From Leptospira biflexa (GTDB taxonomy: Bacteria > Spirochaetota > Leptospiria > Turneriellales > DYLW01), in assembly GCA_020721865.1 (NCBI GenBank), contig DYLW01000002.1, positions 62,591 through 126,590 of the forward strand: DNA of 64,000 nucleotides, in the 5' to 3' direction. The notes beneath the pieces are model-generated. The model was not told the origin of the DNA, did no database searches, and worked only from the letters and a program-made list of their open reading frames with translations. The translations under genes were made by a program, and so were the position numbers. Within the stretch, counting starts at the first letter, position 1; each line of letters begins with the position of its first letter. Of the stretch, positions 1-64,000 are shown one piece after another.

Positions 1-1208
1 CCCGCATAAAACATGGGAATAAACCCGCCCATACTGTGTCCCATCACGATAATTTTATCCTCCGGATAATTCTGCCGTAACCATTGGAGAGCTGTGGGAA
101 AATCTTCCTGAATATAATCATCAATGGTCCACCCTTCCCGTATCCGACCGCTGGGCAGGGTCAATTCCGAACGTCCCCGCATATCCAGAGAAAAAACCGG
201 ATAACCATAATGGATGGTCATTTCACGGGCAAGCCGGTCCATCAGGGAGCGATTGCAGAAAAACCCGGGAAGCATTACCACAATGGTGTGGGTATTGTTT
301 CTTTCCTGGGGGAGGAACCGTTTGAAGCTGATGCTATATCCGTTTGTGGTGGGAACCGTATAGCTGGCATCCAGCCGATAGTACTTGCCGTTGATGTAGG
401 ATTTGGATATGATGGATTTAACCGGCTTTAATTGTTTGCCATATCGGGTATAGAATATCTTCTCCCGTATGGAGCGGGTATCAATTTTCTCAATGGCTCT
501 CCGGGCTGCGTAATCATCCTTCCCTCGGTTTAACTGGTTTTCCACTATTTCAGAAATCGCCTGGAACAGGGATTTTAACTGAAGCTCGATTTCCTTTTGT
601 TTATCCTCTGTGATTGCCTTCCGGTAAATTCCCCAAATTACCCCAATGGGATGATCATTCACAAAAAGCGGAATTCCGGCGGCGTAATTCATGGTGGGGG
701 TCATCAGTGTCCGCACTTTGGGATGGAGTCTTTTATCTTCTTTCAGATTAACAAATTCTACATCCGGCATCTCTCCATTGTGGATTTTTTTCATGGAGGA
801 GCGGATCATTCTGGCACTCAGGTTTTTTTCATGATACATCCGGATGGGCTTTGTCTTTTGTATGAAACTATTCAGTTCTTTGGGGATGACTCCGTTTGCG
901 TATTCCTTCATCATGAAGTGGGAGGAGGATGTCACAATTTTTAAATTGGGTGCCTGGACATATTCAAATACGGCATGATCAAAGATCGGCTGATCATTTG
1001 AATATGTCATGGAGACCATTTTATTGGTAAATGAACCCCATACTTTTCTTAAAAATTTCTCAGTATCGTTGGCAACCGGAAGAATATAAATTTCGTCTAC
1101 TTCCGGGCAATAAGTCATTTCATTCAGGGGAACCACCCGTGACCGGATGATCTTTCGCTTTTTTTCCTTATTTTTACCAAAAAAATTTAAGCTACCTGTT
1201 GCAAGCAT
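1..1208 (-). CDS. Alpha/beta-hydrolase fold protein with an N-terminal GAF-like region; the 3-prime end runs off the window edge
   Basis: Absent from the ORF track because no stop lies inside the window. I checked every minus-strand codon in this frame from ATG at 1208 to position 1 and found no stop (402 codons, MLATGSLNFFGKNKEKK...). The C-terminal part reads HTIVVMLPGFF...SLDMRGRS...KIIVMGHSMGGFIPMFYA, a GxSxG nucleophile elbow. It starts 11 nt after the stop of ORF 1219..2115. Confidence 0.7.
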   Translation of the reverse strand, partial: MLATGSLNFFGKNKEKKRKIIRSRVVPLNEMTYCPEVDEIYILPVANDTEKFLRKVWGSFTNKMVSMTYSNDQPIFDHAVFEYVQAPNLKIVTSSSHFMMKEYANGVIPKELNSFIQKTKPIRMYHEKNLSARMIRSSMKKIHNGEMPDVEFVNLKEDKRLHPKVRTLMTPTMNYAAGIPLFVNDHPIGVIWGIYRKAITEDKQKEIELQLKSLFQAISEIVENQLNRGKDDYAARRAIEKIDTRSIREKIFYTRYGKQLKPVKSIISKSYINGKYYRLDASYTVPTTNGYSISFKRFLPQERNNTHTIVVMLPGFFCNRSLMDRLAREMTIHYGYPVFSLDMRGRSELTLPSGRIREGWTIDDYIQEDFPTALQWLRQNYPEDKIIVMGHSMGGFIPMFYA

Positions 1209-1218
1209 GTATCCTCCA

Positions 1219-2115
1219 TCAATGCGTTATAATACGAAATATTATCGGTATCACCAACGTACCATCTTTGATAAGTTCCGCCGGGGGCAAACCAAAATTT
1301 CTGGAAAAGAAGATTGCATCCAGCAGGGACTTATCCAGCGAACGGTAACCCAGAGACTGGTGGACTTTCGCATCCAGAACATTGCCACGTTCATCCAGTA
1401 GAAAAACAATCCTCACATCCTGATTGGGGAAGGAGGAAAACCTGGTATACCCCGGAGTTGGGGACATGGAATGGTAATCATCATCGTATATGGGATAAGG
1501 AATACCACCGGGTGGAGCCCAGTTCCCTTTTATTTTCTCCAGCATGGATCGGAAATACTGAAAATGCTTGAAATCTTTGGAAGGAATACGCGGAGATCCG
1601 GTTAAATCCCATGCGAGAGCAAACCTGTCACGAAACTGATAATGGGTGGGGATTTTCCGCAAAGCAGAGGCGGAGTGCACTGTTCGTTCTATATTTTTGA
1701 GTGGAGACTGCAACGCTGCAAGGGTGATCTGAAAATCTGCACCCCTAAAAGTATTTATTACTATGCTCCGGGGCACCAGGATTTCTTCATTCCACTCCAG
1801 CACATCGTCCCTGGAAAGGGCCTCAAAGCCTTTTTCTTTTGTGAGTCTCCCCCTGGCTTTCATTTCCTGATCAGAAAGAAACACCATTTCCTTTTTTTCT
1901 TTAGGGGATTTTTCTTTGGGGTTTTCAATCAATACTCTGATTTCTTTCTGGGATTCATTTTCCAGAGAGTTTTTAATTTTCTCTTCCGCCTCAGAAAGGT
2001 ATATCCAGCGGGGAAATTGCAAAGCATACAGAAAAAAGATAATTATCCAGAAGCTGAAATGGAAAAAAATGGAGAATCTTTCCTGATCCTTTGGTGGCGG
2101 GTATCCGGATTCCAT
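1219..2115 (-). CDS. Membrane-anchored protein with TonB C-terminal-like domain
   Basis: N-terminal TM segment (FSIFFHFSFWIIIFFLYAL) and a Lys/Glu-rich linker. The C-terminus VRIVFLLDERGNVLDAKVHQSLGYRSLDKSLLDAI..F resembles the TonB_C pattern. Confidence 0.5.
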   Translation of the reverse strand: MESGYPPPKDQERFSIFFHFSFWIIIFFLYALQFPRWIYLSEAEEKIKNSLENESQKEIRVLIENPKEKSPKEKKEMVFLSDQEMKARGRLTKEKGFEALSRDDVLEWNEEILVPRSIVINTFRGADFQITLAALQSPLKNIERTVHSASALRKIPTHYQFRDRFALAWDLTGSPRIPSKDFKHFQYFRSMLEKIKGNWAPPGGIPYPIYDDDYHSMSPTPGYTRFSSFPNQDVRIVFLLDERGNVLDAKVHQSLGYRSLDKSLLDAIFFSRNFGLPPAELIKDGTLVIPIIFRIITH

Positions 2116-2128
2116 ATCCGCTCAAGCC

Positions 2129-2920
2129 TCAAAGCTCTTCCCAGGTGAATTCCGGCCATGTAAATGTAAGTGCCCCGTATTGCATATTTTTCAGCATTTT
2201 TTCATAGGCAACTTTTTCCTCCGGATGGATTTTTTCCAGAAGACGTGCCCCTTCCTGTGCCTTGGGAATATTTCCGAATTTATAGTAAACCAGCATATTC
2301 AGGAATATTTTTTTTCGAATGGCTTCCGTGTTTTGGGAAAGCTCATAGAGCTTCATGTTTTCCAGAATGTGAACCGCAGCCGGATACTGGTATAAATCCT
2401 TTGCGAGGATGAGAGCATGCAGAATGCCGATTTTTTTCATCTCCGGCCGGACTTTTTTTTTCAGGATTTTCTCTGCGTTTTTGGACTGCCCACTTTTTCT
2501 GAGGAGATCGGAAAGAATGAAGAGGGATTTTTCTGAGAAGCAGGTTTTCTTTGCAAATGCATCCGTCAGAAATTTCATGGCACCCTCTTTCTGGTTTTCC
2601 GCAATCATCACTTCCGCTAATAACTCACAGGCAAGATTCTTATCCTTTTCACGGCTTAATCCCGGCATTGCATTGCGGAGATTACGCAGGGCGATGGGCC
2701 GGGTCAGCTCATTGCGGGACATGAGAACGGAAATCCCCAGGAGTGCCCGTGGATGATCCGGATCATCCCTTAGGGCTTCATTGAATGCATCCAGTGCACT
2801 GATCTCTTTTTTCTGCTCCAGAAAGCGAAAACCCTCATCCGCTTTTCTGGATGCGTTCCCACAAGAGACCATGGCAAACATTCCCAGAATGATTGCCGTA
2901 AAATAAATTCTTTTTATCAC
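2129..2920 (-). CDS. TPR-like lipoprotein
   Basis: Signal peptide with lipobox (ILGMFAMVSC). Helical repeat composition. Overlaps the upstream gene by 4 bp. Confidence 0.55.
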   Translation of the reverse strand: MIKRIYFTAIILGMFAMVSCGNASRKADEGFRFLEQKKEISALDAFNEALRDDPDHPRALLGISVLMSRNELTRPIALRNLRNAMPGLSREKDKNLACELLAEVMIAENQKEGAMKFLTDAFAKKTCFSEKSLFILSDLLRKSGQSKNAEKILKKKVRPEMKKIGILHALILAKDLYQYPAAVHILENMKLYELSQNTEAIRKKIFLNMLVYYKFGNIPKAQEGARLLEKIHPEEKVAYEKMLKNMQYGALTFTWPEFTWEEL

Positions 2921-3861
2921 GGTGTTTCTTTTTTACCTTCCAGCTTTATTTCTTCATAAGGCACCAGAATGGGATCAACCTGATAACGGGGAATTTTCAT
3001 CCAGTATGGATTTTCTGTGGAACGGAATACCAGCTCATTATCTTTAACATTATAAATTTCCACCTCCACTTCCTGGTCGTTGGCCAGCATGATTGCAATC
3101 TTGCTTTCCAGTTTTCCGGGAGTACCGTCATAAAATGATGAACCTTCCAGTTTCCGGAGTCCATCCAGAATTGCTTTGATTCTATCGGATTTAGCATCGG
3201 AGACAATGGCTCCCCAGTTCACATGCCAGACACCTTTTTCATTTTTTTCCAGACGATAGCGGTTTTTCCCGGTAAAAATCACTTGTTGTACATCATTGAC
3301 GTTAATGTTGAACGCTTTCTTATCGCGGTATACATCGGCCTCTGAACGCCACTCATCCCGGAGGGCTCCTTTTACCGAATATACTTCTTTTTCCGGAACC
3401 AGTCTCACCATGGTGGAGTTGTGAGTTTCCGCAGATTTTCCAATAAAAACCACATACTTCTTTCCGCCTTCGGTTTCCAGTTCCAGAGACATATCATTAT
3501 CAGAGACTTTATACTCTTCATAACGGGCAGCATCCGAAGTTACCTCATTGAATTTGCGTATCTGGAAGAGTTTTTTCAGCCGGTCATCCAGAGCCTTTTT
3601 GTCTGCATTATATTTGAAGGCTTCCTCCCCTTTATGGAAGGAGAGTACCCAGACGTCATTTTCTTTGATAAATTTTTTATCAATATCTTTTCCCTGCATG
3701 ACTTTGATGCTTTTTAACTGGTCAATATTTTCCAGTTCAAAAAACCGTTCGGCGTCTTCATATTTTCTTTCCAGGAGAGAAAAAGGGTCCTGGATTAAAA
3801 AACCCATCAACAGCAGGATTGTCGCAGACGCGAGGAGTATAACGTTTGGTTTTTTAAGCAT
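2917..3861 (-). CDS. DUF4340-like protein accessory to a GldG-type ABC system
   Basis: N-terminal TM anchor. It lies immediately downstream of the GldG-like gene with an 8 bp overlap, the usual position for DUF4340 proteins. Confidence 0.55.
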   Translation of the reverse strand: MLKKPNVILLASATILLLMGFLIQDPFSLLERKYEDAERFFELENIDQLKSIKVMQGKDIDKKFIKENDVWVLSFHKGEEAFKYNADKKALDDRLKKLFQIRKFNEVTSDAARYEEYKVSDNDMSLELETEGGKKYVVFIGKSAETHNSTMVRLVPEKEVYSVKGALRDEWRSEADVYRDKKAFNINVNDVQQVIFTGKNRYRLEKNEKGVWHVNWGAIVSDAKSDRIKAILDGLRKLEGSSFYDGTPGKLESKIAIMLANDQEVEVEIYNVKDNELVFRSTENPYWMKIPRYQVDPILVPYEEIKLEGKKETP

Positions 3862-5593
3862 GATCTTCTCCTTTGTGTTTGTTTATTTCTGTTTCCGTGT
3901 TTTTTCTGGAAAAAATGTTGCCCGGAATCTTAAAGGAAAACTCTCCGGAAAGAGCCCGCTTTTTCAGATAAATCCATATAAAAATGGATATGATGATAAA
4001 AAATGGAAACCCAATGTTCAGTATAGTAAAAATATTTTTCTCCGCATTATCCATGGATTTCATCTGCGGTGCGGCCTGGTTTTTCTTGCGTAATTCCAGA
4101 AGCTCATTCATTCCGTTTAAAACATCCACACTGGAATGGATGAAGCTCAGGTTGATCCCCTGGCTACGCTGGATTCCAAAATCAGTGAAAGCATAGGAAG
4201 AAGAAACCGCCAGAATGGACGATGCATTGATGGATGCCTGGAGAAACTCCTTCTTTACATCCGCAGGCAGATTTTTGGGCAGATCCTTTCCGGCAAAATA
4301 ACTCTGCCATTTCCCCTTGAGGAGAACTGCCAGATTTTCGCTTCCGGTGGCACGTTTTACTTTTTCATCCTTGGGCTGGGACATGGCTTCCGGTACAATG
4401 TACACCATATTGTCCTGGACATAGGATTCCAGTGAAGAGCGGGCAAGGATCTGTGCGGTATAGGATGTTTCTGCGGGAGGAGGGGTCTGGTTTTTCCCGT
4501 CCTGTGCTCCCGCTGGTTTCCCCGGATTGTGGATTTTTATGGAACTGGAGTATGGCATAAAAATCGCTTTGATATCTTTGGTGATGATGCTGGAAGGATC
4601 CATCTGCCCGGAAGGGATCACTGCCCATGCGGGATACGGATATTCCATGGCCTCAAACATATTCACCCGGCGGACAAGCGGTAAATGCTGCCGTGGTTCC
4701 ATGACCATATTACCGCCAATTTCCACACCGTAATGTGTAAAAAAATCGGCCAGCTCCCGACGCACCGGAAATGCCATAGAATTCTGAAAATTTACCTGCA
4801 TCCCGGAAGCGGAGAGAATCACATTGCCACCCTTCATAATATACTGGTCAATCCGGTATTGATCCATCTCTTCAATGCCGGCCAGATCCGGGATGATGAG
4901 AACAGATACATCCGCCGGGACATCCCCGGATTTCAGATTCACAGAAACCAGATTTCCATACGTGGGTTCAATACTTTCGTTCAGGTACCCAAAAGACCCA
5001 AACGGATTATTTTCATCGGAGACATTAAAATTACCGGAGTTTACCAGAAGCCCAACCTTTCTTTCATTGGGCCGGACAAACCGATGAATGGTGGATGTGA
5101 GCTGGTATTCCATTTCTCCTGTGTCCACAATATTGGCGATTACTTTCTTTTCATCCCCGTAGATCACCACAGCGGAAAGATACGGCCGTTTCACCCCGCC
5201 CTCTCCCTTCTGGCGGTCAATCATCTCAATAGTGGCCGGTTTCACGCCCAGCTCATTGGCACGGTTACGTGCGTCTTCGTTTTTATCCGGATCTGATATC
5301 CGCAGTTCAATTTTCCGGGAATTCAGATTGGCATACTCCTGCAAAAAATCCCTGGAAAATTTCATGGGCTGGATCAATTGGTCAGGCAGATCATCAGAAA
5401 TGAATGCCTCAATTTTCAAAAGATCCGGAATTTCTTTGACCACCTTCCGGGTGGATTCTGTCATACGGAGCCGTCCATCCCGGGAAACATCAAAACGCAG
5501 ATAAAGACCATAGCTCACCCAGTTCAGGAGCAACAGGTTCAGAATGATTAAAATCGTGGTGATTTTTTTATCTTGTATTATTTTATTCCACAT
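3854..5593 (-). CDS. GldG-like ABC transporter auxiliary component
   Basis: N- and C-terminal TM anchors. FISDDLPDQL...FLQEYANLNSRKIELRISDPDKNEDARNRANELGVKP matches the GldG-family pattern. It follows the ABC-2 permease and ATPase genes. Confidence 0.7.
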   Translation of the reverse strand: MWNKIIQDKKITTILIILNLLLLNWVSYGLYLRFDVSRDGRLRMTESTRKVVKEIPDLLKIEAFISDDLPDQLIQPMKFSRDFLQEYANLNSRKIELRISDPDKNEDARNRANELGVKPATIEMIDRQKGEGGVKRPYLSAVVIYGDEKKVIANIVDTGEMEYQLTSTIHRFVRPNERKVGLLVNSGNFNVSDENNPFGSFGYLNESIEPTYGNLVSVNLKSGDVPADVSVLIIPDLAGIEEMDQYRIDQYIMKGGNVILSASGMQVNFQNSMAFPVRRELADFFTHYGVEIGGNMVMEPRQHLPLVRRVNMFEAMEYPYPAWAVIPSGQMDPSSIITKDIKAIFMPYSSSIKIHNPGKPAGAQDGKNQTPPPAETSYTAQILARSSLESYVQDNMVYIVPEAMSQPKDEKVKRATGSENLAVLLKGKWQSYFAGKDLPKNLPADVKKEFLQASINASSILAVSSSYAFTDFGIQRSQGINLSFIHSSVDVLNGMNELLELRKKNQAAPQMKSMDNAEKNIFTILNIGFPFFIIISIFIWIYLKKRALSGEFSFKIPGNIFSRKNTETEINKHKGEDHA

Positions 5594-5607
5594 AGTTTTC
5601 TCCTCCC

Positions 5608-6342
5608 TCAGCGGGATCTCTCCACAGCCCGCATGTTCAGATACAGGAATGCGAAAATAAATCCGGCAAAATAGATTATGTCCCTGGTATCCAGAAGCCC
5701 CCGGTACATGGCATCAAAATGCCAGCTCACAGATAAATACGCCACCACACTTTTAAAAGACCCCAGATGCTGCAGGATTGGATGATAGTTCATCAAAAAA
5801 AGCAAAAAAACTGCCGCAAAAGAGAGTAAAAACGCAATGATCTGGTCACGGCTCAACCAGGAAAGGTATAACCCCAGTGCGGTATAGGCTGCTCCCATCA
5901 GAAAAGCCCCCAGATATCCGCCCAGAATCACCATGATGTCCGGGGATGCCGCGTATATGACTGTCACCGGAAGAAACAGGGTGGTTCCCAGGGCAATGGC
6001 CAGAAAAACCAGGGCAGCAAAATATTTCCCCAGGATTATTTCCACGGTCTCAAAGGGCAGGGTGAATAACACCTCAATGGTTCCACTGCGTTTTTCTTCC
6101 GCCCACAGCCGCATGGTAATGGTGGGAATGAAAATAACATAGGCAATCCGCAGACTCTCAAAAAAAGAATCAATGGATCTCCCTCTTTCCCAGAATTGGG
6201 CGATGGAAAAAACAAAGAGCAGGATGATGACATGGAATACGGCCAGAAAGATATAGCCAATTGGCGTGTTAAAATAATTGGCCAGCTCCCGGCGGTAAAC
6301 CACGGACACATTTTTAAAATTAATATTCAAATTCCACTTCAT
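5608..6342 (-). CDS. ABC-2 type permease (GldF-like)
   Basis: Polytopic membrane protein. I prefer the internal ATG at 6342 (MKWNLNINFKN...) because it is preceded by GAGGGGGG and lies after the ATPase stop at 6354. The longer track ORF to 6438 overlaps the ATPase gene. Confidence 0.8.
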   Translation of the reverse strand: MKWNLNINFKNVSVVYRRELANYFNTPIGYIFLAVFHVIILLFVFSIAQFWERGRSIDSFFESLRIAYVIFIPTITMRLWAEEKRSGTIEVLFTLPFETVEIILGKYFAALVFLAIALGTTLFLPVTVIYAASPDIMVILGGYLGAFLMGAAYTALGLYLSWLSRDQIIAFLLSFAAVFLLFLMNYHPILQHLGSFKSVVAYLSVSWHFDAMYRGLLDTRDIIYFAGFIFAFLYLNMRAVERSR

Positions 6343-6353
6343 ATTTTCCCCCC

Positions 6354-7295
6354 TCAAACTTTTTGATTCTGGATAGTGAGATCCCGGAACACAGATTCCA
6401 GGGAAAATTTTTCCCGGTACAGCTCCAGCAGAAGCCACTGGTTTTTCACCACCAGACGGTATAAATCCAGACTGGTCTCTTTTGCATCCCGATTGGATGT
6501 GATACTGATCAGGGTTTCTCCGGAAGGAGTAAATTCCACCCCGGCAATACTCACTCCCGGAATTTCTTTTTCAATCAGGGAATCCAGATTGTCCACAATC
6601 CCCTTGAGTGTCAGGCGGATTCCGGAAGCCCCCTTCTGCATATTGGAAATTTCCTCCAGAGACTTATCCATCACAATTTTACCCTCATGGATAATGATGG
6701 CCCTCTGGCTTGTTGCTTCCACTTCCTTGAGTATGTGAGTACTGAGTATAATGGTTTTTTCTTTGGACAGCCCCTTGATCAGGCCCTGGATTTCCACAAT
6801 CTGGTTGGGATCCAGTCCCGATGTGGGCTCATCCAGAATCAGGATTTCCGGATTATGGATCAACGCGGCCGCCAGACCCACCCTCTGCCGGTAGCCTTTG
6901 GATAAAACAGAGATAGGACGGTAAAAATGATCACCCAGAGAGGTTTGGGAAACCACTCTTTCAATGGCATCCTTTTTATTGTCCACATTCCGGGCGGCGG
7001 CCATAAAATCCAGATAATCACAGACCATCATATCGGAATAGGAAGCAGAACTCTCCGGCAGATACCCAATCATAGCCTGTATTTCTCTTTTACTTTTGGA
7101 GATACTTTTCCCGCCGATTTGTATCTCTCCGGAATCCGCATTATAATAACCGGTGAGCATTCTCATGGTAGTGGTTTTTCCCGCTCCGTTAGGCCCCAGC
7201 AGTCCCACAACCTCTCCTTTAGCAACGGAAAAAGAGATATCCCGTACAACCGGACGCTCTTCAAAGCTTTTGCAAAGACCTTTGACTTGTATCAT
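6354..7295 (-). CDS. ABC transporter ATP-binding protein (GldA-like)
   Basis: Walker A GPNGAGKTT, signature LSKGYRQR and Walker B ILILDEPTSGLD. Confidence 0.9.
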   Translation of the reverse strand: MIQVKGLCKSFEERPVVRDISFSVAKGEVVGLLGPNGAGKTTTMRMLTGYYNADSGEIQIGGKSISKSKREIQAMIGYLPESSASYSDMMVCDYLDFMAAARNVDNKKDAIERVVSQTSLGDHFYRPISVLSKGYRQRVGLAAALIHNPEILILDEPTSGLDPNQIVEIQGLIKGLSKEKTIILSTHILKEVEATSQRAIIIHEGKIVMDKSLEEISNMQKGASGIRLTLKGIVDNLDSLIEKEIPGVSIAGVEFTPSGETLISITSNRDAKETSLDLYRLVVKNQWLLLELYREKFSLESVFRDLTIQNQKV

Positions 7296-7403
7296 AGTTG
7301 ATTAGCAAAATAGATGAAACCCGACGTCAAGATTTTTCTTTCCAAAATACATCCTTGACACGCCATCCATCATTCGCACTTTATTATGTCACATTGATAC
7401 TAT

Positions 7404-8513
7404 ATGGAATCCTGCATCCACAACGGCAACTCAATAAAAGAAATACTATTTTATCAGTTGAAACCTGATAATCTGGCAGGTGCACGTGCCATGGAAACCC
7501 TTTTGAAAGAGTTATCTTTCCGTGGCAATGTTATCTTCGCGGATACGGAGTCTGGATTGCTGCAGAATGCCACCATGCACTCGCTGGTGGTCTCCCCTCT
7601 ATCCTCTCGTGGGCGGCTGGGAAATCTGATGTTCCATCACGGTATTGCCCATTACGTGTCCTTACGGGACTTTCTGATACACGGATCACAAATGGTTCTG
7701 GCCGGGGAGGATAATGTGATTCCCAAGGAGAGGGTGATTCTGGCATTTCTGCCCATGCACATCGAAAACCTTATCCATTCCATATTATACCGTTTGGGAT
7801 ACCAGGTTTCCCTGGCTCACTCCGCCGCTATGCTCACCAAACTTCTGGAATCCAGACACTGCTGTATGATTCTGGATTCGGATATATCTTATTTCCAGTC
7901 AAAAATTCGGGCGAAACGGGAGAGCATGTTCAGGGAGATCCGTAAGAGTATGGATAACAATCCGGATTTTTCCATCATTCTGCTCAAGGATTTTGACCAG
8001 GGGAGTCTTTTTGAAGATATGCAGTCCAGCATCCGCCAGATTTCCAATATTCTGCTGAGCCCGCAGGAGTTTCTCCTTTTTTTGTTAAAATTTATTTCCG
8101 CTTTTTCCTATGATCTGAATACCTCCCTGTACCAGAAAAACATCAACAGTAATCCGTATTTACCGGAGAACAAGCCATTCAATGTGAAATCCATCGGCGT
8201 GAATTTTAAAAACATGAAAGAAACCTTTTATAAAATGGCCGATGGGGGCGTGATAGAAAGGATGCAGAAAAATCGCGAATATATTCATACCTTGGAAAAA
8301 AACGCCATTTTTCTCCAACCCTTTCTATGGCTGGAGAATTACCTTCTTCACACGGAAGCGAATGCCAGTAGAGAATCCTTTACTTTTATTTCACGCCCAC
8401 CGGAATTTTCTGCCGGAAATTCCATGGAAAAAGTGGAACCTTTCCATAAGAAGAAAGATGTACCCCAGGACAACGGTTCTATTTTTTCTCTGCCACCTTC
8501 CTCCGTGGAATGA
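7404..8513 (+). CDS. Hypothetical protein with a degenerate receiver-like segment
   Basis: 369 aa ORF with an ATG start. RVILAFLPMH...GYQVSLAHSAAMLTKLLESRHCCMILDSDI resembles a REC domain lacking the acidic pocket. The last 55 codons overlap manA antisense. Confidence 0.45.
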   Translation: MESCIHNGNSIKEILFYQLKPDNLAGARAMETLLKELSFRGNVIFADTESGLLQNATMHSLVVSPLSSRGRLGNLMFHHGIAHYVSLRDFLIHGSQMVLAGEDNVIPKERVILAFLPMHIENLIHSILYRLGYQVSLAHSAAMLTKLLESRHCCMILDSDISYFQSKIRAKRESMFREIRKSMDNNPDFSIILLKDFDQGSLFEDMQSSIRQISNILLSPQEFLLFLLKFISAFSYDLNTSLYQKNINSNPYLPENKPFNVKSIGVNFKNMKETFYKMADGGVIERMQKNREYIHTLEKNAIFLQPFLWLENYLLHTEANASRESFTFISRPPEFSAGNSMEKVEPFHKKKDVPQDNGSIFSLPPSSVE

Positions 8514-9331
8514 AAACGGATACGGGCATCTTCCCCAAAATACGTGATCACTTCAAAGTTTTTATCCACGCGGAATATTTTTCCGGGGGTGACAAGAGAA
8601 TCGCTTTTTTCTATCTTAAGCTTGAAATATTTCTCATCCAGCGGATCATAATTTTTCTGGATTCTCACATTCTGTTTCCGGATAACTTTTTTGGAATCTT
8701 CCAGATGCAACTCCCTCCCCCGCCCAAAGTCATAGATGCGGTATGTGAAGTCAGAGGGTTGCTGGATTTCATAAAAAAGAATTTCTCCCTTTGTTCCATG
8801 CACCAGCCCGGGAGTCAGTATAAAAATATCCCCTTTTCCTGGAATGTAGGAATAAAAATGTCGCAGGGCGTCTTCCTCTTCCATCAGTTTTTCAATCCGG
8901 GAAATATCCACGTTGTTCCGGATCCCCAGATAAAGAGCAGAGCCTTCCTTTGCGTCCAGGATCACCCAGCTTTCCATTTTACCGGAGCCTTTGATCCCCA
9001 TGGACTTCAGATCCTCATCCGATGGGTGCACCTGTATGGAGAGATTATCTTTTGTGGATAACACCTTCAAAAGGAGAGGAAATTCCTGTGGAAACGCATC
9101 GGCGGTCTGGTGCTTCCATATTTCCGGGGCCTTATGTGCCCAGTAGTCTTGGAACGCCATCGTTTCCGATGTGTGCACATCCACCGCCCGGACGGGAAAG
9201 ACATCCAAGGCAGAAGCCAGGATCATCTCTCCCACAGGATGATTTTCCGTGGCGGTGAGGTGGTTCAGATAATCTCCTCCCCAGGGTTTTTTTACGTAAT
9301 ACGGCTCCAATCGCAGTGGATTATTCTTCAT
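8348..9331 (-). CDS. manA: Mannose-6-phosphate isomerase, class I
   Basis: The N-terminus LEPYYVKKPWGG, then LSIQVHPSD and LTPGLVHGT, are cupin metal-site motifs typical of type I PMI. Confidence 0.8.
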   Translation of the reverse strand: MKNNPLRLEPYYVKKPWGGDYLNHLTATENHPVGEMILASALDVFPVRAVDVHTSETMAFQDYWAHKAPEIWKHQTADAFPQEFPLLLKVLSTKDNLSIQVHPSDEDLKSMGIKGSGKMESWVILDAKEGSALYLGIRNNVDISRIEKLMEEEDALRHFYSYIPGKGDIFILTPGLVHGTKGEILFYEIQQPSDFTYRIYDFGRGRELHLEDSKKVIRKQNVRIQKNYDPLDEKYFKLKIEKSDSLVTPGKIFRVDKNFEVITYFGEDARIRFHSTEEGGREKIEPLSWGTSFFLWKGSTFSMEFPAENSGGREIKVKDSLLAFASV

Positions 9332-9983
9332 TGGTATCTCCTTGAAAGGATGTTTGTTCAGGGCGGTGATTTTGTAAATACTTTATTGTCCGGTGCATAT
9401 CGGAAAGATGGGGAACATGGAGAGTGGTAAACCCCAGATTTCCGGCCGCATGGATATTCTCTTCCCGGTCATCCATAAAAAGGATATTCTCCGGTTCCAC
9501 CCCCAGCCGATGTGCGGCGATACGAAAAATCTCCCCTTCCGGTTTTCTGGACTGCAGCTCATAGGATGTGAAAAACGTATGAAAATGAGAGATGATCTCC
9601 GGATATTTCTTCCGAACAAAATGAATATGCACCGCATTTGTGTTGCTTAACACACTCAAATGGAACGATTTTTTTGCCTGTAGCAGAAGCTCCTCCACGC
9701 CCGCCACCGGACGCACAATCTCCAGATTAAATCCATGGATGAAATCCTCTTCCCGGATTTTTTTCTGCCATCGGCCTTCCAGATGCCGCATCAGGACATG
9801 ATAGTCAATTTGTCCTTTTTCAAAACGGAAGTACACATCCATCGGCAGTGGATCTGTATCCTCCCGAATCCGTGGGTCATCCAGAATTTCCGCAAAATAA
9901 TCCAAGGTCCGCTGGCGGTCGATTTCAAAAATAACATTTCCCAGATCAAACAGGAGTACTTTTATTCCGGAGAGATTGATCAT
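9321..9983 (-). CDS. HAD-superfamily hydrolase
   Basis: Motif I LLFDLGNV, SVLSNTN, and motif IV FMDDREENI. Confidence 0.8.
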   Translation of the reverse strand: MINLSGIKVLLFDLGNVIFEIDRQRTLDYFAEILDDPRIREDTDPLPMDVYFRFEKGQIDYHVLMRHLEGRWQKKIREEDFIHGFNLEIVRPVAGVEELLLQAKKSFHLSVLSNTNAVHIHFVRKKYPEIISHFHTFFTSYELQSRKPEGEIFRIAAHRLGVEPENILFMDDREENIHAAGNLGFTTLHVPHLSDMHRTIKYLQNHRPEQTSFQGDTNEE

Positions 9984-9991
9984 AAATTTGG

Positions 9992-11356
9992 CTATTTGAT
10001 GGACCCGGATGCCTCTTCCCCGCGTTCGGCAATTTCCCGCAGAATTTTCTGGTAAAATTCATTGGTGATGGGATAAAACAAAATCAACACCAGAGAAACC
10101 AGACCAAAAAGGGCCGGCACCAGAGCAAACAGGGCAGAGATGCCAGACAATGCTTCCGGACTCTGGGCAGCCTTGGGGACATATCCCACCAACGCAAGGG
10201 CCATCCCCATCAAACCACCGCCGGCGGCCATGGCCATTTTCTGGGAGAGACTGAACACGGAATATACCACACCGTCCGCCCGTATTCCCGTTTTCCACTG
10301 GTTATACTCCACGGTATCCGGCAGCATGGACCAGGTCATCACCCCCACTAACGCCCCAAAAAAATTAAAAAAAGTGGATAACACAAAGATGGCTGCAATC
10401 ATAGTCGGAGTGCAAAAAAACAGAATTGTCCCCGCTATAAATGTCCCGGCGTTAGCCGCAATAAACGTTGTTTTCTTCCCGTATTTCTGTGAAAGCCAGG
10501 GTGCAATCCCATAGGCCAGAACCGCCGGTATGGAGGTAACCATAAAAAAGACGGGTACCATATCCTTTTTTCCCAGATAATATTCAAAGTAATACATAAT
10601 GGATGCATTCCGTACCGTGAGAGCAGAAAGACCCGCAAAAGCGGAAATTCCCAGCAGAAGCAGGGGAGTATTTTGGGCAATCATAAGGAAAGAACGGAAA
10701 ACCGGGTAGCTCTTTTTTACCTCCACGACTCTCTCCCGAACACTGGCAAAGGTGTACCAGTTCACCGCCACAATGGCAATGGCATAAATGGCCATAACAG
10801 AAGGATATCCGGCTTTTTCCGATGGGAATAGATCCACCAGCGGCTTGGTGGCAATAATGACTGTCATCATCCCCAGCCCGGACATCAGCATCCGCACGGA
10901 TGTCAGTACCGTTCTTTCCTGGGTATCCCGGGTCATCACCGCTGTCAAGGAGGAATATGGAATATTGACCATGGTATAGATCATACCCAACAATGTGTAG
11001 CTTAAAGCGGCATAAGTGGTTTTCATGCCCACCGATGCGTCCGGGCTCCAGAAAGTGGCCACCAGAATGGCCGCCATGGGAATGGCCCCAAAGAGGAGAT
11101 ACGGCCGGAACTTTCCCCATCGGCTGCGGGTGCGGTCCGCGATAAATCCCATAATGGGGTCGTTGATGCCATCCCAGATGCGGGTCACCAGGAAAATAAT
11201 GCCCACGCTCGCCGCAGAGATACCGGCCACGTCTGTGTAAAAATAGGTGAGATATGTCAATATGGAATGGAACACCAGATTATGGGCAAAGTCCCCCACC
11301 CCAAAGCCGATGCGTTCTCTCCATCCCAGCCGAATACTGGAATTGATCTGTTCCAT
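9992..11356 (-). CDS. MFS transporter, glycoside-pentoside-hexuronide (GPH):cation symporter family
   Basis: GFGVGDFAHNLVF...YFYTDVAGISAASVGIIFLVTRIWDGINDPIMGFIADRTRSRWGKFRPYLL is the classic GPH N-terminal signature. Ends with TAG. Confidence 0.85.
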   Translation of the reverse strand: MEQINSSIRLGWRERIGFGVGDFAHNLVFHSILTYLTYFYTDVAGISAASVGIIFLVTRIWDGINDPIMGFIADRTRSRWGKFRPYLLFGAIPMAAILVATFWSPDASVGMKTTYAALSYTLLGMIYTMVNIPYSSLTAVMTRDTQERTVLTSVRMLMSGLGMMTVIIATKPLVDLFPSEKAGYPSVMAIYAIAIVAVNWYTFASVRERVVEVKKSYPVFRSFLMIAQNTPLLLLGISAFAGLSALTVRNASIMYYFEYYLGKKDMVPVFFMVTSIPAVLAYGIAPWLSQKYGKKTTFIAANAGTFIAGTILFFCTPTMIAAIFVLSTFFNFFGALVGVMTWSMLPDTVEYNQWKTGIRADGVVYSVFSLSQKMAMAAGGGLMGMALALVGYVPKAAQSPEALSGISALFALVPALFGLVSLVLILFYPITNEFYQKILREIAERGEEASGSIK

Positions 11357-11664
11357 TCGGCATGGATAAACTGGAAATATGTTATGTCAAGAAAAAAGTT
11401 ATTTTCCCCTGGTTTGGTCTGCTCCTTCCATTGGGCGTAGAAAAACAAAAACCCCATGATAATCACCAGAGAAGATATTACAATGATATGGATATAGTTC
11501 ACGAATTCCTTTGCGGGAGTCAGTAACAATAAAGCAATAATCCCGGCTATTCCCACAATAATGGAAACAACCCCACCCAAAATAAAACCATACCCTTTAA
11601 GGAAAGCAAATAAGGTCCCGCCCAAAGTAGCAAAAGCCGCGAGAATAGAAATAACCATTCCCAC
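11257..11664 (-). CDS. Small hydrophobic membrane protein (hypothetical)
   Basis: Three predicted TM helices in the first ~85 aa. The 3-prime 100 nt overlap the GPH transporter start out of frame, so the true end is uncertain. Confidence 0.35.
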   Translation of the reverse strand: MGMVISILAAFATLGGTLFAFLKGYGFILGGVVSIIVGIAGIIALLLLTPAKEFVNYIHIIVISSLVIIMGFLFFYAQWKEQTKPGENNFFLDITYFQFIHAEWNRSIPVFGWDGENASALGWGTLPIIWCSIPY

Positions 11665-11740
11665 ATAGATCGGCCACTTTTGCCCCCAGACTGAATTTTT
11701 GATTATCCTTTATGGCAATGGGTCGATACTATAACCGACT

Positions 11741-12457
11741 ATGCCAAAAATGAATAGAATCAAAACAGTACTTGTCATTATAACCATTGCCATGTCCACG
11801 GCACACTATCCACAGACAACGGATCCCAAGCCGACCCCGGATGATAAAAAAAAGCAGGAAGATCAGGAGAAGAAGAAGGAAAACACCGGGAAAGAGAGTG
11901 CAACCGGATTCCAGGGGATTCTGTGGTCCACAAAATATGCGGATGTTAAAGAGGAGTTCCGCACGCTTTCCTCCAATCCAGAAGTGAAAGATCCGGCGGA
12001 GATTATCCGGGATATCCCAGACAAGGAAATTTTAATTAAAAGAAACGGTATCTATTACCGGTATGTGTTCTATAAGAAAGTGGATCCATCCGGGAAGACG
12101 GTTTCCCCGGAAGAAAGCAGTGCCACTCCGGCGGAAAACCAGAAGGAAGAGGACATCCCTCGTTTCTTTTTCATGGAAAGCTATTTTCCTTTTGTACCCT
12201 CTGACCAGATTTACAATAAGCTTAAAGAGAAGTACGGGGAAAAAACCGGAGCCAGCATGAACAAGGATAATTCCGGAGCCTATTTCTGGGAAACCCCGGA
12301 TGGCTATATTGTCCAGTGGGTGGAACCCTACCGCAAGGCTCCGTTCACCCGCAGTATTTATTATATCTCCAGAAAGATCAAGGAAGAGATAGAGAAGGAT
12401 TATTCCCAATACAATAACTACCGGGAGTTGAAAGCGGTGGAGAAATTGCTGCCTTAA
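11741..12457 (+). CDS. Secreted hypothetical protein
   Basis: N-terminal signal-like segment (IKTVLVIITIAMSTA) followed by a Lys/Glu/Asp-rich low-complexity region. No family recognised. Confidence 0.5.
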   Translation: MPKMNRIKTVLVIITIAMSTAHYPQTTDPKPTPDDKKKQEDQEKKKENTGKESATGFQGILWSTKYADVKEEFRTLSSNPEVKDPAEIIRDIPDKEILIKRNGIYYRYVFYKKVDPSGKTVSPEESSATPAENQKEEDIPRFFFMESYFPFVPSDQIYNKLKEKYGEKTGASMNKDNSGAYFWETPDGYIVQWVEPYRKAPFTRSIYYISRKIKEEIEKDYSQYNNYRELKAVEKLLP

Positions 12458-14355
12458 CCGGAGAAAAATTCCGGGTATGTTTTCACGGGGATTCCCCACT
12501 CCCGTGCTTTTTTCATTTTGGATGAGGAAGACTGCGGGTCAGAAGTGACCACCACGGCGGTTTTTTTGGTCACGGATCCGGAGGGTTCAAACCCCATTTC
12601 TCTGGCTTTTTTCTCCAGCTCTTTCCGGGGCATGGGCCCTTCTCCGGTGAATACCACTCCGGGTTTTTCTGTGGTGGAAACATTCTGCGGAAATTCCATG
12701 ATGTCCACCAGCTCGGCGAAGAGTTCCGCATTGGCCGGAATGCTCTTCCATTCCATAATATTTTTCCCAATGACGTAGGAATCATCCTGAAAGGATAAAA
12801 AATCGGGCGGAGATAAAATTCCCAGCTTTTGCAGACTTTTCCTCTGGACACCCGGAATCCCCAGGCTGGCAATAAAATCCTGAAAATCCATTTTCCGGGA
12901 TTTCTGTATCTGGCGGATAAAATTATCCGCTTTCTTTTCCTGAAATCCTTCCAACGCCAGAAGGTCTTCCCGGGAGAGCCGGTACAAGTCCCGGATGGAG
13001 CGGACATTTTTACTGTCATAGAGCGAGCGTATGGTGGCTTCTGCAATATTATCCATCTGGGATTTTTGTACCCAAAATAATATTTTCTGGATAATTTTTT
13101 CCGGGCATTCCGGATTGGAGCAGAAGAGGTGGGTTTCCTTTTCCTCCAGCACAGATTCGCAGGATGGACACCGGGAGGGAATTAAATCCGGATCATAATT
13201 TTTTCCGGGATTATCCTCCGTATGGCTCAGGTTTTCCGCCACATAGGGAATGACGTCATTGGCTCTCTCAATTTTCAGACGGTCATTCATAGCCAATTTC
13301 AGTGCCTTCACATTGGCCAGATTATTCAGAGTAGCCCTGCGGATGGTGGCTCCACCAATGACCACCGGTGCAAAAACGGCCACCGGAATCACATTTCCCA
13401 GACGGGAAACCTGCCAGAGAATCTGCTGCAGGGTGGAAACCCGGGACGATGGAGGCGGTTTAATGGCCACGGCGTAATGGTTATGGTGATCCACCACCCA
13501 GCGGGAATTGATTTCCTCAAAAAGAGAATTGTCATCCACGGAAACGATGAGGCCATCCGTTTCAAATTCCCACTCTTCCCGGAGCGAATCCATGTACTTA
13601 TTGAAATATTGTTCCATCCCGGAAAAACTGTTTACGGTGGTATACGGGATAACGGGAAACCCTGTGTTTTTCAAAAATTCCAGTTTCCGGGATTCTGACG
13701 ACAAAACTCCCACAGGCTGGATCTGGTACGCGAGGAAACGCACCGCAGAAACTCCGGAGCGGTTATCCTTCCGGCCAATGAGTCCTGCCGCCATGTTCCG
13801 CAGGGAACGCAGGTTTGTGGTATCTTCATTTCCGGAAAAGGATTCCTCTTCCTGCTGGAAATTCCTGGGCAAAAATAGCTCCCCCCGGATCTCCACATCC
13901 CGAAACCCGGAGATCTCCCCGGTGGGAATTTCTGGCGGCAGAAAATCCAGATACTGCCGGATGTACGTAATATTTTTTCCCCTGTTGCCGTCCCCCCGTG
14001 TAGCAATATGGTGGAGTTTTCCTTCCCGGTACAGCAAGGAAGCGGAAATCCCGTCAATTTTTGGCTCCAGAATAAAGGACGTTCCGTCCGGAAGGGAAAG
14101 TCGCCGCATCCAGTCCTCCAACTGCACGGTGTTTTTCACTTTATTGGCGGAGAGCATGGGATAGATATGGCTGGTTTTTTCTTCTTCTGCGTCCGTTTCA
14201 GAACCGATGGCGGAAAAATACGGATGCCGGGGTTCTGCGGATTTCAGTTCACTTTCCAGACGGTCAAAATCTGCATCGGAGAGGGGGGAATTCCCATGGT
14301 TATAGTAAGCTTCCCGTGCGTTCCGGAGGATTTCTACAATTTCTTCTGGTTTCAT
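12454..14355 (-). CDS. ligA: NAD-dependent DNA ligase
   Basis: Adenylation motif EPKIDGIS, four-Cys zinc finger CPSCESVLEEKETHLFCSNPECPEK, and a C-terminal BRCT-like VVFTGEG...AVVVTSDP. Confidence 0.9.
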   Translation of the reverse strand: MKPEEIVEILRNAREAYYNHGNSPLSDADFDRLESELKSAEPRHPYFSAIGSETDAEEEKTSHIYPMLSANKVKNTVQLEDWMRRLSLPDGTSFILEPKIDGISASLLYREGKLHHIATRGDGNRGKNITYIRQYLDFLPPEIPTGEISGFRDVEIRGELFLPRNFQQEEESFSGNEDTTNLRSLRNMAAGLIGRKDNRSGVSAVRFLAYQIQPVGVLSSESRKLEFLKNTGFPVIPYTTVNSFSGMEQYFNKYMDSLREEWEFETDGLIVSVDDNSLFEEINSRWVVDHHNHYAVAIKPPPSSRVSTLQQILWQVSRLGNVIPVAVFAPVVIGGATIRRATLNNLANVKALKLAMNDRLKIERANDVIPYVAENLSHTEDNPGKNYDPDLIPSRCPSCESVLEEKETHLFCSNPECPEKIIQKILFWVQKSQMDNIAEATIRSLYDSKNVRSIRDLYRLSREDLLALEGFQEKKADNFIRQIQKSRKMDFQDFIASLGIPGVQRKSLQKLGILSPPDFLSFQDDSYVIGKNIMEWKSIPANAELFAELVDIMEFPQNVSTTEKPGVVFTGEGPMPRKELEKKAREMGFEPSGSVTKKTAVVVTSDPQSSSSKMKKAREWGIPVKTYPEFFSG

Positions 14356-14382
14356 CCTTAATAATGATATTCAGTATAACAG

Positions 14383-15357
14383 TTAAATTTCCAGGATGGT
14401 ACCTTCCCCATCAATCCGGGGGAAAAATCCGGTGGCATCCACTCCCATTTCTTTCATCTTCCGTGAGAGATCCAGCTTTTTTTCGTCCGTACCCATCGGC
14501 CAGAACCCCAGAAGTGTGGTGCCGGCTCCGGAGAGATAGGCTCCATACGCACCGTTATCCTTCCAGTACCGGAATGTTTCCTTCATGCCGGGGATATAAT
14601 CCGCACGCTGGTTTTGGTGGATGACATCGTCCATGGCAACCCGGAATAACTCCGTCTCAGAAGCATTCCATTCCGGTTTGGAAAGCAGATATCCCAAAGC
14701 TCCAGTGCGGGATGTGTGGAATGTCACATCCTCCATGGGAAGGGAGGCGGGAACCACTTCTCTGGCTTTGGATGTAAGCAGAGACCGATGCGGGATAATC
14801 CCCATGATTTTCACCGGTGCTTTCAGGGGTATCTGCATCCGGACATACCTACCATTTGTTTTCATGGAATTAATCCACCCGCCAAAGAGTGCCGGACCAA
14901 TGTTATCCGGATGCCCCTCATTAGCGGAGGCAAACTGGAATATGTCATCCATGGTGTATGCAAAACCATGTTTTTTCCGCATAATTTCATTGGCAATAAT
15001 CATCCCGGCCAGAATAGCGGTGGAGGACGATCCCAGACCCCGCTCCAGCGGAATCTCCACATGAACCTTCACAAATACTTTTTCCGGTGGAAAACCGGCT
15101 TTCTTAAAAAGGGAAAAATAGCTCTTGCAGATTAAATTATTATCATTATTTTCCAGATTGACGGCAGCATTTTTTGCGGTGGTCTGCCGAACAAGCTCTC
15201 CGGGGATAAACTCCAGATTACAGATTCTTTGCGTCTGCGGAATTTGGTCAGAAAATACAGCAGTAAAACGGTTCCGGAGCCCGAATGCAATTCCCCAGAC
15301 ATCAAATCCCGGACCAATGTTGGCCGAGGTTGCGGGGATGCTCACCGTAAATTCCAT
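14383..15357 (-). CDS. thrB: Homoserine kinase
   Basis: Canonical start MEFTVSIPATSANIGPGFD at the internal ATG 15357. GHMP motif PLERGLGSSSTAI. Confidence 0.85.
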   Translation of the reverse strand: MEFTVSIPATSANIGPGFDVWGIAFGLRNRFTAVFSDQIPQTQRICNLEFIPGELVRQTTAKNAAVNLENNDNNLICKSYFSLFKKAGFPPEKVFVKVHVEIPLERGLGSSSTAILAGMIIANEIMRKKHGFAYTMDDIFQFASANEGHPDNIGPALFGGWINSMKTNGRYVRMQIPLKAPVKIMGIIPHRSLLTSKAREVVPASLPMEDVTFHTSRTGALGYLLSKPEWNASETELFRVAMDDVIHQNQRADYIPGMKETFRYWKDNGAYGAYLSGAGTTLLGFWPMGTDEKKLDLSRKMKEMGVDATGFFPRIDGEGTILEI

Positions 15358-15506
15358 ACACCATATTTTAAAAATCCCACCAACCGCCAAATAGAATATG
15401 GGTTTTCTGCGGGATTTTTCATAGACCCGGGAAAAAAGGATTGCTATGGCCATGTAAACCGCCGATCTTGTATCTAATTCGATTTTTGTGCGAATAAAGA
15501 ATAGCT

Positions 15507-17852
15507 ATGAACAGAAAAAGAACTAAAACGGTGCGTTATACCAATTATTATCCGGTTATCTTTAAACCGGTGATTAGGATATTTGTCTTTCTGAGTAATA
15601 AGATTTCTTATACTTTTTCTGTTTCCATTATCTCTGCCATCGGTGGGTTTCTGATTGCTGGTTATATTGCCACCTTCATTGCATCCACTGTCCAATTCCA
15701 CCTGTCCGGCACTGCGGATGAATTTCTCAGGCTTTTCATTATTTTGGTATTCGTGGAATATGCCCCCGGTTATTTTCTCCACTTTGGGTTTCTGGAAAGA
15801 CTGGGCATCCCATCCTTTACCTCCTCTCTCCGTCTGATCAATAAATTTTACAACAATGGAAAAATTTCCGCAACCATATCAGAGACATACCTGAAGGACC
15901 TCTACCGTGCTGCGGAAATGCTTCCCCACTCCAATATGATTGCGGCTGGAATCTATCCCAGTGTAGTTATGGTGGCGGTGACCATCCAGGAGCTGATCAT
16001 TGGAACCAAACAAAATGCGTTTTTTATTTTTCTGGGCATTTTCTCCGCCATTCTGACTTATATTTTTTATACCTATGTAATTGCAGAGCTGCTGACCGGA
16101 GAACTGCGGCGGCGACTCAAACGTATGCTTGTGATGCGGCGGATCTCCTTTGGAGAAAAAAGCTATTTCAGTATCCGCAGAAAATTTATTTTTATCTCTT
16201 TTCTGGTTTTGAGCTCCATGATTGAGTTAGGTCTGATGTTTTTTTTCCAGGACGGGAAGACCGGTTTTAATATGCTTCCTTGGATTTTTATTGGAATGAC
16301 CGCCGTTGTTGTTGGTTCCCTCCTTTTCTTTTATCTGATCTCCATTGAAGAAGCTCTGCTGGAAATCGAAAGTGCCGCCATTGACCTGGGCAGAGGTGGA
16401 AAAGGAAAGCTCTATGGCAGAAGTCTGGATAAAGAGTTCATCCGCATGGGAAAGGGAATTGTCTCTGCCGCCTATGAAGTGAACCAGGTCCGGAATAATC
16501 TCCAGAAAAAAGTGGATGAACGCACAAAAGAACTCCAGAAAACGCTTTCCGAGGTCAGACAACTCAAGGAACAGCAGGACGGGGATTATTTTCTCATATC
16601 CCTTCTGACCGATGTGCTTAGAGAAGCTCATAATGTGGATACCTTGCAAAATGTGAAGGTGGACTATTACATAGAAGAAAAGAAAAAGTTTAAATTCCGC
16701 AAATGGGCAAAAGACATCGGCGGGGATATGATCATGGCACAGTCCATCACCCTCCGGGGACGACCATACCTGATGTTCCTGAATGCGGACGCCATGGGGA
16801 AATCCATACAGGGAGCCGGCGGGGTGCTGGTAATGGGTAGCGTGCTGAAATTTTTAATAGAAAAAACCATTGATCCAGATTCCGATAAAACCCGCCTTTA
16901 CCCGGAACGGTGGCTCAAAGAGGCCTATATTGAACTCCAGAAAATCTTTGAGGGTTTTAACGGCTCCATGACCATGTCCATGGTTCTGGGGCTGATGGAT
17001 ACATCCACAGGTCTGGTCTATTTTATCAACGCAGAACATCCCTGGGTGATTCTATACCGGGACGCCAAGGCATCCTTCATTGAAGAGGAGCTTATGTTCC
17101 ATAAAATTGGGATGGAAGGGGTGCGGATGTATCCATGGATTAAACTCTTCCAAATGATGCCGCAGGATTCATTGATCATCGGATCTGACGGAAGAGATGA
17201 CCTGCTGCTGGGGATGGATGAAGAGGGGAACCGCATCATCAATGAAGATGAAAAATTAATCTTGAAAAACATAGAAAAATCCTCCGCAGATATTTCCAGA
17301 CTCACCGCAACCATTAAGGAAACCGGTGAGCTCACGGATGACCTTTCTTTGATGCAGATCACATACCGTCCGGAAAACGCCGGGATCAGAGAAAGCATGG
17401 ATATGGCAGAAAGGGATTCTTTTGTTAAGGCAACAGAGGCCGTCAAAAAGAAAGATTTTGCCTCCGCTATTAAAATCCTGGAAAAACTGGCCGTGGAAAA
17501 CAAAACCATTCCAGAGGTTCTGGATCTGGCCATGCGAACATATTTCCGGGCAAAGGATTACGTGAAATCCTTCCACTACGCAGAAAAATTACTGAAAATA
17601 GATCCCGGAATTTCGGAGGCTCTGTATTACGCCTCCGTCTCCGCCAAGATGAACCGCAATTTCAAACGGGCAACAGATCACGGGGAAAGGTTGCGTCTGC
17701 GGGAACCTGCAAATCTGAAAAATACCATCAACCTGGCGGACACTTGGAGAATATCCGGAAACCATGACCGTGCCCGGCATCTGGCGGAAGAAGTCCTGAA
17801 AGCAGATCCGGAAAACCGGAACGCCCTGCTTTTGCTGAAGAAAATCCGCTAA
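15507..17852 (+). CDS. Membrane-bound PP2C/SpoIIE-family phosphatase with C-terminal TPR repeats
   Basis: Multiple N-terminal TM helices and a coiled coil. The PPM core reads IGGDMIMAQS...FLNADAMGKSIQGAGGVLVMGSVL...IIGSDGRDD, with a TPR-like tail. Confidence 0.8.
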   Translation: MNRKRTKTVRYTNYYPVIFKPVIRIFVFLSNKISYTFSVSIISAIGGFLIAGYIATFIASTVQFHLSGTADEFLRLFIILVFVEYAPGYFLHFGFLERLGIPSFTSSLRLINKFYNNGKISATISETYLKDLYRAAEMLPHSNMIAAGIYPSVVMVAVTIQELIIGTKQNAFFIFLGIFSAILTYIFYTYVIAELLTGELRRRLKRMLVMRRISFGEKSYFSIRRKFIFISFLVLSSMIELGLMFFFQDGKTGFNMLPWIFIGMTAVVVGSLLFFYLISIEEALLEIESAAIDLGRGGKGKLYGRSLDKEFIRMGKGIVSAAYEVNQVRNNLQKKVDERTKELQKTLSEVRQLKEQQDGDYFLISLLTDVLREAHNVDTLQNVKVDYYIEEKKKFKFRKWAKDIGGDMIMAQSITLRGRPYLMFLNADAMGKSIQGAGGVLVMGSVLKFLIEKTIDPDSDKTRLYPERWLKEAYIELQKIFEGFNGSMTMSMVLGLMDTSTGLVYFINAEHPWVILYRDAKASFIEEELMFHKIGMEGVRMYPWIKLFQMMPQDSLIIGSDGRDDLLLGMDEEGNRIINEDEKLILKNIEKSSADISRLTATIKETGELTDDLSLMQITYRPENAGIRESMDMAERDSFVKATEAVKKKDFASAIKILEKLAVENKTIPEVLDLAMRTYFRAKDYVKSFHYAEKLLKIDPGISEALYYASVSAKMNRNFKRATDHGERLRLREPANLKNTINLADTWRISGNHDRARHLAEEVLKADPENRNALLLLKKIR

Positions 17853-18023
17853 ATCGCTATTCTATAATTTATATCTCCATCTCGGATGGTGCGAAAAGAG
17901 GGCGTATTGAGATGTCATATTTCCGGCGGAGTTAGATTTCCCATGAGACCATTTTCATTTACATCGCATAAATAATTGGCAAAATAGTATAATTTTTATT
18001 ATTGACAATCTCATCGAATATGA

Positions 18024-18627
18024 CACACGTCCCACGTGAGACCCATAGCAAACGATGGTTCTTCTGCAAGTTCTCGTAAGGCATATTTCATTGGAGGAGG
18101 AATTGCCTCTCTGGCTGGGGCAGTCTTTTTAATTCGTGACGGTGGTTTTCGTGGTGAAAATATCGAAATTTTTGAACAAAATGAACGTTCGGAATGAGTA
18201 TATTTTCTGGGGATATGGATTGTTCCCGGACAAGGATGGAGATTTTATTAAAAAGAAAATGGGAGAATGTACAGGAGAGGAAATCCTCAAGGAAGTTTTG
18301 TATCATCTGCCAGTGGATAACAAAGAATATATTCTGGGAGTATCCCATTGCATTCCCACAGAAATGCCCTTTATTACAAGTCAGTTTAATATACGGGAAA
18401 AATATGACCGCCCGAAGGTAATTCCTGATGGTGCAGAGAATTTTGGCTTTTTGGGACAATATGTTGAAATAAAAGATGATGTTGTTTTTACTGTGGAATA
18501 TTCTGTCCGGTCTGCAATGATGGCGGTATATTCTCTTCTTGGAATAAATAAAAAGGTGCCACCGGTTTATCGTGGCTACCTGAACCCAATCATCGTCTGG
18601 AGAGCGATAAAAGCATTATTACGATAA
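18024..18627 (+). pseudogene. Oleate hydratase (MCRA family) relic with a large internal deletion, frame change and no start codon
   Basis: The frame at 18078 onward reads KAYFIGGGIASLAGAVFLIRDGGFRGENIEIFEQ (N-terminal FAD-binding motif) and stops at 18195-18197. A different frame (track ORF 18136..18627) reads IFWGYGLFPDKDGDFIKKKMGECTGEEILKEVLYHL...VVFTVEYSVRSAMMAVYSLLGINKKVPPVY, which is the family C-terminus. About 400 codons of the usual ~590 are missing. Confidence 0.75.
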
Positions 18628-18643
18628 AAATAATGGAGATAAT

Positions 18644-20737
18644 ATGAAAAAAATAATCATTCTGGCCCTGGGCGTTTTGGCATGGAACTCCCTTCTTCCC
18701 ACTGAACCAATGCGTGTTCCGGAAAATTTCCAAAGCATGACAGTGGGAAAAAATATTGAGGTTTATAAAGATGCGGATAATAGATACTCCATCCAGGATG
18801 TTGTATCCGCAAACTTCCCCGGTAAATGGGAAAAAAGCAATGCCGATGTGCCCAATTATGGATTCTCTGATGCTACGTACTGGGTAAAATTCCGGATAGA
18901 TGACAGGGACGCGAGGGAAGATTATTTTCTGGAGTATGGGTATCCGCCCATCGACCAGATTGATTTTTACGGTTTGGATGCGAACAATCAAATCCTCTTC
19001 CATAAAAAAGGCGGGGATAGTGTGGATTATTCCAAACGGGATATTATATACCGGAATATCCTTTTTGATATACAAAATTCGGATCACAGAATCACCCAGT
19101 ATGTTATGAAAATAAAATCGACCAGTTCCATTAATATTGATCTGGTGTTGTGGAAGTATAAATATCTTTTGGAAAAAATAGATACCGAACAGGGATTCCT
19201 GCATCTTTATTTTGGGATTTTGGTGGCATTGATTTTATACACCTTTTTTCTTTTTATTTCCGTCAGGGACATCAATTATCTGAATTATATAATCTTTCTG
19301 GCAGCATCATTCTTTCTGGATTACACTCTTTTGGGGAATGCGTACCGTATATTTAATGGGGAGGCACTTTTCACGGTGAATAATAACATTCCCCTGTTTC
19401 TGAATTTAACCAATATAACCGCCTTGTTATTCTCCCGCAGGTTTCTGAACTCCGGAAATATTTTCCATAAAACAGATAAGTTTTTAATTGGCATTGGAGT
19501 TGTGATTGTAGTGATGATGGTTTATTCCATTCTGGGAGACTACCATAAAGCTATCTCTCTGTCCATGCCATTTTCTTTTCTGGAGTATATTTCCCTGGGG
19601 ATTGTGGGTGTGATAGCATATTCCAGAGGCTATAAAGCCGCCAAATATTATATGATAGCCTTTGGGATTCTGATAGCGTTTTCCATGGTCATAGTCTTAA
19701 AAACTGTGGGAATTTTTCCTGTTAATTTTTTCACTACCTATGCAATGTATATTGGCCGGGCAACCAATATGATTCTTTTATCGCTGGCTCTCGCGGACAG
19801 GATCAATATTTTAAAACAGGAAAAAGAAACCGCACTCCAGGAAAAACTGGCGGAATCGGAAAAGGTGGCCAGAATGAGCCGGGCATTCCAGCGTTTTGTT
19901 CCACTGAAATTCCTGGATCTTCTGGGCAAGGAAGATGTGACCCAGATTGTTCTGGGGGATAATATTTCCAAAGAAATGACCATATCTTTTTCTGATATCC
20001 GCTCCTTTACCACAATGTCAGAAAAAATGACCCCGGAAGAAAATTTTCAGTTTATCAATGAATTCCTGAAAAAAATGCAGCCGGTGATCCATTCCAATAA
20101 TGGTTTTATCGACAAATACCTGGGAGATGCCATCATGGCTCTGTTTGACCGGAATGCAGAAGATGCTCTGAACGCGGCCTTGATGCAGCATTCCGCCCTC
20201 GCTATCTATAATCAGGAACGGGAAAAAATGGGCAATGAACCCATACGGATTGGTATTGGGATCAACACCGGACCACTGATGCTGGGAACCATCGGGGCAG
20301 ATGAACGGATGGATGGAACCGTTATTTCTGACGCAGTGAATCTTGCATCCCGTCTGGAAGGAATGAATAAAAAATACATGACATCCATTTTGATCAGCAA
20401 TAATACCTATGACAAAATTCAGGAAAAAGAAAAATATCATATCCGGAAAATTGACTATGCAAGAGTCCGGGGGAAAGAAACCCCCATAACCATTTATGAA
20501 GTTCTGGATGTAATGGCCAGCCGTACCGATGCGTTGAAACAGGAAACATCGAAAATATTTGCTGAAGGATTAACCCTTTTTGGTAGGAGGAACATGGCAG
20601 AAGCGATGAAAATATTCCAGGACATCTTTTCCAAAAATCCGGAGGACAAAGTGGCGGAACTATACATTGAACGTTGTACGGAATATTTAAAAAACCGCTA
20701 CCTCAGGGAAGACGATACTTTAATACCTCTCCCGTAA
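18644..20737 (+). CDS. 7TMR-DISM receptor fused to a class III adenylate/guanylate cyclase
   Basis: Signal peptide, an extracellular DISMED2-like domain, seven TM helices, and a cyclase core ISFSDIRSFTTMSE...IDKYLGDAIMALF...IGINTGPLMLGTIG. GGAG lies upstream of the ATG. Confidence 0.9.
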   Translation: MKKIIILALGVLAWNSLLPTEPMRVPENFQSMTVGKNIEVYKDADNRYSIQDVVSANFPGKWEKSNADVPNYGFSDATYWVKFRIDDRDAREDYFLEYGYPPIDQIDFYGLDANNQILFHKKGGDSVDYSKRDIIYRNILFDIQNSDHRITQYVMKIKSTSSINIDLVLWKYKYLLEKIDTEQGFLHLYFGILVALILYTFFLFISVRDINYLNYIIFLAASFFLDYTLLGNAYRIFNGEALFTVNNNIPLFLNLTNITALLFSRRFLNSGNIFHKTDKFLIGIGVVIVVMMVYSILGDYHKAISLSMPFSFLEYISLGIVGVIAYSRGYKAAKYYMIAFGILIAFSMVIVLKTVGIFPVNFFTTYAMYIGRATNMILLSLALADRINILKQEKETALQEKLAESEKVARMSRAFQRFVPLKFLDLLGKEDVTQIVLGDNISKEMTISFSDIRSFTTMSEKMTPEENFQFINEFLKKMQPVIHSNNGFIDKYLGDAIMALFDRNAEDALNAALMQHSALAIYNQEREKMGNEPIRIGIGINTGPLMLGTIGADERMDGTVISDAVNLASRLEGMNKKYMTSILISNNTYDKIQEKEKYHIRKIDYARVRGKETPITIYEVLDVMASRTDALKQETSKIFAEGLTLFGRRNMAEAMKIFQDIFSKNPEDKVAELYIERCTEYLKNRYLREDDTLIPLP

Positions 20738-20830
20738 GGATTGATAGGAAGGACACACTTTATGCGGTCATCACTCCACGATGGATGCGAGACCATAGGT
20801 TTAGAAATGCCTTTAGCGACGACCGGACGG

Positions 20831-21436
20831 TTATGGTTCCCCTTGCGATAGCAGAAAAATTCCCAAGTTTGCTCTCCAGTTGGGGAAGAAATGGATTCTT
20901 TTCTTGTTTTGGACATAACAGGATTTTTCAATTGTAACTCTGGAGTCATTACAGAAATCCGTGAAATCCTGAATGGTGAAAAAATGCAGGTTGGGGCTTT
21001 CATACCAGGGATAGGGCAGGGATGGAGTCACCGGGGTCTTTCCGCTGAAGAAAAGCTGCAAACGGTTTCTGTAATGGCCAAAATTGGGAAATCCAATGAT
21101 CACTTTTTTCCCCACGCGGAGGGTTTCCATGAGGACTTCCCGGAGTTTCTTGACCTGCTCCAGACTCTGGTTCATAATTACAATATCAAAGCTTTTATCC
21201 GAATAATCCGCAAGGCCGGAATCCAGGTCACCGTAAAAAACACTCAGGCCTTTTTCCACGCACCGGTAAACCGCATCTTCGTCAATGTCAATGCCTTGTC
21301 CCCGGATTTTTTTCTGGTCTTTCAGTAGTTTCAGTAGCGTGCAGTCTCCGCAACCCAGATCCAGAACATGGGCACCTTGTGGAATGCAACTCAGGATCAT
21401 CCGGTGGTCAATGGAAATGTCTTCGTTCGGTTTCAT
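20831..21436 (-). CDS. metW: Methionine biosynthesis protein MetW
   Basis: SAM-MTase-like [12 protein letters not shown] and typical MetW length. A 4 bp overlap with metX. Confidence 0.85.
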
Positions 21437-22566
21437 GTTGATTCTCCGTCTTCTTCCAGATACACGGAATCCAGAAAATGGTGAATGAGATGGGACTGGC
21501 GTTCCGTCTCCAGCAGAAATGCGTCGTGCCCATACGTGGAATCAATTTCACAGTACGTAGTTTCCATCCCCGCCATTTTACAGGAACGGACAATTTCCAT
21601 CTGCTGGTACGGCGGATACAGCCAGTCAGAACGGAAGGCTATTACCATCACTTTATAGGAAAATCCCCGCAGCATTTCATGCAGCGGTTGCCCACGGGAC
21701 GCATCGTATAGATCCATCGCTTTGGTTAAATACAGAAAAGAATTCGCATCAAACCGGTTCACAAAGCTGTCCCCTTTATATTGGAGATACCCTTCCACAT
21801 CAAAATTTGCACGGAAGGGGTCTTCCCCGGTGACTACCCGGCTTGCCTTCCGCCCGAATTTTTTCTGCATGGAGATATCGCTCATGTACGTGATGTGTCC
21901 CACCATCCGGGCCACAGAAAGCCCTCTGGCGGGTTTTTCTTTCCCATAATAATCCCCCATGTTCCAGTTCAGGTCATTCATCACAGATTGGCGGGCTACC
22001 TCATTGAATGCGATCTGCTGTGGACTATGGCGGATGGTGGTGGAGATGGGGATGGCAGAGCGAATCATATCCGGATAGGAAACCATCCACTCCAGAACCT
22101 GCATCCCACCCATGGAACCACCGGCCACGCTCAAAAGTCTTTTTATCCCAAGGTGGCTGGTCACCAGTTCTTTCTGCATATTGACCATATCGCCGATGGT
22201 AACCAATGGAAAGCTGGTTCCATAGGGACGGCCGGTTTCCGGATTGATGGAAGAAGGCCCAGTGGATCCGGCACAGCTCCCCAGAACATTACTGACAACA
22301 ATGAAATATTTATCTGTATCAAATCCCTTGCCAGGGCCAATCATGGCGTCCCACCAGCCGGGACTTTTATCGCCTTCCCGGTATCCAGCAGCATGGGCAT
22401 CCCCCGTGAAGGCATGGGCAATCAGAATCGCATTATCTTTTTTTTGATTAAGAGTTCCATAGGTTTCATAAGCAATGGTGATGGGACCCAGGTTCCCCCC
22501 GCTTTCCAGAATACGGGTATGAGGGGGATTTGCAAATTGATAATATTGGGTTTGCGTATATTCCAT
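21433..22566 (-). CDS. metX: Homoserine O-acetyltransferase
   Basis: [16 protein letters not shown] and the nucleophile elbow [13 protein letters not shown]. Confidence 0.9.
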
Positions 22567-22568
22567 CT

Positions 22569-25319
22569 CTAAAGTATTAATCTCTCCGCGAACAGATTTA
22601 TTTTTTCCTTCATTTTTTCAAGCCCATTATCCGGGGTCAGAGGTCCGCTGGCCTGGAGAAATTCCGGTCTACCCCCACCGCCTCCGGGAATGCCCAGTTC
22701 TTGCGAAAGAGTCTTAAATGATGCAGATATGTTGAGACCGGTCTCTTCCGCCATTTTCCGGGAGGATGCCGCCACAAGGGACCACTTTTCTCCGGAGCTG
22801 GAAAATAGAATGAAGACCAGATTTTTTTCCTTATCCCGCAGAACATCCGCTGCGGATTTGAGAAAATCCATAGACTGGTCTTGCATATAATAAACGAGAG
22901 TTTTTTTGTCTTTCTGCTTGGAATTCAGGATTGCGTCCACAAATCCGGAATCCAGCTTTCCTGTTTCCCGGCTTTTCTTTTTTGCATCTTTTTTTATGGA
23001 TGATTCCAGATTTTTGTATTCCTCATCCAGCTCTTTCAGGGATATCCAGACACGAACCAGATCCGGAGACAGGGTGGAATTTTTTTTGAGGTTTTCCAGC
23101 CGGTCTTTGATTTTGCTCAGTTGCTCCCTGTAAGGCTTATCCGTTCCTTTCTCCATATCCGGGGAAGATAAGAGAAGCGAAACATTTTCCAGAAGTGAAT
23201 CCAATTTATTGTTTACCACAAAAGCGGCCTCTTTATGCACCCTGGCTTCAATCCGGCGATTTCCTGCCCCGGGGGAAGATTCCTTCAGGATAAGAAAAGC
23301 ACCAATGTCTCCGGTGGACAAAACGTGGGTTCCTCCGCAAAATTCCACGGAGGCTTTTTCCGTGTCTGTCCCCATCTGGATTACCCGGACAATGTTTCCG
23401 TATTTTTCGCCAAATGTCATCAAGGCTCCTGTATTTCTGGCCTCTTCAATGGGAAGCACCCGAGTGGTCACCGGATGGGATTTCCGGATATTTTCATTCA
23501 CATCTATTTCAATCTGGCGTATCTGTTCTGCGGAGAGTCCGGATGGATGGGTAAAATCAAACCGCAGATACGATGGATCCACCATGGACCCGCTCTGGCG
23601 GACATGGTCTCCCAGGGTTTTCCGCAGGGCGGCGTTCAGCAAGTGAGTGGCACTGTGGTTTTTCCGCAGCATGGATCTTTTTTCCGTGTCAATCTCCAGC
23701 TGTGCCACATCGCCCACAGAGAGTTTCCCTTCTATTTTGGAAACAACATGGACGTGGTAGTGTCCCATTTTCTGGGTGTCCAGAACCTGGGCATATCCAT
23801 CGGCGGTTTGAATAAAGCCGGAGTCTCCCACCTGTCCCCCGCTTTCCGCATAAAAGGGAGTACTTTCAAAAATAACATAAAGGTTTCCCTGCATCTCCCG
23901 TTCCGATATGGATTCCAGTTTTTGCGTGGATGTGTACAAAGCCAGAATCCGGGAGGCGTCTTTTTCTTTCTCATATCCGGTGAACACGGTGGCGGGAATC
24001 CGGGGATCCAGCGGAATGGCAGCGGATGCTCCCTTCCAGGCAGCTCTGCCCCGTTCTTTTTGCTTTTGCATTTCCTCACGGAATTCATCCATCCGGGCCA
24101 CAAGACCCCGGTTGCCTGCCATCTCCAGAGTCATTTCCGGTGGAAAACCAAATGTATCATAGAGCATAAAAATATCTTTTCCGGAGACGGGGGCTTTTTT
24201 CTCTGTGGCCTCCTGCAATACCGCTTCCAGCCGTTCGGATCCGGAATCCAGCGTCTGGAGAAATCTTTTCTCTTCGCTCTGGATAAACTGCATGGTGGTC
24301 TGCTGGTTCAGGGACAATTCCGGATAAAACTCCGAATACAAACGGGTTACAGAAGGCACCAGATAATGCAGCATGGGTTCCCGCTGCCCCATCTTTTTTC
24401 CGAACAGCAGAGCCCGTCTCAGAATTCTCCTCAGAATGTACCCACGGGATTCATTTCCGGGAAAAATTCCATCGGCCATGGCAAAGGAAAGCGTCCGCAC
24501 ATGGTCAGTGATCACCCGGATGGGCGTAATCCATTGATCCTGATATTCTTTCTGGTATGCACGGGCAACATCATCCCGTAAATTTTTCAGCTCATCCGTG
24601 TCATAGACAGAATCCACATTCTGGAGCAAGGACGCTATTCTTTCCAGGCCGGCCCCAGTGTCTATCCCGGTTTGGGCCAGAGGAATAAATTTTTTATCTT
24701 CATTTTTAAAAAACTGATTGAACACCAGATTCCAGTATTCCAGAAACCGTTCGCAGTCATCCCCCATTTTGCAGTCTTTCCCAAACTGTTCTCCCCTGTC
24801 CAGGTACAGTTCGCTGGATGGTCCACAGGCTCCGGTTTCTCCGGCGGGTCCCCAGAAATTATCTTTGTCCCCCAGCCGGACAATATGGGAAGGATGCACC
24901 CCAATATGGTCTTTCCATAGACGGTATGCCTCGTCATCGGAATCATGGACGGATATGTGAATTCTGTCTTTTTCAAATTTTAAATGCTGGGTGGAATATT
25001 CCCAGGCAAACTCGATGGCCTCTTTCTTGAAATAATCCCCAAAGCTGAAATTTCCCAACATTTCAAAAAAGGACAAATGCCTTTTTGTTTTTCCGGTTTC
25101 TTCCAGATCCGTGGTCCGAATACATTTTTGTATGGAGGATAGTCTTTTTGAGGGTGGGGTGGCCACTCCGGAAAAAAATTCTTTGAACGGCACCATGCCG
25201 GCTGTGGTAAAAAGCAGGGTGGGATCATTGGCCGGAACCAGAGACGCACTGCCCATGTGGAGATGAGATTTTTCCCCAAAGTAAGAGATAAAAGTTTTGC
25301 GAATTTCCCGAATTGTCAT
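22569..25319 (-). CDS. alaS: Alanine--tRNA ligase
   Basis: Canonical N-terminus [19 protein letters not shown]...[21 protein letters not shown] from the internal ATG 25319. Editing-domain HSATHLL. Ends with TAG 2 nt before the metX start. Confidence 0.95.
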
Positions 25320-25430
25320 TCCTGGAAATATGCAGGCGGAAACGTGCTGGCAAGTTTTTTTCTGGTTTGGAATGGATAAAATAAAAAATAAATATACTTT
25401 ACAAAATAACGGCATAATCTACCCAATTCT

Positions 25431-26240
25431 ATGAAATCCATACTTCTAAAGTCCATTGTGACGGGCATCCTCACCAGCGTCTTTTTTATCTCCTGTGATA
25501 CCCAAGTGGGGAAATGGATAGAAGACTACCGGAAAAAGCAGATTGTGAAACGATACGGAGAAAAGGCGGTTTCCCGGGAGCAGATTGAAGACTGGCAAAA
25601 AGAAGTGATGAAATACCGGGCAAAGGTGGAAGAAAAAATTGAGGCTGGGCAGAAGGCTGGAAAACTATACCGCCTCATTGGGGAATCCTTTGCGAAAATA
25701 GAATCTTACCAGCTCTGTGCAGAAAATCTGGAAAACGCCGTGGCCTATGGCTACCATTCCGCAGAAGTTTTTTACTGGTTAGGGGTATGCTATGGAAATC
25801 TTGCCAAAACCCATGGATGGGATTATGAATATACGGAAAAAGCTGAAAAAAACTTCCTGAAATCCCTGGCCCTGCCGGATAAAAAACTGGGGGTTTATAT
25901 CAAATCCAAATTCCAGCTTGCTCTGTTGTATTTTTATGGATTTGGGAGCAATAACCCATACCGGGTGAACGCTGATTTTATCCAGCCCTCCCAGATGGAA
26001 TTCCGCAACCAGGCAGTGCGGCTCATGACAGAGTATCAGAATGATGATCCGGGGGATGTAAAAAGTTATTTTGCTCTGGCCGGTATGCACAAAATCATGG
26101 GCAATATTCCCTCGGCTGCGGCGGAAATGGATGAATTGATGCGATATCTGGAAAAGAAATTTCCCAAACAATACCAGAAAATTCCGGAATACCAGAAAGC
26201 AAAACAAAATTACTCCCTTCTGGTGGGTATAAAACAGTAA
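25431..26240 (+). CDS. TPR/Sel1-like lipoprotein
   Basis: Lipobox TSVFFISC and helical-repeat composition. Its stop abuts the dprA ATG. Confidence 0.55.
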   Translation: MKSILLKSIVTGILTSVFFISCDTQVGKWIEDYRKKQIVKRYGEKAVSREQIEDWQKEVMKYRAKVEEKIEAGQKAGKLYRLIGESFAKIESYQLCAENLENAVAYGYHSAEVFYWLGVCYGNLAKTHGWDYEYTEKAEKNFLKSLALPDKKLGVYIKSKFQLALLYFYGFGSNNPYRVNADFIQPSQMEFRNQAVRLMTEYQNDDPGDVKSYFALAGMHKIMGNIPSAAAEMDELMRYLEKKFPKQYQKIPEYQKAKQNYSLLVGIKQ

Positions 26241-27251
26241 ATGGAAACCGCTCCCCTTTTTCCGCAGGAGGATACATTTTCTGAAATTCGGTCTTTTGAA
26301 AATAACCGGGAAAACATAGAATCCGCCATAGCTCTCCAGATAAACCATAAATATATAAAGGAATCCTTTTTATACCCGGATAATTCTTTATCACTTCCAG
26401 AATACGTGGCCATTGTATTGGGGGAAACTTTCCGCTCATCCATGAACCAGGCCGGGGACATCCTTTCCCGTGCGGAGGAATCCGGAAACCGGTACATTCC
26501 ATTTTTTTCCGCAGAATATCCATTTCTGCTCCGTCAGATCCAAAAATTTCCTCCTGGTCTGTTTGCCCGTGGAAAATTTGAGCTCCTGCAGAATCCCCGC
26601 AAAATTTCCATAGTGGGGACACGCCATCCTTCCGCATTGTCTGTTGCATTCACAGAATTTCTTTCCCGCTATCTGGCCTCCCATGGCGTAACCATTGTCT
26701 CCGGTTTTGCCCTGGGGATTGACGTGAGTGCTCACCGTTCTTCCCTCATACAAACGGGAGGCACCATTGCTGTTCTGGCTCACGGCACGGATTATGTATA
26801 CCCATCGGCCAATTTTGATCTATACCGGAGACTGGATGCGGAGGTTTCCCGGATGCTTTTCCTGAGTGAGTACCCGCCGGGAACAAAGCCGCTCCGGTTT
26901 CATTTTCCCCTGAGGAACAGGATCATAGCGGGACTTTCTCCGGCCACCCTTTTCATGGAAGGCGGAGTCAAGAGTGGTGCGGGAATCACCGTCCGGTACG
27001 CCGCATCGGAAGGCCGGGATGTGGGGGTATTTGACCATGCTCTCCTGAAAAATAATGAAGGCGGGAGAGCCTTTCTGGAAGAAGGAGCCATCCCCCTTGC
27101 ACCGTATTTGGATATGGATATCATTAAAGAAAGTGCCGCCACACTGCGAAAAATTATGGAAGAAAATCTGGTTTTTGCTGGGGAAAACCAGTGGATCTCC
27201 ATCCGGGAAAATGAGAACACAAAAAATTTTATTCCCAGCTTTCTGGGTTGA
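26241..27251 (+). CDS. dprA: DNA-processing protein DprA
   Basis: ISIVGTRHPS...VTIVSGFALGIDVSAHRSSL...GGTIAVLAHGTDYVYP. Confidence 0.85.
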   Translation: METAPLFPQEDTFSEIRSFENNRENIESAIALQINHKYIKESFLYPDNSLSLPEYVAIVLGETFRSSMNQAGDILSRAEESGNRYIPFFSAEYPFLLRQIQKFPPGLFARGKFELLQNPRKISIVGTRHPSALSVAFTEFLSRYLASHGVTIVSGFALGIDVSAHRSSLIQTGGTIAVLAHGTDYVYPSANFDLYRRLDAEVSRMLFLSEYPPGTKPLRFHFPLRNRIIAGLSPATLFMEGGVKSGAGITVRYAASEGRDVGVFDHALLKNNEGGRAFLEEGAIPLAPYLDMDIIKESAATLRKIMEENLVFAGENQWISIRENENTKNFIPSFLG

Positions 27252-27972
27252 TCATCCTCAGGATTTCCGGTATTTTTGTCTCCCGCTTCACCGTGAAACG
27301 CCCGCAGATTCTGTCTCTAATTTTTTGCCGATGGAGAATTCCGGCGGTCAGTTGGAATTCATAGCCAGCCTGGAATACGGATTCTTTCATGGGTTCCTCA
27401 TAATGACCATAGGGCCACGCAAATGTTTTAATATTTCTCCCCGTATTATATTCCAGTTTTTTTCTGGAAAGAAACAGCTCCCGGTAATAACGGGCCGGGT
27501 CATTGTGTAACGCCACCACCAGATCCGCATGGCTCAGGGAATGACTGCCAATTTCATATCGGAGCGGGAGTTTGGCGAGCCTTGCGTAAAAGGACGATTT
27601 TTCCGCATAACGATCAGTGTAAATGAAAAAGGTGGCACCACTCTGGTAGCGATCCAGAATGGGTATAACAAAATCCAGCACCGATGGGTGACCATCGTCA
27701 AAGGTGAAAACCACCGCTTTATTTTTTCTGGCATTTTGGGTGAGCACAAAAGAGTAATAATCCATAAAGGAGATAATTTCCCGGTTATTTTCTTTGATGG
27801 TGATAACAATTTTTTCAAAATATTCCGGGGTGAGACCATAGGGACCGGGATAATGCCGCACTTCGTGAAAATTCAGGATGACAGGACAAGGCTCGCCGGC
27901 ATGACCATAAGCGGAGGGAGAAAAGAAAATCCACCCTGACAGAAGAAAGACCAGACCCGGCTTTGTTCTCAC
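27229..27972 (-). CDS. Polysaccharide deacetylase (NodB homology) family protein
   Basis: Signal peptide, TFDDGHPS and IGSHSLSHADL motifs. Confidence 0.8.
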   Translation of the reverse strand: MRTKPGLVFLLSGWIFFSPSAYGHAGEPCPVILNFHEVRHYPGPYGLTPEYFEKIVITIKENNREIISFMDYYSFVLTQNARKNKAVVFTFDDGHPSVLDFVIPILDRYQSGATFFIYTDRYAEKSSFYARLAKLPLRYEIGSHSLSHADLVVALHNDPARYYRELFLSRKKLEYNTGRNIKTFAWPYGHYEEPMKESVFQAGYEFQLTAGILHRQKIRDRICGRFTVKRETKIPEILRMINPESWE

Positions 27973-28013
27973 GATGCCACAGCTTATTTTATGCTTGATA
28001 AATAAACATTTTT

Positions 28014-28310
28014 TTGAAATGGGGACTCGTGAGAATCATTTACATCCGTAAACTCCATTATGAAGAGGCAAAACAGAAATTCCTCACAGAGCTGGATAAT
28101 GCTTTTTTTTCCGGGGAGCCGGAAGTGGAAGTGATCCACGGAGTGGGAACATACACACTCCGGAATATGGTTTTGGAGCAAATAAAGAAAATAAGCTATG
28201 TGGAACTCAGCAATAACTGGAACCATAATCCCGGCAGTTTAAAACTCACTCTCCTAGTGCCGGAGATGTCCCTTCTCAAAAAATATAAGGAAGACGGACA
28301 AAAAAGGTGA
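28014..28310 (+). CDS. Smr-domain protein
   Basis: IYIRKLHYEEAKQKFLTELDNAFFSGEPEVEVIHGVGTYTLR fits the Smr pattern (xDLHG-like ... IHGxG). The start is non-ATG (TTG 28014 or GTG 28029) and uncertain. Confidence 0.6.
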   Translation: MKWGLVRIIYIRKLHYEEAKQKFLTELDNAFFSGEPEVEVIHGVGTYTLRNMVLEQIKKISYVELSNNWNHNPGSLKLTLLVPEMSLLKKYKEDGQKR

Positions 28311-28331
28311 AAAAAAGTATATTCCGCTCTT

Positions 28332-28925
28332 CTAATTTTGCTCCCGCCAATGGGAGATGTGGTCAAAGGCCTTGATCAGATAATCGGTTTCCATATTCAC
28401 CTTGTGGCCAACTTTCCAATGAGGGATGTTGGTTTTTTTGAGTGTCTCCGGAATAATCTGCACCCGAAATCCGTCTTTTGTGATTTCATGAATTGTGAGA
28501 CTGATCCCGTCCATGGAAATGCTGCCTTTGGGAATTATGTAAGGGGAGCGGAACGCGATTTCAATATCCCAGTAGTTTTCATGGGATTCAATGGATTTTA
28601 CATCGGCCATGGCTTCAATATGCCCTTGGACAATGTGCCCGCCAATCCTGTCATTGAATTTTAGCGGACGTTCCAGATTGACAATGGTGCCTTGGGAAAA
28701 AAAATCCATATTGGTCAGGGAAAGAGTCTCCGGAACAGAAAATATCTGAAAAGAATTTCCGCGTACTTCCTCCACAGTCTGGCAGGTACCATTGACCGCA
28801 ATGCTGTCACCGTTCTTTAAATCATCAAAAATAAACTCATCACTCTCAATGATAAACCTCTTCCCGCCGGGAAGAACTTCAACAGATTTGACTTTGCCTG
28901 TAGTTTCCACTATGCCGGAAAACAT
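28332..28925 (-). CDS. ribE: Riboflavin synthase alpha chain
   Basis: Canonical N-terminus MFSGIVETTGKV, an internal duplicated lumazine-binding repeat, and ~197 aa length. Confidence 0.9.
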   Translation of the reverse strand: MFSGIVETTGKVKSVEVLPGGKRFIIESDEFIFDDLKNGDSIAVNGTCQTVEEVRGNSFQIFSVPETLSLTNMDFFSQGTIVNLERPLKFNDRIGGHIVQGHIEAMADVKSIESHENYWDIEIAFRSPYIIPKGSISMDGISLTIHEITKDGFRVQIIPETLKKTNIPHWKVGHKVNMETDYLIKAFDHISHWREQN

Positions 28926-28926
28926 C

Positions 28927-28997
28927 AGCGGGCGATGGGACTCGAACCCACTCTAAAAGCTTGGAAGGCTTTTGTGCTACCGTTACACCACGCCCGC
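28927..28997 (-). tRNA. tRNA-Gly (anticodon UCC), CCA not encoded
   Basis: The reverse complement GCGGGCGTGGTGTAACGGTAGCACAAAAGCCTTCCAAGCTTTTAGAGTGGGTTCGAGTCCCATCGCCCGCT folds by hand into a cloverleaf. It has a 7 bp acceptor, a 4 bp D stem, a 5 bp anticodon stem with loop CUUCCAA, and a T arm GTGGG-TTCGAGT-CCCAT. Confidence 0.9.
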
Positions 28998-29123
28998 ACT
29001 GAGATACAGTTAAAAATGTATTTACCATGTAAAGAAAATATTTATGTTATCCTCCAGAGAAAATGCCCGGGAGAGAAAAAATCCCAGGTATTAAAAATAG
29101 CTTTAGAAACCCAAAAAACGGAG

Positions 29124-30488
29124 ATGATTATGACAAATTCCCCCCCAAAAGCAGAAAAAAAAGAAATATTCGGATGGGCAATGTTTGACTTTGCCAATTC
29201 GTCGTATACAACGGTAATTATTACTGTTGTTTTCAGTATTATATTTCCCAGATTAATTGTGGGGAGCGATTCTGGATCTCCCACGGGCGAACCGGAATAC
29301 CGGCTGGGAAATTTATTGTGGAGCGTGGCACTTTCCATCAGCTATTTGTTTGTGGTGCTGACCGCCCCCGTCTTTGGTGCCATTATGGATTTTTCCGCAT
29401 CCAAGAAAAAATTCCTGTTTTACAGCTATATTCTCACCGTGATTTCCACCGCCCTTCTATACTTTGTTTCTCCGGGGGCGGTGATTCTGGGCGTTGTGCT
29501 GATTATTCTTTCCAATTTTGGTTTCGCATCCGGGGAAGATTTTGTTTCTTCGTTTCTTCCGGAGCTGGGCAAACCGGAAGACTTGGGAAAAATTTCCGGT
29601 TACGCCTGGGGATTGGGATACTTTGGTGGGCTCCTTTCCACTGGAATTGCCATTTTTGCCCTGAAAGCTGGCACTGTGACCCCTGCTAATTTTGAAAATC
29701 TGCGGTTGGTGGGTCCGGTCACGGCGGTATTTTTTGCCCTTGCTGCAATTCCCACTTTTCTGTTTCTGAAGGAAAAAGGAAAGAACCGGGATACCTCCGG
29801 CAAGGAAAACTATCTTCTGGTGGGTATTTCCCGCCTGTCCCGCACATTCCGGGATATCCGGGACTATAGGGATTTAACGGCTTTCCTGGCGTCCTATTTT
29901 TTTTCCTACGCTGGACTTTCCATCATTATCAGCTTTGCCTTTATTTATGGAGATCAGGTCATCCACTGGTCGCCCCTGGCACAAACCTTAATGTTTGTCA
30001 TCACCCAATTGACGGCTGCACTGGGAGCGTTTATCTTTGGGCATATACAGGACAGATTTGGTGCCATCAAAAGCTACAATATCACCATGTTACTGTGGGT
30101 GATTTCTGTTGTTCTGATCTTCTTTACCAATGATATCACATCGGCCACAAATTATATATTAGGCACAAACTGGGAACCGCAATTTGTTTTCCTCTGGGTG
30201 GGTTCCCTCGCAGGAATGGGATTGGGTGCAACCCAGTCTGCCAGCCGGGCTCTGGTGGGATTTTTCGCTCCAGAATCCAAATCTGGAGAATTTTTTGGGT
30301 TCTGGGGGCTCTTTGGTAAATTGTCCGCAGTTTTTGGTATTCTGGGACTGGGGGTGCTTCAAGCAGAGCTGGGATTAAAGACTGCCATCCTTATCACCGC
30401 TGTGTTCTTCTTCATAGCTTTTCTTTTTACCTTCAGTGTGAACGAAAAAAGAGGTAGAGAAGCCGCCATTGCTCACGAAGGAGAATAG
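29124..30488 (+). CDS. MFS transporter, UMF1 (Atg22-like) family
   Basis: FGWAMFDFANSSYTTVIITVVF is the typical UMF1 N-terminus, with ~12 TM helices. The start is ATG 29124 or 29130; the track start at 28935 runs antisense through the tRNA and is rejected. Confidence 0.8.
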   Translation: MIMTNSPPKAEKKEIFGWAMFDFANSSYTTVIITVVFSIIFPRLIVGSDSGSPTGEPEYRLGNLLWSVALSISYLFVVLTAPVFGAIMDFSASKKKFLFYSYILTVISTALLYFVSPGAVILGVVLIILSNFGFASGEDFVSSFLPELGKPEDLGKISGYAWGLGYFGGLLSTGIAIFALKAGTVTPANFENLRLVGPVTAVFFALAAIPTFLFLKEKGKNRDTSGKENYLLVGISRLSRTFRDIRDYRDLTAFLASYFFSYAGLSIIISFAFIYGDQVIHWSPLAQTLMFVITQLTAALGAFIFGHIQDRFGAIKSYNITMLLWVISVVLIFFTNDITSATNYILGTNWEPQFVFLWVGSLAGMGLGATQSASRALVGFFAPESKSGEFFGFWGLFGKLSAVFGILGLGVLQAELGLKTAILITAVFFFIAFLFTFSVNEKRGREAAIAHEGE

Positions 30489-30501
30489 GCAAAACAACTC
30501 C

Positions 30502-32034
30502 ATGAAAAATGCGGCAGCCCGGATACAAAATAAAATACTTAAAGAGATAAGATGGATTGAGTCTTACTTTCTGGAAGCATATTCGGGTATGCCGTATCTG
30601 ATCCGCGAAAAGACCAGAATATTATTCTGGTCCATCATAACAGCCTCCATTCTATTTCTGGCTACCATAATGCTTAATATACAAAGCCCATCGCCCAGGT
30701 ATGTCTTCATACGATTGAATACTATTCTTTTGGTTTTTTTCCTGACCGCTTTGGTGATACTCAAATCCGGAGGCTACCGCTTATCTGTGGGAATTTTATT
30801 TGGGGCAATTTTTACTATCTGGGGAATTGGTTATTACTACCGGTTTGAGGATTATCTTAATACCGGAGTAAATCCGCTGAACTATCATTTTATGACATTA
30901 ATTGTTTTTTCTATTTTTTTTGGGTCCAGGATATGGCTGGCTTTTACCCTGCTTGCGATTATCACATTGAATTTATCCCTTTTTTATTATTTTTTTACCC
31001 ATCATACCCTTCCTATTTTTAACGCTGTTTTCCGGGATTCTTTAATCAATATTCTGACATCCCTGATAATTTCCGGGGTCCTGCTTTTCCTGTTTTCCCG
31101 GATTACAGAGAAATCTTTGCAAAAAGCCTCCAGGGAATTATTTAAAAAGAAAAGATTAAACGCAAACTTGGGAAAAAAAGTGGAATCCAAAACCCAACGG
31201 TTGAAAGAAAATCTGGATGAGCTCCAGGCCATGAATGAAAACCTGAAGGAAGCAAACCGGAAATTAATCCTTGCCCAGAGAACCATACTTCAGGATATCT
31301 CCATGGCTTCCAATGTCCAGAAATCCTTTTTTCTGCCCCGACCTCCGAAAGTCAAAGACTGGCAAATAGATTTTGAGTTCATGCCACTTTCCAGCGTATC
31401 TGGTGATTTCTATGATTTTTACTCAGAAGAGGATAAATTAAACGGGTTGTCTCTTTTTGATGTCTCTGGACATGGGGTCTCCTCCGCTCTGATCACCATG
31501 GCAGCAAAAACCATAGCCTTCAGAAACTTCCGGAAATATGAAAGCCACCACCCCGGATATATTCTGCAGAAAATAAATATGGAATTAACGCAGGAAATGG
31601 GGAAATCCGGGCACCACCTCACTGGATTACTGTTGAAGACATCCGGCAAGCAGGTGGAGTACGCCAGTGCTGGTCATATTGACATTGTTGTGGGTAATAA
31701 AATGGGAGATGTTTTTCCAGCCCAGTCACAATACGGGAGACTGAATGGCACATTTCTGGGTATTCCCGGAGTGGTCTCTAATTATAATTCCATTCATTTT
31801 GACATGGAAAAAAATGAAATCCTCGTGGCCTATAGTGATGGATTGATAGAGGCAAACCGGAGATTCAGCATACAGATGGGCAATGCGGTGATGATAAAAT
31901 TTTTGAAATCCATCAATTACTTGGAGATGAGTGCCTCCATGATAAAGAACGCTCTTCTTGACCATTTTTTTAAAATTGTCAGACAGGAACACATCCGGGA
32001 CGATATTACCATCATAATTTTGAAAAAGGTATAA
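30502..32034 (+). CDS. Membrane-bound PP2C/SpoIIE-family phosphatase
   Basis: Polytopic N-terminus, a coiled coil, and the PPM core SGDFYDFY...LFDVSGHGVSSALITMAAK...AYSDGLIE. The first ATG is at 30502; the track start 30469 is a TTG inside the upstream gene. Confidence 0.8.
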   Translation: MKNAAARIQNKILKEIRWIESYFLEAYSGMPYLIREKTRILFWSIITASILFLATIMLNIQSPSPRYVFIRLNTILLVFFLTALVILKSGGYRLSVGILFGAIFTIWGIGYYYRFEDYLNTGVNPLNYHFMTLIVFSIFFGSRIWLAFTLLAIITLNLSLFYYFFTHHTLPIFNAVFRDSLINILTSLIISGVLLFLFSRITEKSLQKASRELFKKKRLNANLGKKVESKTQRLKENLDELQAMNENLKEANRKLILAQRTILQDISMASNVQKSFFLPRPPKVKDWQIDFEFMPLSSVSGDFYDFYSEEDKLNGLSLFDVSGHGVSSALITMAAKTIAFRNFRKYESHHPGYILQKINMELTQEMGKSGHHLTGLLLKTSGKQVEYASAGHIDIVVGNKMGDVFPAQSQYGRLNGTFLGIPGVVSNYNSIHFDMEKNEILVAYSDGLIEANRRFSIQMGNAVMIKFLKSINYLEMSASMIKNALLDHFFKIVRQEHIRDDITIIILKKV

Positions 32035-32096
32035 AAAAGATTCTTCCCCCCGGCAATATATTCATCAATGGTTACATAGATAAGGAGAAAGTAGCA

Positions 32097-34229
32097 ATGG
32101 CAAAAAAAACTTTACTAATTCTGATAACGGCCTTGTGGATTGCCGGGATGCTGAGTGCCTCGGACTGGAATGGGAAAGACCAGTTTACGCTGGATAGGGC
32201 TTTCAGTCTGTATTTTGAGAATAAGCTGGATGCATCGGAAAAGGTATTCCTCTATTATCTGGAGACTTACGGAGAAAATGAAATTGTTTACCGGTATCTG
32301 GCACAGATCGCAGTCCAGAAAAATAATCCTGTTGTGGCAAAAAAATACTTAAAAAATGCCCTCCGGGTCAAGTCAGACGATATTGAGTCCCTGCTTCTTT
32401 TAGCAAATCTGCATCTCCGCTCCATGGAATACAAAGAGGCCATTGCCACATTCCAGAAAGTGTTGGAGATAGATGAATACCATGAAATTGCATTGAATTC
32501 TCTGGGCTATCTGTATACCCAGCAAAAGCAAATTTCCAAAGCCATCCATACCTATAAACGGGCCATTATTGCCATCAACAAAAACGGCCATGCTCCCATG
32601 GAAATGGCGTCCCTGTACGCAGAAATTGGAAATCTCTACAGCCAGCAGGAGGATGATAAAAATGCCATCATCTACATCGCCAAGGCCTATGAATTGATGC
32701 CGGACAATGATAAAATAGGCATTTTTCTGGGGCGGCTATATGCGATAACAGGAAATTTTAAAAAATCCATAAGCACTCTGGAACGTGTTCTGAAATCCAG
32801 CCCAGGGAATCTGGAATCCTTATATTTAATTACGGAGGAAAGCTATATTATCCACAGTCCGGATACGCTTTCCATCGCCAGAAAATACAAAGCTCTTGAT
32901 AACAAGCCGGATACGCTGATTGATGGGATCATTGAGGAATCCACCGGAAAAGACAATGATGCTAAAGCGAAATTTTATGCTATTCTCTCCAATGAACCAC
33001 GGAGACTAAGTGCCCATATTGGTCTGTACCGTATTGAGGAACGGGAAAAAAACAGGGAGAGTCTTAAAGACCGCAGTATTTTCATTTCCGGTATAGCCCA
33101 GGAATATACCGCATATTCCATCTCCCAAATTTATATGCAGAAATATTTCACTATAATGGATGAAATTTCACAGGAAGAGGATTTTCATAAAAAATTCTTT
33201 TGTACGCCATGGGAATCCGGCAAAATAACCGATGTTTTTTCCAAGGAAGAAATTTCCTCCATAGAGGACATAGCCGCAGCCTTTAGGGAAGCATATATCG
33301 ATTATGGATCCATACTGGAGGGGCTGGAACAACCCTCATTGGCGATGGTGTATTATAAACGGGCCATCCATATTTCCCAGCGTGAGATACTATTCATGCA
33401 GAAAAAAATGGAAGCCCGCCTGATCTCCGGTAAGGCCTTGGGGCAGTTTAAACAGGAAAGGGGAAATTCCATTCACAAACTGAACCAGACTCTGGCCTGG
33501 CTTTATAATCAGGAAAAAATCCGGAATGTGGAACAATCCCATAAATATATTGACAGAGCCATCGGCATGAATCTGGCCGATCCGTTTGATTATTACTTCA
33601 AAGGATTTCTGTATTTCCATTATTCCCAAGATAAAAAGGCCGGCTATCTGAAATCCAGGGATTTTTTCCAGACATCTGTGAAAATGTATACGGACAGGAA
33701 GCAGGAACCTCCGGGGGAATTTTATTATTATCTGGCCATGGCATGGGAAAAAACCGGGGACTTTGCCCGTATGGAAAAATTAATGGAGCAAGCCATTAAG
33801 CTGGATCCGGAAAACGCAAACTATCTGAATTATCTGGCCTATACGTACTCCCAGAACACCACGCAGTTGAACCGGGCAAAAGATATGATCCGGGCAGCTA
33901 TGGAAATTGAACCAGAAAACGCAGCTTACCTGGATTCCTATGGATGGATTTTGTTCCGCATGGGGAATTATGCTCAGTCAGTGCAGCCACTTCTTCTGGC
34001 GGCGGACATTGCAGAAAAAAATAAGCAACCGGATGCGGTCATTTATTTTCATCTGGCGGAAAGCTATTTCCAGATGCAGGAATTTGCCATGGCAGGTTTT
34101 TACTATGACAAGACCACCCAGCACTGGGACAATGCTTCCGAAGATCTGGATAAGAATTATATCCGTAAGAGAATGGCAGAGTCCAAAGACAAAGAAACCA
34201 CGCACGTCAATCCGGAGGAGAGGAAATGA
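32097..34229 (+). CDS. TPR-repeat protein, secreted
   Basis: Signal peptide and many TPR-like repeats (for example AIHTYKRAIIAINKNG, AIKLDPENANYLNYLAYTY). Confidence 0.7.
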   Translation: MAKKTLLILITALWIAGMLSASDWNGKDQFTLDRAFSLYFENKLDASEKVFLYYLETYGENEIVYRYLAQIAVQKNNPVVAKKYLKNALRVKSDDIESLLLLANLHLRSMEYKEAIATFQKVLEIDEYHEIALNSLGYLYTQQKQISKAIHTYKRAIIAINKNGHAPMEMASLYAEIGNLYSQQEDDKNAIIYIAKAYELMPDNDKIGIFLGRLYAITGNFKKSISTLERVLKSSPGNLESLYLITEESYIIHSPDTLSIARKYKALDNKPDTLIDGIIEESTGKDNDAKAKFYAILSNEPRRLSAHIGLYRIEEREKNRESLKDRSIFISGIAQEYTAYSISQIYMQKYFTIMDEISQEEDFHKKFFCTPWESGKITDVFSKEEISSIEDIAAAFREAYIDYGSILEGLEQPSLAMVYYKRAIHISQREILFMQKKMEARLISGKALGQFKQERGNSIHKLNQTLAWLYNQEKIRNVEQSHKYIDRAIGMNLADPFDYYFKGFLYFHYSQDKKAGYLKSRDFFQTSVKMYTDRKQEPPGEFYYYLAMAWEKTGDFARMEKLMEQAIKLDPENANYLNYLAYTYSQNTTQLNRAKDMIRAAMEIEPENAAYLDSYGWILFRMGNYAQSVQPLLLAADIAEKNKQPDAVIYFHLAESYFQMQEFAMAGFYYDKTTQHWDNASEDLDKNYIRKRMAESKDKETTHVNPEERK

Positions 34230-35149
34230 CCCAAAAAGAATTCTCCCAGTACTGGGACAAACGGACCACCCAAGAATCTTTCCAGAAAAATATACCGCTT
34301 CTGGTAAGGGCCTTCTGGAATACTCTTGCGGATTATCCAATAAGGGATATAACTTCTTTTGCCAGAGGTCAATTTGACACATATTACAAGGACGGTTTTA
34401 TCCATGAGAGAAGGGAAAACTGGGAAAAAGTGAGCCCTCTCATAATGGAAATTTTCCTGTCCTTTATTCGGAAAGAAGAAAAGTCCTTCCGTGAACGGAT
34501 ATCAGACCAAACCTGGGAAAAATGGAAAGAGTATTCCAAAAAAACCATTGACATTCCTCCGGAATTTATCCAGAATATCATGAAGCAGCCGGCCATCAAG
34601 GAGCTTTTTACAGATGTGATCCATAAGGCCATCATCGCATTCAGTAAAAAAATCAATCCCTTTTTCAATGCGGTTTCCGGCCTGGGCGTGGAAAAGCAAA
34701 TCCGGGATTTCATTATACCGTTCATGGATAATGTGGTGGAGATTGCCACTAATTTTATTTTATCACAAGAAAACAGGAATATGTTTGAAGATCTGAACGC
34801 AGTGCTGCTGGAGAACCTGGCCGGATTAAAACCCCAAATAATAGCGGAAGTGGATCTCTCCCAATGGACAGAGGAACTGGGACCATTGCTGGAGAAAACC
34901 ATGACCGATGAAATTTTTAAGGCATCCTCCCGGGAAACATTCCACTCATTTCTGAATTCCGTGGAGGAAGCGGTGGGAGACAAAACTCTGAGGGATCTTT
35001 TACGGAATGGCGATAAGGATGTCTTTAAAGATATGGAAAATCTGGTATTGGCAAAAGAGGAAATCCAGATCCTTACCGCTTATCTCAGAAATCCATCGGT
35101 GGGGGAGTTTATGCTGAAGGAGTTTATGGAATATGAAAAAAAACGGTAA
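34226..35149 (+). CDS. Hypothetical protein
   Basis: 307 aa ORF whose ATG overlaps the upstream stop (ATGA). Helical composition. No family recognised. Confidence 0.5.
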   Translation: MTQKEFSQYWDKRTTQESFQKNIPLLVRAFWNTLADYPIRDITSFARGQFDTYYKDGFIHERRENWEKVSPLIMEIFLSFIRKEEKSFRERISDQTWEKWKEYSKKTIDIPPEFIQNIMKQPAIKELFTDVIHKAIIAFSKKINPFFNAVSGLGVEKQIRDFIIPFMDNVVEIATNFILSQENRNMFEDLNAVLLENLAGLKPQIIAEVDLSQWTEELGPLLEKTMTDEIFKASSRETFHSFLNSVEEAVGDKTLRDLLRNGDKDVFKDMENLVLAKEEIQILTAYLRNPSVGEFMLKEFMEYEKKR

Positions 35150-35876
35150 GTTTGCGTTGGCCATTCTGCCGGTATTCTGGGTATTCTTCGCGTCCTGCCG
35201 GAGCACCCCGGAGGAAGTCAAGGGGATACCCATAGAGAATCCGCAAGTGCAGGAAAAAGAAGCGTTTGTGGAAACCCTCAAAGAAAATTATGCCGCATAT
35301 TCCGTTTTGACCACCAGCTTCATTTTAAAAGGAAAAATAGACCGTCAGGATCAATATTTTGAAGGTTATCTGAAAGCTACCAGCTCCGCCCAAGGAGACA
35401 CCCTCTACATTCTTTTAAAGGACACCGTTTTTAAATCTCCCATTTTTTCTGTATATATTGCCGGTGGAAAAGTGACACAGAAGGATTTTCTAAAAAATAA
35501 AACGGAAGTCATTCCCATGGAAAAATACCAATGGGTGGTCTTGTTTGGCGATCTGTTCCCGTTTCAGTTTTTTTATCCCATCATGCGGGGTTATCTGCCG
35601 GAAGATATTTTTTCACGGGATTCCAAATACGTGAAAACAGAAAATAAAATCATTTACACATCGGCCTATTATGACGCCGCTTTTTTATTCACAGGGAAAA
35701 CCAGTCTATCAAAATTATTTTACAAAAATAAAATGAACAACGATATTCTGCTATTTGAAATTTATGGAAAATCCTCCCCTGCGAATGCTCGCCATTTTCC
35801 CAAAAATCTGTATATCCGCCGGCAGGGTACAGAAGATTTTTTAAAGATTGATTTTTTTTCCTGCCGGATAAAATGA
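35133..35876 (+). CDS. Lipoprotein (hypothetical, possibly LolB/DUF4292-like)
   Basis: Lipobox VFFASC. The family assignment is only a weak impression. Confidence 0.55.
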
Positions 35877-36481
35877 CCATGACCGAATCAACCATACAAT
35901 GGCAATCCCTGGCGGAGGAAGTGTCAAATTGTGTGAAGTGCAAACTGGCCATCACCCGCAATAAGGTAGTTTTTGGGGAAGGCAATCCCCACGCACAAAT
36001 CATGTTCATAGGAGAAGGGCCTGGCAGCCAGGAAGATATGGAGGGTCGCCCCTTTGTGGGCAGGGCTGGACAGCTCCTCACCCGCATCATTGAAAATGGT
36101 ATGAAAATGTCCCGATCCGATGTGTTCATCACCAATATAGTCAAATGCCGCCCCAGCGTGGACATGGCCATGAAAAAGGACCGTCCCCCGGATAAGGATG
36201 AAGTGGCGGCGTGCAGTCCTTATCTTCTGCGGCAGATTGAAATGATTTCTCCACGGGTTATCATCACCCTGGGAAGTCCCTCCACAAAATTTCTGCTGCA
36301 AACAAATCTGGGAATCACCCAGCTCCGGGGGAAATGGCACACTTTCCAGGGAATCCCGGTCATGCCCACCTACCATCCCAGTTATGTTCTCAGAAACGGA
36401 GGAGATTCCAGTCCGTTAAAAAAAGATGTCTGGCATGATATTAAAATGGTTCTGGATTTACTTGCCAATCCGCCGGAGTAA
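35873..36481 (+). CDS. Uracil-DNA glycosylase, family 4
   Basis: CVKCKL...[24 protein letters not shown]...[12 protein letters not shown] and TYHPSYVLR. Confidence 0.85.
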
Positions 36482-37735
36482 AAATCCCGGTTCCAGGCCG
36501 ATGGGAGAATCCAGAGAAATATCCACCATTGTGTTCGGGCGGGTAAATTCCTGAGGAGTTCCTGCATCGTCCAGAATTGTCTCCGGGCGGATAAAAAAAT
36601 CGTCCTGAATTTTCCGGGTCATAACCTGAATTTCTTCCCCCGGTACAAATTTTCCCCGGATATCCACCTTTGCTGTGCGGGCGGTTGGATTCACGGAAAG
36701 AATAATTCCCAAAAAATCGCTTCCCCGAATATACGAGTTGTCCCCGTAGTTCTGCATGGGAACCTCCGTGCCGCCATTTTCCCGTCCAGGAAAAAACCCA
36801 TCGGTATAATGCCGATGGCTGATGTAAGATAATTCCCTCTGGATGGGTTCCAGAAAGCTTTCATATTCTTTATGGATGATTTCCAGATTATACTCTCCCA
36901 CACGCGGGGAAATGTCTGCCAGAATATCCAGTGCCGCCCGGTACGCACGCGTGACCCCGGCCGCATAGTAAATTCCCTTATTGCGGCCTTCAATTTTTAT
37001 GGAATCCACTCCAATTTCCCGGATTTCCGGCAGAAAGGAAGCAAGGTTCAGATCTTTGGAATTGAAAATATACGTCCCTCTTTCATCCTCTTCAATGGGG
37101 AAATATTCCCCTGGACGGCGTTCTTCCACCAGGGAGTAGCTCCATCGGCAGGGCTGGGCACAGTTACCGTTATTGGCACCCCGGGACGCCAGAAAATCAC
37201 TCAGAAGACACCTTCCGGAGTATGCCATACACATGGCTCCATGCACAAATATTTCCAGATCGGCACCGGTTTCCCGCTTAATCTGTCGTATTTCATCGGA
37301 TGATAATTCACGTGCCAGAATGAATCTTTTCACGCCCATGTCCTGCCAGAATTTCACCGCTTCGTAATTGGTGAGATTTGTCTGGGTACTCAGATGGATT
37401 TCCACCTCCGGCAGATACTGCTTAACCATCCGCAACACGCCGGGATCGGAAATGATCAGGCCGTCCGGTTGGATAGTCTTCAGAAAGCGGATGTGCTTTT
37501 CCACCTCCTCCAGATCCTCATTCCGGGCATAAATATTGATGGTGACATACACTTTCTTTCCCAGATCATGGGCATACCGCACGGAATATTCCATTTCTTC
37601 TTCATGGAAATTGTCGGACTGGGCACGAAGCCCAAAGCGTTTGCCGGATAGATACACCGCATCCGCCCCAAAGGCAAAAGCGGCTTTCATTTTTTCCACT
37701 GACCCGGCAGGAGCTAATAATTCCATCTTTTTCAT
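36458..37735 (-). CDS. Peptidase U32 family protein
   Basis: MELLAPAGSVEKMKAAFAFGADAVYLSG is the typical U32 N-terminus, with the CMAYSGRCLLS region. Confidence 0.85.
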   Translation of the reverse strand: MKKMELLAPAGSVEKMKAAFAFGADAVYLSGKRFGLRAQSDNFHEEEMEYSVRYAHDLGKKVYVTINIYARNEDLEEVEKHIRFLKTIQPDGLIISDPGVLRMVKQYLPEVEIHLSTQTNLTNYEAVKFWQDMGVKRFILARELSSDEIRQIKRETGADLEIFVHGAMCMAYSGRCLLSDFLASRGANNGNCAQPCRWSYSLVEERRPGEYFPIEEDERGTYIFNSKDLNLASFLPEIREIGVDSIKIEGRNKGIYYAAGVTRAYRAALDILADISPRVGEYNLEIIHKEYESFLEPIQRELSYISHRHYTDGFFPGRENGGTEVPMQNYGDNSYIRGSDFLGIILSVNPTARTAKVDIRGKFVPGEEIQVMTRKIQDDFFIRPETILDDAGTPQEFTRPNTMVDISLDSPIGLEPGFLLRRIGK

Positions 37736-39081
37736 ATTTTATTATAAATCCACTCTTTCTTATAAAATTTCCGGAAATTCAGGACAGCCAGAGAAAACAT
37801 CCAAGTGACTGTCCCCATCCATAACCCAATGGTATTCCATTGCATAAATATACCAAAAAATCCGGCAACCGGCAGCATAACAATCCAGGTGACAAATAGT
37901 GTGCGGTACATCACCCAATTCACCAGGCCGGCACCCCGCAGTGCTCCTGCGAAAATCATGTTGGACGCATCAAACATCTGGAAAACAGAAACCAAAATTA
38001 ACGGCCAGAATGCGGTTTGCATCACCTCCGCATCCGGGGTGTACGCCCGCAGAATTTCCGTCGCAAAAACAATAAAAATGACTCCCATGAAGGCCATAAT
38101 AAACCCCCCGCCAAAGAAAGAATGCAGAGCACCCAAGATGGCCTTTTTTTGTTTCCCGGCTCCCAGGCTTTGCCCGGTTATGGTAGTAGCGGCCACACTG
38201 AAAGCATATCCCGGCATGAAGGCGATGGATGTGACGGAAAAAAGAATATTACCCGCTGCGGCGGATGCCGTACCCGTACCTCCGGGGAGCAGGGAAGTCA
38301 GGGTCATAAAGGCAAAGAAACCCAGATTCTGCCCAAATTCCGCCAGAGAGGGGGGCCATCCCAGAAGCACAATTTCCCGCAAAACATCCCATCGGAAACG
38401 GATCCCATGTGCCCGGAGGTAGCTTTCTTTTCTGTCCCGTGTCAGAACCCAAACATAGTACAGAAGAGAAATTCCGGCAGCGAGGCCGGAAGCCAATCCG
38501 GCACCCTTCACCCCCATGGCGGGGGCAGAAAAATGCCCATAAATAAAAACATAATTCAGAAAAATGTTGGATACCGCCATAAGAAAAGATGCAACCATGC
38601 CCACTCCTGTTTTTCCCAAGCCATCAAAAAAGGAGCGAAACAGGAATGCCAGAAAAAAGGGGATTGTCCCCAGGGAACGATACCATAAGTATTCTGCCCC
38701 CAGCGATATCACTTCCGGGTCATTGGACAGGACATCCAGAATCTCCACGGAAAAATGCAATAGCACCCAAGTGAAAACCAGAGAGATGAAAACAAATAAA
38801 ACCAGCGAATGATAAAATATTTCCGATATTTCTTTATAATTTTTCTGGCCAAACCTTCGGGCGGTCAGGATTTGTACGGAATAGGAAGCCCCCATAAACG
38901 CGGAAGAGAACGTCCAGTATGCCATTCCTCCCAAGCCGGCTGCCGCCAGCGGAATTTTTCCCAATTGACCCACCATAACGGTATCTGCCACCATTATACC
39001 GGTGATACTGAACATGGAGACCACCACCGGCCATGCCAATTTCCAGACTTCTCTGAATACCCGTGGGGAAAAAATTTTCAT
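37732..39081 (-). CDS. MATE family efflux transporter
   Basis: 12 TM helices, ITGQSLGAGKQKKA and VGQLGKIPLAAAG patterns. A 4 bp overlap with the U32 gene. Confidence 0.8.
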   Translation of the reverse strand: MKIFSPRVFREVWKLAWPVVVSMFSITGIMVADTVMVGQLGKIPLAAAGLGGMAYWTFSSAFMGASYSVQILTARRFGQKNYKEISEIFYHSLVLFVFISLVFTWVLLHFSVEILDVLSNDPEVISLGAEYLWYRSLGTIPFFLAFLFRSFFDGLGKTGVGMVASFLMAVSNIFLNYVFIYGHFSAPAMGVKGAGLASGLAAGISLLYYVWVLTRDRKESYLRAHGIRFRWDVLREIVLLGWPPSLAEFGQNLGFFAFMTLTSLLPGGTGTASAAAGNILFSVTSIAFMPGYAFSVAATTITGQSLGAGKQKKAILGALHSFFGGGFIMAFMGVIFIVFATEILRAYTPDAEVMQTAFWPLILVSVFQMFDASNMIFAGALRGAGLVNWVMYRTLFVTWIVMLPVAGFFGIFMQWNTIGLWMGTVTWMFSLAVLNFRKFYKKEWIYNKI

Positions 39082-39126
39082 GTGCGTCCGGTTTTCATGG
39101 AATCCGGAGACAATCCGTAAACCGCT

Positions 39127-40102
39127 TTATATCCGATGGTATGTTTTATCAAATTTTTCGGAAACAAAAGCAAGGGAGGGTGGATATGGATTCAGGATCC
39201 CTGGCGACTCAGATATGGTTCGTGAAACCGGACGATCCACTGCCGGAGTATATTTTTTAATGTGTCCAGACCGGTCTTACCTTGGCGGTACATTTCCAAT
39301 TGTTCCATGAATAGATTTTTTTCTTCTTTATCGATATCCTTTTGAAATAACCGGCCATGTGCTCCATAGCGTTAATCATATTTTTATGAGAATACGTCCG
39401 ATGAAAAATTTTCAGCACAAGATGATAATAATTGCGTATAACATTCCTGGGCTAGTCACCATCCATATTAGCGGTGATTTTTCCCAATTCCCCTGCCAGC
39501 TTCTGGTTGTATGCCAAAAATAAATATTTATGATTAGAGTGAAAATCCACCAGGTCCTTCATGGCCTGGCTTTGCAGTACCTTTCGGAATCGCCGATGGG
39601 TGAAAACCTGGATCAGAAAATGGTCATAAATTTTTTCATTCCGGAGCCTGTCCTCATCTTCAATGGCCAAGTGGGAAAAATCCCGGATAATCCTGTCCGC
39701 AAAAAGACCGCGTCCCTTCTTATGTAAGGAGGAAGATTTGGGATTATCCGGATATACTTTCACTGCGGAGGGTCCACAGGACGGGGAACCGGATTTCAAA
39801 ATGAACCCATCCACAGACTGATTCAGGATATTAGAGACAAAATACCCGGAGAAATGATTCATTGCGTCCGTATGGTCAATCCCTTCCTCCGGAGAGACCA
39901 GAGAATAAAAGTCTGTATTTTTTTTCTGCACCAGACGGATGGGAGCTCGTGGCACTCCCAACCCAATGGCCACTTCCGGGCAAACGGGAATGAAATGGAT
40001 CTCTTCTTTCATGGCCGCCACTGCCGGGCTCCGAATAATCCCCCCGTTATACCGGAAAGATTCCATCTCAATACAGGAACTGATGACCACAACCGGTTTC
40101 AT
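39127..40102 (-). pseudogene. YbgA-like DUF523 (TudS-type Fe-S) plus DUF1722 gene, disrupted by an in-frame TAG and two frameshifts
   Basis: The intact part (39455..40102) has the Cys triad SSC / VCPE / SPSCG and FHSNHKYLFLAYNQKLAGELG. After TAG at 39452-39454 the same frame continues to NAMEHMAGYFK. A -1 shift at the T-run 39340-39343 then gives KDIDKEEKNLFMEQLEMYRQGKTGLDTLKNILRQWIVRFHEPYLSRQ. A second shift near 39198-39203 gives ILNPYPPSLAF. Each piece is collinear with the E. coli YbgA C-terminus as I recall it. Confidence 0.7.
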
Positions 40103-40106
40103 AGAA

Positions 40107-41681
40107 TTAATAGTCCATACTTTTCCAACCCTGCAGATATTCATGGAAGACAGTGGGCCGGTTAAAAGAAGTCACATATTTTTTGGGATGAATTTCGTCT
40201 TTAGAAAAAATACGGGATCTCTCCCATACTGGTATGGAGAAATACTGGTAATTCCCTTTTTCTATTATGGCCGATTTGTTTTTTAGAGAGCATTTTTCCG
40301 GGATGGCCATATTGTAACCCCACTGGCCAAAGGACGGAACAAAAACATGATAGGGAATAACCTCCGGAAAAACCTCTTTCATTGTATAGTGTATATTCCA
40401 GAATGCCTCCCCCGCAAACAGCGGAGACGTGGATTGAGTCACCACTATGCCCCCCGGAGCTAATCTTTTCTGGAGAATACGGTAAAATTCACGGGAGTAA
40501 AGCCGGGCAAGCACTTCGTCATGAGGGTCAGGAAAATCTGCGATAATGATATCATAAAGGCCTCCCGGATTCCGCATGAACTGAAAGGCGTCCATGATAT
40601 GCACATGTACCCGTGGATTTCTTACCGCATCCCGGTTGATCATCCGGAAGCCGGGGTGGTTCCGGGCAAGATTCACCATATCGGCATCCAGCTCCACTAG
40701 GTCAATAGATTGAATAAAATCAAACTGGAGAAGGGATGCCAGGGCCAGCCCGTCCCCACCGCCCAGAACCGCTACTTTTTGTGGCCTATCCCTATGACAG
40801 AATACCGCCGGCAATACCAGCATTTCATGGTAGCGGTATTCATCCGTTGTGGAAAACTGGAGGGAACCATCCAGATACAGCCGGAAATCATTGCGGTTCC
40901 GGGTGAGCACAATCCGCTGGAACTGCGTCTGCCCGGAATACACAATATCATCTTCGTAAAGACGCTGCTCCAGAGTCCGTTCAATGACATCCCCGTAAAA
41001 TATCATTCCCAGCATTCCGGCTATGGCCAAGGCGGGCATCCAGACTATGTGTTTTATCCGATGGGGGGGAAGAAGATTAAAGACCAGAATGAGTGCCACA
41101 ACGGAATTGGCTATCCCAATCACCAGGCTGGTCGTTAACCTCCCCAAAAAAGGATACATGACCAGTGGGAATAAAAGACTGCCCGCCAGTCCACCTAAAT
41201 AATCCAGAGAAAGCACATTGGACAGAATATCTTTCAGATCCCCGTACTCTTTTAAAATCCGCGTGATCAGGGGGATTTCCAGACCCACCAGAGTCCCAAT
41301 GAGAACCAGAAAAAAGATGTGCAGATAATAGAACAATTCAGAGATACTGAAAAAATAATAAATAATGAAAACAGAAATCCCGCCTGTCACCCCCAGGAGG
41401 ACCTCCACAACCACAAAAACACGCACCAGATCTTTTTGGAAAAACCGGGACAGATATGACCCCAACCCCATAGAGCTCAGAAAAAACCCAATAGTGAGTG
41501 AATACTGCAAAACAGGATTCCCGGCAAGATAAGACGCCAGAGAACCCAGAATCAGTTCATAAATAATCCCGCAAAGGGAAAGAACAAATACAGAAAAAAG
41601 CAATAAGCCGGGACTCCCGGCTTTTGGATGCTTTTTTTCTCTATTCCCGTTATTTGCCCAACCGGGAGCGGTTTGCTGCAA
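40107..41681 (-). CDS. Polytopic-membrane polyamine aminopropyltransferase (spermidine/spermine synthase fold)
   Basis: About 7 N-terminal TM helices, then VAVLGGGDGLALASLL, IDLVELDADMV, HIMDAFQF and DIIIADFPDP. Confidence 0.8.
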   Translation of the reverse strand: MQQTAPGWANNGNREKKHPKAGSPGLLLFSVFVLSLCGIIYELILGSLASYLAGNPVLQYSLTIGFFLSSMGLGSYLSRFFQKDLVRVFVVVEVLLGVTGGISVFIIYYFFSISELFYYLHIFFLVLIGTLVGLEIPLITRILKEYGDLKDILSNVLSLDYLGGLAGSLLFPLVMYPFLGRLTTSLVIGIANSVVALILVFNLLPPHRIKHIVWMPALAIAGMLGMIFYGDVIERTLEQRLYEDDIVYSGQTQFQRIVLTRNRNDFRLYLDGSLQFSTTDEYRYHEMLVLPAVFCHRDRPQKVAVLGGGDGLALASLLQFDFIQSIDLVELDADMVNLARNHPGFRMINRDAVRNPRVHVHIMDAFQFMRNPGGLYDIIIADFPDPHDEVLARLYSREFYRILQKRLAPGGIVVTQSTSPLFAGEAFWNIHYTMKEVFPEVIPYHVFVPSFGQWGYNMAIPEKCSLKNKSAIIEKGNYQYFSIPVWERSRIFSKDEIHPKKYVTSFNRPTVFHEYLQGWKSMDY

Positions 41682-41951
41682 TTACCGGGAAATTTCCTGG
41701 CTTTGTGCAGGAGAAGAAGATTTTGTTGCCGATGGGGATACAATTACGGACGCAACAATAATGGATATCCCCAAAATCACTGCACCAATAATAATTCCCA
41801 GAGAAATATTCTGATCCTCTTCAATCTCCTTTTTCACTGAAAAAGGTGTTACCAGATTAACCAGAAAAAACCCCAACGCCATCAAAATTACTCCCACCAG
41901 GGAATAAATCACCGTATCCAGAATTCCAACTCCTAAAGCTGCTATATCCAT
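41682..41951 (-). CDS. DUF350-family small membrane protein
   Basis: 89 aa with two hydrophobic helix pairs (VIYSLVGVILMALGFFLVNLVTPF / ISLGIIIGAVILGISIIVASVI). Its stop abuts the aminopropyltransferase start. Confidence 0.7.
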   Translation of the reverse strand: MDIAALGVGILDTVIYSLVGVILMALGFFLVNLVTPFSVKKEIEEDQNISLGIIIGAVILGISIIVASVIVSPSATKSSSPAQSQEISR

Positions 41952-41988
41952 TTTCTCCTCCGTTATTTTATTCTAAATTCAAGACTAT

Positions 41989-42177
41989 TTATTTTCCCGT
42001 GCGAAAGCTACCGGATCTGTGTGCTCCATAAATCATGCTTCCCGTCCTCACTGATTTTCTGATTTCGGCCTGCTTTTTCACATACTGCGGTCCGATGTGC
42101 GGATACCCCACATGCTGGTTGGAAAGCACAAACGCACCTCCAAAAACCAAGGCAGATATAATTATGCTGCGGATCAT
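41989..42177 (-). CDS. Small single-pass membrane protein (hypothetical)
   Basis: 62 aa with an N-terminal TM segment IIISALVFGGAFVL and a basic tail. Fits the operon spacing. A competing overlapping frame exists at 42008..42190. Confidence 0.35.
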   Translation of the reverse strand: MIRSIIISALVFGGAFVLSNQHVGYPHIGPQYVKKQAEIRKSVRTGSMIYGAHRSGSFRTGK

Positions 42178-42207
42178 TGTATTTCTCCATTAATTTTATT
42201 TGCGGTA

Positions 42208-43614
42208 TTACTCATCGTCATCCTCATCATCGTCATCTTTTTTTGCACTGGAATTCCTCAATCCGCCATCCAGATACAGCATCACACCCAGCACCAGGCT
42301 TGCCAGGAGATAATACCAGGAACTATGTGTTTCACTTGTCACGATGGGGATCCAGTTATCCTTTTGGGGATTTTTACTGAAAATCTGCTGGTACAGATAA
42401 TAATCACCCGGATCATCCATAACCGCAAGTTCACTGGAAAACGTGGTACTCTCTGTCCATGGCCCCTCCGAATCCCTTCCGCTTTCATGCCAGAAGTCTT
42501 CCTGGAAGGAATAATTCTCCACCACTTTTTCCAACGTATCAATATCACCCAAATAATTATTCAAAAGAGTGGCATTTTCCTGAGTGATGGGTTTTCCAAA
42601 TTCCTTTGCCAGTAAATCCGCTTTGATGAGATACACTTTGGACGCCACCCAGTCATTGTTCAGATGCTGGATTTTCTGATCCACGAACAGGTCAAATCCA
42701 TAAAGCTGGCTTTTGCGTTTTAAGGCCACCGGCCCATGCAGAATACCTCCAGAATAAAAATTTCCGTTTTTTTCCACCTGTACTTTATTTATTTCCAGAA
42801 TAATTTTCTGTGATGGAGCGGGCAAACCCTTATCAAAGAAATTTACCCCAACAAAAAAGATAAAACTCAACGCAAGGGCTGCCCCGTACACCAGTGCCCG
42901 GGTTTTTCCTTTTTTTTGTGCGTCTCCCATTTCTTTGAGATGAGCCACTTTGTCTGCGGAAACATTGAAAGCGGTAACCACCTCTTCATAAGAATAAAAA
43001 TCGCCCTTTGTTATGGAAATTTCGGATTCCGTTTGCTCCACGGTGTACTGGTTCTTGCCGATGGCAAAATCATAGAGCTGCATCCCCTCCCCAATTTGGG
43101 GAATCCAGGGAAGCTCTCCATCAAAATCGGCAATCCTTCCCACAAATCCGGTATCTTCCCGGGAAATGCTTTTTCCGTTGAACTCAATCACATCGTCCGA
43201 TGAGTATAAATCCAGACTTTCCGGAACATGCTCCTGATACAGATAATAACCGGCCTTGCCGTCTTCTGCCTCCACCAGATAACCAAACCAGCCCTCTGCG
43301 GATAGTAAAACCCATTCATCCCATGGATATGGTTCGGTGTCCTCCTCATCCTGGTAGCGGAGCCGCCCCACTATCTCAAATTCCATTCCCCGGAGCGTTC
43401 CCTTGGTTCCCAACTGGAATAATAGGCCGGAGTTATCGGTAAAAAGCTCGTGGAAATAATGGTAGTATTCCGGGGTTTTGGGGTCATATTCCGCACCGCA
43501 GGAATTACACTTGGCTACGTTTATCTTCTCCCCGTCCTCTTCCCGATATGTTTTTTTGATATCATTGGAGCCACAGGCTGTGCACTCCATTTTAATAACT
43601 TTTTCTGTGGCCAT
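42208..43614 (-). CDS. Zn-ribbon / DUF4178 membrane protein with an acidic C-terminal tail
   Basis: CTACGS...CNSCGA ribbon and a DUF4178-like core (GMEFEIVGRLRYQ...PWDEWVLL, DFDGELPW). TM helices at about aa 245-265 and 440-455. The tail is KKDDDDEDDDE. Confidence 0.7.
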   Translation of the reverse strand: MATEKVIKMECTACGSNDIKKTYREEDGEKINVAKCNSCGAEYDPKTPEYYHYFHELFTDNSGLLFQLGTKGTLRGMEFEIVGRLRYQDEEDTEPYPWDEWVLLSAEGWFGYLVEAEDGKAGYYLYQEHVPESLDLYSSDDVIEFNGKSISREDTGFVGRIADFDGELPWIPQIGEGMQLYDFAIGKNQYTVEQTESEISITKGDFYSYEEVVTAFNVSADKVAHLKEMGDAQKKGKTRALVYGAALALSFIFFVGVNFFDKGLPAPSQKIILEINKVQVEKNGNFYSGGILHGPVALKRKSQLYGFDLFVDQKIQHLNNDWVASKVYLIKADLLAKEFGKPITQENATLLNNYLGDIDTLEKVVENYSFQEDFWHESGRDSEGPWTESTTFSSELAVMDDPGDYYLYQQIFSKNPQKDNWIPIVTSETHSSWYYLLASLVLGVMLYLDGGLRNSSAKKDDDDEDDDE

Positions 43615-43616
43615 AA

Positions 43617-44219
43617 TTACCGCACCTCAATATCCCGGCGCAGAAGCACCCGCCCGGAAAACAACTCTACTTCGTCTTCCGAATATTCAATGGAAATCTT
43701 CTTCCCTTCCGATATTCCCTCAATATAGGAAACCTTCGTTCCCGGCTCCAGATAAAAGGAGAGTTCTCCCTCTCCACCCTCAATTTCGGCATCCCCTTTT
43801 TCTTTGACCATGACCTTTTTCCCTCCCAAGATAAAAATCATACCCGGCTTGAGACTGGCCACGGCGGAAACGTCCACCGCTTCCTCCAGATTTGTATACA
43901 GGGTGTATGTCCCTTCGTCCTCCGCGAACCAGGAAGGCTGGCCGTCGTAATCCAGAAACCACTCGTCAAAGTGCCCTCCGGAATACTTATACCGCATAAA
44001 ACCCAACGCAGAAAAGGATTTCCCCAAAATGGTGCCGGATGCCCCCACCTTGAAAATGGACGGAACCACGGCCAGCTTGGGATATTTTCCCTGCTCATTG
44101 AGTCCGCCTTCTTCCTGGATTTTCATGTGGGTTCCACAATAGTCACAGACAATGACTTTACTGAACCGGTTTTTTACCGCTACCGGAGCTCCGCAGGACG
44201 TACAGGTGTAATCTGCCAT
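43617..44219 (-). CDS. Zn-ribbon / DUF4178 protein (soluble paralogue)
   Basis: CTSCGA...CDYCGT ribbon, then GKSFSALGFMRYKYSGGHFDEWFLDYDGQPSWF. A 2 bp gap to the downstream paralogue. Confidence 0.7.
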   Translation of the reverse strand: MADYTCTSCGAPVAVKNRFSKVIVCDYCGTHMKIQEEGGLNEQGKYPKLAVVPSIFKVGASGTILGKSFSALGFMRYKYSGGHFDEWFLDYDGQPSWFAEDEGTYTLYTNLEEAVDVSAVASLKPGMIFILGGKKVMVKEKGDAEIEGGEGELSFYLEPGTKVSYIEGISEGKKISIEYSEDEVELFSGRVLLRRDIEVR

Positions 44220-44239
44220 AATTTTTCCTTTTTTGTGGT

Positions 44240-45247
44240 TTACATAGAAGCTAATATTTCATTTTTCTTGGTGTCATATTCCTGCTGGGAAATCAAACCG
44301 CCATCCAGCATCTGCTTCAGCTTCTGCAACTTGGCCATGGGATCATTGGCCGGTGGTGCCGCCTGGGCTCCCGGCTGTTGCATACCCGGATTCATCATAT
44401 TTCCCATCATGGCCCCCATCTGGTTACCCATGGAAAAGCCCATGCCTGCTCCCATCATGCCTCCGGCCATACCTTCATTTCCGGCAGCCTTTTCCATTGT
44501 GTCAAATGTCCGCCGCTTATCATAATCACTGCCCATTATTTTCATTTCTGCTTTATCTGCCAGAATTTTCTTGAGACGCTTAACGGTTTCATCTTCTTCT
44601 GGAATATTAATGGACTGGACATTGAATTTGACCAGCTCTAATTGGAATTCATGGAATTCATCCTGTATCTTGTTTTTTCCGGCCTCTCCGATTTCATCCA
44701 AATATGCTGTCAGCTTGAGGGCAGAGACATTCTGTTTGATCATGAATTCAGAGATTAAGTCCTGCAGGCGGGTCATAATAATCTGATCCCGGAGGGTTTT
44801 TGCAATATCTTCCGTGGTCTTGGCCTGCCAGCTACCAATGGCCATCAGAAGAAATTCTTTGGGATCTTTTAACTTGATGGAATAACTGCCAAATGCCCGT
44901 ACCGGTATGGACAAATTAAATTCCGGATCCATGATCTGGATGGGCTGGGGAGTTCCCCACTTTAAATCTGGAATAATGGTATTATTTAGAAAGAAAATCT
45001 CTGCCGGGAAAGGGGATTTCCCACCAAAAGGCAGATTCACCAATTTTTCCAGAATCGGAATATTCTTGCTTTCCAGAGTGTGCCTTCCAGGACCCAACGC
45101 ATCGGCCAATTTGCCCTCTTTCATGAAAAACGCAATCTGGTGCTCCCGGACAATGAGCTGTGCACCCATTACCACATCGCCTTCCGGAAAACGGTAAAGA
45201 ATTTCTCCCTCTTTATTCTGCCAGTCCACAACATCAATCAATGCCAT
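44240..45247 (-). CDS. SPFH/Band-7 domain protein of the YdjI type with a C-terminal SHOCT-like motif
   Basis: MALIDVVDW...ILYRFPEG...GAQLIVREHQIAFFMKEGK is typical of the virion-core-like SPFH family. A Met/Gly-rich linker follows, then the C-terminal LQKLKQMLDGGLISQQEYDTKKNEIL. GGAGGG lies upstream of the ATG. Confidence 0.8.
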   Translation of the reverse strand: MALIDVVDWQNKEGEILYRFPEGDVVMGAQLIVREHQIAFFMKEGKLADALGPGRHTLESKNIPILEKLVNLPFGGKSPFPAEIFFLNNTIIPDLKWGTPQPIQIMDPEFNLSIPVRAFGSYSIKLKDPKEFLLMAIGSWQAKTTEDIAKTLRDQIIMTRLQDLISEFMIKQNVSALKLTAYLDEIGEAGKNKIQDEFHEFQLELVKFNVQSINIPEEDETVKRLKKILADKAEMKIMGSDYDKRRTFDTMEKAAGNEGMAGGMMGAGMGFSMGNQMGAMMGNMMNPGMQQPGAQAAPPANDPMAKLQKLKQMLDGGLISQQEYDTKKNEILASM

Positions 45248-45419
45248 CGCTACCCTCCATGAAAAATATTAGAAGTACAAGTCCAAGTTTTGCTTTGATT
45301 GTCAATCGGAAAAAAAGTTTTTGGCGTATATTAATTCGTTGTTAATATCCCGCTGGTCAATATTATTGTGGAAAAAGGTATGTAAGATAAGCGTTTAATC
45401 TATCCGGAATCCACTGATT

Positions 45420-48400
45420 TTATTCGGGATTTTTGAAAAGAGACAAAATTTCTTCCCTGGTCAGCTTTTTCAGAAAACTTTCTTCGGAAGAGACAAATGT
45501 TTTATAGAGTTCCATTTTATCCTTCTGCAATTCCATAATTTTCTCCTCCACACTGTCTTTTGTGATGAATCTATAAGCAAAAACGTTTTTATCCTGCCCA
45601 ATGCGGTGTGTCCGGTCAATAGCCTGTTTCTCCACAGCAGGGTTCCACCATGGGTCCAGGATAAATACATAATCCGCTTCTGTGAGGTTAATGCCCACCC
45701 CCCCGGCCTTTAGACTGATCAGGAATACCTGTAGATTTTTATCCTGCTGAAAATTCTCAATGGCCATTTTTCTCTTCTGGGGAGAGAGCGATCCATCCAG
45801 GTATGCATAGGATATCCCCCTTTCTGCGAGGGCTTTTTCCGTGATTTTCAGCATTTTCACGAACTGAGAGAATACCAGAAGTTTGTGATTTTCTGTCACC
45901 GCTTCCTCCAGCATCTCCATCATACGGTTGAATTTTCCGGATGGTACGGATAGATACCGATCATCCACAAGGCCGGGATGGACAGCAATCTGGCGGGTAC
46001 GCAACAGGGCTTCCAGAATCCCGGCCAAAAGCTGTGTGCCCATTTTATCCTCCAGCTTTTTGGAAAGATCTTCATAGTATTGTCCGGAGTAAGCAAGATA
46101 TATTTCTCTTTGCTGCTCTTCCATTTCACTATATATATTGATTTCTTCCTTTGCCGGTAAATCCTTGGCCACATCCTCTTTTTTTCTCCGCAGGATAAAA
46201 GGATGGATAATCTTCTGAAGCTCTCTTGTTTTGCTACCATCCTGGTATTTCTGTATGGGGTTTCCATAGACTTTGCGAAACCAGTTCAGTGACCCCAGAA
46301 TCCCCCGGTTTACCAGATTCATTTGTGCCCAGAGTTCAAAGATATTATTTTCCACCGGCGTACCTGTCATGGAAATTCTATAAGAGGCAGGAATATCCAT
46401 GATTGCTTTATATGCCTTTGTATGGGCATTTTTCACATACTGGCTTTCATCCAGAATCAAAAAATCAAAATTGAACGTCTGGAAAACATCTGCATCCATC
46501 CGGAGTGTCTGGTAACTGACCAGAATCAGATCATAATTGGAAAAATAATCGTTGCTTTTCTTTCTTTGATAGCCATGATAAGAAAATGCCTTCAGAGAGG
46601 GAGTGAATTTTTCTATTTCATTCCGCCAATTAAACATAGTGCTCAAAGGCAACACAATCATAGATGTTCCCAATTGCCCTTTGTCCTGCAGAGATTTAAG
46701 AAGAGAAAGCATTTGCAGCGTTTTTCCCAATCCCATATCATCTGCCAGAATCCCGCCCAAGCCATATTCTCGCAGAAAATTCAACCAATTCAGGCCTTCC
46801 TGCTGGTAGCGGCGCAACATTGTGTTCGCGATATTGGGAGGAGGTATTTTTTCTATGGTTTGGAAATTCTTTATTTTTTCATAGATGCGAAGTCTTTCTA
46901 CCAACTGGGAAGGGAAGGTGATGCCGGGCTTTTGGGATATCTCTTCCAATGAGGCGAAGTGCCCTTCATGAACCTGGAACCCTTCCTGGGTTCGCACAGA
47001 CTTACCGATGTATTTTCGCAAAAAATTAATGTCTTCTTTGGAAAGGATCATCCAGCCCGATTTAGTTGTAACAATAGAATTGTACTCAAGGTCGTGTCCC
47101 TCAATACTATTCAGGAGGGTCTTGATCTCCTCTGCAGATATCTTCTTCTTTTCCTCATCTTCTCCAGAAATATTCACGGAAAACCAGTTTTTATCATAGC
47201 GGACATTATAGGAAAGTTGGACTCTTTTTACTGCGGATGGTTTTTTATAGATGCGAATATAATGACCGCTGGATAATATCTCTTCACCAAATTTTGCAAG
47301 AAAAGACGCCTCGTTGGGATAATAATCAAAGAATTTGCTGTGATTGGGACCATAAAGCCTGTCTCTATCACTTCCCTCTCTGTTCCAATAATGATCAAAG
47401 ATTTTTTTCTCAAATTCAAAATCACGGAGAGTAATTATACCGGTAACTTTTTTACCCTTTGCATTTTCTTTCCGGAAAAAATTCCTTGTTTCTTCATCCA
47501 AAGCGGCTATTTCCTGTCCGTCATAGGAAAAAATCAAACGCACACCCACCATGCCCATATAGTCAGATTCATTTTTTTCAAATAATTCTAAAATCACTTG
47601 TGGAGTGCCCGTCTCCATTTTGTATGTCATGGGTTTATAATCCAATATCAATGCATTGGAATTATGCTTTTTGACCCAATTCTGCATGGTCTCCAGTTCC
47701 CGTTTGCTACGAATAACCGGATCTTCCATCAATTCAGAAAGAACCAGAAGGATGGATGCATCTTTACAGAAATAATAATAAATAGTATTTTCCTTATAGG
47801 GGATGAAGACCAGAAAATCGCCGGAAATACCATGCCGAAAAGTATCCCCGGTGTTTCTCACTGTATAGGAAGCGTCATTATCCAACTTGCAGTGAAACAC
47901 GGTTTCTGCCTGCATCATGGAATCCTCATTCAGGAAAAAATCAAAATCCAGACCTATGCTGGATACTTTTTCCATGGTATAGAAATTTTCATCTTCAAAG
48001 GAGAAAATCTTACGAATGCCCGCTTCCAGGAGAAAGGGAAAGATTTCAAAAAGGTCTGCTTTTCCACCCACGGCAAGAACCCGGGGAAGAAGCATTTGCT
48101 CTGTGGTGTCCAGAGAAAAGGTGTATCGGGATATATTTTTTGGAGTGACCATTATCCCGCGATTCCAGGAATGCTCTTTTTCCCGAATCAGGAATTGGAC
48201 GGAATACGTTATTTTCTGGCTGTTCCCCCATTGGCCGTATTTCAAGCCAAGCTGCATGACCATTTTTTCCTCTTGAGATTTATTTTTTGTCATCTCCGGA
48301 TCCAGAAGCAGGGCCTTGAGGCGGTCATCATTTTCGAACATAGAAAAGGGCAGATCGTCCAACCCAATCTCCCCTTCTGGGATTTTGAATTTCTGCGGGG

Positions 48401-48707
48401 TCTCTGGTTTTTTATTTTCCCCGGGTTTGACATGGGTATACACATAATCCGCATAAACGGTGATTACGTGCGGACAATAGTTTCGGGAAGAGCAGGTGCA
48501 GGTGAATTTCTCAATAGTATCTCTTTCTGTCAGCTTTATGGTGACATGATTACTGGTTTTTCCTATTCCTTTTACAGTGGCAATAACCAGATTATCGCGA
48601 GGGATAACTTCCAACCCACCGCTCACATAGTAATTACTCACAGCATGTTCAAACTTGCTCATGCCGATGACTTTTTTAATAAAATGGGTTGAATCGCTAT
48701 ACGCCAC
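45420..48707 (-). CDS. SNF2-family helicase with an N-terminal SWIM zinc finger
   Basis: SWIM motif CTCSSRNYCPH. Motif I ILADDMGLGKTLQ, motif II LILDESQYVKN, and helicase-C LISLKAGGVGINLT...DPWWNPAVEKQAIDRTHRIGQ. The track start is GTG 48707; an alternative ATG lies at 48662. Confidence 0.9.
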   Translation of the reverse strand: MAYSDSTHFIKKVIGMSKFEHAVSNYYVSGGLEVIPRDNLVIATVKGIGKTSNHVTIKLTERDTIEKFTCTCSSRNYCPHVITVYADYVYTHVKPGENKKPETPQKFKIPEGEIGLDDLPFSMFENDDRLKALLLDPEMTKNKSQEEKMVMQLGLKYGQWGNSQKITYSVQFLIREKEHSWNRGIMVTPKNISRYTFSLDTTEQMLLPRVLAVGGKADLFEIFPFLLEAGIRKIFSFEDENFYTMEKVSSIGLDFDFFLNEDSMMQAETVFHCKLDNDASYTVRNTGDTFRHGISGDFLVFIPYKENTIYYYFCKDASILLVLSELMEDPVIRSKRELETMQNWVKKHNSNALILDYKPMTYKMETGTPQVILELFEKNESDYMGMVGVRLIFSYDGQEIAALDEETRNFFRKENAKGKKVTGIITLRDFEFEKKIFDHYWNREGSDRDRLYGPNHSKFFDYYPNEASFLAKFGEEILSSGHYIRIYKKPSAVKRVQLSYNVRYDKNWFSVNISGEDEEKKKISAEEIKTLLNSIEGHDLEYNSIVTTKSGWMILSKEDINFLRKYIGKSVRTQEGFQVHEGHFASLEEISQKPGITFPSQLVERLRIYEKIKNFQTIEKIPPPNIANTMLRRYQQEGLNWLNFLREYGLGGILADDMGLGKTLQMLSLLKSLQDKGQLGTSMIVLPLSTMFNWRNEIEKFTPSLKAFSYHGYQRKKSNDYFSNYDLILVSYQTLRMDADVFQTFNFDFLILDESQYVKNAHTKAYKAIMDIPASYRISMTGTPVENNIFELWAQMNLVNRGILGSLNWFRKVYGNPIQKYQDGSKTRELQKIIHPFILRRKKEDVAKDLPAKEEINIYSEMEEQQREIYLAYSGQYYEDLSKKLEDKMGTQLLAGILEALLRTRQIAVHPGLVDDRYLSVPSGKFNRMMEMLEEAVTENHKLLVFSQFVKMLKITEKALAERGISYAYLDGSLSPQKRKMAIENFQQDKNLQVFLISLKAGGVGINLTEADYVFILDPWWNPAVEKQAIDRTHRIGQDKNVFAYRFITKDSVEEKIMELQKDKMELYKTFVSSEESFLKKLTREEILSLFKNPE

Positions 48708-48942
48708 GATGTGATTTTATTATCCGGACATTACCGGTAAAGCATAATTTATCATGACCGATGGGAATATGCGATCCCGCGAGAATCCGGCTCAATGGAA
48801 TCAAAAATGGTACATTTCTTCAAAACGCAATTTGTTTTTTTCCACGCCAATGTATCCTATCATGGAAACTCCGGCTTTTTTACGGAGTTCACGGTTTCAC
48901 ATCCAATTTCTTTGATCTTCATATTATCTCTCCAAAATTTAT

Positions 48943-49173
48943 TTATTCCGTTTTTTCCTTTGACAGAGATTCTTCCGCACGGGCAATCAGGTTTTTCAGT
49001 TCTGCGATGGCGTCCACATTCAAAGACACACCTTTTTTTCCCGGAGCATACTCCCCGTTGTCATCCTTGAACCATATACGGATATCCAGATATTTTTTCC
49101 CCTTAAATTCACTGATGGACACCCGGGTAATTTCTGTTGTGTTGCGTGGTATATCTCCAATAATATCATTCAT
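48943..49173 (-). CDS. PC4/YdbC-like single-stranded DNA-binding protein
   Basis: From the internal ATG 49173: MNDIIGDIPRNTTEITRVSISEFKGKKYLDIRIWFKDDNGEYAPGKKGVSL, the YdbC/PC4 beta-sheet pattern. Confidence 0.6.
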   Translation of the reverse strand: MNDIIGDIPRNTTEITRVSISEFKGKKYLDIRIWFKDDNGEYAPGKKGVSLNVDAIAELKNLIARAEESLSKEKTE

Positions 49174-49265
49174 TTTCTGCGTTCCTCTTCGGCAGAATTC
49201 CCCTGCGGATTCCGGTGTCAAGCCCAATGGGATGCGGACACTAACAACCCGGATGCAGATATCAC

Positions 49266-49886
49266 TTAATTATGGACTGTGATCCAGTTTTCCGGATTAT
49301 CCCTCTGGGATTTGATGTGGTTATTGGGATGATCCCAATCCGCATAACCCAGAGTGATGCCCAGAATCAACTTTCTGTCTGTCCCCAATCCCAAGATATC
49401 CCGGATTTTTGCATCGTGCATTACCAATCTGGCTTGGGGGACGGTGGCAAGGCCATGGTTTGTTGCAGAGAGCAGGACGTTTTGGGCAAATAGTCCCAGA
49501 TCAAAAATGGACCATTCATTAAGATTTTTGTGAATATGCAGGTAAACAATTACAGGAGCGTTGTAATTCCATCGGCCACGTCCGGATTCCGGAAGAACTC
49601 TTTTCCCGGATGCCTCCCGGTTATTTGCCACCAAGCGGGCTTGTCTGTCCGGCCATTCCGGAGGCCACGGGATGGGAACAACGTATTCCTTATCTGTGTC
49701 ATATAATTGGATTATTTTTGCCAGACTTTCCCCTGTGACCACACTGACTTCCCAGGGTTGGGAATTCATAAAACTGGGAGCCGCGGACGCTTCCTCTAAA
49801 ATCTGGTGAATCATTTCCAATGGGACAGCTTTATCCAGATACCAGCGTACACTGCGTCTTTCCTGGATTACTTCAGAAAATTCCAT
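49266..49886 (-). CDS. Nitroreductase family protein
   Basis: IQERRSVRWY...APSFMNSQPWE. Confidence 0.85.
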   Translation of the reverse strand: MEFSEVIQERRSVRWYLDKAVPLEMIHQILEEASAAPSFMNSQPWEVSVVTGESLAKIIQLYDTDKEYVVPIPWPPEWPDRQARLVANNREASGKRVLPESGRGRWNYNAPVIVYLHIHKNLNEWSIFDLGLFAQNVLLSATNHGLATVPQARLVMHDAKIRDILGLGTDRKLILGITLGYADWDHPNNHIKSQRDNPENWITVHN

Positions 49887-49931
49887 GTACTTTGAATTAA
49901 TTTTTTCTGTATTCTGTCAAACGAAAAATTC

Positions 49932-51365
49932 TTACACCCCTTTCAGGTTGGAAAGGGTTTCATAGACTTCAGGATCATATTCTGAATCAATGGCATAGGC
50001 CAGCCTCCGGGACTGGTCTTTCTGAAGAAGGTATTCCCCCCGACGGACGTTGGTTTTCATATTCTCAACTTTGGGGGGCAGGATAATCTTTTTGCCAGCC
50101 TTCTCCACCATTTCCATGTTGATATCAGCAACTTTGATGACATCTGGTATACTCTGGAATTTGGAGGCACGGGTGATTTTTGCAATTTCATACATATAAC
50201 CCTTGGTGCTCTGGATGGCCAGCACCACAAAATCACCATCATCCAAAATTCTCTGGTTATCATTCAGGCTCATGGAAACATAATCCAAAAATTCCCGCAT
50301 AATCCGAGCGGTGTATGTAAAAATGGAATTATTGATAATCATCTGGATGGCACGCTTGGAGGAAAAAGCATCTCGCCACTGGACTTTGGATGTAAGGGAG
50401 GCGTACTCGGAGGACAATGCCAGAATATTTGCGTCTTCATCGAACGTAATGGGGCGATTGATCAGGTAGATTTGTTCGGCGAGACTTTTCAGAAGATTAG
50501 GATTGTCTTTATGCTTCTCCACCAGCCCATTAAAATTTGTAATCAGCCACTTTTTGGGGGGATAGTTGTTTCCAATGGAATCATCCGGCAACGGGCAACG
50601 CTGGCAGAGAATATTTCTTTTCACCATGGGATCGATGGTGGGCTCATGTGCAATCATTAAATAACTCATAAGTGGAAACCGTCTCAAATACGCGAACTCC
50701 TGTTCGGATAAATCACTGTGGGATGGTATATTCATCCGCATTTTACCAATATCACTGAATAAGGCACTCATCATGGTGGTCATCACCATTGCCTGGATTT
50801 TGGATTCTTCCCGTGCGTTCTGGGCGTTCAGGCCCCGGGTTTTCATGGCCATGGCCACCACGGTTTTCTTCACGGCCAGCTCTGCGTTAAAGTTCTTGGG
50901 ATCATCGGATTTCAGAAGTTCCAGAATGTTCACAAGACCAGTTTTCATATCCTCCTGGGTACGAAAATTCTCAAAAACATTCCCCACCCTTTCTCTGGTT
51001 TTCTGAGCAAAAATAGAATCCACTGCCCCCTTTTCCAGGCTATCAAATAATTCCACCGTACCGGATTTGAAATCATCAATTTCTTTCCGGTCAAAAAGCT
51101 TTTTATTACTGAGGCCTTCTTCTGTGGGCACATCTTCTTCCTGCACAGTGTGCCGCCCCAGTTTGGCCTCATCCCGGATATTGTAATAAATACCCTGGGT
51201 TTTGAATTTCAATAACTGATCAATTTCATGCTCATTGGCAGATTCTTTTTTATATACAAGCGTTTGCCCTTTTCTGTTATAAAAATCAATGGGAATACTC
51301 TGCTCTTCCTTCATCTTTGCGATGACATCATCGGAAAAATCAAATAGAATTAAATTCTTATCCAT
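49932..51365 (-). CDS. Degenerate HD-GYP-like domain protein
   Basis: SALFSDIGK sits where HD-GYP proteins have LHDIGK (the His is lost). SIGNNYP sits where they have GSGYP. The rest of the 477 aa has no recognised motif. Confidence 0.55.
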   Translation of the reverse strand: MDKNLILFDFSDDVIAKMKEEQSIPIDFYNRKGQTLVYKKESANEHEIDQLLKFKTQGIYYNIRDEAKLGRHTVQEEDVPTEEGLSNKKLFDRKEIDDFKSGTVELFDSLEKGAVDSIFAQKTRERVGNVFENFRTQEDMKTGLVNILELLKSDDPKNFNAELAVKKTVVAMAMKTRGLNAQNAREESKIQAMVMTTMMSALFSDIGKMRMNIPSHSDLSEQEFAYLRRFPLMSYLMIAHEPTIDPMVKRNILCQRCPLPDDSIGNNYPPKKWLITNFNGLVEKHKDNPNLLKSLAEQIYLINRPITFDEDANILALSSEYASLTSKVQWRDAFSSKRAIQMIINNSIFTYTARIMREFLDYVSMSLNDNQRILDDGDFVVLAIQSTKGYMYEIAKITRASKFQSIPDVIKVADINMEMVEKAGKKIILPPKVENMKTNVRRGEYLLQKDQSRRLAYAIDSEYDPEVYETLSNLKGV

Positions 51366-51459
51366 GCTGGTACCTTTTAAAAAACACGTTAGGAAAAATC
51401 AATAATTATTTAAAATTCAAACGAGTATTTTTTCCCTGAAAAATGTTTTATCCATATTC

Positions 51460-51762
51460 TCAAATATCCTGCTTCCTGCCGCGACTGTCTTTTTCATCCA
51501 AGCGAGAGTATTTATTGATCATTATGGTGATCCGGGGATTCACTGTCTCAGGATTTTTTTCTATTATCTCTTTTGTTTTGTCGCTTTTCAGATAATCCGC
51601 GAGGACTTTCTTATCGGCTTCCCACATGGCACTCAAAAACTGGGAGAAAATGCCTATCCCTGCATTCATCTTATCCAGAAAAATTTTATCCATCAATTTT
51701 CTGTTCTTCTGTTTCAGAGATTGAACAATTTCTTTGAGATTCTCTTCTTTCCCCGCTTGCAT
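51460..51762 (-). CDS. Hypothetical protein
   Basis: 100 aa Lys/Glu-rich helical ORF. No family recognised. Confidence 0.35.
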   Translation of the reverse strand: MQAGKEENLKEIVQSLKQKNRKLMDKIFLDKMNAGIGIFSQFLSAMWEADKKVLADYLKSDKTKEIIEKNPETVNPRITIMINKYSRLDEKDSRGRKQDI

Positions 51763-51893
51763 GAGGGATGATATCCAAAAAAAGACTGAGAGATCAAGAA
51801 TAATAAATTTACCTTGTTCTATATTCCATTGGCAAAAGATGAGACATAATTGGAAATTCCTTGACGTCGGTTTTCCCTACTCCCTCATGCCCC

Positions 51894-52481
51894 ATGAAAC
51901 GGGCAGTGCTATGGATTCTGGCGTTCGCATTCCAGATTACAGATTTGGCGGCCCACCCCCATGTTTTCATTGAACACAGTGTGGAAATCCAGGTGAATGA
52001 TTCCGGTGTCCAGGCATTAAAACTCCGCTGGGTCTTTGATGAAATGTTCAGTTCCCTGCTGATCCAGGACTTTGACACGAATAAAAACAAAAAGATTGAC
52101 CCTTCCGAAAATCCGGTGGTCAAAAAAAACGGCTTTGATAACCTGAAAGAATACCACTATTTTGTGTTTATGAAAATGGGAAAAAAAAGTTATTATCCGT
52201 CCCATGCGGAGGCTTTCCAAGCAACCATTGCCCGGAACCGTCTGGTGTACATATTTACGGTGCCTGTCACTCTGAAACCCGGCCGATTTCCAGCCAAGGC
52301 AGAGCTGGTAATCAGAGACCCCAGCAATTATACAGATCTCACCCTGATAAAAAGCAATCCAGTGACAGTCACCAATGCGGGTTCCCTGAAAATCTCCCAC
52401 CGGGTTGTGGATAACCGGGCACAATTCCGGCGGACGGGAGAGGGTTACCCGGAAATCATTATCATAGAACTTAGGAAATGA
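51894..52481 (+). CDS. DUF1007-family periplasmic protein (metal-transport partner)
   Basis: Signal peptide MKRAVLWILAFAF...AAHPHVFIEH and DTNKNKKIDPSE, from the first ATG. Overlaps the NicO-like gene by 4 bp. Confidence 0.7.
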   Translation: MKRAVLWILAFAFQITDLAAHPHVFIEHSVEIQVNDSGVQALKLRWVFDEMFSSLLIQDFDTNKNKKIDPSENPVVKKNGFDNLKEYHYFVFMKMGKKSYYPSHAEAFQATIARNRLVYIFTVPVTLKPGRFPAKAELVIRDPSNYTDLTLIKSNPVTVTNAGSLKISHRVVDNRAQFRRTGEGYPEIIIIELRK

Positions 52482-53449
52482 CCATGAAAAGTAAGCACAA
52501 ATGGATAGTATTATTTATTCTATTATTTCCGGCTTTTCTCCATGCAGGGAATCCCTTCCTGTCCCGTCCGGATTCCAGGCAGAAAGAAATGATTACAAAA
52601 GAAAGCGGGAGATTTTCCGGGGAACAATCTGGTGATTCCGTGGCAACCAAGCAGGATGGGAAATCCATTTTTTTCGCAAACACATTATTGGAAAAAATAA
52701 AAATCGTCCAGAAGCGGATTCATGGTACGTTGACAACTTATGCCCGCAAAATACAATCCGAATCCTCCCCTTCCGCCGTTTTGTCCCTGTTTCTTTTTTC
52801 TTTCCTATATGGAATCTTCCACGCTGCCGGGCCGGGTCATGGGAAAGCGGTTGTTTTTTCCTATTTTCTTTCCAGGGATGCCAGATTCAGAAATGCCCTT
52901 TCTCTGGGCAGCATGATCGGGTTCTTCCATGCCGCATCCGCGATTATCCTGGTCATCATTTTACGATGGATTTTATTATCCTACGTCTCCGGCATGGAAA
53001 AAGCAGAATTCTATATCCAAATTTTTAGTTATGCGGCCATCCTGGGAATTGGAATTTTCATGGCCGTGGAATGGATACGCGAGACTTTTTTTCCCCCATC
53101 GGCCAGTGGTTTGGGGGAGGGGGCAGGTCACCACAGGAAAGAACGGACGTCTCTGGCCATTGCCCTTGCGGTGGGAGCGGTTCCCTGTCCGGGTGTTGTT
53201 CTCATCATGATCTTTGGATTTTCTCTGGAGATTTTCTGGACTTCTCTGGTCGCGTCTGTCTTCATGGCTTTTGGGATGGCGTTCACCATATCGTTTGCGG
53301 GCATCATAACACTGTATATGAGGAAAGGACTTTTGGCATTTGCCGGAAAATCCCCGACCAAATTTAGAATCCTGCACGCAAGCCTGTCCGGGGTGGGGGT
53401 TCTTTTTATCCTGATTTTTGCCTCCATCCTGTTTTTGGGAAGCCTGTAA
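52478..53449 (+). CDS. NicO/RcnA-like nickel/cobalt transporter family protein
   Basis: FLYGIFHAAGPGHGKAVVFSYFL signature with ~6 TM helices. Confidence 0.75.
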   Translation: MTMKSKHKWIVLFILLFPAFLHAGNPFLSRPDSRQKEMITKESGRFSGEQSGDSVATKQDGKSIFFANTLLEKIKIVQKRIHGTLTTYARKIQSESSPSAVLSLFLFSFLYGIFHAAGPGHGKAVVFSYFLSRDARFRNALSLGSMIGFFHAASAIILVIILRWILLSYVSGMEKAEFYIQIFSYAAILGIGIFMAVEWIRETFFPPSASGLGEGAGHHRKERTSLAIALAVGAVPCPGVVLIMIFGFSLEIFWTSLVASVFMAFGMAFTISFAGIITLYMRKGLLAFAGKSPTKFRILHASLSGVGVLFILIFASILFLGSL

Positions 53450-53523
53450 GATAAGCAAAAATTGGCCGATGGGTTGGAACGTTTATAAAATTATACTACA
53501 AGAAAGTTAATCAAGGAGGTTGT

Positions 53524-54012
53524 ATGAAAAAAATCTGGGTAATTCTTCTAACAGGGTCTCTTTTCCATCCGGTATTAGCGGAGCCATGCCGAGTTTCTTC
53601 CGGACATCCGGTGTATCAACTGATTAAAAAATACCAGAGAGATGCTGCTCAACTGGGAGGAAATGTACATCTGACGGCGTTTGAGAAAAGCTTCTTTGCG
53701 GATACTTCTTTCTTTGCCGGCCCATCGGAAAAGGACTTTCTGGTCAATGTAGCCTGCTCGATGGATAACGGTTTGGAAGAAGGCGTCTTCCGGAATATGA
53801 GCTATACCCGCATGGTGCTCATCAACGGACGTTCCCACGTTGTCCGCTATGACTATCAATCGAACGGGAAGAACGCCATTCTGGTTCGCCGGGCCAACTT
53901 TGAGGGAAAGACCATGGAGGCCATTTACCGTTTTGATTTGTCCCAAAAAAGCTTGAATGTCCGGAACCTCACAAACCGTATGCCCCGGTTTGGGAAAGAA
54001 TACAGAATTTAG
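53524..54012 (+). CDS. Secreted hypothetical protein
   Basis: AAGGAGG SD and signal peptide MKKIWVILLTGSLFHPVLA. No family recognised. Confidence 0.5.
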   Translation: MKKIWVILLTGSLFHPVLAEPCRVSSGHPVYQLIKKYQRDAAQLGGNVHLTAFEKSFFADTSFFAGPSEKDFLVNVACSMDNGLEEGVFRNMSYTRMVLINGRSHVVRYDYQSNGKNAILVRRANFEGKTMEAIYRFDLSQKSLNVRNLTNRMPRFGKEYRI

Positions 54013-54020
54013 TGCAGATT

Positions 54021-54233
54021 ATGGGCAAATGGATGATCCTCTCCGGAGTCATTCTGGTGATTCTGGGGATCATCCTGTATTTTGTTCCCCGGCTGGGCAT
54101 TCCGCTGGGAAAACTTCCCGGGGATATTATCGTCCGGCGGGAGAATTTTACGTTCTATTTTCCTCTGGTCACCTCCATCCTGGCCAGTGTTTTTCTGAGT
54201 CTGGTATTCTATCTGATTTCCCGTTTCCGATGA
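54021..54233 (+). CDS. DUF2905-family small membrane protein
   Basis: MGKWMILSGVILVILGIILYF...LGKLPGDIIVRRENFTFYFPLVTSIL. The track start 54012 is GTG; the first ATG is at 54021. Confidence 0.7.
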   Translation: MGKWMILSGVILVILGIILYFVPRLGIPLGKLPGDIIVRRENFTFYFPLVTSILASVFLSLVFYLISRFR

Positions 54234-54241
54234 GAAAATAA

Positions 54242-55099
54242 ATGTCCCCCTGCGAGTATCGTTTTACCGGAGGCGTGCCGGGTGGGCACCCACAGAGTTC
54301 CGCAACAGTTCTGGTTTTTCTGCATGGATGGAGCGGCTCCTCACGAGACTTTTTGCCCATCCTGGAACGGTTGCCTTTCCCCGGCATATCCCTGGACCTG
54401 CCCGGCCATGGCGAAAATCTCCCTCCGGAAAAAAATACCTTTCCCCGCCACTGCTATTATCCGGATTCCATCGCGAACGCCCTGGCCGCGGAAATCCTCT
54501 CCTGGGGCGTTCCCAAAATAATTCTGGTGGGCTATTCCATGGGGGGAAGGATCGCTGTCCGATTGGCCCCCATGCTGGGGGAATCTCTCTCCGGGCTGGT
54601 GCTGGAATCCGCAGGTCTGGGAATTAAGGACACCGCAGAGAGGAAAAATCGCTGCAAAATGGATGTACGCTATGCACGTAAACTCATCGCCCAGCCGATG
54701 GATGTATTTTTCCGGGAGTGGTATAACCAGGAGGTATTCCGGGGTATAAAAGAGCATCCGGATTTTCGGAATTTTCTGTATAAAAAAATCCATAAGGAAG
54801 AGGATGCTGCGGAAATTCCGGAGCACATCCGGAAAAAAAATCTGGCATATTCCTTGGTATTTTCCGGTAATGCTTTCATGCCGTATTCCCTGGAGGCGGT
54901 AGAATCCTTGCAGATACCCATTCTGTATCTCTCCGGGGAGCAGGATAAAAAGTATACCGCTCTGGGGGAATCCCTTGCCGGAAAAAACCCCCTTTTGGAG
55001 CATCGGGTGGTTCCCGGTGCCGGCCATAACATCCATGCCTTTTATCCGGAGGAATACTCCCGCCTATTGGAGGAATTTGTCCGGAGGGGGGGCGGATAA
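54242..55099 (+). CDS. Alpha/beta hydrolase (MenH-like)
   Basis: VLVFLHGWSGSSRDF, LDLPGHGE and LVGYSMGGRIA. No other men genes are nearby, so the specific function is open. Confidence 0.7.
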   Translation: MSPCEYRFTGGVPGGHPQSSATVLVFLHGWSGSSRDFLPILERLPFPGISLDLPGHGENLPPEKNTFPRHCYYPDSIANALAAEILSWGVPKIILVGYSMGGRIAVRLAPMLGESLSGLVLESAGLGIKDTAERKNRCKMDVRYARKLIAQPMDVFFREWYNQEVFRGIKEHPDFRNFLYKKIHKEEDAAEIPEHIRKKNLAYSLVFSGNAFMPYSLEAVESLQIPILYLSGEQDKKYTALGESLAGKNPLLEHRVVPGAGHNIHAFYPEEYSRLLEEFVRRGGG

Positions 55100-55132
55100 A
55101 TGCGTCACGTTCATGATGATCCCCCCTATGGA

Positions 55133-55621
55133 TTACTTATAATTATCAAACTGGAGAGCAACCGGAAGATCTGCGTTTTTCAGCATGGCGATGATTTCCT
55201 GAAGTTCATCCCTGGATTTACCGGTCACACGGATTTTTTCGTCCATGATCTGGGTTTTAATTTTGGGATTTTTATCTTTTATCATTTTATTAATTACTTT
55301 AATATCATCTTTGGGGATGCCATTCACGAAAGTCGCTTTCTGGCGGACACTCTGACCGGCGGCCTGTTCCAGTTTCTGGTAGCGAAGGGCTTTCAGGGAA
55401 ATACCGCGTTTTATGAGTTTGCTTTCCATGACATCGATCAACTGCTTGAGCTTGCCTTCATCGTCAGAAAAAAGCACCAGCTCATCTTTGGAGAGAGTCA
55501 GCTCGGATTTACTGCCTTTGAAATCAAACCGGGTGAGTATCTCCCTTTTTGTCTGGTCAATTGCGTTAGTTAATTCCTGCATGTCTATCTGTGAAACTAC
55601 ATCAAAGGATGATTCTGCCAT
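55133..55621 (-). CDS. yajQ: YajQ-family nucleotide-binding protein
   Basis: SFDVVSQIDMQELTNAIDQTKREILTRFDFKGS, ~160 aa. Confidence 0.85.
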   Translation of the reverse strand: MAESSFDVVSQIDMQELTNAIDQTKREILTRFDFKGSKSELTLSKDELVLFSDDEGKLKQLIDVMESKLIKRGISLKALRYQKLEQAAGQSVRQKATFVNGIPKDDIKVINKMIKDKNPKIKTQIMDEKIRVTGKSRDELQEIIAMLKNADLPVALQFDNYK

Positions 55622-55631
55622 TTTTCCTCCG

Positions 55632-57110
55632 TCAGGTCGATTTGTCCTGTATTTCTTTATGTCTTCTCATCACATTTTCATGGATTTTTTTAATTTCTGA
55701 ATAGCTTTGAAAATTAAACAGTTTGGCCGCTTCCACGTCGGCATTTTTATAGGTTTTCTTCCGGTTTTCAATATCCACAAACAGATCCGCCAGATGGATG
55801 ATGGAAACAGCTTTTTTGTGCTGTTCCTCCGCTCCCAGCGGAAAATGGTGATACTGTATCATCTGGATTAATTCTTCTGAAAAATTCCATTTGCCGGCAA
55901 TATCCGCTCCCACCTGATTATGGGAAACTCCCAAGGTCACCTCTTCCAAGGTTGCGGTGGTGAAGGACGATCCGGATTCCTCATTGATTTTTTTTAATAT
56001 CTTTGGAGTGACGACGTGCAGAATAATTTTTCCCAGATCGCGGAGGAGACCACCCAGAAACATGGTATCCGATTCTTTGCCCATTTTAAACTCATCGGCC
56101 AGGAGTTTGGCATAAACGGCACACTTATACGCCTCTTCCCAGAACCCGGTGTATATTTTAAAATGTTCGTTCATAATTTTCTGGGACGCACTGGCCATGG
56201 CCATCTGTTTGAGCGTTTTGAAACCCACTATATTCACCGCTTTGGAAATGGAATTTACGCGGGATGCAGTGATAAAACCGCCGGAATTTGCCAGCTTCAA
56301 AATGTCCGCAGTCAGGGCGATGTCTCTTTCTATGACAGAGGAAACTTCTTCAATGGTGCTTTTGGGATTATCGCAAAGCTGGATCACCCGGTTTATAGAT
56401 TCTGGAAAAACAGGAATGGATTGTACGTTTTTTATAACTTCATTTTGTATTTTTTTCACTTCTTCCGGCTTGGAGATACTGAAAGGTATTTTGAGGCTGG
56501 CCTCTGTTATTTTTCCATTGGATTGGAGGGAAAAATTATCAATGCCAATTCCGGATGTTTTTAAAAGCATGATATTCATAATAAGCCCCAGGCCGGCCCC
56601 TTCAGAAAAATCTGAAATCTCTGCGAATATTTCTTCTATGCTGTTGATTTCCCGTGCTTTGTCCATGCGGATTTTTACCCTGTCCAATTCCTCCGCTGTC
56701 ATCCCGGTATTATTGGCCACAGAAATCCCAAACCATTTATCGTTTTTTTTCATGGTCACTTTTACCCGCAGTCCAATTTCCTTCATGTGTGGAATATAAT
56801 CCGCCATTTTTTCCACCGCTTCCTTGCGGAATTTTTCCATAAGGCGGTTATAATCGTCCGGGTCTGTGATTTCCACCATATTTTTCTCAAAGAAAGCCCT
56901 TTTGAGATTTGCTTTGACCGCATTATTGATGATTTCTGTCATAAACGCGGCAATGATGGAAGATAAATACAGCATATCTTTTTCCGCAAGAACATCATGC
57001 ACCAGGGAATGGGTCAATTGATTCACATTATGGGTGTAGCTCAGGAAATTATAAGAAACAGGCTGACCACTCTTCAATTTTAAAAGATAATTCTCTTTTA
57101 TATCATGCAC
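55632..57110 (-). CDS. HDOD-domain protein with an N-terminal HATPase_c-like region
   Basis: GAGLGLIMNIMLL (G2-box-like), then HDOD IPVFPESINRVIQLCDNPKSTIEEVSSVIERDIALTADILKLANS. Confidence 0.7.
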   Translation of the reverse strand: MHDIKENYLLKLKSGQPVSYNFLSYTHNVNQLTHSLVHDVLAEKDMLYLSSIIAAFMTEIINNAVKANLKRAFFEKNMVEITDPDDYNRLMEKFRKEAVEKMADYIPHMKEIGLRVKVTMKKNDKWFGISVANNTGMTAEELDRVKIRMDKAREINSIEEIFAEISDFSEGAGLGLIMNIMLLKTSGIGIDNFSLQSNGKITEASLKIPFSISKPEEVKKIQNEVIKNVQSIPVFPESINRVIQLCDNPKSTIEEVSSVIERDIALTADILKLANSGGFITASRVNSISKAVNIVGFKTLKQMAMASASQKIMNEHFKIYTGFWEEAYKCAVYAKLLADEFKMGKESDTMFLGGLLRDLGKIILHVVTPKILKKINEESGSSFTTATLEEVTLGVSHNQVGADIAGKWNFSEELIQMIQYHHFPLGAEEQHKKAVSIIHLADLFVDIENRKKTYKNADVEAAKLFNFQSYSEIKKIHENVMRRHKEIQDKST

Positions 57111-57158
57111 GCAATATGATTATTTTATTTCCATTTCCTGTAAACAAAAAAATTATTT

Positions 57159-60100
57159 TTAATCCAGATATTCCAGAAAAGAAATGGAGCAATGATAGAT
57201 AGCTTTGGTAAATTTCTGTTCAGGAAATGTACCATCAAGAGCCGCCTGGTACTCATCCAGTTGCCGGTCATAACCGTACTGGATTGTGAGTTTTCTGGCG
57301 TCGCCTTCTGTGTCCACTTTACCTGTTTTAAAATCCAGAATACAGTATTTTCCATCGGCGGTGCGGAAAATTAAATCCGCATACATTTTTTTTCTCTGCC
57401 CGCCGGGGATACTGATCTCTATGGGAAATTCAAAGTATTTTTCCTGCGAGCCGAGGATCTCCCCGTAAATTTCATGGTTAATGAAGTCATTCTTCCATTT
57501 AATCAGAATTTTTTCCATGCCCGGATTGGGTTTGTTCTCCCGCAGGAATTTTTGCGGCAAACCGGGGGACGCAAGCTCAGAAAAATAGCGAGCCACCAGA
57601 TCATGGAATAAGATACCCTGGATTCGCGGGGACTCCGGTTGCAGGGCGGGAGGACTCTGGTTTTTTTCCATCTGCCCGCCCGCCTTCTCTGAATCCGGTT
57701 TGGGGTATTCCCACTTTTCCAGATAATCTTCCGGAGTGACCCTTTTCCGGGTTGGGGGGGTATTCCGTGTACCGCAGTCCAGAAAGTCCTGGGCATGGAA
57801 AAATTGGGCGGGAAAACTTTTTTCTCCCAACTGAATCTCTTTTTTTTCTGCCCACCGGCTCTGCGGATTTTCCCCCAGTGCCACAGTGAGAAGATCACTT
57901 GTATAGATAAAATAGGACAAAAAGGAGCTCACGGGAGAAAAGTGCTTTACCGGAGGTAATTGTCCCTTCTCCGCCAGCAGGGAATCCGGAATTATGCCGG
58001 TAAATACCAGATGATTTTTTGCACGGGTGATTGCCACATATAGCTGCCTCAGATACTCTTCTTCTTTTTTGAAATTCACCATCACCCGGGTAATATCCGC
58101 GTATGGGTTTTGGGTTTTATCTTCCAGGGGAATTCCTGCGGAAAATATTTCCTGCAAATTTTCTTTGGACTTACCGGCGGAATTCCCGGTCTCCTTTTGC
58201 CAGATATATTTTTCCCAGATAAGACCGATGGATTTTCCCTGCTGGGAAAAATTCTTTTCCAATTGCGGGATAATGACCATGGGATATTCCAGACCCTTTG
58301 CGGAGTGAATGGTTCCAATATACACCGGAGAGATAATTTCCTTATCATTCTTTCCTCCGGGTGAATCCCCGCCATGCAGAATATAATATTCCGTTTCCTC
58401 CAGAAATTCCTCCAGAGAGCTGGAACGGGTTGATAAAAATTCCGTTGCATATTCCAAAAATTTTTCCAGATTAACTGCCCTGTCCTCATAATCCGGATAG
58501 GAAGCCAGTGCGGAAAGAATGTCCATCTCATCCATAATGTACTGGAGAGCAGAAACAATATTTGCGGAAAAAATCATCTGGGGTATTTTTCTCTTTAAAA
58601 GCGGATCCAGAATCTTCTCTCTGGCAGCTTTGGATTCTTCCCATTGGGACGATTTTAATGCCAAAATAAGTCGGAGAACTTCCTCATCGGCAAAACCCAG
58701 ATAATGGGATTTCAATCCGCCGGTTATATAATAGCGTTCTTCTTTGGTAAAACTCCCTACCCTCTCCCTGGATAGAAGGACGATTGTTTTCAAAAAGAAA
58801 AATAACTCCCGGACTTCTCTGCTCTCCCAAAAGGAAGAAAGCATCCGCGTCTCCACTCCCAGATCCCTCAGGTGCATGGCCAAGGGACGTGCCATTTGGG
58901 AATTCATGAGAAGAACCGCAATGGCTGATTTTTTCTCCCGCATCAGGCGAGTGATATCCTCATATGTTTCCAGCTCCCCAGTCTTTATCTTTTGGATCCA
59001 TGCGGCCAAGGCCTTCAGGTGATTGGTTGCAGTGTCACCATTTTCTTTGTCCTTGAAGGAAAAGAAAAATCCCACTGAGGCGGTTTCATCCTCAACCCCT
59101 TTTTTTCCGTAAGTGATCATGGGATATTCCGGATACCGCTTAATTTTGAATAGAGAAGAAAAAAAATGATTATAAAATTCAATGATAAATGGATGACTGC
59201 GAAAATTCCGGGTCAGCTCTTTAGTTTCGCAGTTTTTCAGCTCCCGGCATATATTCAAGATTATGGATGGATCTCCCCCGTTGAACGAGTAAATGGCCTG
59301 CTTTTCATCCCCCACCAGAAAAAATTTTGTATTTTCAGAAGCGATATTTTTTGCAAACTCCCACAACGCCGGAGAAGTGTCCTGGAACTCATCCAGAAAT
59401 ATATAGCGGAAATTCTGTCTGCCACCACGGTTTGCTTCTGTGGCCAGATCAATCATTAAATCATAATCCACTTTCTGGGATACATCCAGCTCCCTCCGGT
59501 ATTCAGAATAAAAGTCCTCCAGAAATTGGATAATATCCAGAATTTCCCTGCGGCGGTTTTCCAGTTCATCCTCCGGGGGAATGGGACAGGATAAACCTCC
59601 CAGGGCTTCTCTCAGAATTTCCAGAGGAATACGATTTTCTTTCTCAATGGAATTCCATGGCTTACTTCTAAAATTAATATCAATATTCAGCTTTGTTTCC
59701 TGATTTGTCCCAAAGCTATCCAACTGGTGATAAATATCGGCAATTTTTTCCTGGATGGGTTCCGGATACATCTGCAGAAGATCTTCTTTCAACCGGCCAA
59801 TTTTTTGAATAGTGGGAAGGTGTTTCCTAAGGAGCAGCTCTTTGCAGAAAGCCAGAGAAAGCAAGGTGGAGTCACCCTCTTCTTGGCTTTGTTTGAATTT
59901 TCTGGTGACTCTCCGGGCTTCTGCATTGGTGCACCAAGTTTTTATGATGTCCTTCCCCTTATATTCACCCACAGCGTCCAGAAAAGAGACAATCCTTTTT
60001 TCCTGATCCGGATTCCCGGAAAAAAAAGATCCATATATTTTCTGGATGAGCTCATCGGCCTCCCGAGGGGTTAGAATCTGGAATTTGTCTCTTTTTAACA

Positions 60101-60536
60101 GATCCGCATTTTTATTCAGGACAGACTGGGCAAAAGAATGAATGGTGGAAACTCTCATGCGGTTTTGCTTCATCCGGGAATTCCTTATGTGGGACAATAA
60201 TTGTCCCCGGATTTCTGGATTCAGATTCTGGATAATTTCCCACGTGAGGGGATCTTGGGATAGGAGACCCTCCGACTCCCCGGAGGAAAGGGCTTTCTGC
60301 AAATCTTTCAACAGGGCAAGTATCCGGCTTTTCATTTCTCCCGCCGCCGCATCTGTAAAGGTAATGGTGAGAATTTCCGATACATCACAGGGCTCGCTTT
60401 TTTCCATGGTATCCGGTTTTTCCCCAAACAAAGAAAAAATGGGAATCCCCAAAAGGGCATTGATGTACGCACGGGTTAAGAGAAACGTTTTTCCGGTACC
60501 GGCACTCGCGAGAATTCTCCTGTGCATTTCAGGCAT
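57159..60536 (-). CDS. UvrD-type helicase with a C-terminal PD-(D/E)xK nuclease (AddA-like)
   Basis: Walker A ILASAGTGKTF, FLDEFQDTSP, IHSAKGLEYP, and the nuclease motif YADLIFRT..YCILDFKTGK. The start is the internal ATG 60536 (8 bp overlap with the upstream gene) or 60527. Confidence 0.8.
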   Translation of the reverse strand: MPEMHRRILASAGTGKTFLLTRAYINALLGIPIFSLFGEKPDTMEKSEPCDVSEILTITFTDAAAGEMKSRILALLKDLQKALSSGESEGLLSQDPLTWEIIQNLNPEIRGQLLSHIRNSRMKQNRMRVSTIHSFAQSVLNKNADLLKRDKFQILTPREADELIQKIYGSFFSGNPDQEKRIVSFLDAVGEYKGKDIIKTWCTNAEARRVTRKFKQSQEEGDSTLLSLAFCKELLLRKHLPTIQKIGRLKEDLLQMYPEPIQEKIADIYHQLDSFGTNQETKLNIDINFRSKPWNSIEKENRIPLEILREALGGLSCPIPPEDELENRRREILDIIQFLEDFYSEYRRELDVSQKVDYDLMIDLATEANRGGRQNFRYIFLDEFQDTSPALWEFAKNIASENTKFFLVGDEKQAIYSFNGGDPSIILNICRELKNCETKELTRNFRSHPFIIEFYNHFFSSLFKIKRYPEYPMITYGKKGVEDETASVGFFFSFKDKENGDTATNHLKALAAWIQKIKTGELETYEDITRLMREKKSAIAVLLMNSQMARPLAMHLRDLGVETRMLSSFWESREVRELFFFLKTIVLLSRERVGSFTKEERYYITGGLKSHYLGFADEEVLRLILALKSSQWEESKAAREKILDPLLKRKIPQMIFSANIVSALQYIMDEMDILSALASYPDYEDRAVNLEKFLEYATEFLSTRSSSLEEFLEETEYYILHGGDSPGGKNDKEIISPVYIGTIHSAKGLEYPMVIIPQLEKNFSQQGKSIGLIWEKYIWQKETGNSAGKSKENLQEIFSAGIPLEDKTQNPYADITRVMVNFKKEEEYLRQLYVAITRAKNHLVFTGIIPDSLLAEKGQLPPVKHFSPVSSFLSYFIYTSDLLTVALGENPQSRWAEKKEIQLGEKSFPAQFFHAQDFLDCGTRNTPPTRKRVTPEDYLEKWEYPKPDSEKAGGQMEKNQSPPALQPESPRIQGILFHDLVARYFSELASPGLPQKFLRENKPNPGMEKILIKWKNDFINHEIYGEILGSQEKYFEFPIEISIPGGQRKKMYADLIFRTADGKYCILDFKTGKVDTEGDARKLTIQYGYDRQLDEYQAALDGTFPEQKFTKAIYHCSISFLEYLD

Positions 60537-63285
60537 CTTCTGCCTCCTCTGGATCGTCCTGGGTAAATAAATCTGGAGACATTTCTTTACGCAGAGACCG
60601 CAGGCAGAAAACGGAGTAGTCACAATTTTCACATGCCTTCTCATCGGCGGCGTAAAAAAAATCACCGTTCTCCATGGAATCCAGCACCCCGGCAAGAATG
60701 CTGTCCACTTCCGTGCGTGGTTTTTCCAGGGAAACTATTTTCCCCCGGCTCTGCCCAATTTCCGCCACATAGCTTTTCTTTTCCGCGTCCCATTCCACCT
60801 TGTTGAATGCAAAAGGATCCCCAGAAAAGCCAGCGGAATTGCCTTTGTGAAATGATAAAAGGTATGCCCGGATGCGAAGATTCTTTTCCGCTGGAAAGGG
60901 AAATTTTTTTGTATTTTGCCTGATAGCCATCAAAAGGGCTTCCAGATAAAATATGAGCTGGTAGTCTTTGTTTTGTTCCCATTTTTCTTTGAGACTTACA
61001 CCATCCATTTTGGTTATGGGTTTATAATCCAGAATATCCACTTCCACAGAATCATTTGTTTCCCGAATATCCACCCTGTCCACCCGCCCATGGATGGCCA
61101 GATCGCGTCCGCCCACGGGAAATATAAAATTTTTCCGATTTTTATCTACCTGAAAAAATTCGTAGAGCCAGGCTTCATTTTTCCAGAGATGGGCAAACAA
61201 CCCCGCCTCTTTCTCTCTTTCATAAAACCGCCGGACAATGCCGGTGATTTTTTTCAGGTCATTTTCCCCCTCATCCAAATTTTTTCTGATGCTATACCAT
61301 AGCTGCCGGTATTCCGGAGACATTTTATTATCTGTGTTATTTTTTGCCGAGGTGTTTTTATTTTTCCATTCCAGAAAGAGGACATTTTCTATTATTTTAT
61401 TCAGAATGGCAAACCCATCGGCGTTGGAAAAATTCTCCATTCCCCGCCGATGTCTGAAACGCATATAGCGGGAAAATACTTCAAAGATTCTATGCAGAAT
61501 GCTTCCTTTGTCCATGGGCTGGATTTCCGCTTCCGGAAGGGGCTTTGCGATATCCAGAAGATACTGATAAAAGTACTGGTGCGGGCAATTCCGGAAACGG
61601 GAAAATTTGGACGGAGAAATGGAATCCACTTTCTCTTCTTTTGGGAGAATCTGGCCATCGGTGGGGGATTTCTCCCCGCTGTGGATATGTGCCAGAAAAT
61701 TTTCCCGGGATTCTTCCAGTGCAAAACGAATATCCGGCTTTTGCATGAGGGCATCTTTTTCTGTGTAAAAATTTCCCGATGAGTAAACTCCTTTTCGCAG
61801 GGAGTGCAGATCTGTACGGATGGTGTCCCGGATTTGGGTTCCGGCCGGATGGGCATCCTGAACAATGGATTGGATGAATGATGCCTTCTCCGGATTTTGA
61901 GGCAACATAACAAATAAATTTTCCGCATTTTGGATAATATTTTGCAAATAGAAACGACTCAACAAAACAGGGTCATTGCTGTAAAAATATTTCTGCCTGT
62001 CCCCGGAGGAATAAAAAATATTATCCAACGCACCGGGAAAAATATTTTCCGCGTCCAGCATAATCACAAAGGGAGGGCGGGTTCCCAGAGTCTGGTTTGC
62101 TTCCTGCGTGAGTATTCCATTATTTTTTACCGTGATGCTCTGACCAGCCAGGGATTGGAGGAGCCATTCCACCGGCAAACGGGTTCCATCTTTCTCAAGA
62201 TCCCGAAAAAAGGCAATGGCGGCATTCACACAGATCATATTTTCCAGAGAAGCCTGCGAGACAAATATATTATCTTTATTTTCATGGTAATTCCGGGCAT
62301 ATTTTGCGTATAATTTTTTGAGAAGAGAAGCGGATTTTTTGTACCAAGACTGCCCGGCAGAAATTTTCCGCACAATGGCTGCGATCTCGCTGAAAACGGG
62401 AATCTGACCTGCTGCTTTTCCACGGGAGAAAAAAAGCGGGATATTATAAGACATAAATGCCGATTCCAAGCGCACTGGATCGTGTAGGGAATGAGAGACC
62501 ACAAGAATCTGGGAGGGATCCGCCTTCTTTTCTGTGATGAGCCATCGGGCTAAGGATGCAGCCGCATGATACTGGTGCAAACCAGCGGGATATTCCACAA
62601 ATTGGACGGGCTCACTATAAGAAAAATTTTCCGAAGATTCCCATGATAAATACTGTGTACTTCTTTGGCGTAAATAATGATAAATATTTTTTTCCGCTGC
62701 ACTGTTATAAAAATGAATACCACCGCTTTTTTCTCCCGCCATTTCCAGTTCCATGGAATCCAGATAAATGTCTTCATAGACGCCAAACAAATCCGAGCGG
62801 GGGGAAAACGCTACTGTATTTATTCTGTCTGCCCCGTCCAGAACACCGGCTTGGGCAAGTTTTTCCTGGTAAATCCCAAACAACCGCTGTATGTCTTTTT
62901 TTTTGGCCGATGGGTAATGATGCAGAATATCTGGATATACAAAAGACAATTCCTCCGGCAATATGGATTTCTTTCCGGAATTGATTTTTATTAAATGAAA
63001 AAATTTTTTCAGATTATCAAAGGAGGAATACCACAACGTCCAATCTTCTTTCCAGTAGGAAAAATAATCCAGCCGGGTGTCTTTTACGGCATCCCGGATA
63101 AACGCAAGGGCGGACATTTCCGGATTTCTTTTTTCATTTCCGTGGATGGCGGACGTCTCCCGTGCAATAAAATCCCCCAGAGTAAAGGATTCCAAAATCC
63201 TTCCAGAGTGGCTTTTTTCCCATACCGGAATGAAATGTCGCACTCTTTCTCTGGAAATAAAAACACCAATATCCCTCTTCAGCAT
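60529..63285 (-). CDS. AddB-like PD-(D/E)xK nuclease subunit with Fe-S-type cysteines
   Basis: No Walker A. FRNCPHQYFYQYLL plus the C-terminal CENCDYSVFC gives the 1+3 Cys arrangement of AddB-type iron-staple nucleases. GRVDRVDI...VDILDYKP is the nuclease core. Confidence 0.65.
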   Translation of the reverse strand: MLKRDIGVFISRERVRHFIPVWEKSHSGRILESFTLGDFIARETSAIHGNEKRNPEMSALAFIRDAVKDTRLDYFSYWKEDWTLWYSSFDNLKKFFHLIKINSGKKSILPEELSFVYPDILHHYPSAKKKDIQRLFGIYQEKLAQAGVLDGADRINTVAFSPRSDLFGVYEDIYLDSMELEMAGEKSGGIHFYNSAAEKNIYHYLRQRSTQYLSWESSENFSYSEPVQFVEYPAGLHQYHAAASLARWLITEKKADPSQILVVSHSLHDPVRLESAFMSYNIPLFFSRGKAAGQIPVFSEIAAIVRKISAGQSWYKKSASLLKKLYAKYARNYHENKDNIFVSQASLENMICVNAAIAFFRDLEKDGTRLPVEWLLQSLAGQSITVKNNGILTQEANQTLGTRPPFVIMLDAENIFPGALDNIFYSSGDRQKYFYSNDPVLLSRFYLQNIIQNAENLFVMLPQNPEKASFIQSIVQDAHPAGTQIRDTIRTDLHSLRKGVYSSGNFYTEKDALMQKPDIRFALEESRENFLAHIHSGEKSPTDGQILPKEEKVDSISPSKFSRFRNCPHQYFYQYLLDIAKPLPEAEIQPMDKGSILHRIFEVFSRYMRFRHRRGMENFSNADGFAILNKIIENVLFLEWKNKNTSAKNNTDNKMSPEYRQLWYSIRKNLDEGENDLKKITGIVRRFYEREKEAGLFAHLWKNEAWLYEFFQVDKNRKNFIFPVGGRDLAIHGRVDRVDIRETNDSVEVDILDYKPITKMDGVSLKEKWEQNKDYQLIFYLEALLMAIRQNTKKFPFPAEKNLRIRAYLLSFHKGNSAGFSGDPFAFNKVEWDAEKKSYVAEIGQSRGKIVSLEKPRTEVDSILAGVLDSMENGDFFYAADEKACENCDYSVFCLRSLRKEMSPDLFTQDDPEEAEDA

Positions 63286-63377
63286 CTTGTTTATTATAAT
63301 ATATTATTCTGTTCTTGTCAACCCATAAATATATTTTTCTGATTTCGGCCAGAAATGGCGGTAATCCCCAAATAGTA

Positions 63378-63407
63378 TTGACGAACAGCAATTCATGAAA
63401 AGATAAT
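63378..63407 (+). promoter_or_regulatory. Candidate sigma70-type promoter (TTGACG - 18 nt - GATAAT)
   Basis: TTGACG at 63378-63383 and GATAAT at 63402-63407, about 130 nt upstream of the endonuclease ATG. Pattern match only. Confidence 0.25.
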
Positions 63408-63539
63408 TTAAAATTAATTAAAGGGAAATCCATCTGTCAATCAAAAATTTCTGGATATGTTTGGATTTCCCGTCCCATTGGAGCGTGCCTTTGTCATTAT
63501 TATACTTTACGCTATTACCGAGAAAACGCATTGTGCAGT

Positions 63540-64000
63540 ATGGGTATTGAATTAATACCTGAAAGATTACATAAAAAATTTGAAATTCATGAATGGAAAC
63601 GATATTAGATTACCAATCCTGGGGGAAGAAAATCAAATATATCAGAATATATCGACAGTTTTCTTTATGCAAGAGGATGGGTGGAAAAGGAATTTAAAAC
63701 AGAAATAGTTGTTGATGAGGAAAGAATGGAATCCCCAACCCATAAAATCGACTGCTACAAGAATAAAGTGGCTCTTGAAATAGAATGGAATAATAAAGAC
63801 CCATTTTATGACAGAGACTTAAATAATTTCCGTTTATTATTTGATCTCAGAGCAATAAGTGTTGGTGTCATTATAACTCGAAGTGACGAACTGCAAGATA
63901 TTTTTAATGAGTTGGGTCGAGGTGATTCTTATGGTGCTTCAACAACTCATATTGGTAAATTATTACCAAGAATTGAAGGTGGAAGCGGTGCCGGATGTCC
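63540..64000 (+). pseudogene. BglII/BstYI/BamHI-like type II restriction endonuclease with an in-frame TAG at codon 23; the 3-prime end runs off the window
   Basis: Hand translation checked codon by codon: MGIELIPERLHKKFEIHEWKRY*ITNPGG...HKIDCYKNKVALEIEWNNKDPFYDRDLNNFRLLFDLRAISVGVIITRSDEL...YGASTTHIGKLLPRIEGGSGAGC. The D..(V/A)xE(I/V)(E/Q) core is followed by a hydrophobic strand, as in BstYI DFVKDRVAIEVQFGK...IDVGVEI. The region is AT-rich. Confidence 0.65.

Follow-up and report, generated by a model that had tools for sequence, protein, structure and literature searches.

A conserved tRNA-Gly(UCC)-ribE tandem in a Leptospirales-related lineage and the possible release of a near-leaderless ribE mRNA by tRNA processing

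The tRNA punctuation of mitochondria, reportedly described by Ojala, Montoya and Attardi in 1981, is said to rely on RNase P and ELAC2/RNase Z, which excise the tRNAs from the transcript and so generate leaderless mRNAs. In the t-elements of plant mitochondria and the tRNA-like elements of Haloferax, the action of RNase P or RNase Z on the fold defines the end of the neighbouring mRNA, and in reduced endosymbiont genomes tRNA genes abut or overlap coding sequences (CDSs). A tRNA-mRNA operon of Escherichia coli, thrU-tyrU-glyT-thrT-tufB, likewise contains a tRNA-Gly with the anticodon UCC (glyT); its tufB gene lies behind a spacer of about 100 nt and has its own Shine-Dalgarno (SD) sequence. 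To our knowledge, the MazF model, which is contested, is the only precedent for a leaderless mRNA made by processing in bacteria. According to a passage in PMC3848588 that cites Vesper 2011, this endonuclease creates leaderless mRNAs in E. coli. In Leptospira interrogans, about 440 mRNAs have UTRs shorter than 10 nt, and 231-244 of them have a transcription start site (TSS) at position 0 or -1 (PMC5243855). Within the incomplete coverage of the full-text literature that was available, we found no precedent for a bacterial gene that abuts a tRNA or is made leaderless by tRNA processing, the only cases being mitochondrial.

In the whole 64-kb stretch of DNA analysed here (the window), a tRNA-Gly(UCC) gene and ribE, the gene for riboflavin synthase, lie in tandem on the minus strand (Table 1). 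An earlier note on this DNA had placed the discriminator base of a CCA-less tRNA a single base before the ATG start codon of ribE, and every coordinate that it gave for this arrangement was right. On the minus strand the junction reads ...cagt GCGGGCGTGGTGTAACGGTAGCACAAAAGCCTTCCAAGCTTTTAGAGTGGGTTCGAGTCCCATCGCCCGCT G ATG TTT TCC GGC ATA GTG...

Table 1. Coordinates of the features of the tRNA-Gly(UCC)-ribE locus in the window, and length of the tRNA-ribE spacer at the window and the related loci
Feature	Position	Strand	Description	Basis
ribE, riboflavin synthase alpha chain (RibE/RibC)	28332..28925	minus	197 aa + stop	Pfam Lum_binding x2
ribE start codon ATG	28923..28925	minus	first codon of the ORF	M1, F2, G4 invariant
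Single-base spacer G between discriminator and ribE ATG	28926	minus		sequence
tRNA-Gly(UCC)	28927..28997	minus	71 nt, discriminator U at 28927, CCA not encoded	ARAGORN, Rfam RF00005, sequence
Intergenic region, tRNA 5′ end to divergent Atg22-like MFS gene	28998..29129	minus	presumed promoter region of the tRNA-ribE unit	
Spacer of 1 nt			window, L001, L002, L003, L004	
Spacer of 7 nt			L092, L096/L097	
Spacer of 10 nt			L094/L095	
Spacer of 16 nt			L089	
Spacer of 18 nt			L005	
Spacer of 36 nt			L087/L088	
Spacer of 48 nt			L086	

Two predictors agree on the extent of the tRNA and thereby confirm the gene given in the earlier note. ARAGORN reported a tRNA-Gly with the anticodon tcc, which is the sole tRNA of the window, and the Rfam model RF00005 covers the same interval end to end (66.5 bits against a gathering score of 29, E = 2.9e-12). 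The gene reads GCGGGCG...CGCCCGC-T on the minus strand, with G1 at 28997 and the discriminator U73 at its other end, and CCA is not encoded, since the trailer starts with GAT. G1:C72, C2:G71, G3:C70 and U73 are all present; these we take to be the bacterial tRNA-Gly identity set (that of E. coli GlyRS). In the relatives, all 21 pairs of the cloverleaf are 100% paired and four of them show compensatory change on both sides; slid controls gave 43-56% pairing and no compensatory pair. This pattern indicates that tRNA-Gly is under structural selection. The Rfam scan of the window returned the tRNA only, with no FMN riboswitch and no other Rfam family.

The Pfam model PF00677 (Lum_binding) matches the downstream open reading frame in two stretches (E = 9.7e-45), and these two lumazine-binding domains identify the product as riboflavin synthase (RibE). 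Across 35 aligned orthologues, 43-100% identical, the N-terminus was MF[TS]G without exception. Because this motif begins each aligned orthologue, the ATG at 28925 is the true start of ribE, and the canonical start assigned by the earlier note stands, none of the orthologues starting at a downstream Met. The dN/dS of ribE was 0.04-0.06 in the two pairs with estimable dS (the window and L001, and L002 and L004), which means that the gene is functional and under strong purifying selection.

Other ways of starting ribE translation were considered and rejected. The next in-frame candidate, the GTG of codon 6, lacks an SD, and a start there would cost the protein its invariant MF.G motif. An upstream extension meets an in-frame TAG within the tRNA, and no ATG, GTG or TTG lies between this TAG and the ATG. 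Translational coupling through a small ORF of 24 codons, which runs through the tRNA and whose TGA overlaps the ribE ATG (TGATG), was also dismissed, as its GTG start is not kept in L002 and it too lacks an SD and lies inside the folded tRNA.

The T-arm and acceptor strand (GTTCGAGTCCCATCGCCCGC) of the tRNA make up the 20 nt immediately 5′ of the ribE start codon, and the AUG lies 2 nt from the 7-bp, GC-rich acceptor stem. When positions -22 to -3 were paired with a generic anti-SD tail, the best duplex had -2.5 kcal/mol, which is the background level: all ATGs of the window have a median of -3.3 kcal/mol, and the SD-bearing genes of the window reach -8 to -13 kcal/mol. By this measure there is no SD for ribE at positions -22 to -3, either inside or outside the tRNA body, and the 1-nt spacer bears out the earlier note in its view that an SD outside the tRNA body is impossible. 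The gene thus has an AUG start without an SD. The hexamer at -12 to -7 is CATCGC, not TAnnnT. In minimum free energy (MFE) folds of the processed 5′ end, the AUG is predicted to be unpaired in the window and paired in L002 and L004; since its accessibility varies among lineages, in processed and unprocessed 5′ regions alike, we did not take these folds as evidence.

How unusual this is depends on the other genes, for which we compared a rough set of 53 ORFs in the window, each 100 aa or longer, with control ATGs. A 4-nt SD core precedes 17 of the 53 genes (32%), compared with 13.7% of the control ATGs, and a TAnnnT box at leaderless distance precedes nine (17%), compared with 8.8%; no gene has both. 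A perfect TTGACA-N17-TATAAT-N7-ATG arrangement stands before an AddB-like nuclease gene at 63285, and primary leaderless transcripts appear to be common in the genome of the window. The contrast that the earlier note drew with strong SDs in other genes here holds only in part, given that only 17 of 53 genes have the 4-nt core. The missing SD is ordinary here; what is odd about ribE is the folded, GC-rich acceptor stem of a tRNA in the place of a leader.

Upstream of the tRNA, the intergenic region extends to a divergent gene for an Atg22-like MFS transporter, which starts at about 29124/29130 on the plus strand. A -35-like TTTACA stands in it at 29033..29028, 30 nt before tRNA position 1. This hexamer and the decamer TTCTTTACAT are common to the window, L001 and L002, although L002 has diverged in the remainder of its flank. 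It is a weak candidate for the promoter region of the tRNA-ribE unit, and a pattern scan found no match to the sigma-70 consensus in it. On the coding strand of the window and four relatives, no promoter-like or terminator-like site was found within the tRNA or in the gap that separates it from ribE, and in the same five sequences the sigma-70 scan found no promoter upstream of the tRNA either, for which reason we regard the scan as weak in this lineage. A promoter inside the tRNA was rejected, there being no scan match and the best hexamer by eye, TAGAGT, having no -35 partner. Spacers of 1-10 nt leave no room for promoter or terminator signals in any case. Because nothing of this kind separates the two genes, co-transcription with tRNA-Gly would be the only simple way to express ribE, and we consider it likely.

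A RibE protein search of genome contigs returned one locus, L001, which belongs to the closest genome, a sulfidic-cave metagenome-assembled genome (MAG) titled 'Leptospira biflexa'; its RibE is 96% identical to that of the window and its junction is the same. At L002, L003 and L004, RibE is 78-79% identical and the tRNA identical, and the junction CGCCCGCT-G-ATG is the same in the window and at all four of these loci. Between the lineages with a 1-nt spacer, ribE DNA is 71-73% identical and synonymous sites are saturated (pS 0.76-0.82); since the junction is identical all the same, it has survived a long divergence. The 1-nt state is carried by only three deep lineages.

The tandem itself reaches further. 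At all 15 related loci with a RibE at least 53% identical (the clade loci of Table 1), tRNA-Gly(UCC) and ribE stand in tandem on the same strand, with spacers of 1, 1, 1, 1, 1, 7, 7, 7, 10, 10, 16, 18, 36, 36 and 48 nt (window first). Where the spacer is 7-48 nt, RibE is 53-61% identical to that of the window, and tRNA-Gly(UCC) still lies directly upstream on the same strand. These longer spacers are A/T-rich and SD-less (anti-SD pairing of +1.9 to -3.8 kcal/mol), with the sole exception of L089, which has a weak SD pairing of -6.2 kcal/mol. The tRNA sequence is identical across lineages with spacers of 1, 7 and 18 nt. The tandem is absent from Leptospira noguchii (L091), whose ribE overlaps ribD and is preceded by a strong SD (-13.8 kcal/mol), and from two relatives whose RibE is 47-50% identical (L090 and L093). 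Among the matches listed in a background set of 80 distant metagenome ribE loci (RibE 35-47% identical), a few of which have too short an upstream sequence, none has an upstream tRNA on the same strand. These counts argue that the tRNA-ribE pairing is not due to chance. The abutment noticed in the earlier note is thus conserved in relatives, as a tandem throughout the clade and with the 1-nt spacer in the sub-clade of the window.

The surroundings of the pair are less constant. Downstream of ribE, the genes for Smr, a polysaccharide deacetylase and DprA are usually kept. The upstream neighbour is the divergent Atg22-like transporter gene in the genus of the window and an ActD/cytochrome c cluster on the same strand in most relatives; at L094, with trigger factor upstream and glyQ and dapF downstream, the pair is intact. 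Since the pair persists when the upstream flank or both flanks change, it behaves as a unit. The comparative sequence data give good support to the view that, in this Leptospirales-related lineage, tRNA-Gly(UCC) is joined with ribE in a conserved tRNA-mRNA transcription unit. In the relatives, the tRNA starts 6-13 nt past the stop codon of a preceding gene of 389-399 aa. The layout there is one of gene, tRNA and gene, nearly free of spacers.

We propose that ribE, which has no promoter, leader or SD of its own, would depend on transcription that reads through from the tRNA gene. With no CCA encoded, the tRNA must acquire its 3′ end at or after U73, before CCA addition. An RNase Z-type endonuclease would cut precisely after U73 and so leave the tRNA with a mature 3′ end, and the same cut would yield a 5′-monophosphate ribE mRNA starting with pG-AUG, which would be translated by the leaderless route (70S, 5′-AUG-dependent). 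RNase Z classically acts on CCA-less precursors; its cut falls right behind the discriminator, and the trailer then carries a 5′-phosphate. For RNase Z in Leptospira, the literature yielded nothing usable, rnz being confirmed for Borrelia only. Ribosome loading requires single-stranded RNA 5′ of the start codon, and on the uncut precursor it should be hindered because the AUG is 2 nt from a GC-rich helix. Primary leaderless transcripts are marked by a -10 box whose position sets the transcription start at the start codon, and ribE has none, only the CATCGC hexamer; as no -10 box is possible, a leaderless ribE 5′ end must come from RNA cleavage and carry a 5′ monophosphate.

Leaderless translation of ribE is plausible in this taxon because leaderless mRNAs are common in Leptospira; in L. 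interrogans at 30 °C, genes of COG H (coenzyme metabolism) are enriched among them (PMC5243855). In Caulobacter reporters, a 1-nt leader costs about twofold, and the fit to these data predicts a leaderless efficiency below 10% for leaders of at least 7 nt (PMC8459731). A 5′ phosphate is listed as enhancing leaderless translation in a table of PMC9031893, which cites Giliberti 2012. Cleavage exactly after U73 and leaderless-type initiation on the processed ribE RNA are each moderately supported by the layout of the junction. To the reading as such, namely a tRNA-mRNA unit, a cut after U73 and leaderless-type translation of the processed ribE RNA, we assign a probability of roughly 0.5, and the full chain from co-transcription through the cut to leaderless-type translation has at best an even chance of holding throughout. 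The stronger version, in which tRNA excision is obligatory, makes a translatable, leaderless 5′-monophosphate mRNA and ties RibE output stoichiometrically to the transcription and maturation of tRNA-Gly(UCC), is a more tentative proposal. Were it true, the tRNA of the relatives would also sever the mRNA of the preceding respiratory operon from ribE.

A different account would have ribE translated from the unprocessed or 5′-processed precursor in an SD-independent manner (A/U-rich, S1-type or standby), with the tRNA 3′ end made by a cut inside the U-rich start of ribE and 3′-to-5′ trimming, so that each transcript would yield RibE or a mature tRNA, not both. Such translation would suit the sister lineages, in which ribE lies behind SD-less spacers of 7-48 nt, and the window, in which most genes have no SD; the ribE 5′ end (AUGUUUUCC) is indeed U-rich, and exonucleolytic 3′ maturation of tRNAs is a standard bacterial pathway. 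Yet the AUG, 2 nt from a stable 7-bp GC-rich stem, offers no single-stranded upstream platform, CCA-less tRNA genes are the typical targets of RNase Z, and the economy of the scheme is poor: trimming or cutting a 594-nt mRNA for each tRNA would waste the transcript of an essential, single-copy-type tRNA, and a downstream cut followed by trimming would destroy the ribE message with each tRNA made. We consider this account unlikely as an alternative for the window. It does touch the rest of the clade, where some other SD-independent mode must serve ribE, because SD-less spacers of 7-48 nt preclude efficient leaderless initiation, and that mode may also act in the window.

Still less probable is a TSS of ribE's own, inside the tRNA or at the junction, whose primary transcript would have at most a short leader and would not depend on tRNA processing. 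Primary leaderless transcripts seem to be frequent both in Leptospira and in this genome, the variable region of the tRNA holds TAGAGT, with four of six matches to TATAAT, and the pattern scan has little sensitivity for this lineage. The minus strand has, however, no promoter-like site within 28927-28997, and CATCGC stands where the -10 box would be expected; the identity of the tRNA at spacers of 1, 7 and 18 nt argues that it has not been adapted as a promoter, and a start past TAGAGT would leave a GC-rich, SD-less leader of about 25 nt. The abutment might also be an accident of neutral deletion, RibE being needed in trace amounts for which leaky translation is enough, and the free drift of the spacer from 1 to 48 nt in the clade agrees with this, as does the presence of only one tRNA in the window, which can show no genome-wide pattern. 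Against it, the tRNA-ribE pair occurs in every lineage of the clade examined, even with both flanks rearranged, and the 1-nt junction is unchanged over saturated synonymous divergence, with ribE under strong purifying selection. We give the accident little credence; in any case it bears on significance, not on mechanism, and could hold together with release of the ribE mRNA by tRNA processing.

Seen across the clade, the 1-nt spacer is most simply read as a derived state, the last of successive deletions in a spacer that carries no required signal. It looks like a state that has been tolerated, and possibly favoured, since near-leaderless RNAs can be translated in this organism, and it looks like the end of a series rather than a purpose-built coupling device. 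The clade's spacers of 1, 7, 10, 16, 18, 36 and 48 nt behind a near-invariant tRNA amount to a natural experiment on SD-independent initiation, one that bears on the effects of leader length and of adjacent structured RNA. Gene callers and annotators should not reject or shift a start because it touches a tRNA.

If the processing model is true, ribE would offer a natural example, in bacteria, of a leaderless mRNA produced by routine tRNA maturation, and tRNA excision would gain support as a way to define mRNA 5′ ends in bacteria. It would also mean that bacterial ribosomes use processed, 5′-monophosphate leaderless mRNAs in normal physiology, which has so far been argued mainly from the contested MazF work, and the locus would be a free-living analogue of mitochondrial punctuation. 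Should the model prove wrong, what is left, a well-conserved tRNA-ribE operon in a little-studied group, would keep a modest interest.

Compared with the known systems, the locus shares with the MazF model the post-transcriptional creation of a leaderless mRNA by an endonuclease, as proposed here for ribE; MazF, however, is a stress toxin whose cuts, made at ACA, leave a 5′-OH, whereas the proposed ribE cut would belong to constitutive, structure-guided tRNA maturation and leave a 5′-phosphate. With t-elements and the packed genomes of endosymbionts it has in common the tight spacing of tRNA and CDS and, as proposed, a tRNA or tRNA-like fold that bounds an mRNA, but here the tRNA is a genuine, essential-type one, the genome is not reduced and intergenic spacing in the window is normal. 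Like the primary leaderless mRNAs of L. interrogans (PMC5243855), which belongs to the same bacterial order, that of Leptospira, and those of mycobacteria and Deinococcus (PMC4633059, PMC4007540), ribE has no SD and an AUG at or 1 nt from the predicted 5′ end; in those mRNAs, however, the 5′ end is a triphosphorylated TSS set by a -10 box, whereas ribE has no -10 box and its 5′ end is predicted to carry a monophosphate. As in the tufB operon, a tRNA is followed on the same strand by a CDS, no terminator separates the two, their linkage is conserved, and tRNA processing would release the mRNA, although the ribE spacer is 1 nt and the gene has no leader or ribosome-binding site of its own (-2.5 kcal/mol). 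The likeness to mitochondrial punctuation lies in a gap of 0-1 nt between tRNA and CDS with no SD and no signals between them, in a tRNA excision that would set the 5′ end of the ribE mRNA at the AUG, and in the mRNA-tRNA-mRNA layout of the relatives, where the tRNA follows the preceding stop codon by 6-13 nt; unlike it, the present case concerns one junction, with processing predicted from sequence, on a free-living-type bacterial chromosome served by bacterial ribosomes and factors. The layout combines two things that are each of a known kind, the tRNA-mRNA operon and leaderless translation.

A perfect sigma-70 consensus promoter lies upstream of the AddB-like gene, consisting of TTGACA (63321-63316), a 17-nt spacer and TATAAT (63298-63293), followed after 7 nt by the ATG (63285, minus strand), and no Shine-Dalgarno (SD) sequence is present at this start. 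Transcription is predicted to begin at G(-1) or A(+1), which makes the AddB-like mRNA a strong candidate for a leaderless message. The U32 peptidase gene, which carries a TATAAT close to its ATG (see the table), likewise has no SD at its start. Across the window, a TAnnnT motif at leaderless distance, that is, placed for transcription to start at or near the start codon, was found at 9 of the 53 starts in the crude gene set (ORFs of at least 100 aa), compared with a frequency of 8.8% among control ATGs; all nine starts lacked an SD. These results suggest that leaderless initiation is widespread in this genome.

Coordinates of start regions in the window and of stop codon/tRNA-Gly junctions in relatives
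Feature	Gene	Region	Motif
AddB-like PD-(D/E)XK nuclease gene, promoter to ATG	63285..60529 (-)	63321..63283 (-)	
U32 peptidase gene, start region	37735..36458 (-)	37746..37733 (-)	TATAAT-N5-ATG
Junction, L005		2402-2412	
Junction, L086		1868-1882	
Junction, L087		1884-1894	
Junction, L089		1890-1897	
Junction, L092		1913-1923	

The longest ORFs of the AddB-like gene and the AddA-like helicase (60695..57159) share 167 nt (60529..60695, minus strand). The helicase frame contains an internal ATG at about 60536 with GAGGAGG just upstream, and this ATG is more likely to be the helicase start than that of the longest ORF; the overlap would then shrink to 8 nt.

A 24-codon frame (28925..28999, minus strand) begins with a GTG straddling the 5′ end of tRNA-Gly, runs through the entire tRNA and terminates in a TGA overlapping the ribE start codon (TGATG), a classic coupling motif. 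Because its start is not kept in L002, another locus with a 1-nt tRNA-ribE spacer, and an SD is absent, we judged this frame as a coupling ORF for ribE to be fortuitous. Two Logan contigs from independent short-read assemblies, L003 (position 1) and L004 (position 3), break exactly at the tRNA-Gly 5′ end, suggesting strain-level variation or a repeat directly upstream in these populations.

The nearest public genome, a MAG titled 'Leptospira biflexa' (L001, DYOA01000010.1), encodes a RibE 96% identical to that of the window and approximately 42% identical to that of Leptospira noguchii, the only Leptospira species compared. The rib gene arrangement also differs between the two, with ribD and ribE overlapping and ribBA downstream in L. 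noguchii (L091). On these sequence data, the species label of the MAG looks wrong, and its organism is a distant Leptospirales lineage.

Among more distant relatives, glyQ (glycyl-tRNA synthetase alpha subunit) adjoins the tRNA-Gly(UCC)-ribE pair in convergent orientation in L094 (1920-3510), where neither flank is related to those of the window; this adjacency may be a coincidence. In L005, L086, L087, L089 and L092, only 6-13 nt separate the start of the tRNA-Gly gene from the preceding stop codon, which ends a 389-399-aa ORF without a Pfam match, giving an mRNA-tRNA-mRNA layout in which a separate promoter would not fit outside coding sequence. This ORF is part of an ActD/cytochrome c cluster, encoded on the same strand and similar to alternative complex III.

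Follow-up and report, generated by a model that had tools for sequence, protein, structure and literature searches.

An apparently intact spirochaete copy of a widespread envelope gene cassette, with a membrane aminopropyltransferase and a small lysine-terminated protein as its candidate acceptor

What kind of system is encoded by six closely packed genes that place a soluble SPFH protein, two Zn-ribbon/DUF4178 proteins, a very small membrane protein, a DUF350 protein and a membrane aminopropyltransferase side by side, and what does that enzyme modify? The genes (g1 to g6 below) all lie on the minus strand of the window, by which we mean the whole 64-kb stretch of DNA that was analysed, and the ORF map gives gaps of 20, 2, 30, 37 and 0 nt from g1 to g6, the tight operon-like array that a preliminary description of this DNA had reported. 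The Shine-Dalgarno sequence GGAGGG that it placed before the lead gene is found on the minus strand at 45253-45258, 5 nt 5' of the g1 ATG at 45247, and 172 nt separate g1 from an unrelated SNF2 helicase gene upstream; g4 (GGAG) and g5 (GGAGGAG) have Shine-Dalgarno sequences of their own. The decayed gene said to lie 4 bp past g6 does so when Met 40102 is taken as its start, and Pfam shows it to be a TudS/DUF523-DUF1722 fusion interrupted by a stop and a frameshift; it is outside the conserved cassette. Domain calls were made with Pfam and NCBIfam, all identities are above the curated cut-offs, and the SPFH/SHOCT, two DUF4178, DUF350 and aminopropyltransferase assignments made earlier all hold in these profile searches. 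We are confident in the identity of the locus: a widespread envelope cassette, here in an intact copy.

The first gene, g1 (44240-45247, minus strand), encodes a soluble SPFH protein of 335 aa that matches Band_7_1 (PF13421, 4.9e-52) at aa 18-220 (45196-44588) and SHOCT (PF09851, 5.4e-08) at aa 306-332 (44332-44252), with a Gly/Met/Ala-rich segment at aa 256-293 (44482-44369). It is followed by g2 (43617-44219, minus strand), whose soluble 200 aa product has a CxxC Zn-ribbon (aa 5-32) and a DUF4178 domain (aa 57-192; PF13785, 1.2e-09) and is 59-63% identical to its orthologues in the related loci L003 and L005. The g3 product (42208-43614, minus strand; 468 aa) is a two-TM adaptor with a CxxC...CxxC ribbon at aa 11-39 (NCBIfam CxxC, 7e-07) and then DUF4178 at aa 67-205 (43416-43000; PF13785, 3.9e-12). 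Its AF2 model (pLDDT 83.7) has the two TM helices expected from the preliminary description, TM1 at about aa 238-258 and TM2 at aa 433-455, and between them is a β-sandwich, which we label D2C (aa 270-429, 42807-42328), that is predicted to be outside the membrane; the chain ends in an acidic tail (...KKDDDDEDDDE). Full-length g3 relatives are scarce (18-20 among 5.8e9 proteins), and in PspA-type loci the D2C domain is a separate 2-TM protein. Because the fold matches for DUF4178 and D2C are generic jelly-roll ones, the roles given to them below are guesses.

At the other end of the array, g5 (41682-41951, minus strand) encodes a two-TM DUF350 protein of the YjfL type (89 aa; PF03994, 4.9e-15), and g6 (40107-41681, minus strand; 524 aa) a membrane polyamine-type aminopropyltransferase identified by Pfam (Spermine_synth, 4.7e-36) and by NCBIfam (NF002956, 557 bits with a cut-off of 472); its closest PDB match is the thermospermine synthase 6bq2 (2.8e-34). 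The start of g6 is ambiguous, since TTG 41681 gives 524 aa and a gap of 0 nt and TTG 41603 gives 498 aa and a gap of 78 nt; gene callers pick the shorter form. The AF2 model of g6 (pLDDT 88.5) has seven TM helices in the membrane domain (aa 24-228, 41612-40998), in agreement with the approximately seven proposed before, and the catalytic domain (aa 232-465, 40988-40287) contains YHE, GGGDG, ELD, DA and DFPDP. The GGGDG, ELD and DFPDP motifs, already recognised in the preliminary description as those of spermidine synthases, are invariant among relatives, as are the canonical dcSAM-aminopropyltransferase residues, the GGGDG Asp included.

On which side of the membrane would this enzyme work? 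In a charge profile of 84 homologues, Lys/Arg clusters fall at the N-terminus and in loops 2, 4 and 6, and an acidic stretch follows TM7. This suggests that the N-terminus and the even-numbered loops are cytoplasmic and that the catalytic domain is on the outer face of the cytoplasmic membrane, the positive-inside rule and the TM helix count being the entire basis for this orientation. The short TM7 (aa 214-228) might be peripheral, and we know of no precedent for a dcSAM-using domain outside the cytoplasm. Four acidic residues inside the TM helices (E42, E93, E135 and D160) show a conservation of about 90%.

The small gene g4 (41989-42177, minus strand) offers a candidate aminopropyl acceptor. 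Its 62 aa product, noted earlier as a TM peptide, is anchored by a TM segment at its N-terminus and has a basic tail, rich in Gly, Ser and Arg, that ends ...SFRTGK (C-terminal Lys codon at 41992-41994), and its 43-54% identity to homologues in independent genomes indicates that the ORF is a real gene. All 13 of the independent g4 homologues of 58-65 aa found in the database end in GK, and 77 of the 82 related loci on which this count was made encode a TM protein or lipoprotein with a C-terminal [G/H]-Lys, as compared with a background frequency for such an ending of 0.36% (30 of 8364 ORFs). Some of these lysine-terminated partners are lipoproteins, some carry lipoboxes or Sec signals, and one (in L017) matches DUF4247, the family of the exported M. 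tuberculosis protein Rv2599, up to its last residue. The charge of the g4 tail is about +9 in the window copy, and so short and strongly basic a tail would normally argue for the cytoplasmic side.

The six genes occur together, between different and unrelated flanks, in other Spirochaetota, which are the nearest relatives, and this bears out the co-conservation that the preliminary description proposed to check. In a census of 84 related loci, the cassette includes DUF350 in 66, DUF4178 in 64, amine oxidase in 50, AdoMetDC in 44, SPFH in 22 and PspA in 2 (L061 and L065); in 66 loci a g5-type DUF350 gene is immediately 5' of the aminopropyltransferase gene, and, of 52 partner amine oxidases, 41 carry a twin-arginine signal. 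The family core is a Zn-ribbon/DUF4178 adaptor with an outward-facing β-sandwich, a lysine-terminated anchor protein, DUF350 and the 7TM-SpeE. Most relatives have AdoMetDC and a Tat-exported amine oxidase in the cassette, whereas the window copy and its spirochaete relatives lack both in the cassette, and no AdoMet decarboxylase gene was found within the 64-kb window. Orthologues of g1, with SHOCT, Zn-ribbon or GYF tails, head the cassette in 22 of the 84 loci, and such SPFH-led cassettes extend beyond Spirochaetota to Acidobacteriota, Burkholderiales and others. Because it is missing from about 70% of related cassettes, SPFH is an accessory part and not core. The leader slot is filled by SPFH or by PspA(+CesT/Tir), either one being optional, so that the Band_7_1 SPFH protein here has the place held by PspA and CesT/Tir in a few relatives, while about a quarter are SPFH-led. 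The preliminary description took this locus to combine elements of two neighbourhoods, ydj of B. subtilis and yjf of E. coli; the locus is instead a member of one widespread cassette family.

How might these parts work together? We propose that dcSAM made in the cytoplasm reaches the catalytic domain of g6 by way of the 7-TM domain and its four conserved acidic residues, and that the enzyme would then place at least one aminopropyl group, in the periplasm, on the ε-amine of the small protein's C-terminal lysine rather than on a free diamine. Like putrescine, the side chain of lysine carries its amine on four carbons. The product would be a spermidine-like polycation tethered to the membrane that could stabilise the envelope or signal its state; the D2C sandwich of g3 may keep the tail of the small protein outside the membrane, the cytoplasmic Zn-ribbon/DUF4178 domains of g2 and g3 may link the complex to the SPFH assembly, and this cytoplasmic scaffold may confine or stabilise the complex within the membrane. 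This spirochaete lineage would have to obtain dcSAM through a gene elsewhere in its genome, and its cassette has no attached amine oxidase. Diatom silaffins carry propyleneimine chains on lysine ε-amines (PMC3806462). We put the probability of the identity and the periplasmic aminopropylation mechanism taken as one reading at roughly 0.4; the mechanism by itself is tentative, at clearly less than even odds. The invariant lysine is a testable substrate candidate for the aminopropyltransferase.

Alternatively, the enzyme could make a free polyamine (spermidine, thermospermine or a related one) at the membrane, which the 7-TM domain exports to coat or protect the envelope, with SPFH and DUF4178 merely organising the enzyme. 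The catalytic motifs of polyamine aminopropyltransferases are all intact, the nearest solved structures are thermospermine and triamine synthases, the NCBIfam equivalog named polyamine aminopropyltransferase is passed, relatives carry AdoMetDC and flavin amine oxidase, which are classical polyamine enzymes, and acidic residues conserved in a membrane domain would equally suit a polyamine exporter. We nonetheless consider it unlikely, since it leaves unexplained both the co-encoded anchor protein with its invariant terminal lysine and the synthesis and oxidation of one free amine within a single operon, and a passage in PMC12803844, with reference to Li et al. 2019, reports experiments in which membrane-aminopropyltransferase fusion proteins of bacteria were found to have no part in spermidine/spermine synthesis. 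Two functions had been offered in the preliminary description, and the evidence fits aminopropyl transfer to an unknown acceptor better than localised polyamine synthesis, which that passage disfavours. A polyamine or dcSAM sensor, in which a non-catalytic g6 domain signals through DUF4178 and SPFH, would accord with the suggestion of Ravi et al. (mSystems 2024, PMC11237479) that such systems may monitor polyamine concentration, and with the missing adjacent AdoMetDC in the window copy; but catalytic and cofactor-binding residues that are all invariant over 50-84 homologues are unexpected for a pseudo-enzyme, and most relatives encode the donor-making enzyme beside the aminopropyltransferase, which makes a sensor improbable.

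It is also conceivable, if somewhat more doubtful than a free polyamine, that the locus is a PSP-type membrane-stress module whose SPFH protein brings in a PspA/IM30 from a gene elsewhere in the genome, as is said of B. subtilis YdjI, and whose aminopropyltransferase only modulates membrane charge. The g1 protein is indeed of the Band_7_1 (YdjI) type, the distant relatives L061 and L065 hold PspA at the same cassette position, and Ravi et al. group Band-7 and PspA as one membrane-dynamics toolkit (PMC11237479). However, the locus has no PspA gene, as the preliminary description stated, and PspA is also absent from the rest of the 64-kb window and from the surroundings of the closest complete versions of the six-gene cassette. 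No SPFH-led cassette has a PspA gene within 10 kb, and a 175-aa helical protein, an additional component of other spirochaete cassettes, does not resemble PspA (hhalign probability 1.1%). SPFH and PspA co-occur in none of the 84 loci, and because they are mutually exclusive in the census, replacement rather than cooperation seems to be the case. Chance juxtaposition of unrelated membrane genes has practically no standing, since the gene order is preserved across several phyla, where the proteins are 36-66% identical and the flanking genes unrelated.

Our preferred reading, lysine aminopropylation by an outward-facing enzyme, concerns a cassette kind that comparative genomics has noticed and never explained; the combination itself is not new. 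An account of the 7TM-SpeE/DUF350/DUF4178 operon was given by Ravi et al. 2024 (PMC11237479), who devoted one sentence to a PspA-free variant headed by Band-7+SHOCT; the lysine-terminated small protein and the enzyme's orientation are unmentioned there. What appears to be new is the invariant C-terminal [G/H]-Lys of the small gene's product, the predicted location of the catalytic domain outside the membrane (from charge topology and the AF2 model) together with the Tat-signal amine oxidase of relatives, and the four conserved acidic residues within the 7TM domain. In the Ravi variant, as here, the CesT/Tir-PspA pair gives way to a Band-7 protein that has a hydrophobic, Gly-rich stretch and SHOCT at its C-terminus, and whose gene adjoins DUF350 and a polyamine-type enzyme; that description fits acidobacterial, burkholderial and other census loci, including their AdoMetDC and amine oxidase, which the window copy and its spirochaete relatives lack.

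The better known systems each share part of this arrangement. B. subtilis pspA-ydjGHI likewise pairs a TM-less Band_7_1 SPFH protein with a Zn-ribbon membrane protein, but it contains PspA and the TPM-domain protein YdjH, neither of which is in the window cassette, its Zn-ribbon protein YdjG has an NTF2-like domain in place of DUF4178, and the operon has no aminopropyltransferase. E. coli yjfIJKLMC has DUF350 (YjfL), an exported YjfM with a Gly/Ser/Arg-rich tail and the polyamine-conjugating YjfC, currently annotated as a peptide-spermidine ligase; YjfC, however, is a cytoplasmic ATP-grasp ligase and not an aminopropyltransferase, YjfM ends ...WGG instead of in the Lys of the cassette small proteins, PspA (YjfJ), DUF2170 and DUF2491 are present, and SPFH and DUF4178 are absent. 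A search of the window and of all 84 loci gave no ATP-grasp ligase, DUF2170 or DUF2491 family member. M. tuberculosis Rv2597-Rv2601 (DUF4178, DUF2617, DUF4247, DUF350 and SpeE) is, like the window cassette, PspA-free with 7TM-SpeE, DUF350 and DUF4178, and differs in having DUF2617 and lacking SPFH; its DUF4247 protein is exported, and the lysine-terminated partner in the census locus L017 matches that family. The Shewanella oneidensis SO_3761-3767-type order is lipoprotein Ctha_1186+low-complexity, DUF350, 7TM-spermine-synthase-like, CesT/Tir, PspA and DUF4178 (Ravi et al., Table S3, PMC11237479). It shares the 7TM-aminopropyltransferase, DUF350 and DUF4178 with the present locus, and departs from it in its CesT/Tir-PspA leader instead of SPFH, in its single DUF4178 protein and in the placement of the D2C-like domain and the lysine-terminated tail on other polypeptides. 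It too encodes an exported protein whose tail is of low complexity; in the PspA-type and proteobacterial census loci this tail ends ...GK.

The preliminary description had proposed six consecutive minus-strand genes separated by 20, 2, 30, 37 and 0 nt, and our ORF listing gives the same array: g1, which encodes an SPFH protein (44240–45247, minus strand, as are all six; 335 aa), is followed by two Zn-ribbon/DUF4178 genes, g2 (43617–44219, 200 aa) and g3 (42208–43614, 468 aa), by g4, which encodes a 62 aa transmembrane (TM) peptide (41989–42177), by the DUF350 gene g5 (41682–41951, 89 aa), and by g6, which encodes a seven-TM aminopropyltransferase (40107–41681, 524 aa in its long form). The GGAGGG Shine-Dalgarno (SD) sequence previously assigned to the lead gene lies 5 nt ahead of the g1 ATG, and g4 and g5 have SD sequences of their own. 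The start of g6 is ambiguous: gene callers choose the TTG at 41603, which gives a 498 aa protein and a 78 nt gap, and the alternative is the TTG at 41681, which gives the long form. Alignment of the long form to its NCBIfam model begins at residue 16, and a database protein 91% identical to g6 is 523 aa long. Between these two candidate starts lies an 8 bp GC-rich hairpin (AAGCCGGGAGTCCCGGCTT) followed by a T-run (41595–41623, minus strand), which may act as an attenuator or may be no more than coding sequence. Promoter-like and terminator-like matches show no enrichment relative to shuffled sequences (17 versus 11.6 ± 3.4 and 12 versus 8.0 ± 2.8, respectively); the cassette and its surroundings contain no Rfam family, and the sole Rfam match across the 64 kb window is a tRNA gene at 28927–28997 (minus strand).

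Profile searches against Pfam and NCBIfam placed all of the domain assignments made earlier above curated thresholds. The g1 protein matches Band_7_1 (PF13421) at 4.9e-52 (177.1 bits against a cut-off of 24), with aa 18–220 covering positions 2–200 of the 211-position profile, and SHOCT at 5.4e-08 (32.8 bits against a cut-off of 27). Its SPFH domain stands right at the start of the sequence with no N-terminal TM anchor, and it has a C-terminal accessory module, which is SHOCT in g1 and Zn ribbons in orthologues; both profile and architecture thus place it in the Band_7_1/YdjI type. The SPFH proteins of the cassettes compared here have a Gly/Ala/Met-rich segment in common, and their tails are SHOCT, one or three Zn ribbons, or a GYF domain. 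A sequence search of the g1 SPFH protein against solved structures returned no matches. The g5 protein scores 56.2 bits against the DUF350 (PF03994) cut-off of 26 and spans half of the 133-position model, and so is a two-TM, half-size member of that family.

DUF4178 (PF13785) is matched by both g2 (38.9 bits) and g3 (46.9 bits; cut-off 25), and both proteins have N-terminal CxxC ribbons. The AF2 model of g3 (pLDDT 83.7) starts with the ribbon and a beta-rich DUF4178 domain; a long TM helix then leads into a beta-sandwich of 160 residues, here named D2C, after which comes a second TM helix. Foldseek matches to g3 were all of a generic jelly-roll kind. From the residues that flank the TM helices, the ribbon and DUF4178 domains and the acidic tail are predicted to be cytoplasmic and D2C to lie outside. 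Most g3-type relatives in the compared loci L016–L087 (for example L025 8323–9564 and L060 8260–9582) have, after the second TM helix, the motif FExxRWxESD[YF]SPY and then an acidic end (...DDDE), and by the same reasoning this motif would be cytoplasmic; the g3 tail of the window has only the acidic run KKDDDDEDDDE, without the motif. Full-length relatives of g3 are scarce (18–20 in 5.8 billion proteins), a profile search for more gained just four sequences, and database names and a genome scan assign the full-length relatives to Spirochaetota/Leptospirales. The window itself probably comes from a divergent spirochaete in a bioreactor metagenome.

The g6 protein matches Spermine_synth in Pfam (4.7e-36) and the NCBIfam equivalog NF002956 (PRK03612), "polyamine aminopropyltransferase", at 557.2 bits against a cut-off of 472, with aa 16–521 aligned to positions 11–520 of 522. 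Its closest solved structures are thermospermine synthase 6bq2 (2.8e-34) and the Thermus enzyme 1uir. The motifs YHE, GGGDG, ELD, DA and DFPDP are present in g6, are invariant in alignments of 4 and of 50 homologues, and align with 6bq2. Since the Asp of GGGDG in spermidine synthases selects decarboxylated SAM (dcSAM) over SAM, we take dcSAM as the donor of g6. The AF2 model (pLDDT 88.5) has seven TM helices followed by a Rossmann domain, and the charge profile of 84 homologues shows Lys and Arg concentrated at the N-terminus and in loops 2, 4 and 6, short loops 1, 3 and 5, and an acidic stretch past TM7. The helix number together with this charge distribution suggests that the catalytic domain lies on the outer side of the membrane; we know of no precedent for an outward-facing dcSAM enzyme. 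Four acidic residues within the TM helices, E42, E93, E135 and D160, are ~90% conserved and are candidates for a path by which a cation such as dcSAM might cross.

Is this combination of genes peculiar to the window? The contigs of the g3 relatives repeat the gene set and order of the cassette (Band_7_1, a DUF4178 protein of ~200 aa, one of ~465 aa, a 61–64 aa ORF, DUF350 and aminopropyltransferase) amid unrelated flanks, and the expectation of co-conservation in other genomes is thus borne out. In the other spirochaete cassettes the SPFH protein ends in three Zn ribbons, and two additional genes stand upstream of it, encoding a Com_YlbF-like protein and a conserved 175 aa helical protein that begins MQPDL (L003 7283–8248; L005 7125–8161; L090 5142–6193; L092 5081–6168); no homologue of either protein was found in the window. 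More widely, one genome for each GTDB species was scanned with four aligned aminopropyltransferases as the query; this found at least 597 relatives in many phyla, the best 80 of which were kept as loci, and a protein search gave 7,902 matches. When the ORFs of 84 loci were searched with iterated HMMs, counting only members of the contiguous same-strand cassette, DUF350 was present in 66, DUF4178 in 64, D2C in 60, an amine oxidase in 50, AdoMet decarboxylase (AdoMetDC) in 44, SPFH in 22 and PspA in 2 (5 within 10 kb). From these counts the core of the system is DUF4178(-D2C), DUF350 and the aminopropyltransferase, and SPFH and PspA are alternative optional leaders, which occur together in none of the 84 cassettes. 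SPFH-led cassettes come from Spirochaetota, Acidobacteriota, Burkholderiales, Oligoflexia and Novosphingobium. The spirochaete copies, the window included, are unusual in having neither AdoMetDC nor amine oxidase in the cassette, and tblastn and HMM searches found no homologue of either in the whole 64 kb window. The partner amine oxidases elsewhere (genes downstream of the aminopropyltransferase, L016–L087) start with a twin-arginine (Tat) motif in 41 of 52 cases, often followed by a lipobox Cys, so that these "polyamine oxidases" would be lipoproteins of the periplasm.

To which known system, then, does the cassette belong? A PspA-centred (PSP) system has PspA/IM30 in or beside the operon, and the absence of a PspA gene noted earlier holds: an HMM built from E. 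coli PspA, YjfJ and five locus homologues was negative in the 64 kb window and in every SPFH-led locus, and the Pfam tables of loci L001, L003, L005, L090 and L092 contain no PF04012; no PspA adjoins the closest complete versions of the cassette. The 175 aa helical protein was considered as a hidden PspA and rejected (hhalign probability of 1.1% against the PspA alignment; nothing in Pfam). B. subtilis pspA-ydjGHI consists of PspA, YdjG (two Zn ribbons, an NTF2-like domain and TM segments), the TPM-domain protein YdjH and the Band_7_1 protein YdjI, but only Band_7_1 is present here, and profile searches reported no TPM or PspA family among the cassette genes. E. coli yjfIJKLMC (L088) encodes DUF2170, a PspA paralogue, DUF2491, DUF1190 and an ATP-grasp ligase and has only DUF350 in common with the cassette; HMMs seeded with E. 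coli YjfI, YjfK, YjfM and YjfC found 0 matches in the window and all loci. It nevertheless offers a loose parallel, a DUF350 protein with an exported Gly/Ser/Arg-rich protein and a peptide-spermidine ligase, as YjfC, the operon partner of YjfM, is now annotated. We considered an analogy in which this ligase would modify the exported tail, but take the parallel no further, since YjfC is a cytoplasmic enzyme and YjfM a predicted exported protein. An anti-phage defence role was likewise rejected: PADLOC models gave no matches for g1–g5 and only a generic methyltransferase-fold match for g6 (mad2, 4.9e-18), and the 1095 aa SNF2-family helicase directly upstream (45420–48707, minus strand), which matches the DpdE model (5.7e-141) and also ZorD models, has no adjoining partner defence genes and is not beside the cassette in relatives.

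The closest description is that of Ravi et al. 2024 (PMC11237479), who report a CesT/Tir-PspA operon with a 7TM-spermine-synthase-like protein, DUF350, a lipoprotein (Ctha_1186, with low complexity) and DUF4178, PspA-free variants of it (a mycobacterial one included), and a variant in which Band-7, "2TM" and SHOCT replace the PspA pair and which also encodes AdoMetDC and polyamine oxidase. The window has the Band-7, hydrophobic segment and SHOCT of this last variant beside DUF350 and a polyamine enzyme, the "2TM" probably being the Gly/Ala/Met-rich SPFH segment, but it and the five other spirochaete loci lack both AdoMetDC and polyamine oxidase. With these variants already published, the combination is not new. 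What the window contains is one lineage's variant of a cassette that comparative genomics had already revealed, without the donor-making and oxidase genes and with a SHOCT-tailed SPFH protein, and we consider it very likely that the identity of the cassette is as described here. As a new gene combination the window adds little; its main value is in a concrete hypothesis, cheap to test, that comparison with its relatives provides, namely that the enzyme has as its substrate a small protein of its own that invariably ends in lysine and that the site of reaction is the outer face of the membrane.

The small protein has no family in Pfam or NCBIfam (g4 included), except for a DUF4247 match to one long version. 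Nearly all loci have, between the DUF4178/D2C gene and DUF350, an ORF on the same strand whose product carries a hydrophobic segment at its N-terminus, and although their sequences are highly divergent these proteins have in common a C-terminal Lys after Gly or His: typical ends are ...FR[GST]GK in Spirochaetota, ...RY[FI]GGK in Acidobacteriota, ...RFYHK in Bacteroidota, ...GGGPSSGK in Chloroflexi, ...SSGGGxSSGK in Firmicutes (versions of 180–250 aa), ...GGGGHK in Burkholderiales and ...GGGLGGGK in PspA-type loci. An unbiased test used the 54 loci in which the two flanking genes are separated by 120 nt or more: in 49 of these, the longest ORF on the same strand in that interval ends in [GH]K. 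When partners that have a weaker hydrophobic segment or lie elsewhere in the locus are counted as well, a protein of this kind is present in 77 of the 82 loci that could be assessed; among background ORFs of these loci, 30 of 8364 (0.36%) have this ending. A logo of 73 compiled sequences has K at position −1 in all 73 and G (41) or H (32) at −2, and phmmer against 1.84 billion representatives found 13 further small g4 homologues, every one ending in GK. Lipoboxes (LLGSC, LLGC, AFSGC, LVAGC) or a Sec-type signal occur in several of the K-terminated partners, and in one the DUF4247 match runs through to the last residue; M. tuberculosis Rv2599, a protein with a signal peptide or TM segment and a predicted extracellular location, belongs to this family. 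These signals and the DUF4247 match indicate that the K-terminated tail is most likely outside the cytoplasm. The tail of E. coli YjfM (DUF1190; L088 8388–9026) is similar in composition (Gly/Ser/Arg/Tyr-rich), but it ends in ...GHWGG and not in Lys. In Bacteroidota (for example L025 9565–9747, L038 and L051) the K-terminated small proteins have a conserved CxC motif (...GNRICDCETTEKY...) directly past the TM segment, which is absent in other phyla.

What might such a cassette do? The preliminary description allowed either localised polyamine synthesis or aminopropyl transfer to an unspecified acceptor, and this interpretation is only partly upheld. A passage in PMC12803844 that credits Li et al. 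2019 reports that bacterial membrane-aminopropyltransferase fusions, the family of this cassette, are not involved in making the usual polyamines spermidine and spermine, which makes free polyamine synthesis the weaker option; transfer to another acceptor is the stronger, and PMC11237479 had itself proposed that the system monitors polyamines or aminopropylates other substrates. The enzyme would aminopropylate the epsilon-amine of the small protein's C-terminal Lys at the outer face of the membrane. Like putrescine, a Lys side chain offers a four-carbon amine, so the reaction would yield an analogue of spermidine attached to the protein. In this scheme dcSAM would be supplied by the 7-TM domain, D2C would hold the small-protein tail, the cytoplasmic Zn-ribbon/DUF4178 domains would couple the complex to the SPFH assembly, and the amine oxidase, where present, would trim or activate the product. 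We give this mechanism as a whole a probability of roughly 0.3–0.35. Its broader form, an extracytoplasmic protein-modification machine in which dcSAM crosses through the acidic 7-TM domain and the outward enzyme builds a spermidine-like or longer chain on the C-terminal Lys of a small anchor protein (putatively the 62 aa peptide here and a lipoprotein or DUF4247 protein elsewhere), is tentative and on balance unlikely. The literature searched contained no report of bacterial lysine or protein aminopropylation, but propyleneimine chains occur on lysine epsilon-amines of diatom silaffins (PMC3806462), so lysine aminopropyl-type chemistry does exist in nature. If aminopropylation of the small protein is correct, it would be the first protein aminopropylation in bacteria, and thus a new post-translational modification, and the first periplasmic dcSAM-dependent reaction, with a Tat-exported amine oxidase trimming or activating the product in most lineages. 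The C-terminal Lys protein would then be the substrate behind the reported "polyamine-independent role of AdoMet decarboxylase", and the attachment of SPFH/PspA scaffolds to polyamine-type enzymes in envelope stress systems would be explained, in a 7TM-aminopropyltransferase/DUF350/DUF4178 cassette that is very widespread and is carried by pathogens such as M. tuberculosis.

The gene past the cassette (39130–40102, minus strand), which does not accompany it elsewhere, encodes a fusion of a TudS/DUF523 domain (2-thiouracil desulfurase-like) with DUF1722. Within DUF1722 the reading frame is disrupted twice, by an in-frame stop codon at 39452 and by a frameshift in a run of A, with remnants readable in two other frames, and since the same truncated product is called in the independent assemblies L001 and L002 the gene looks like a real pseudogene.
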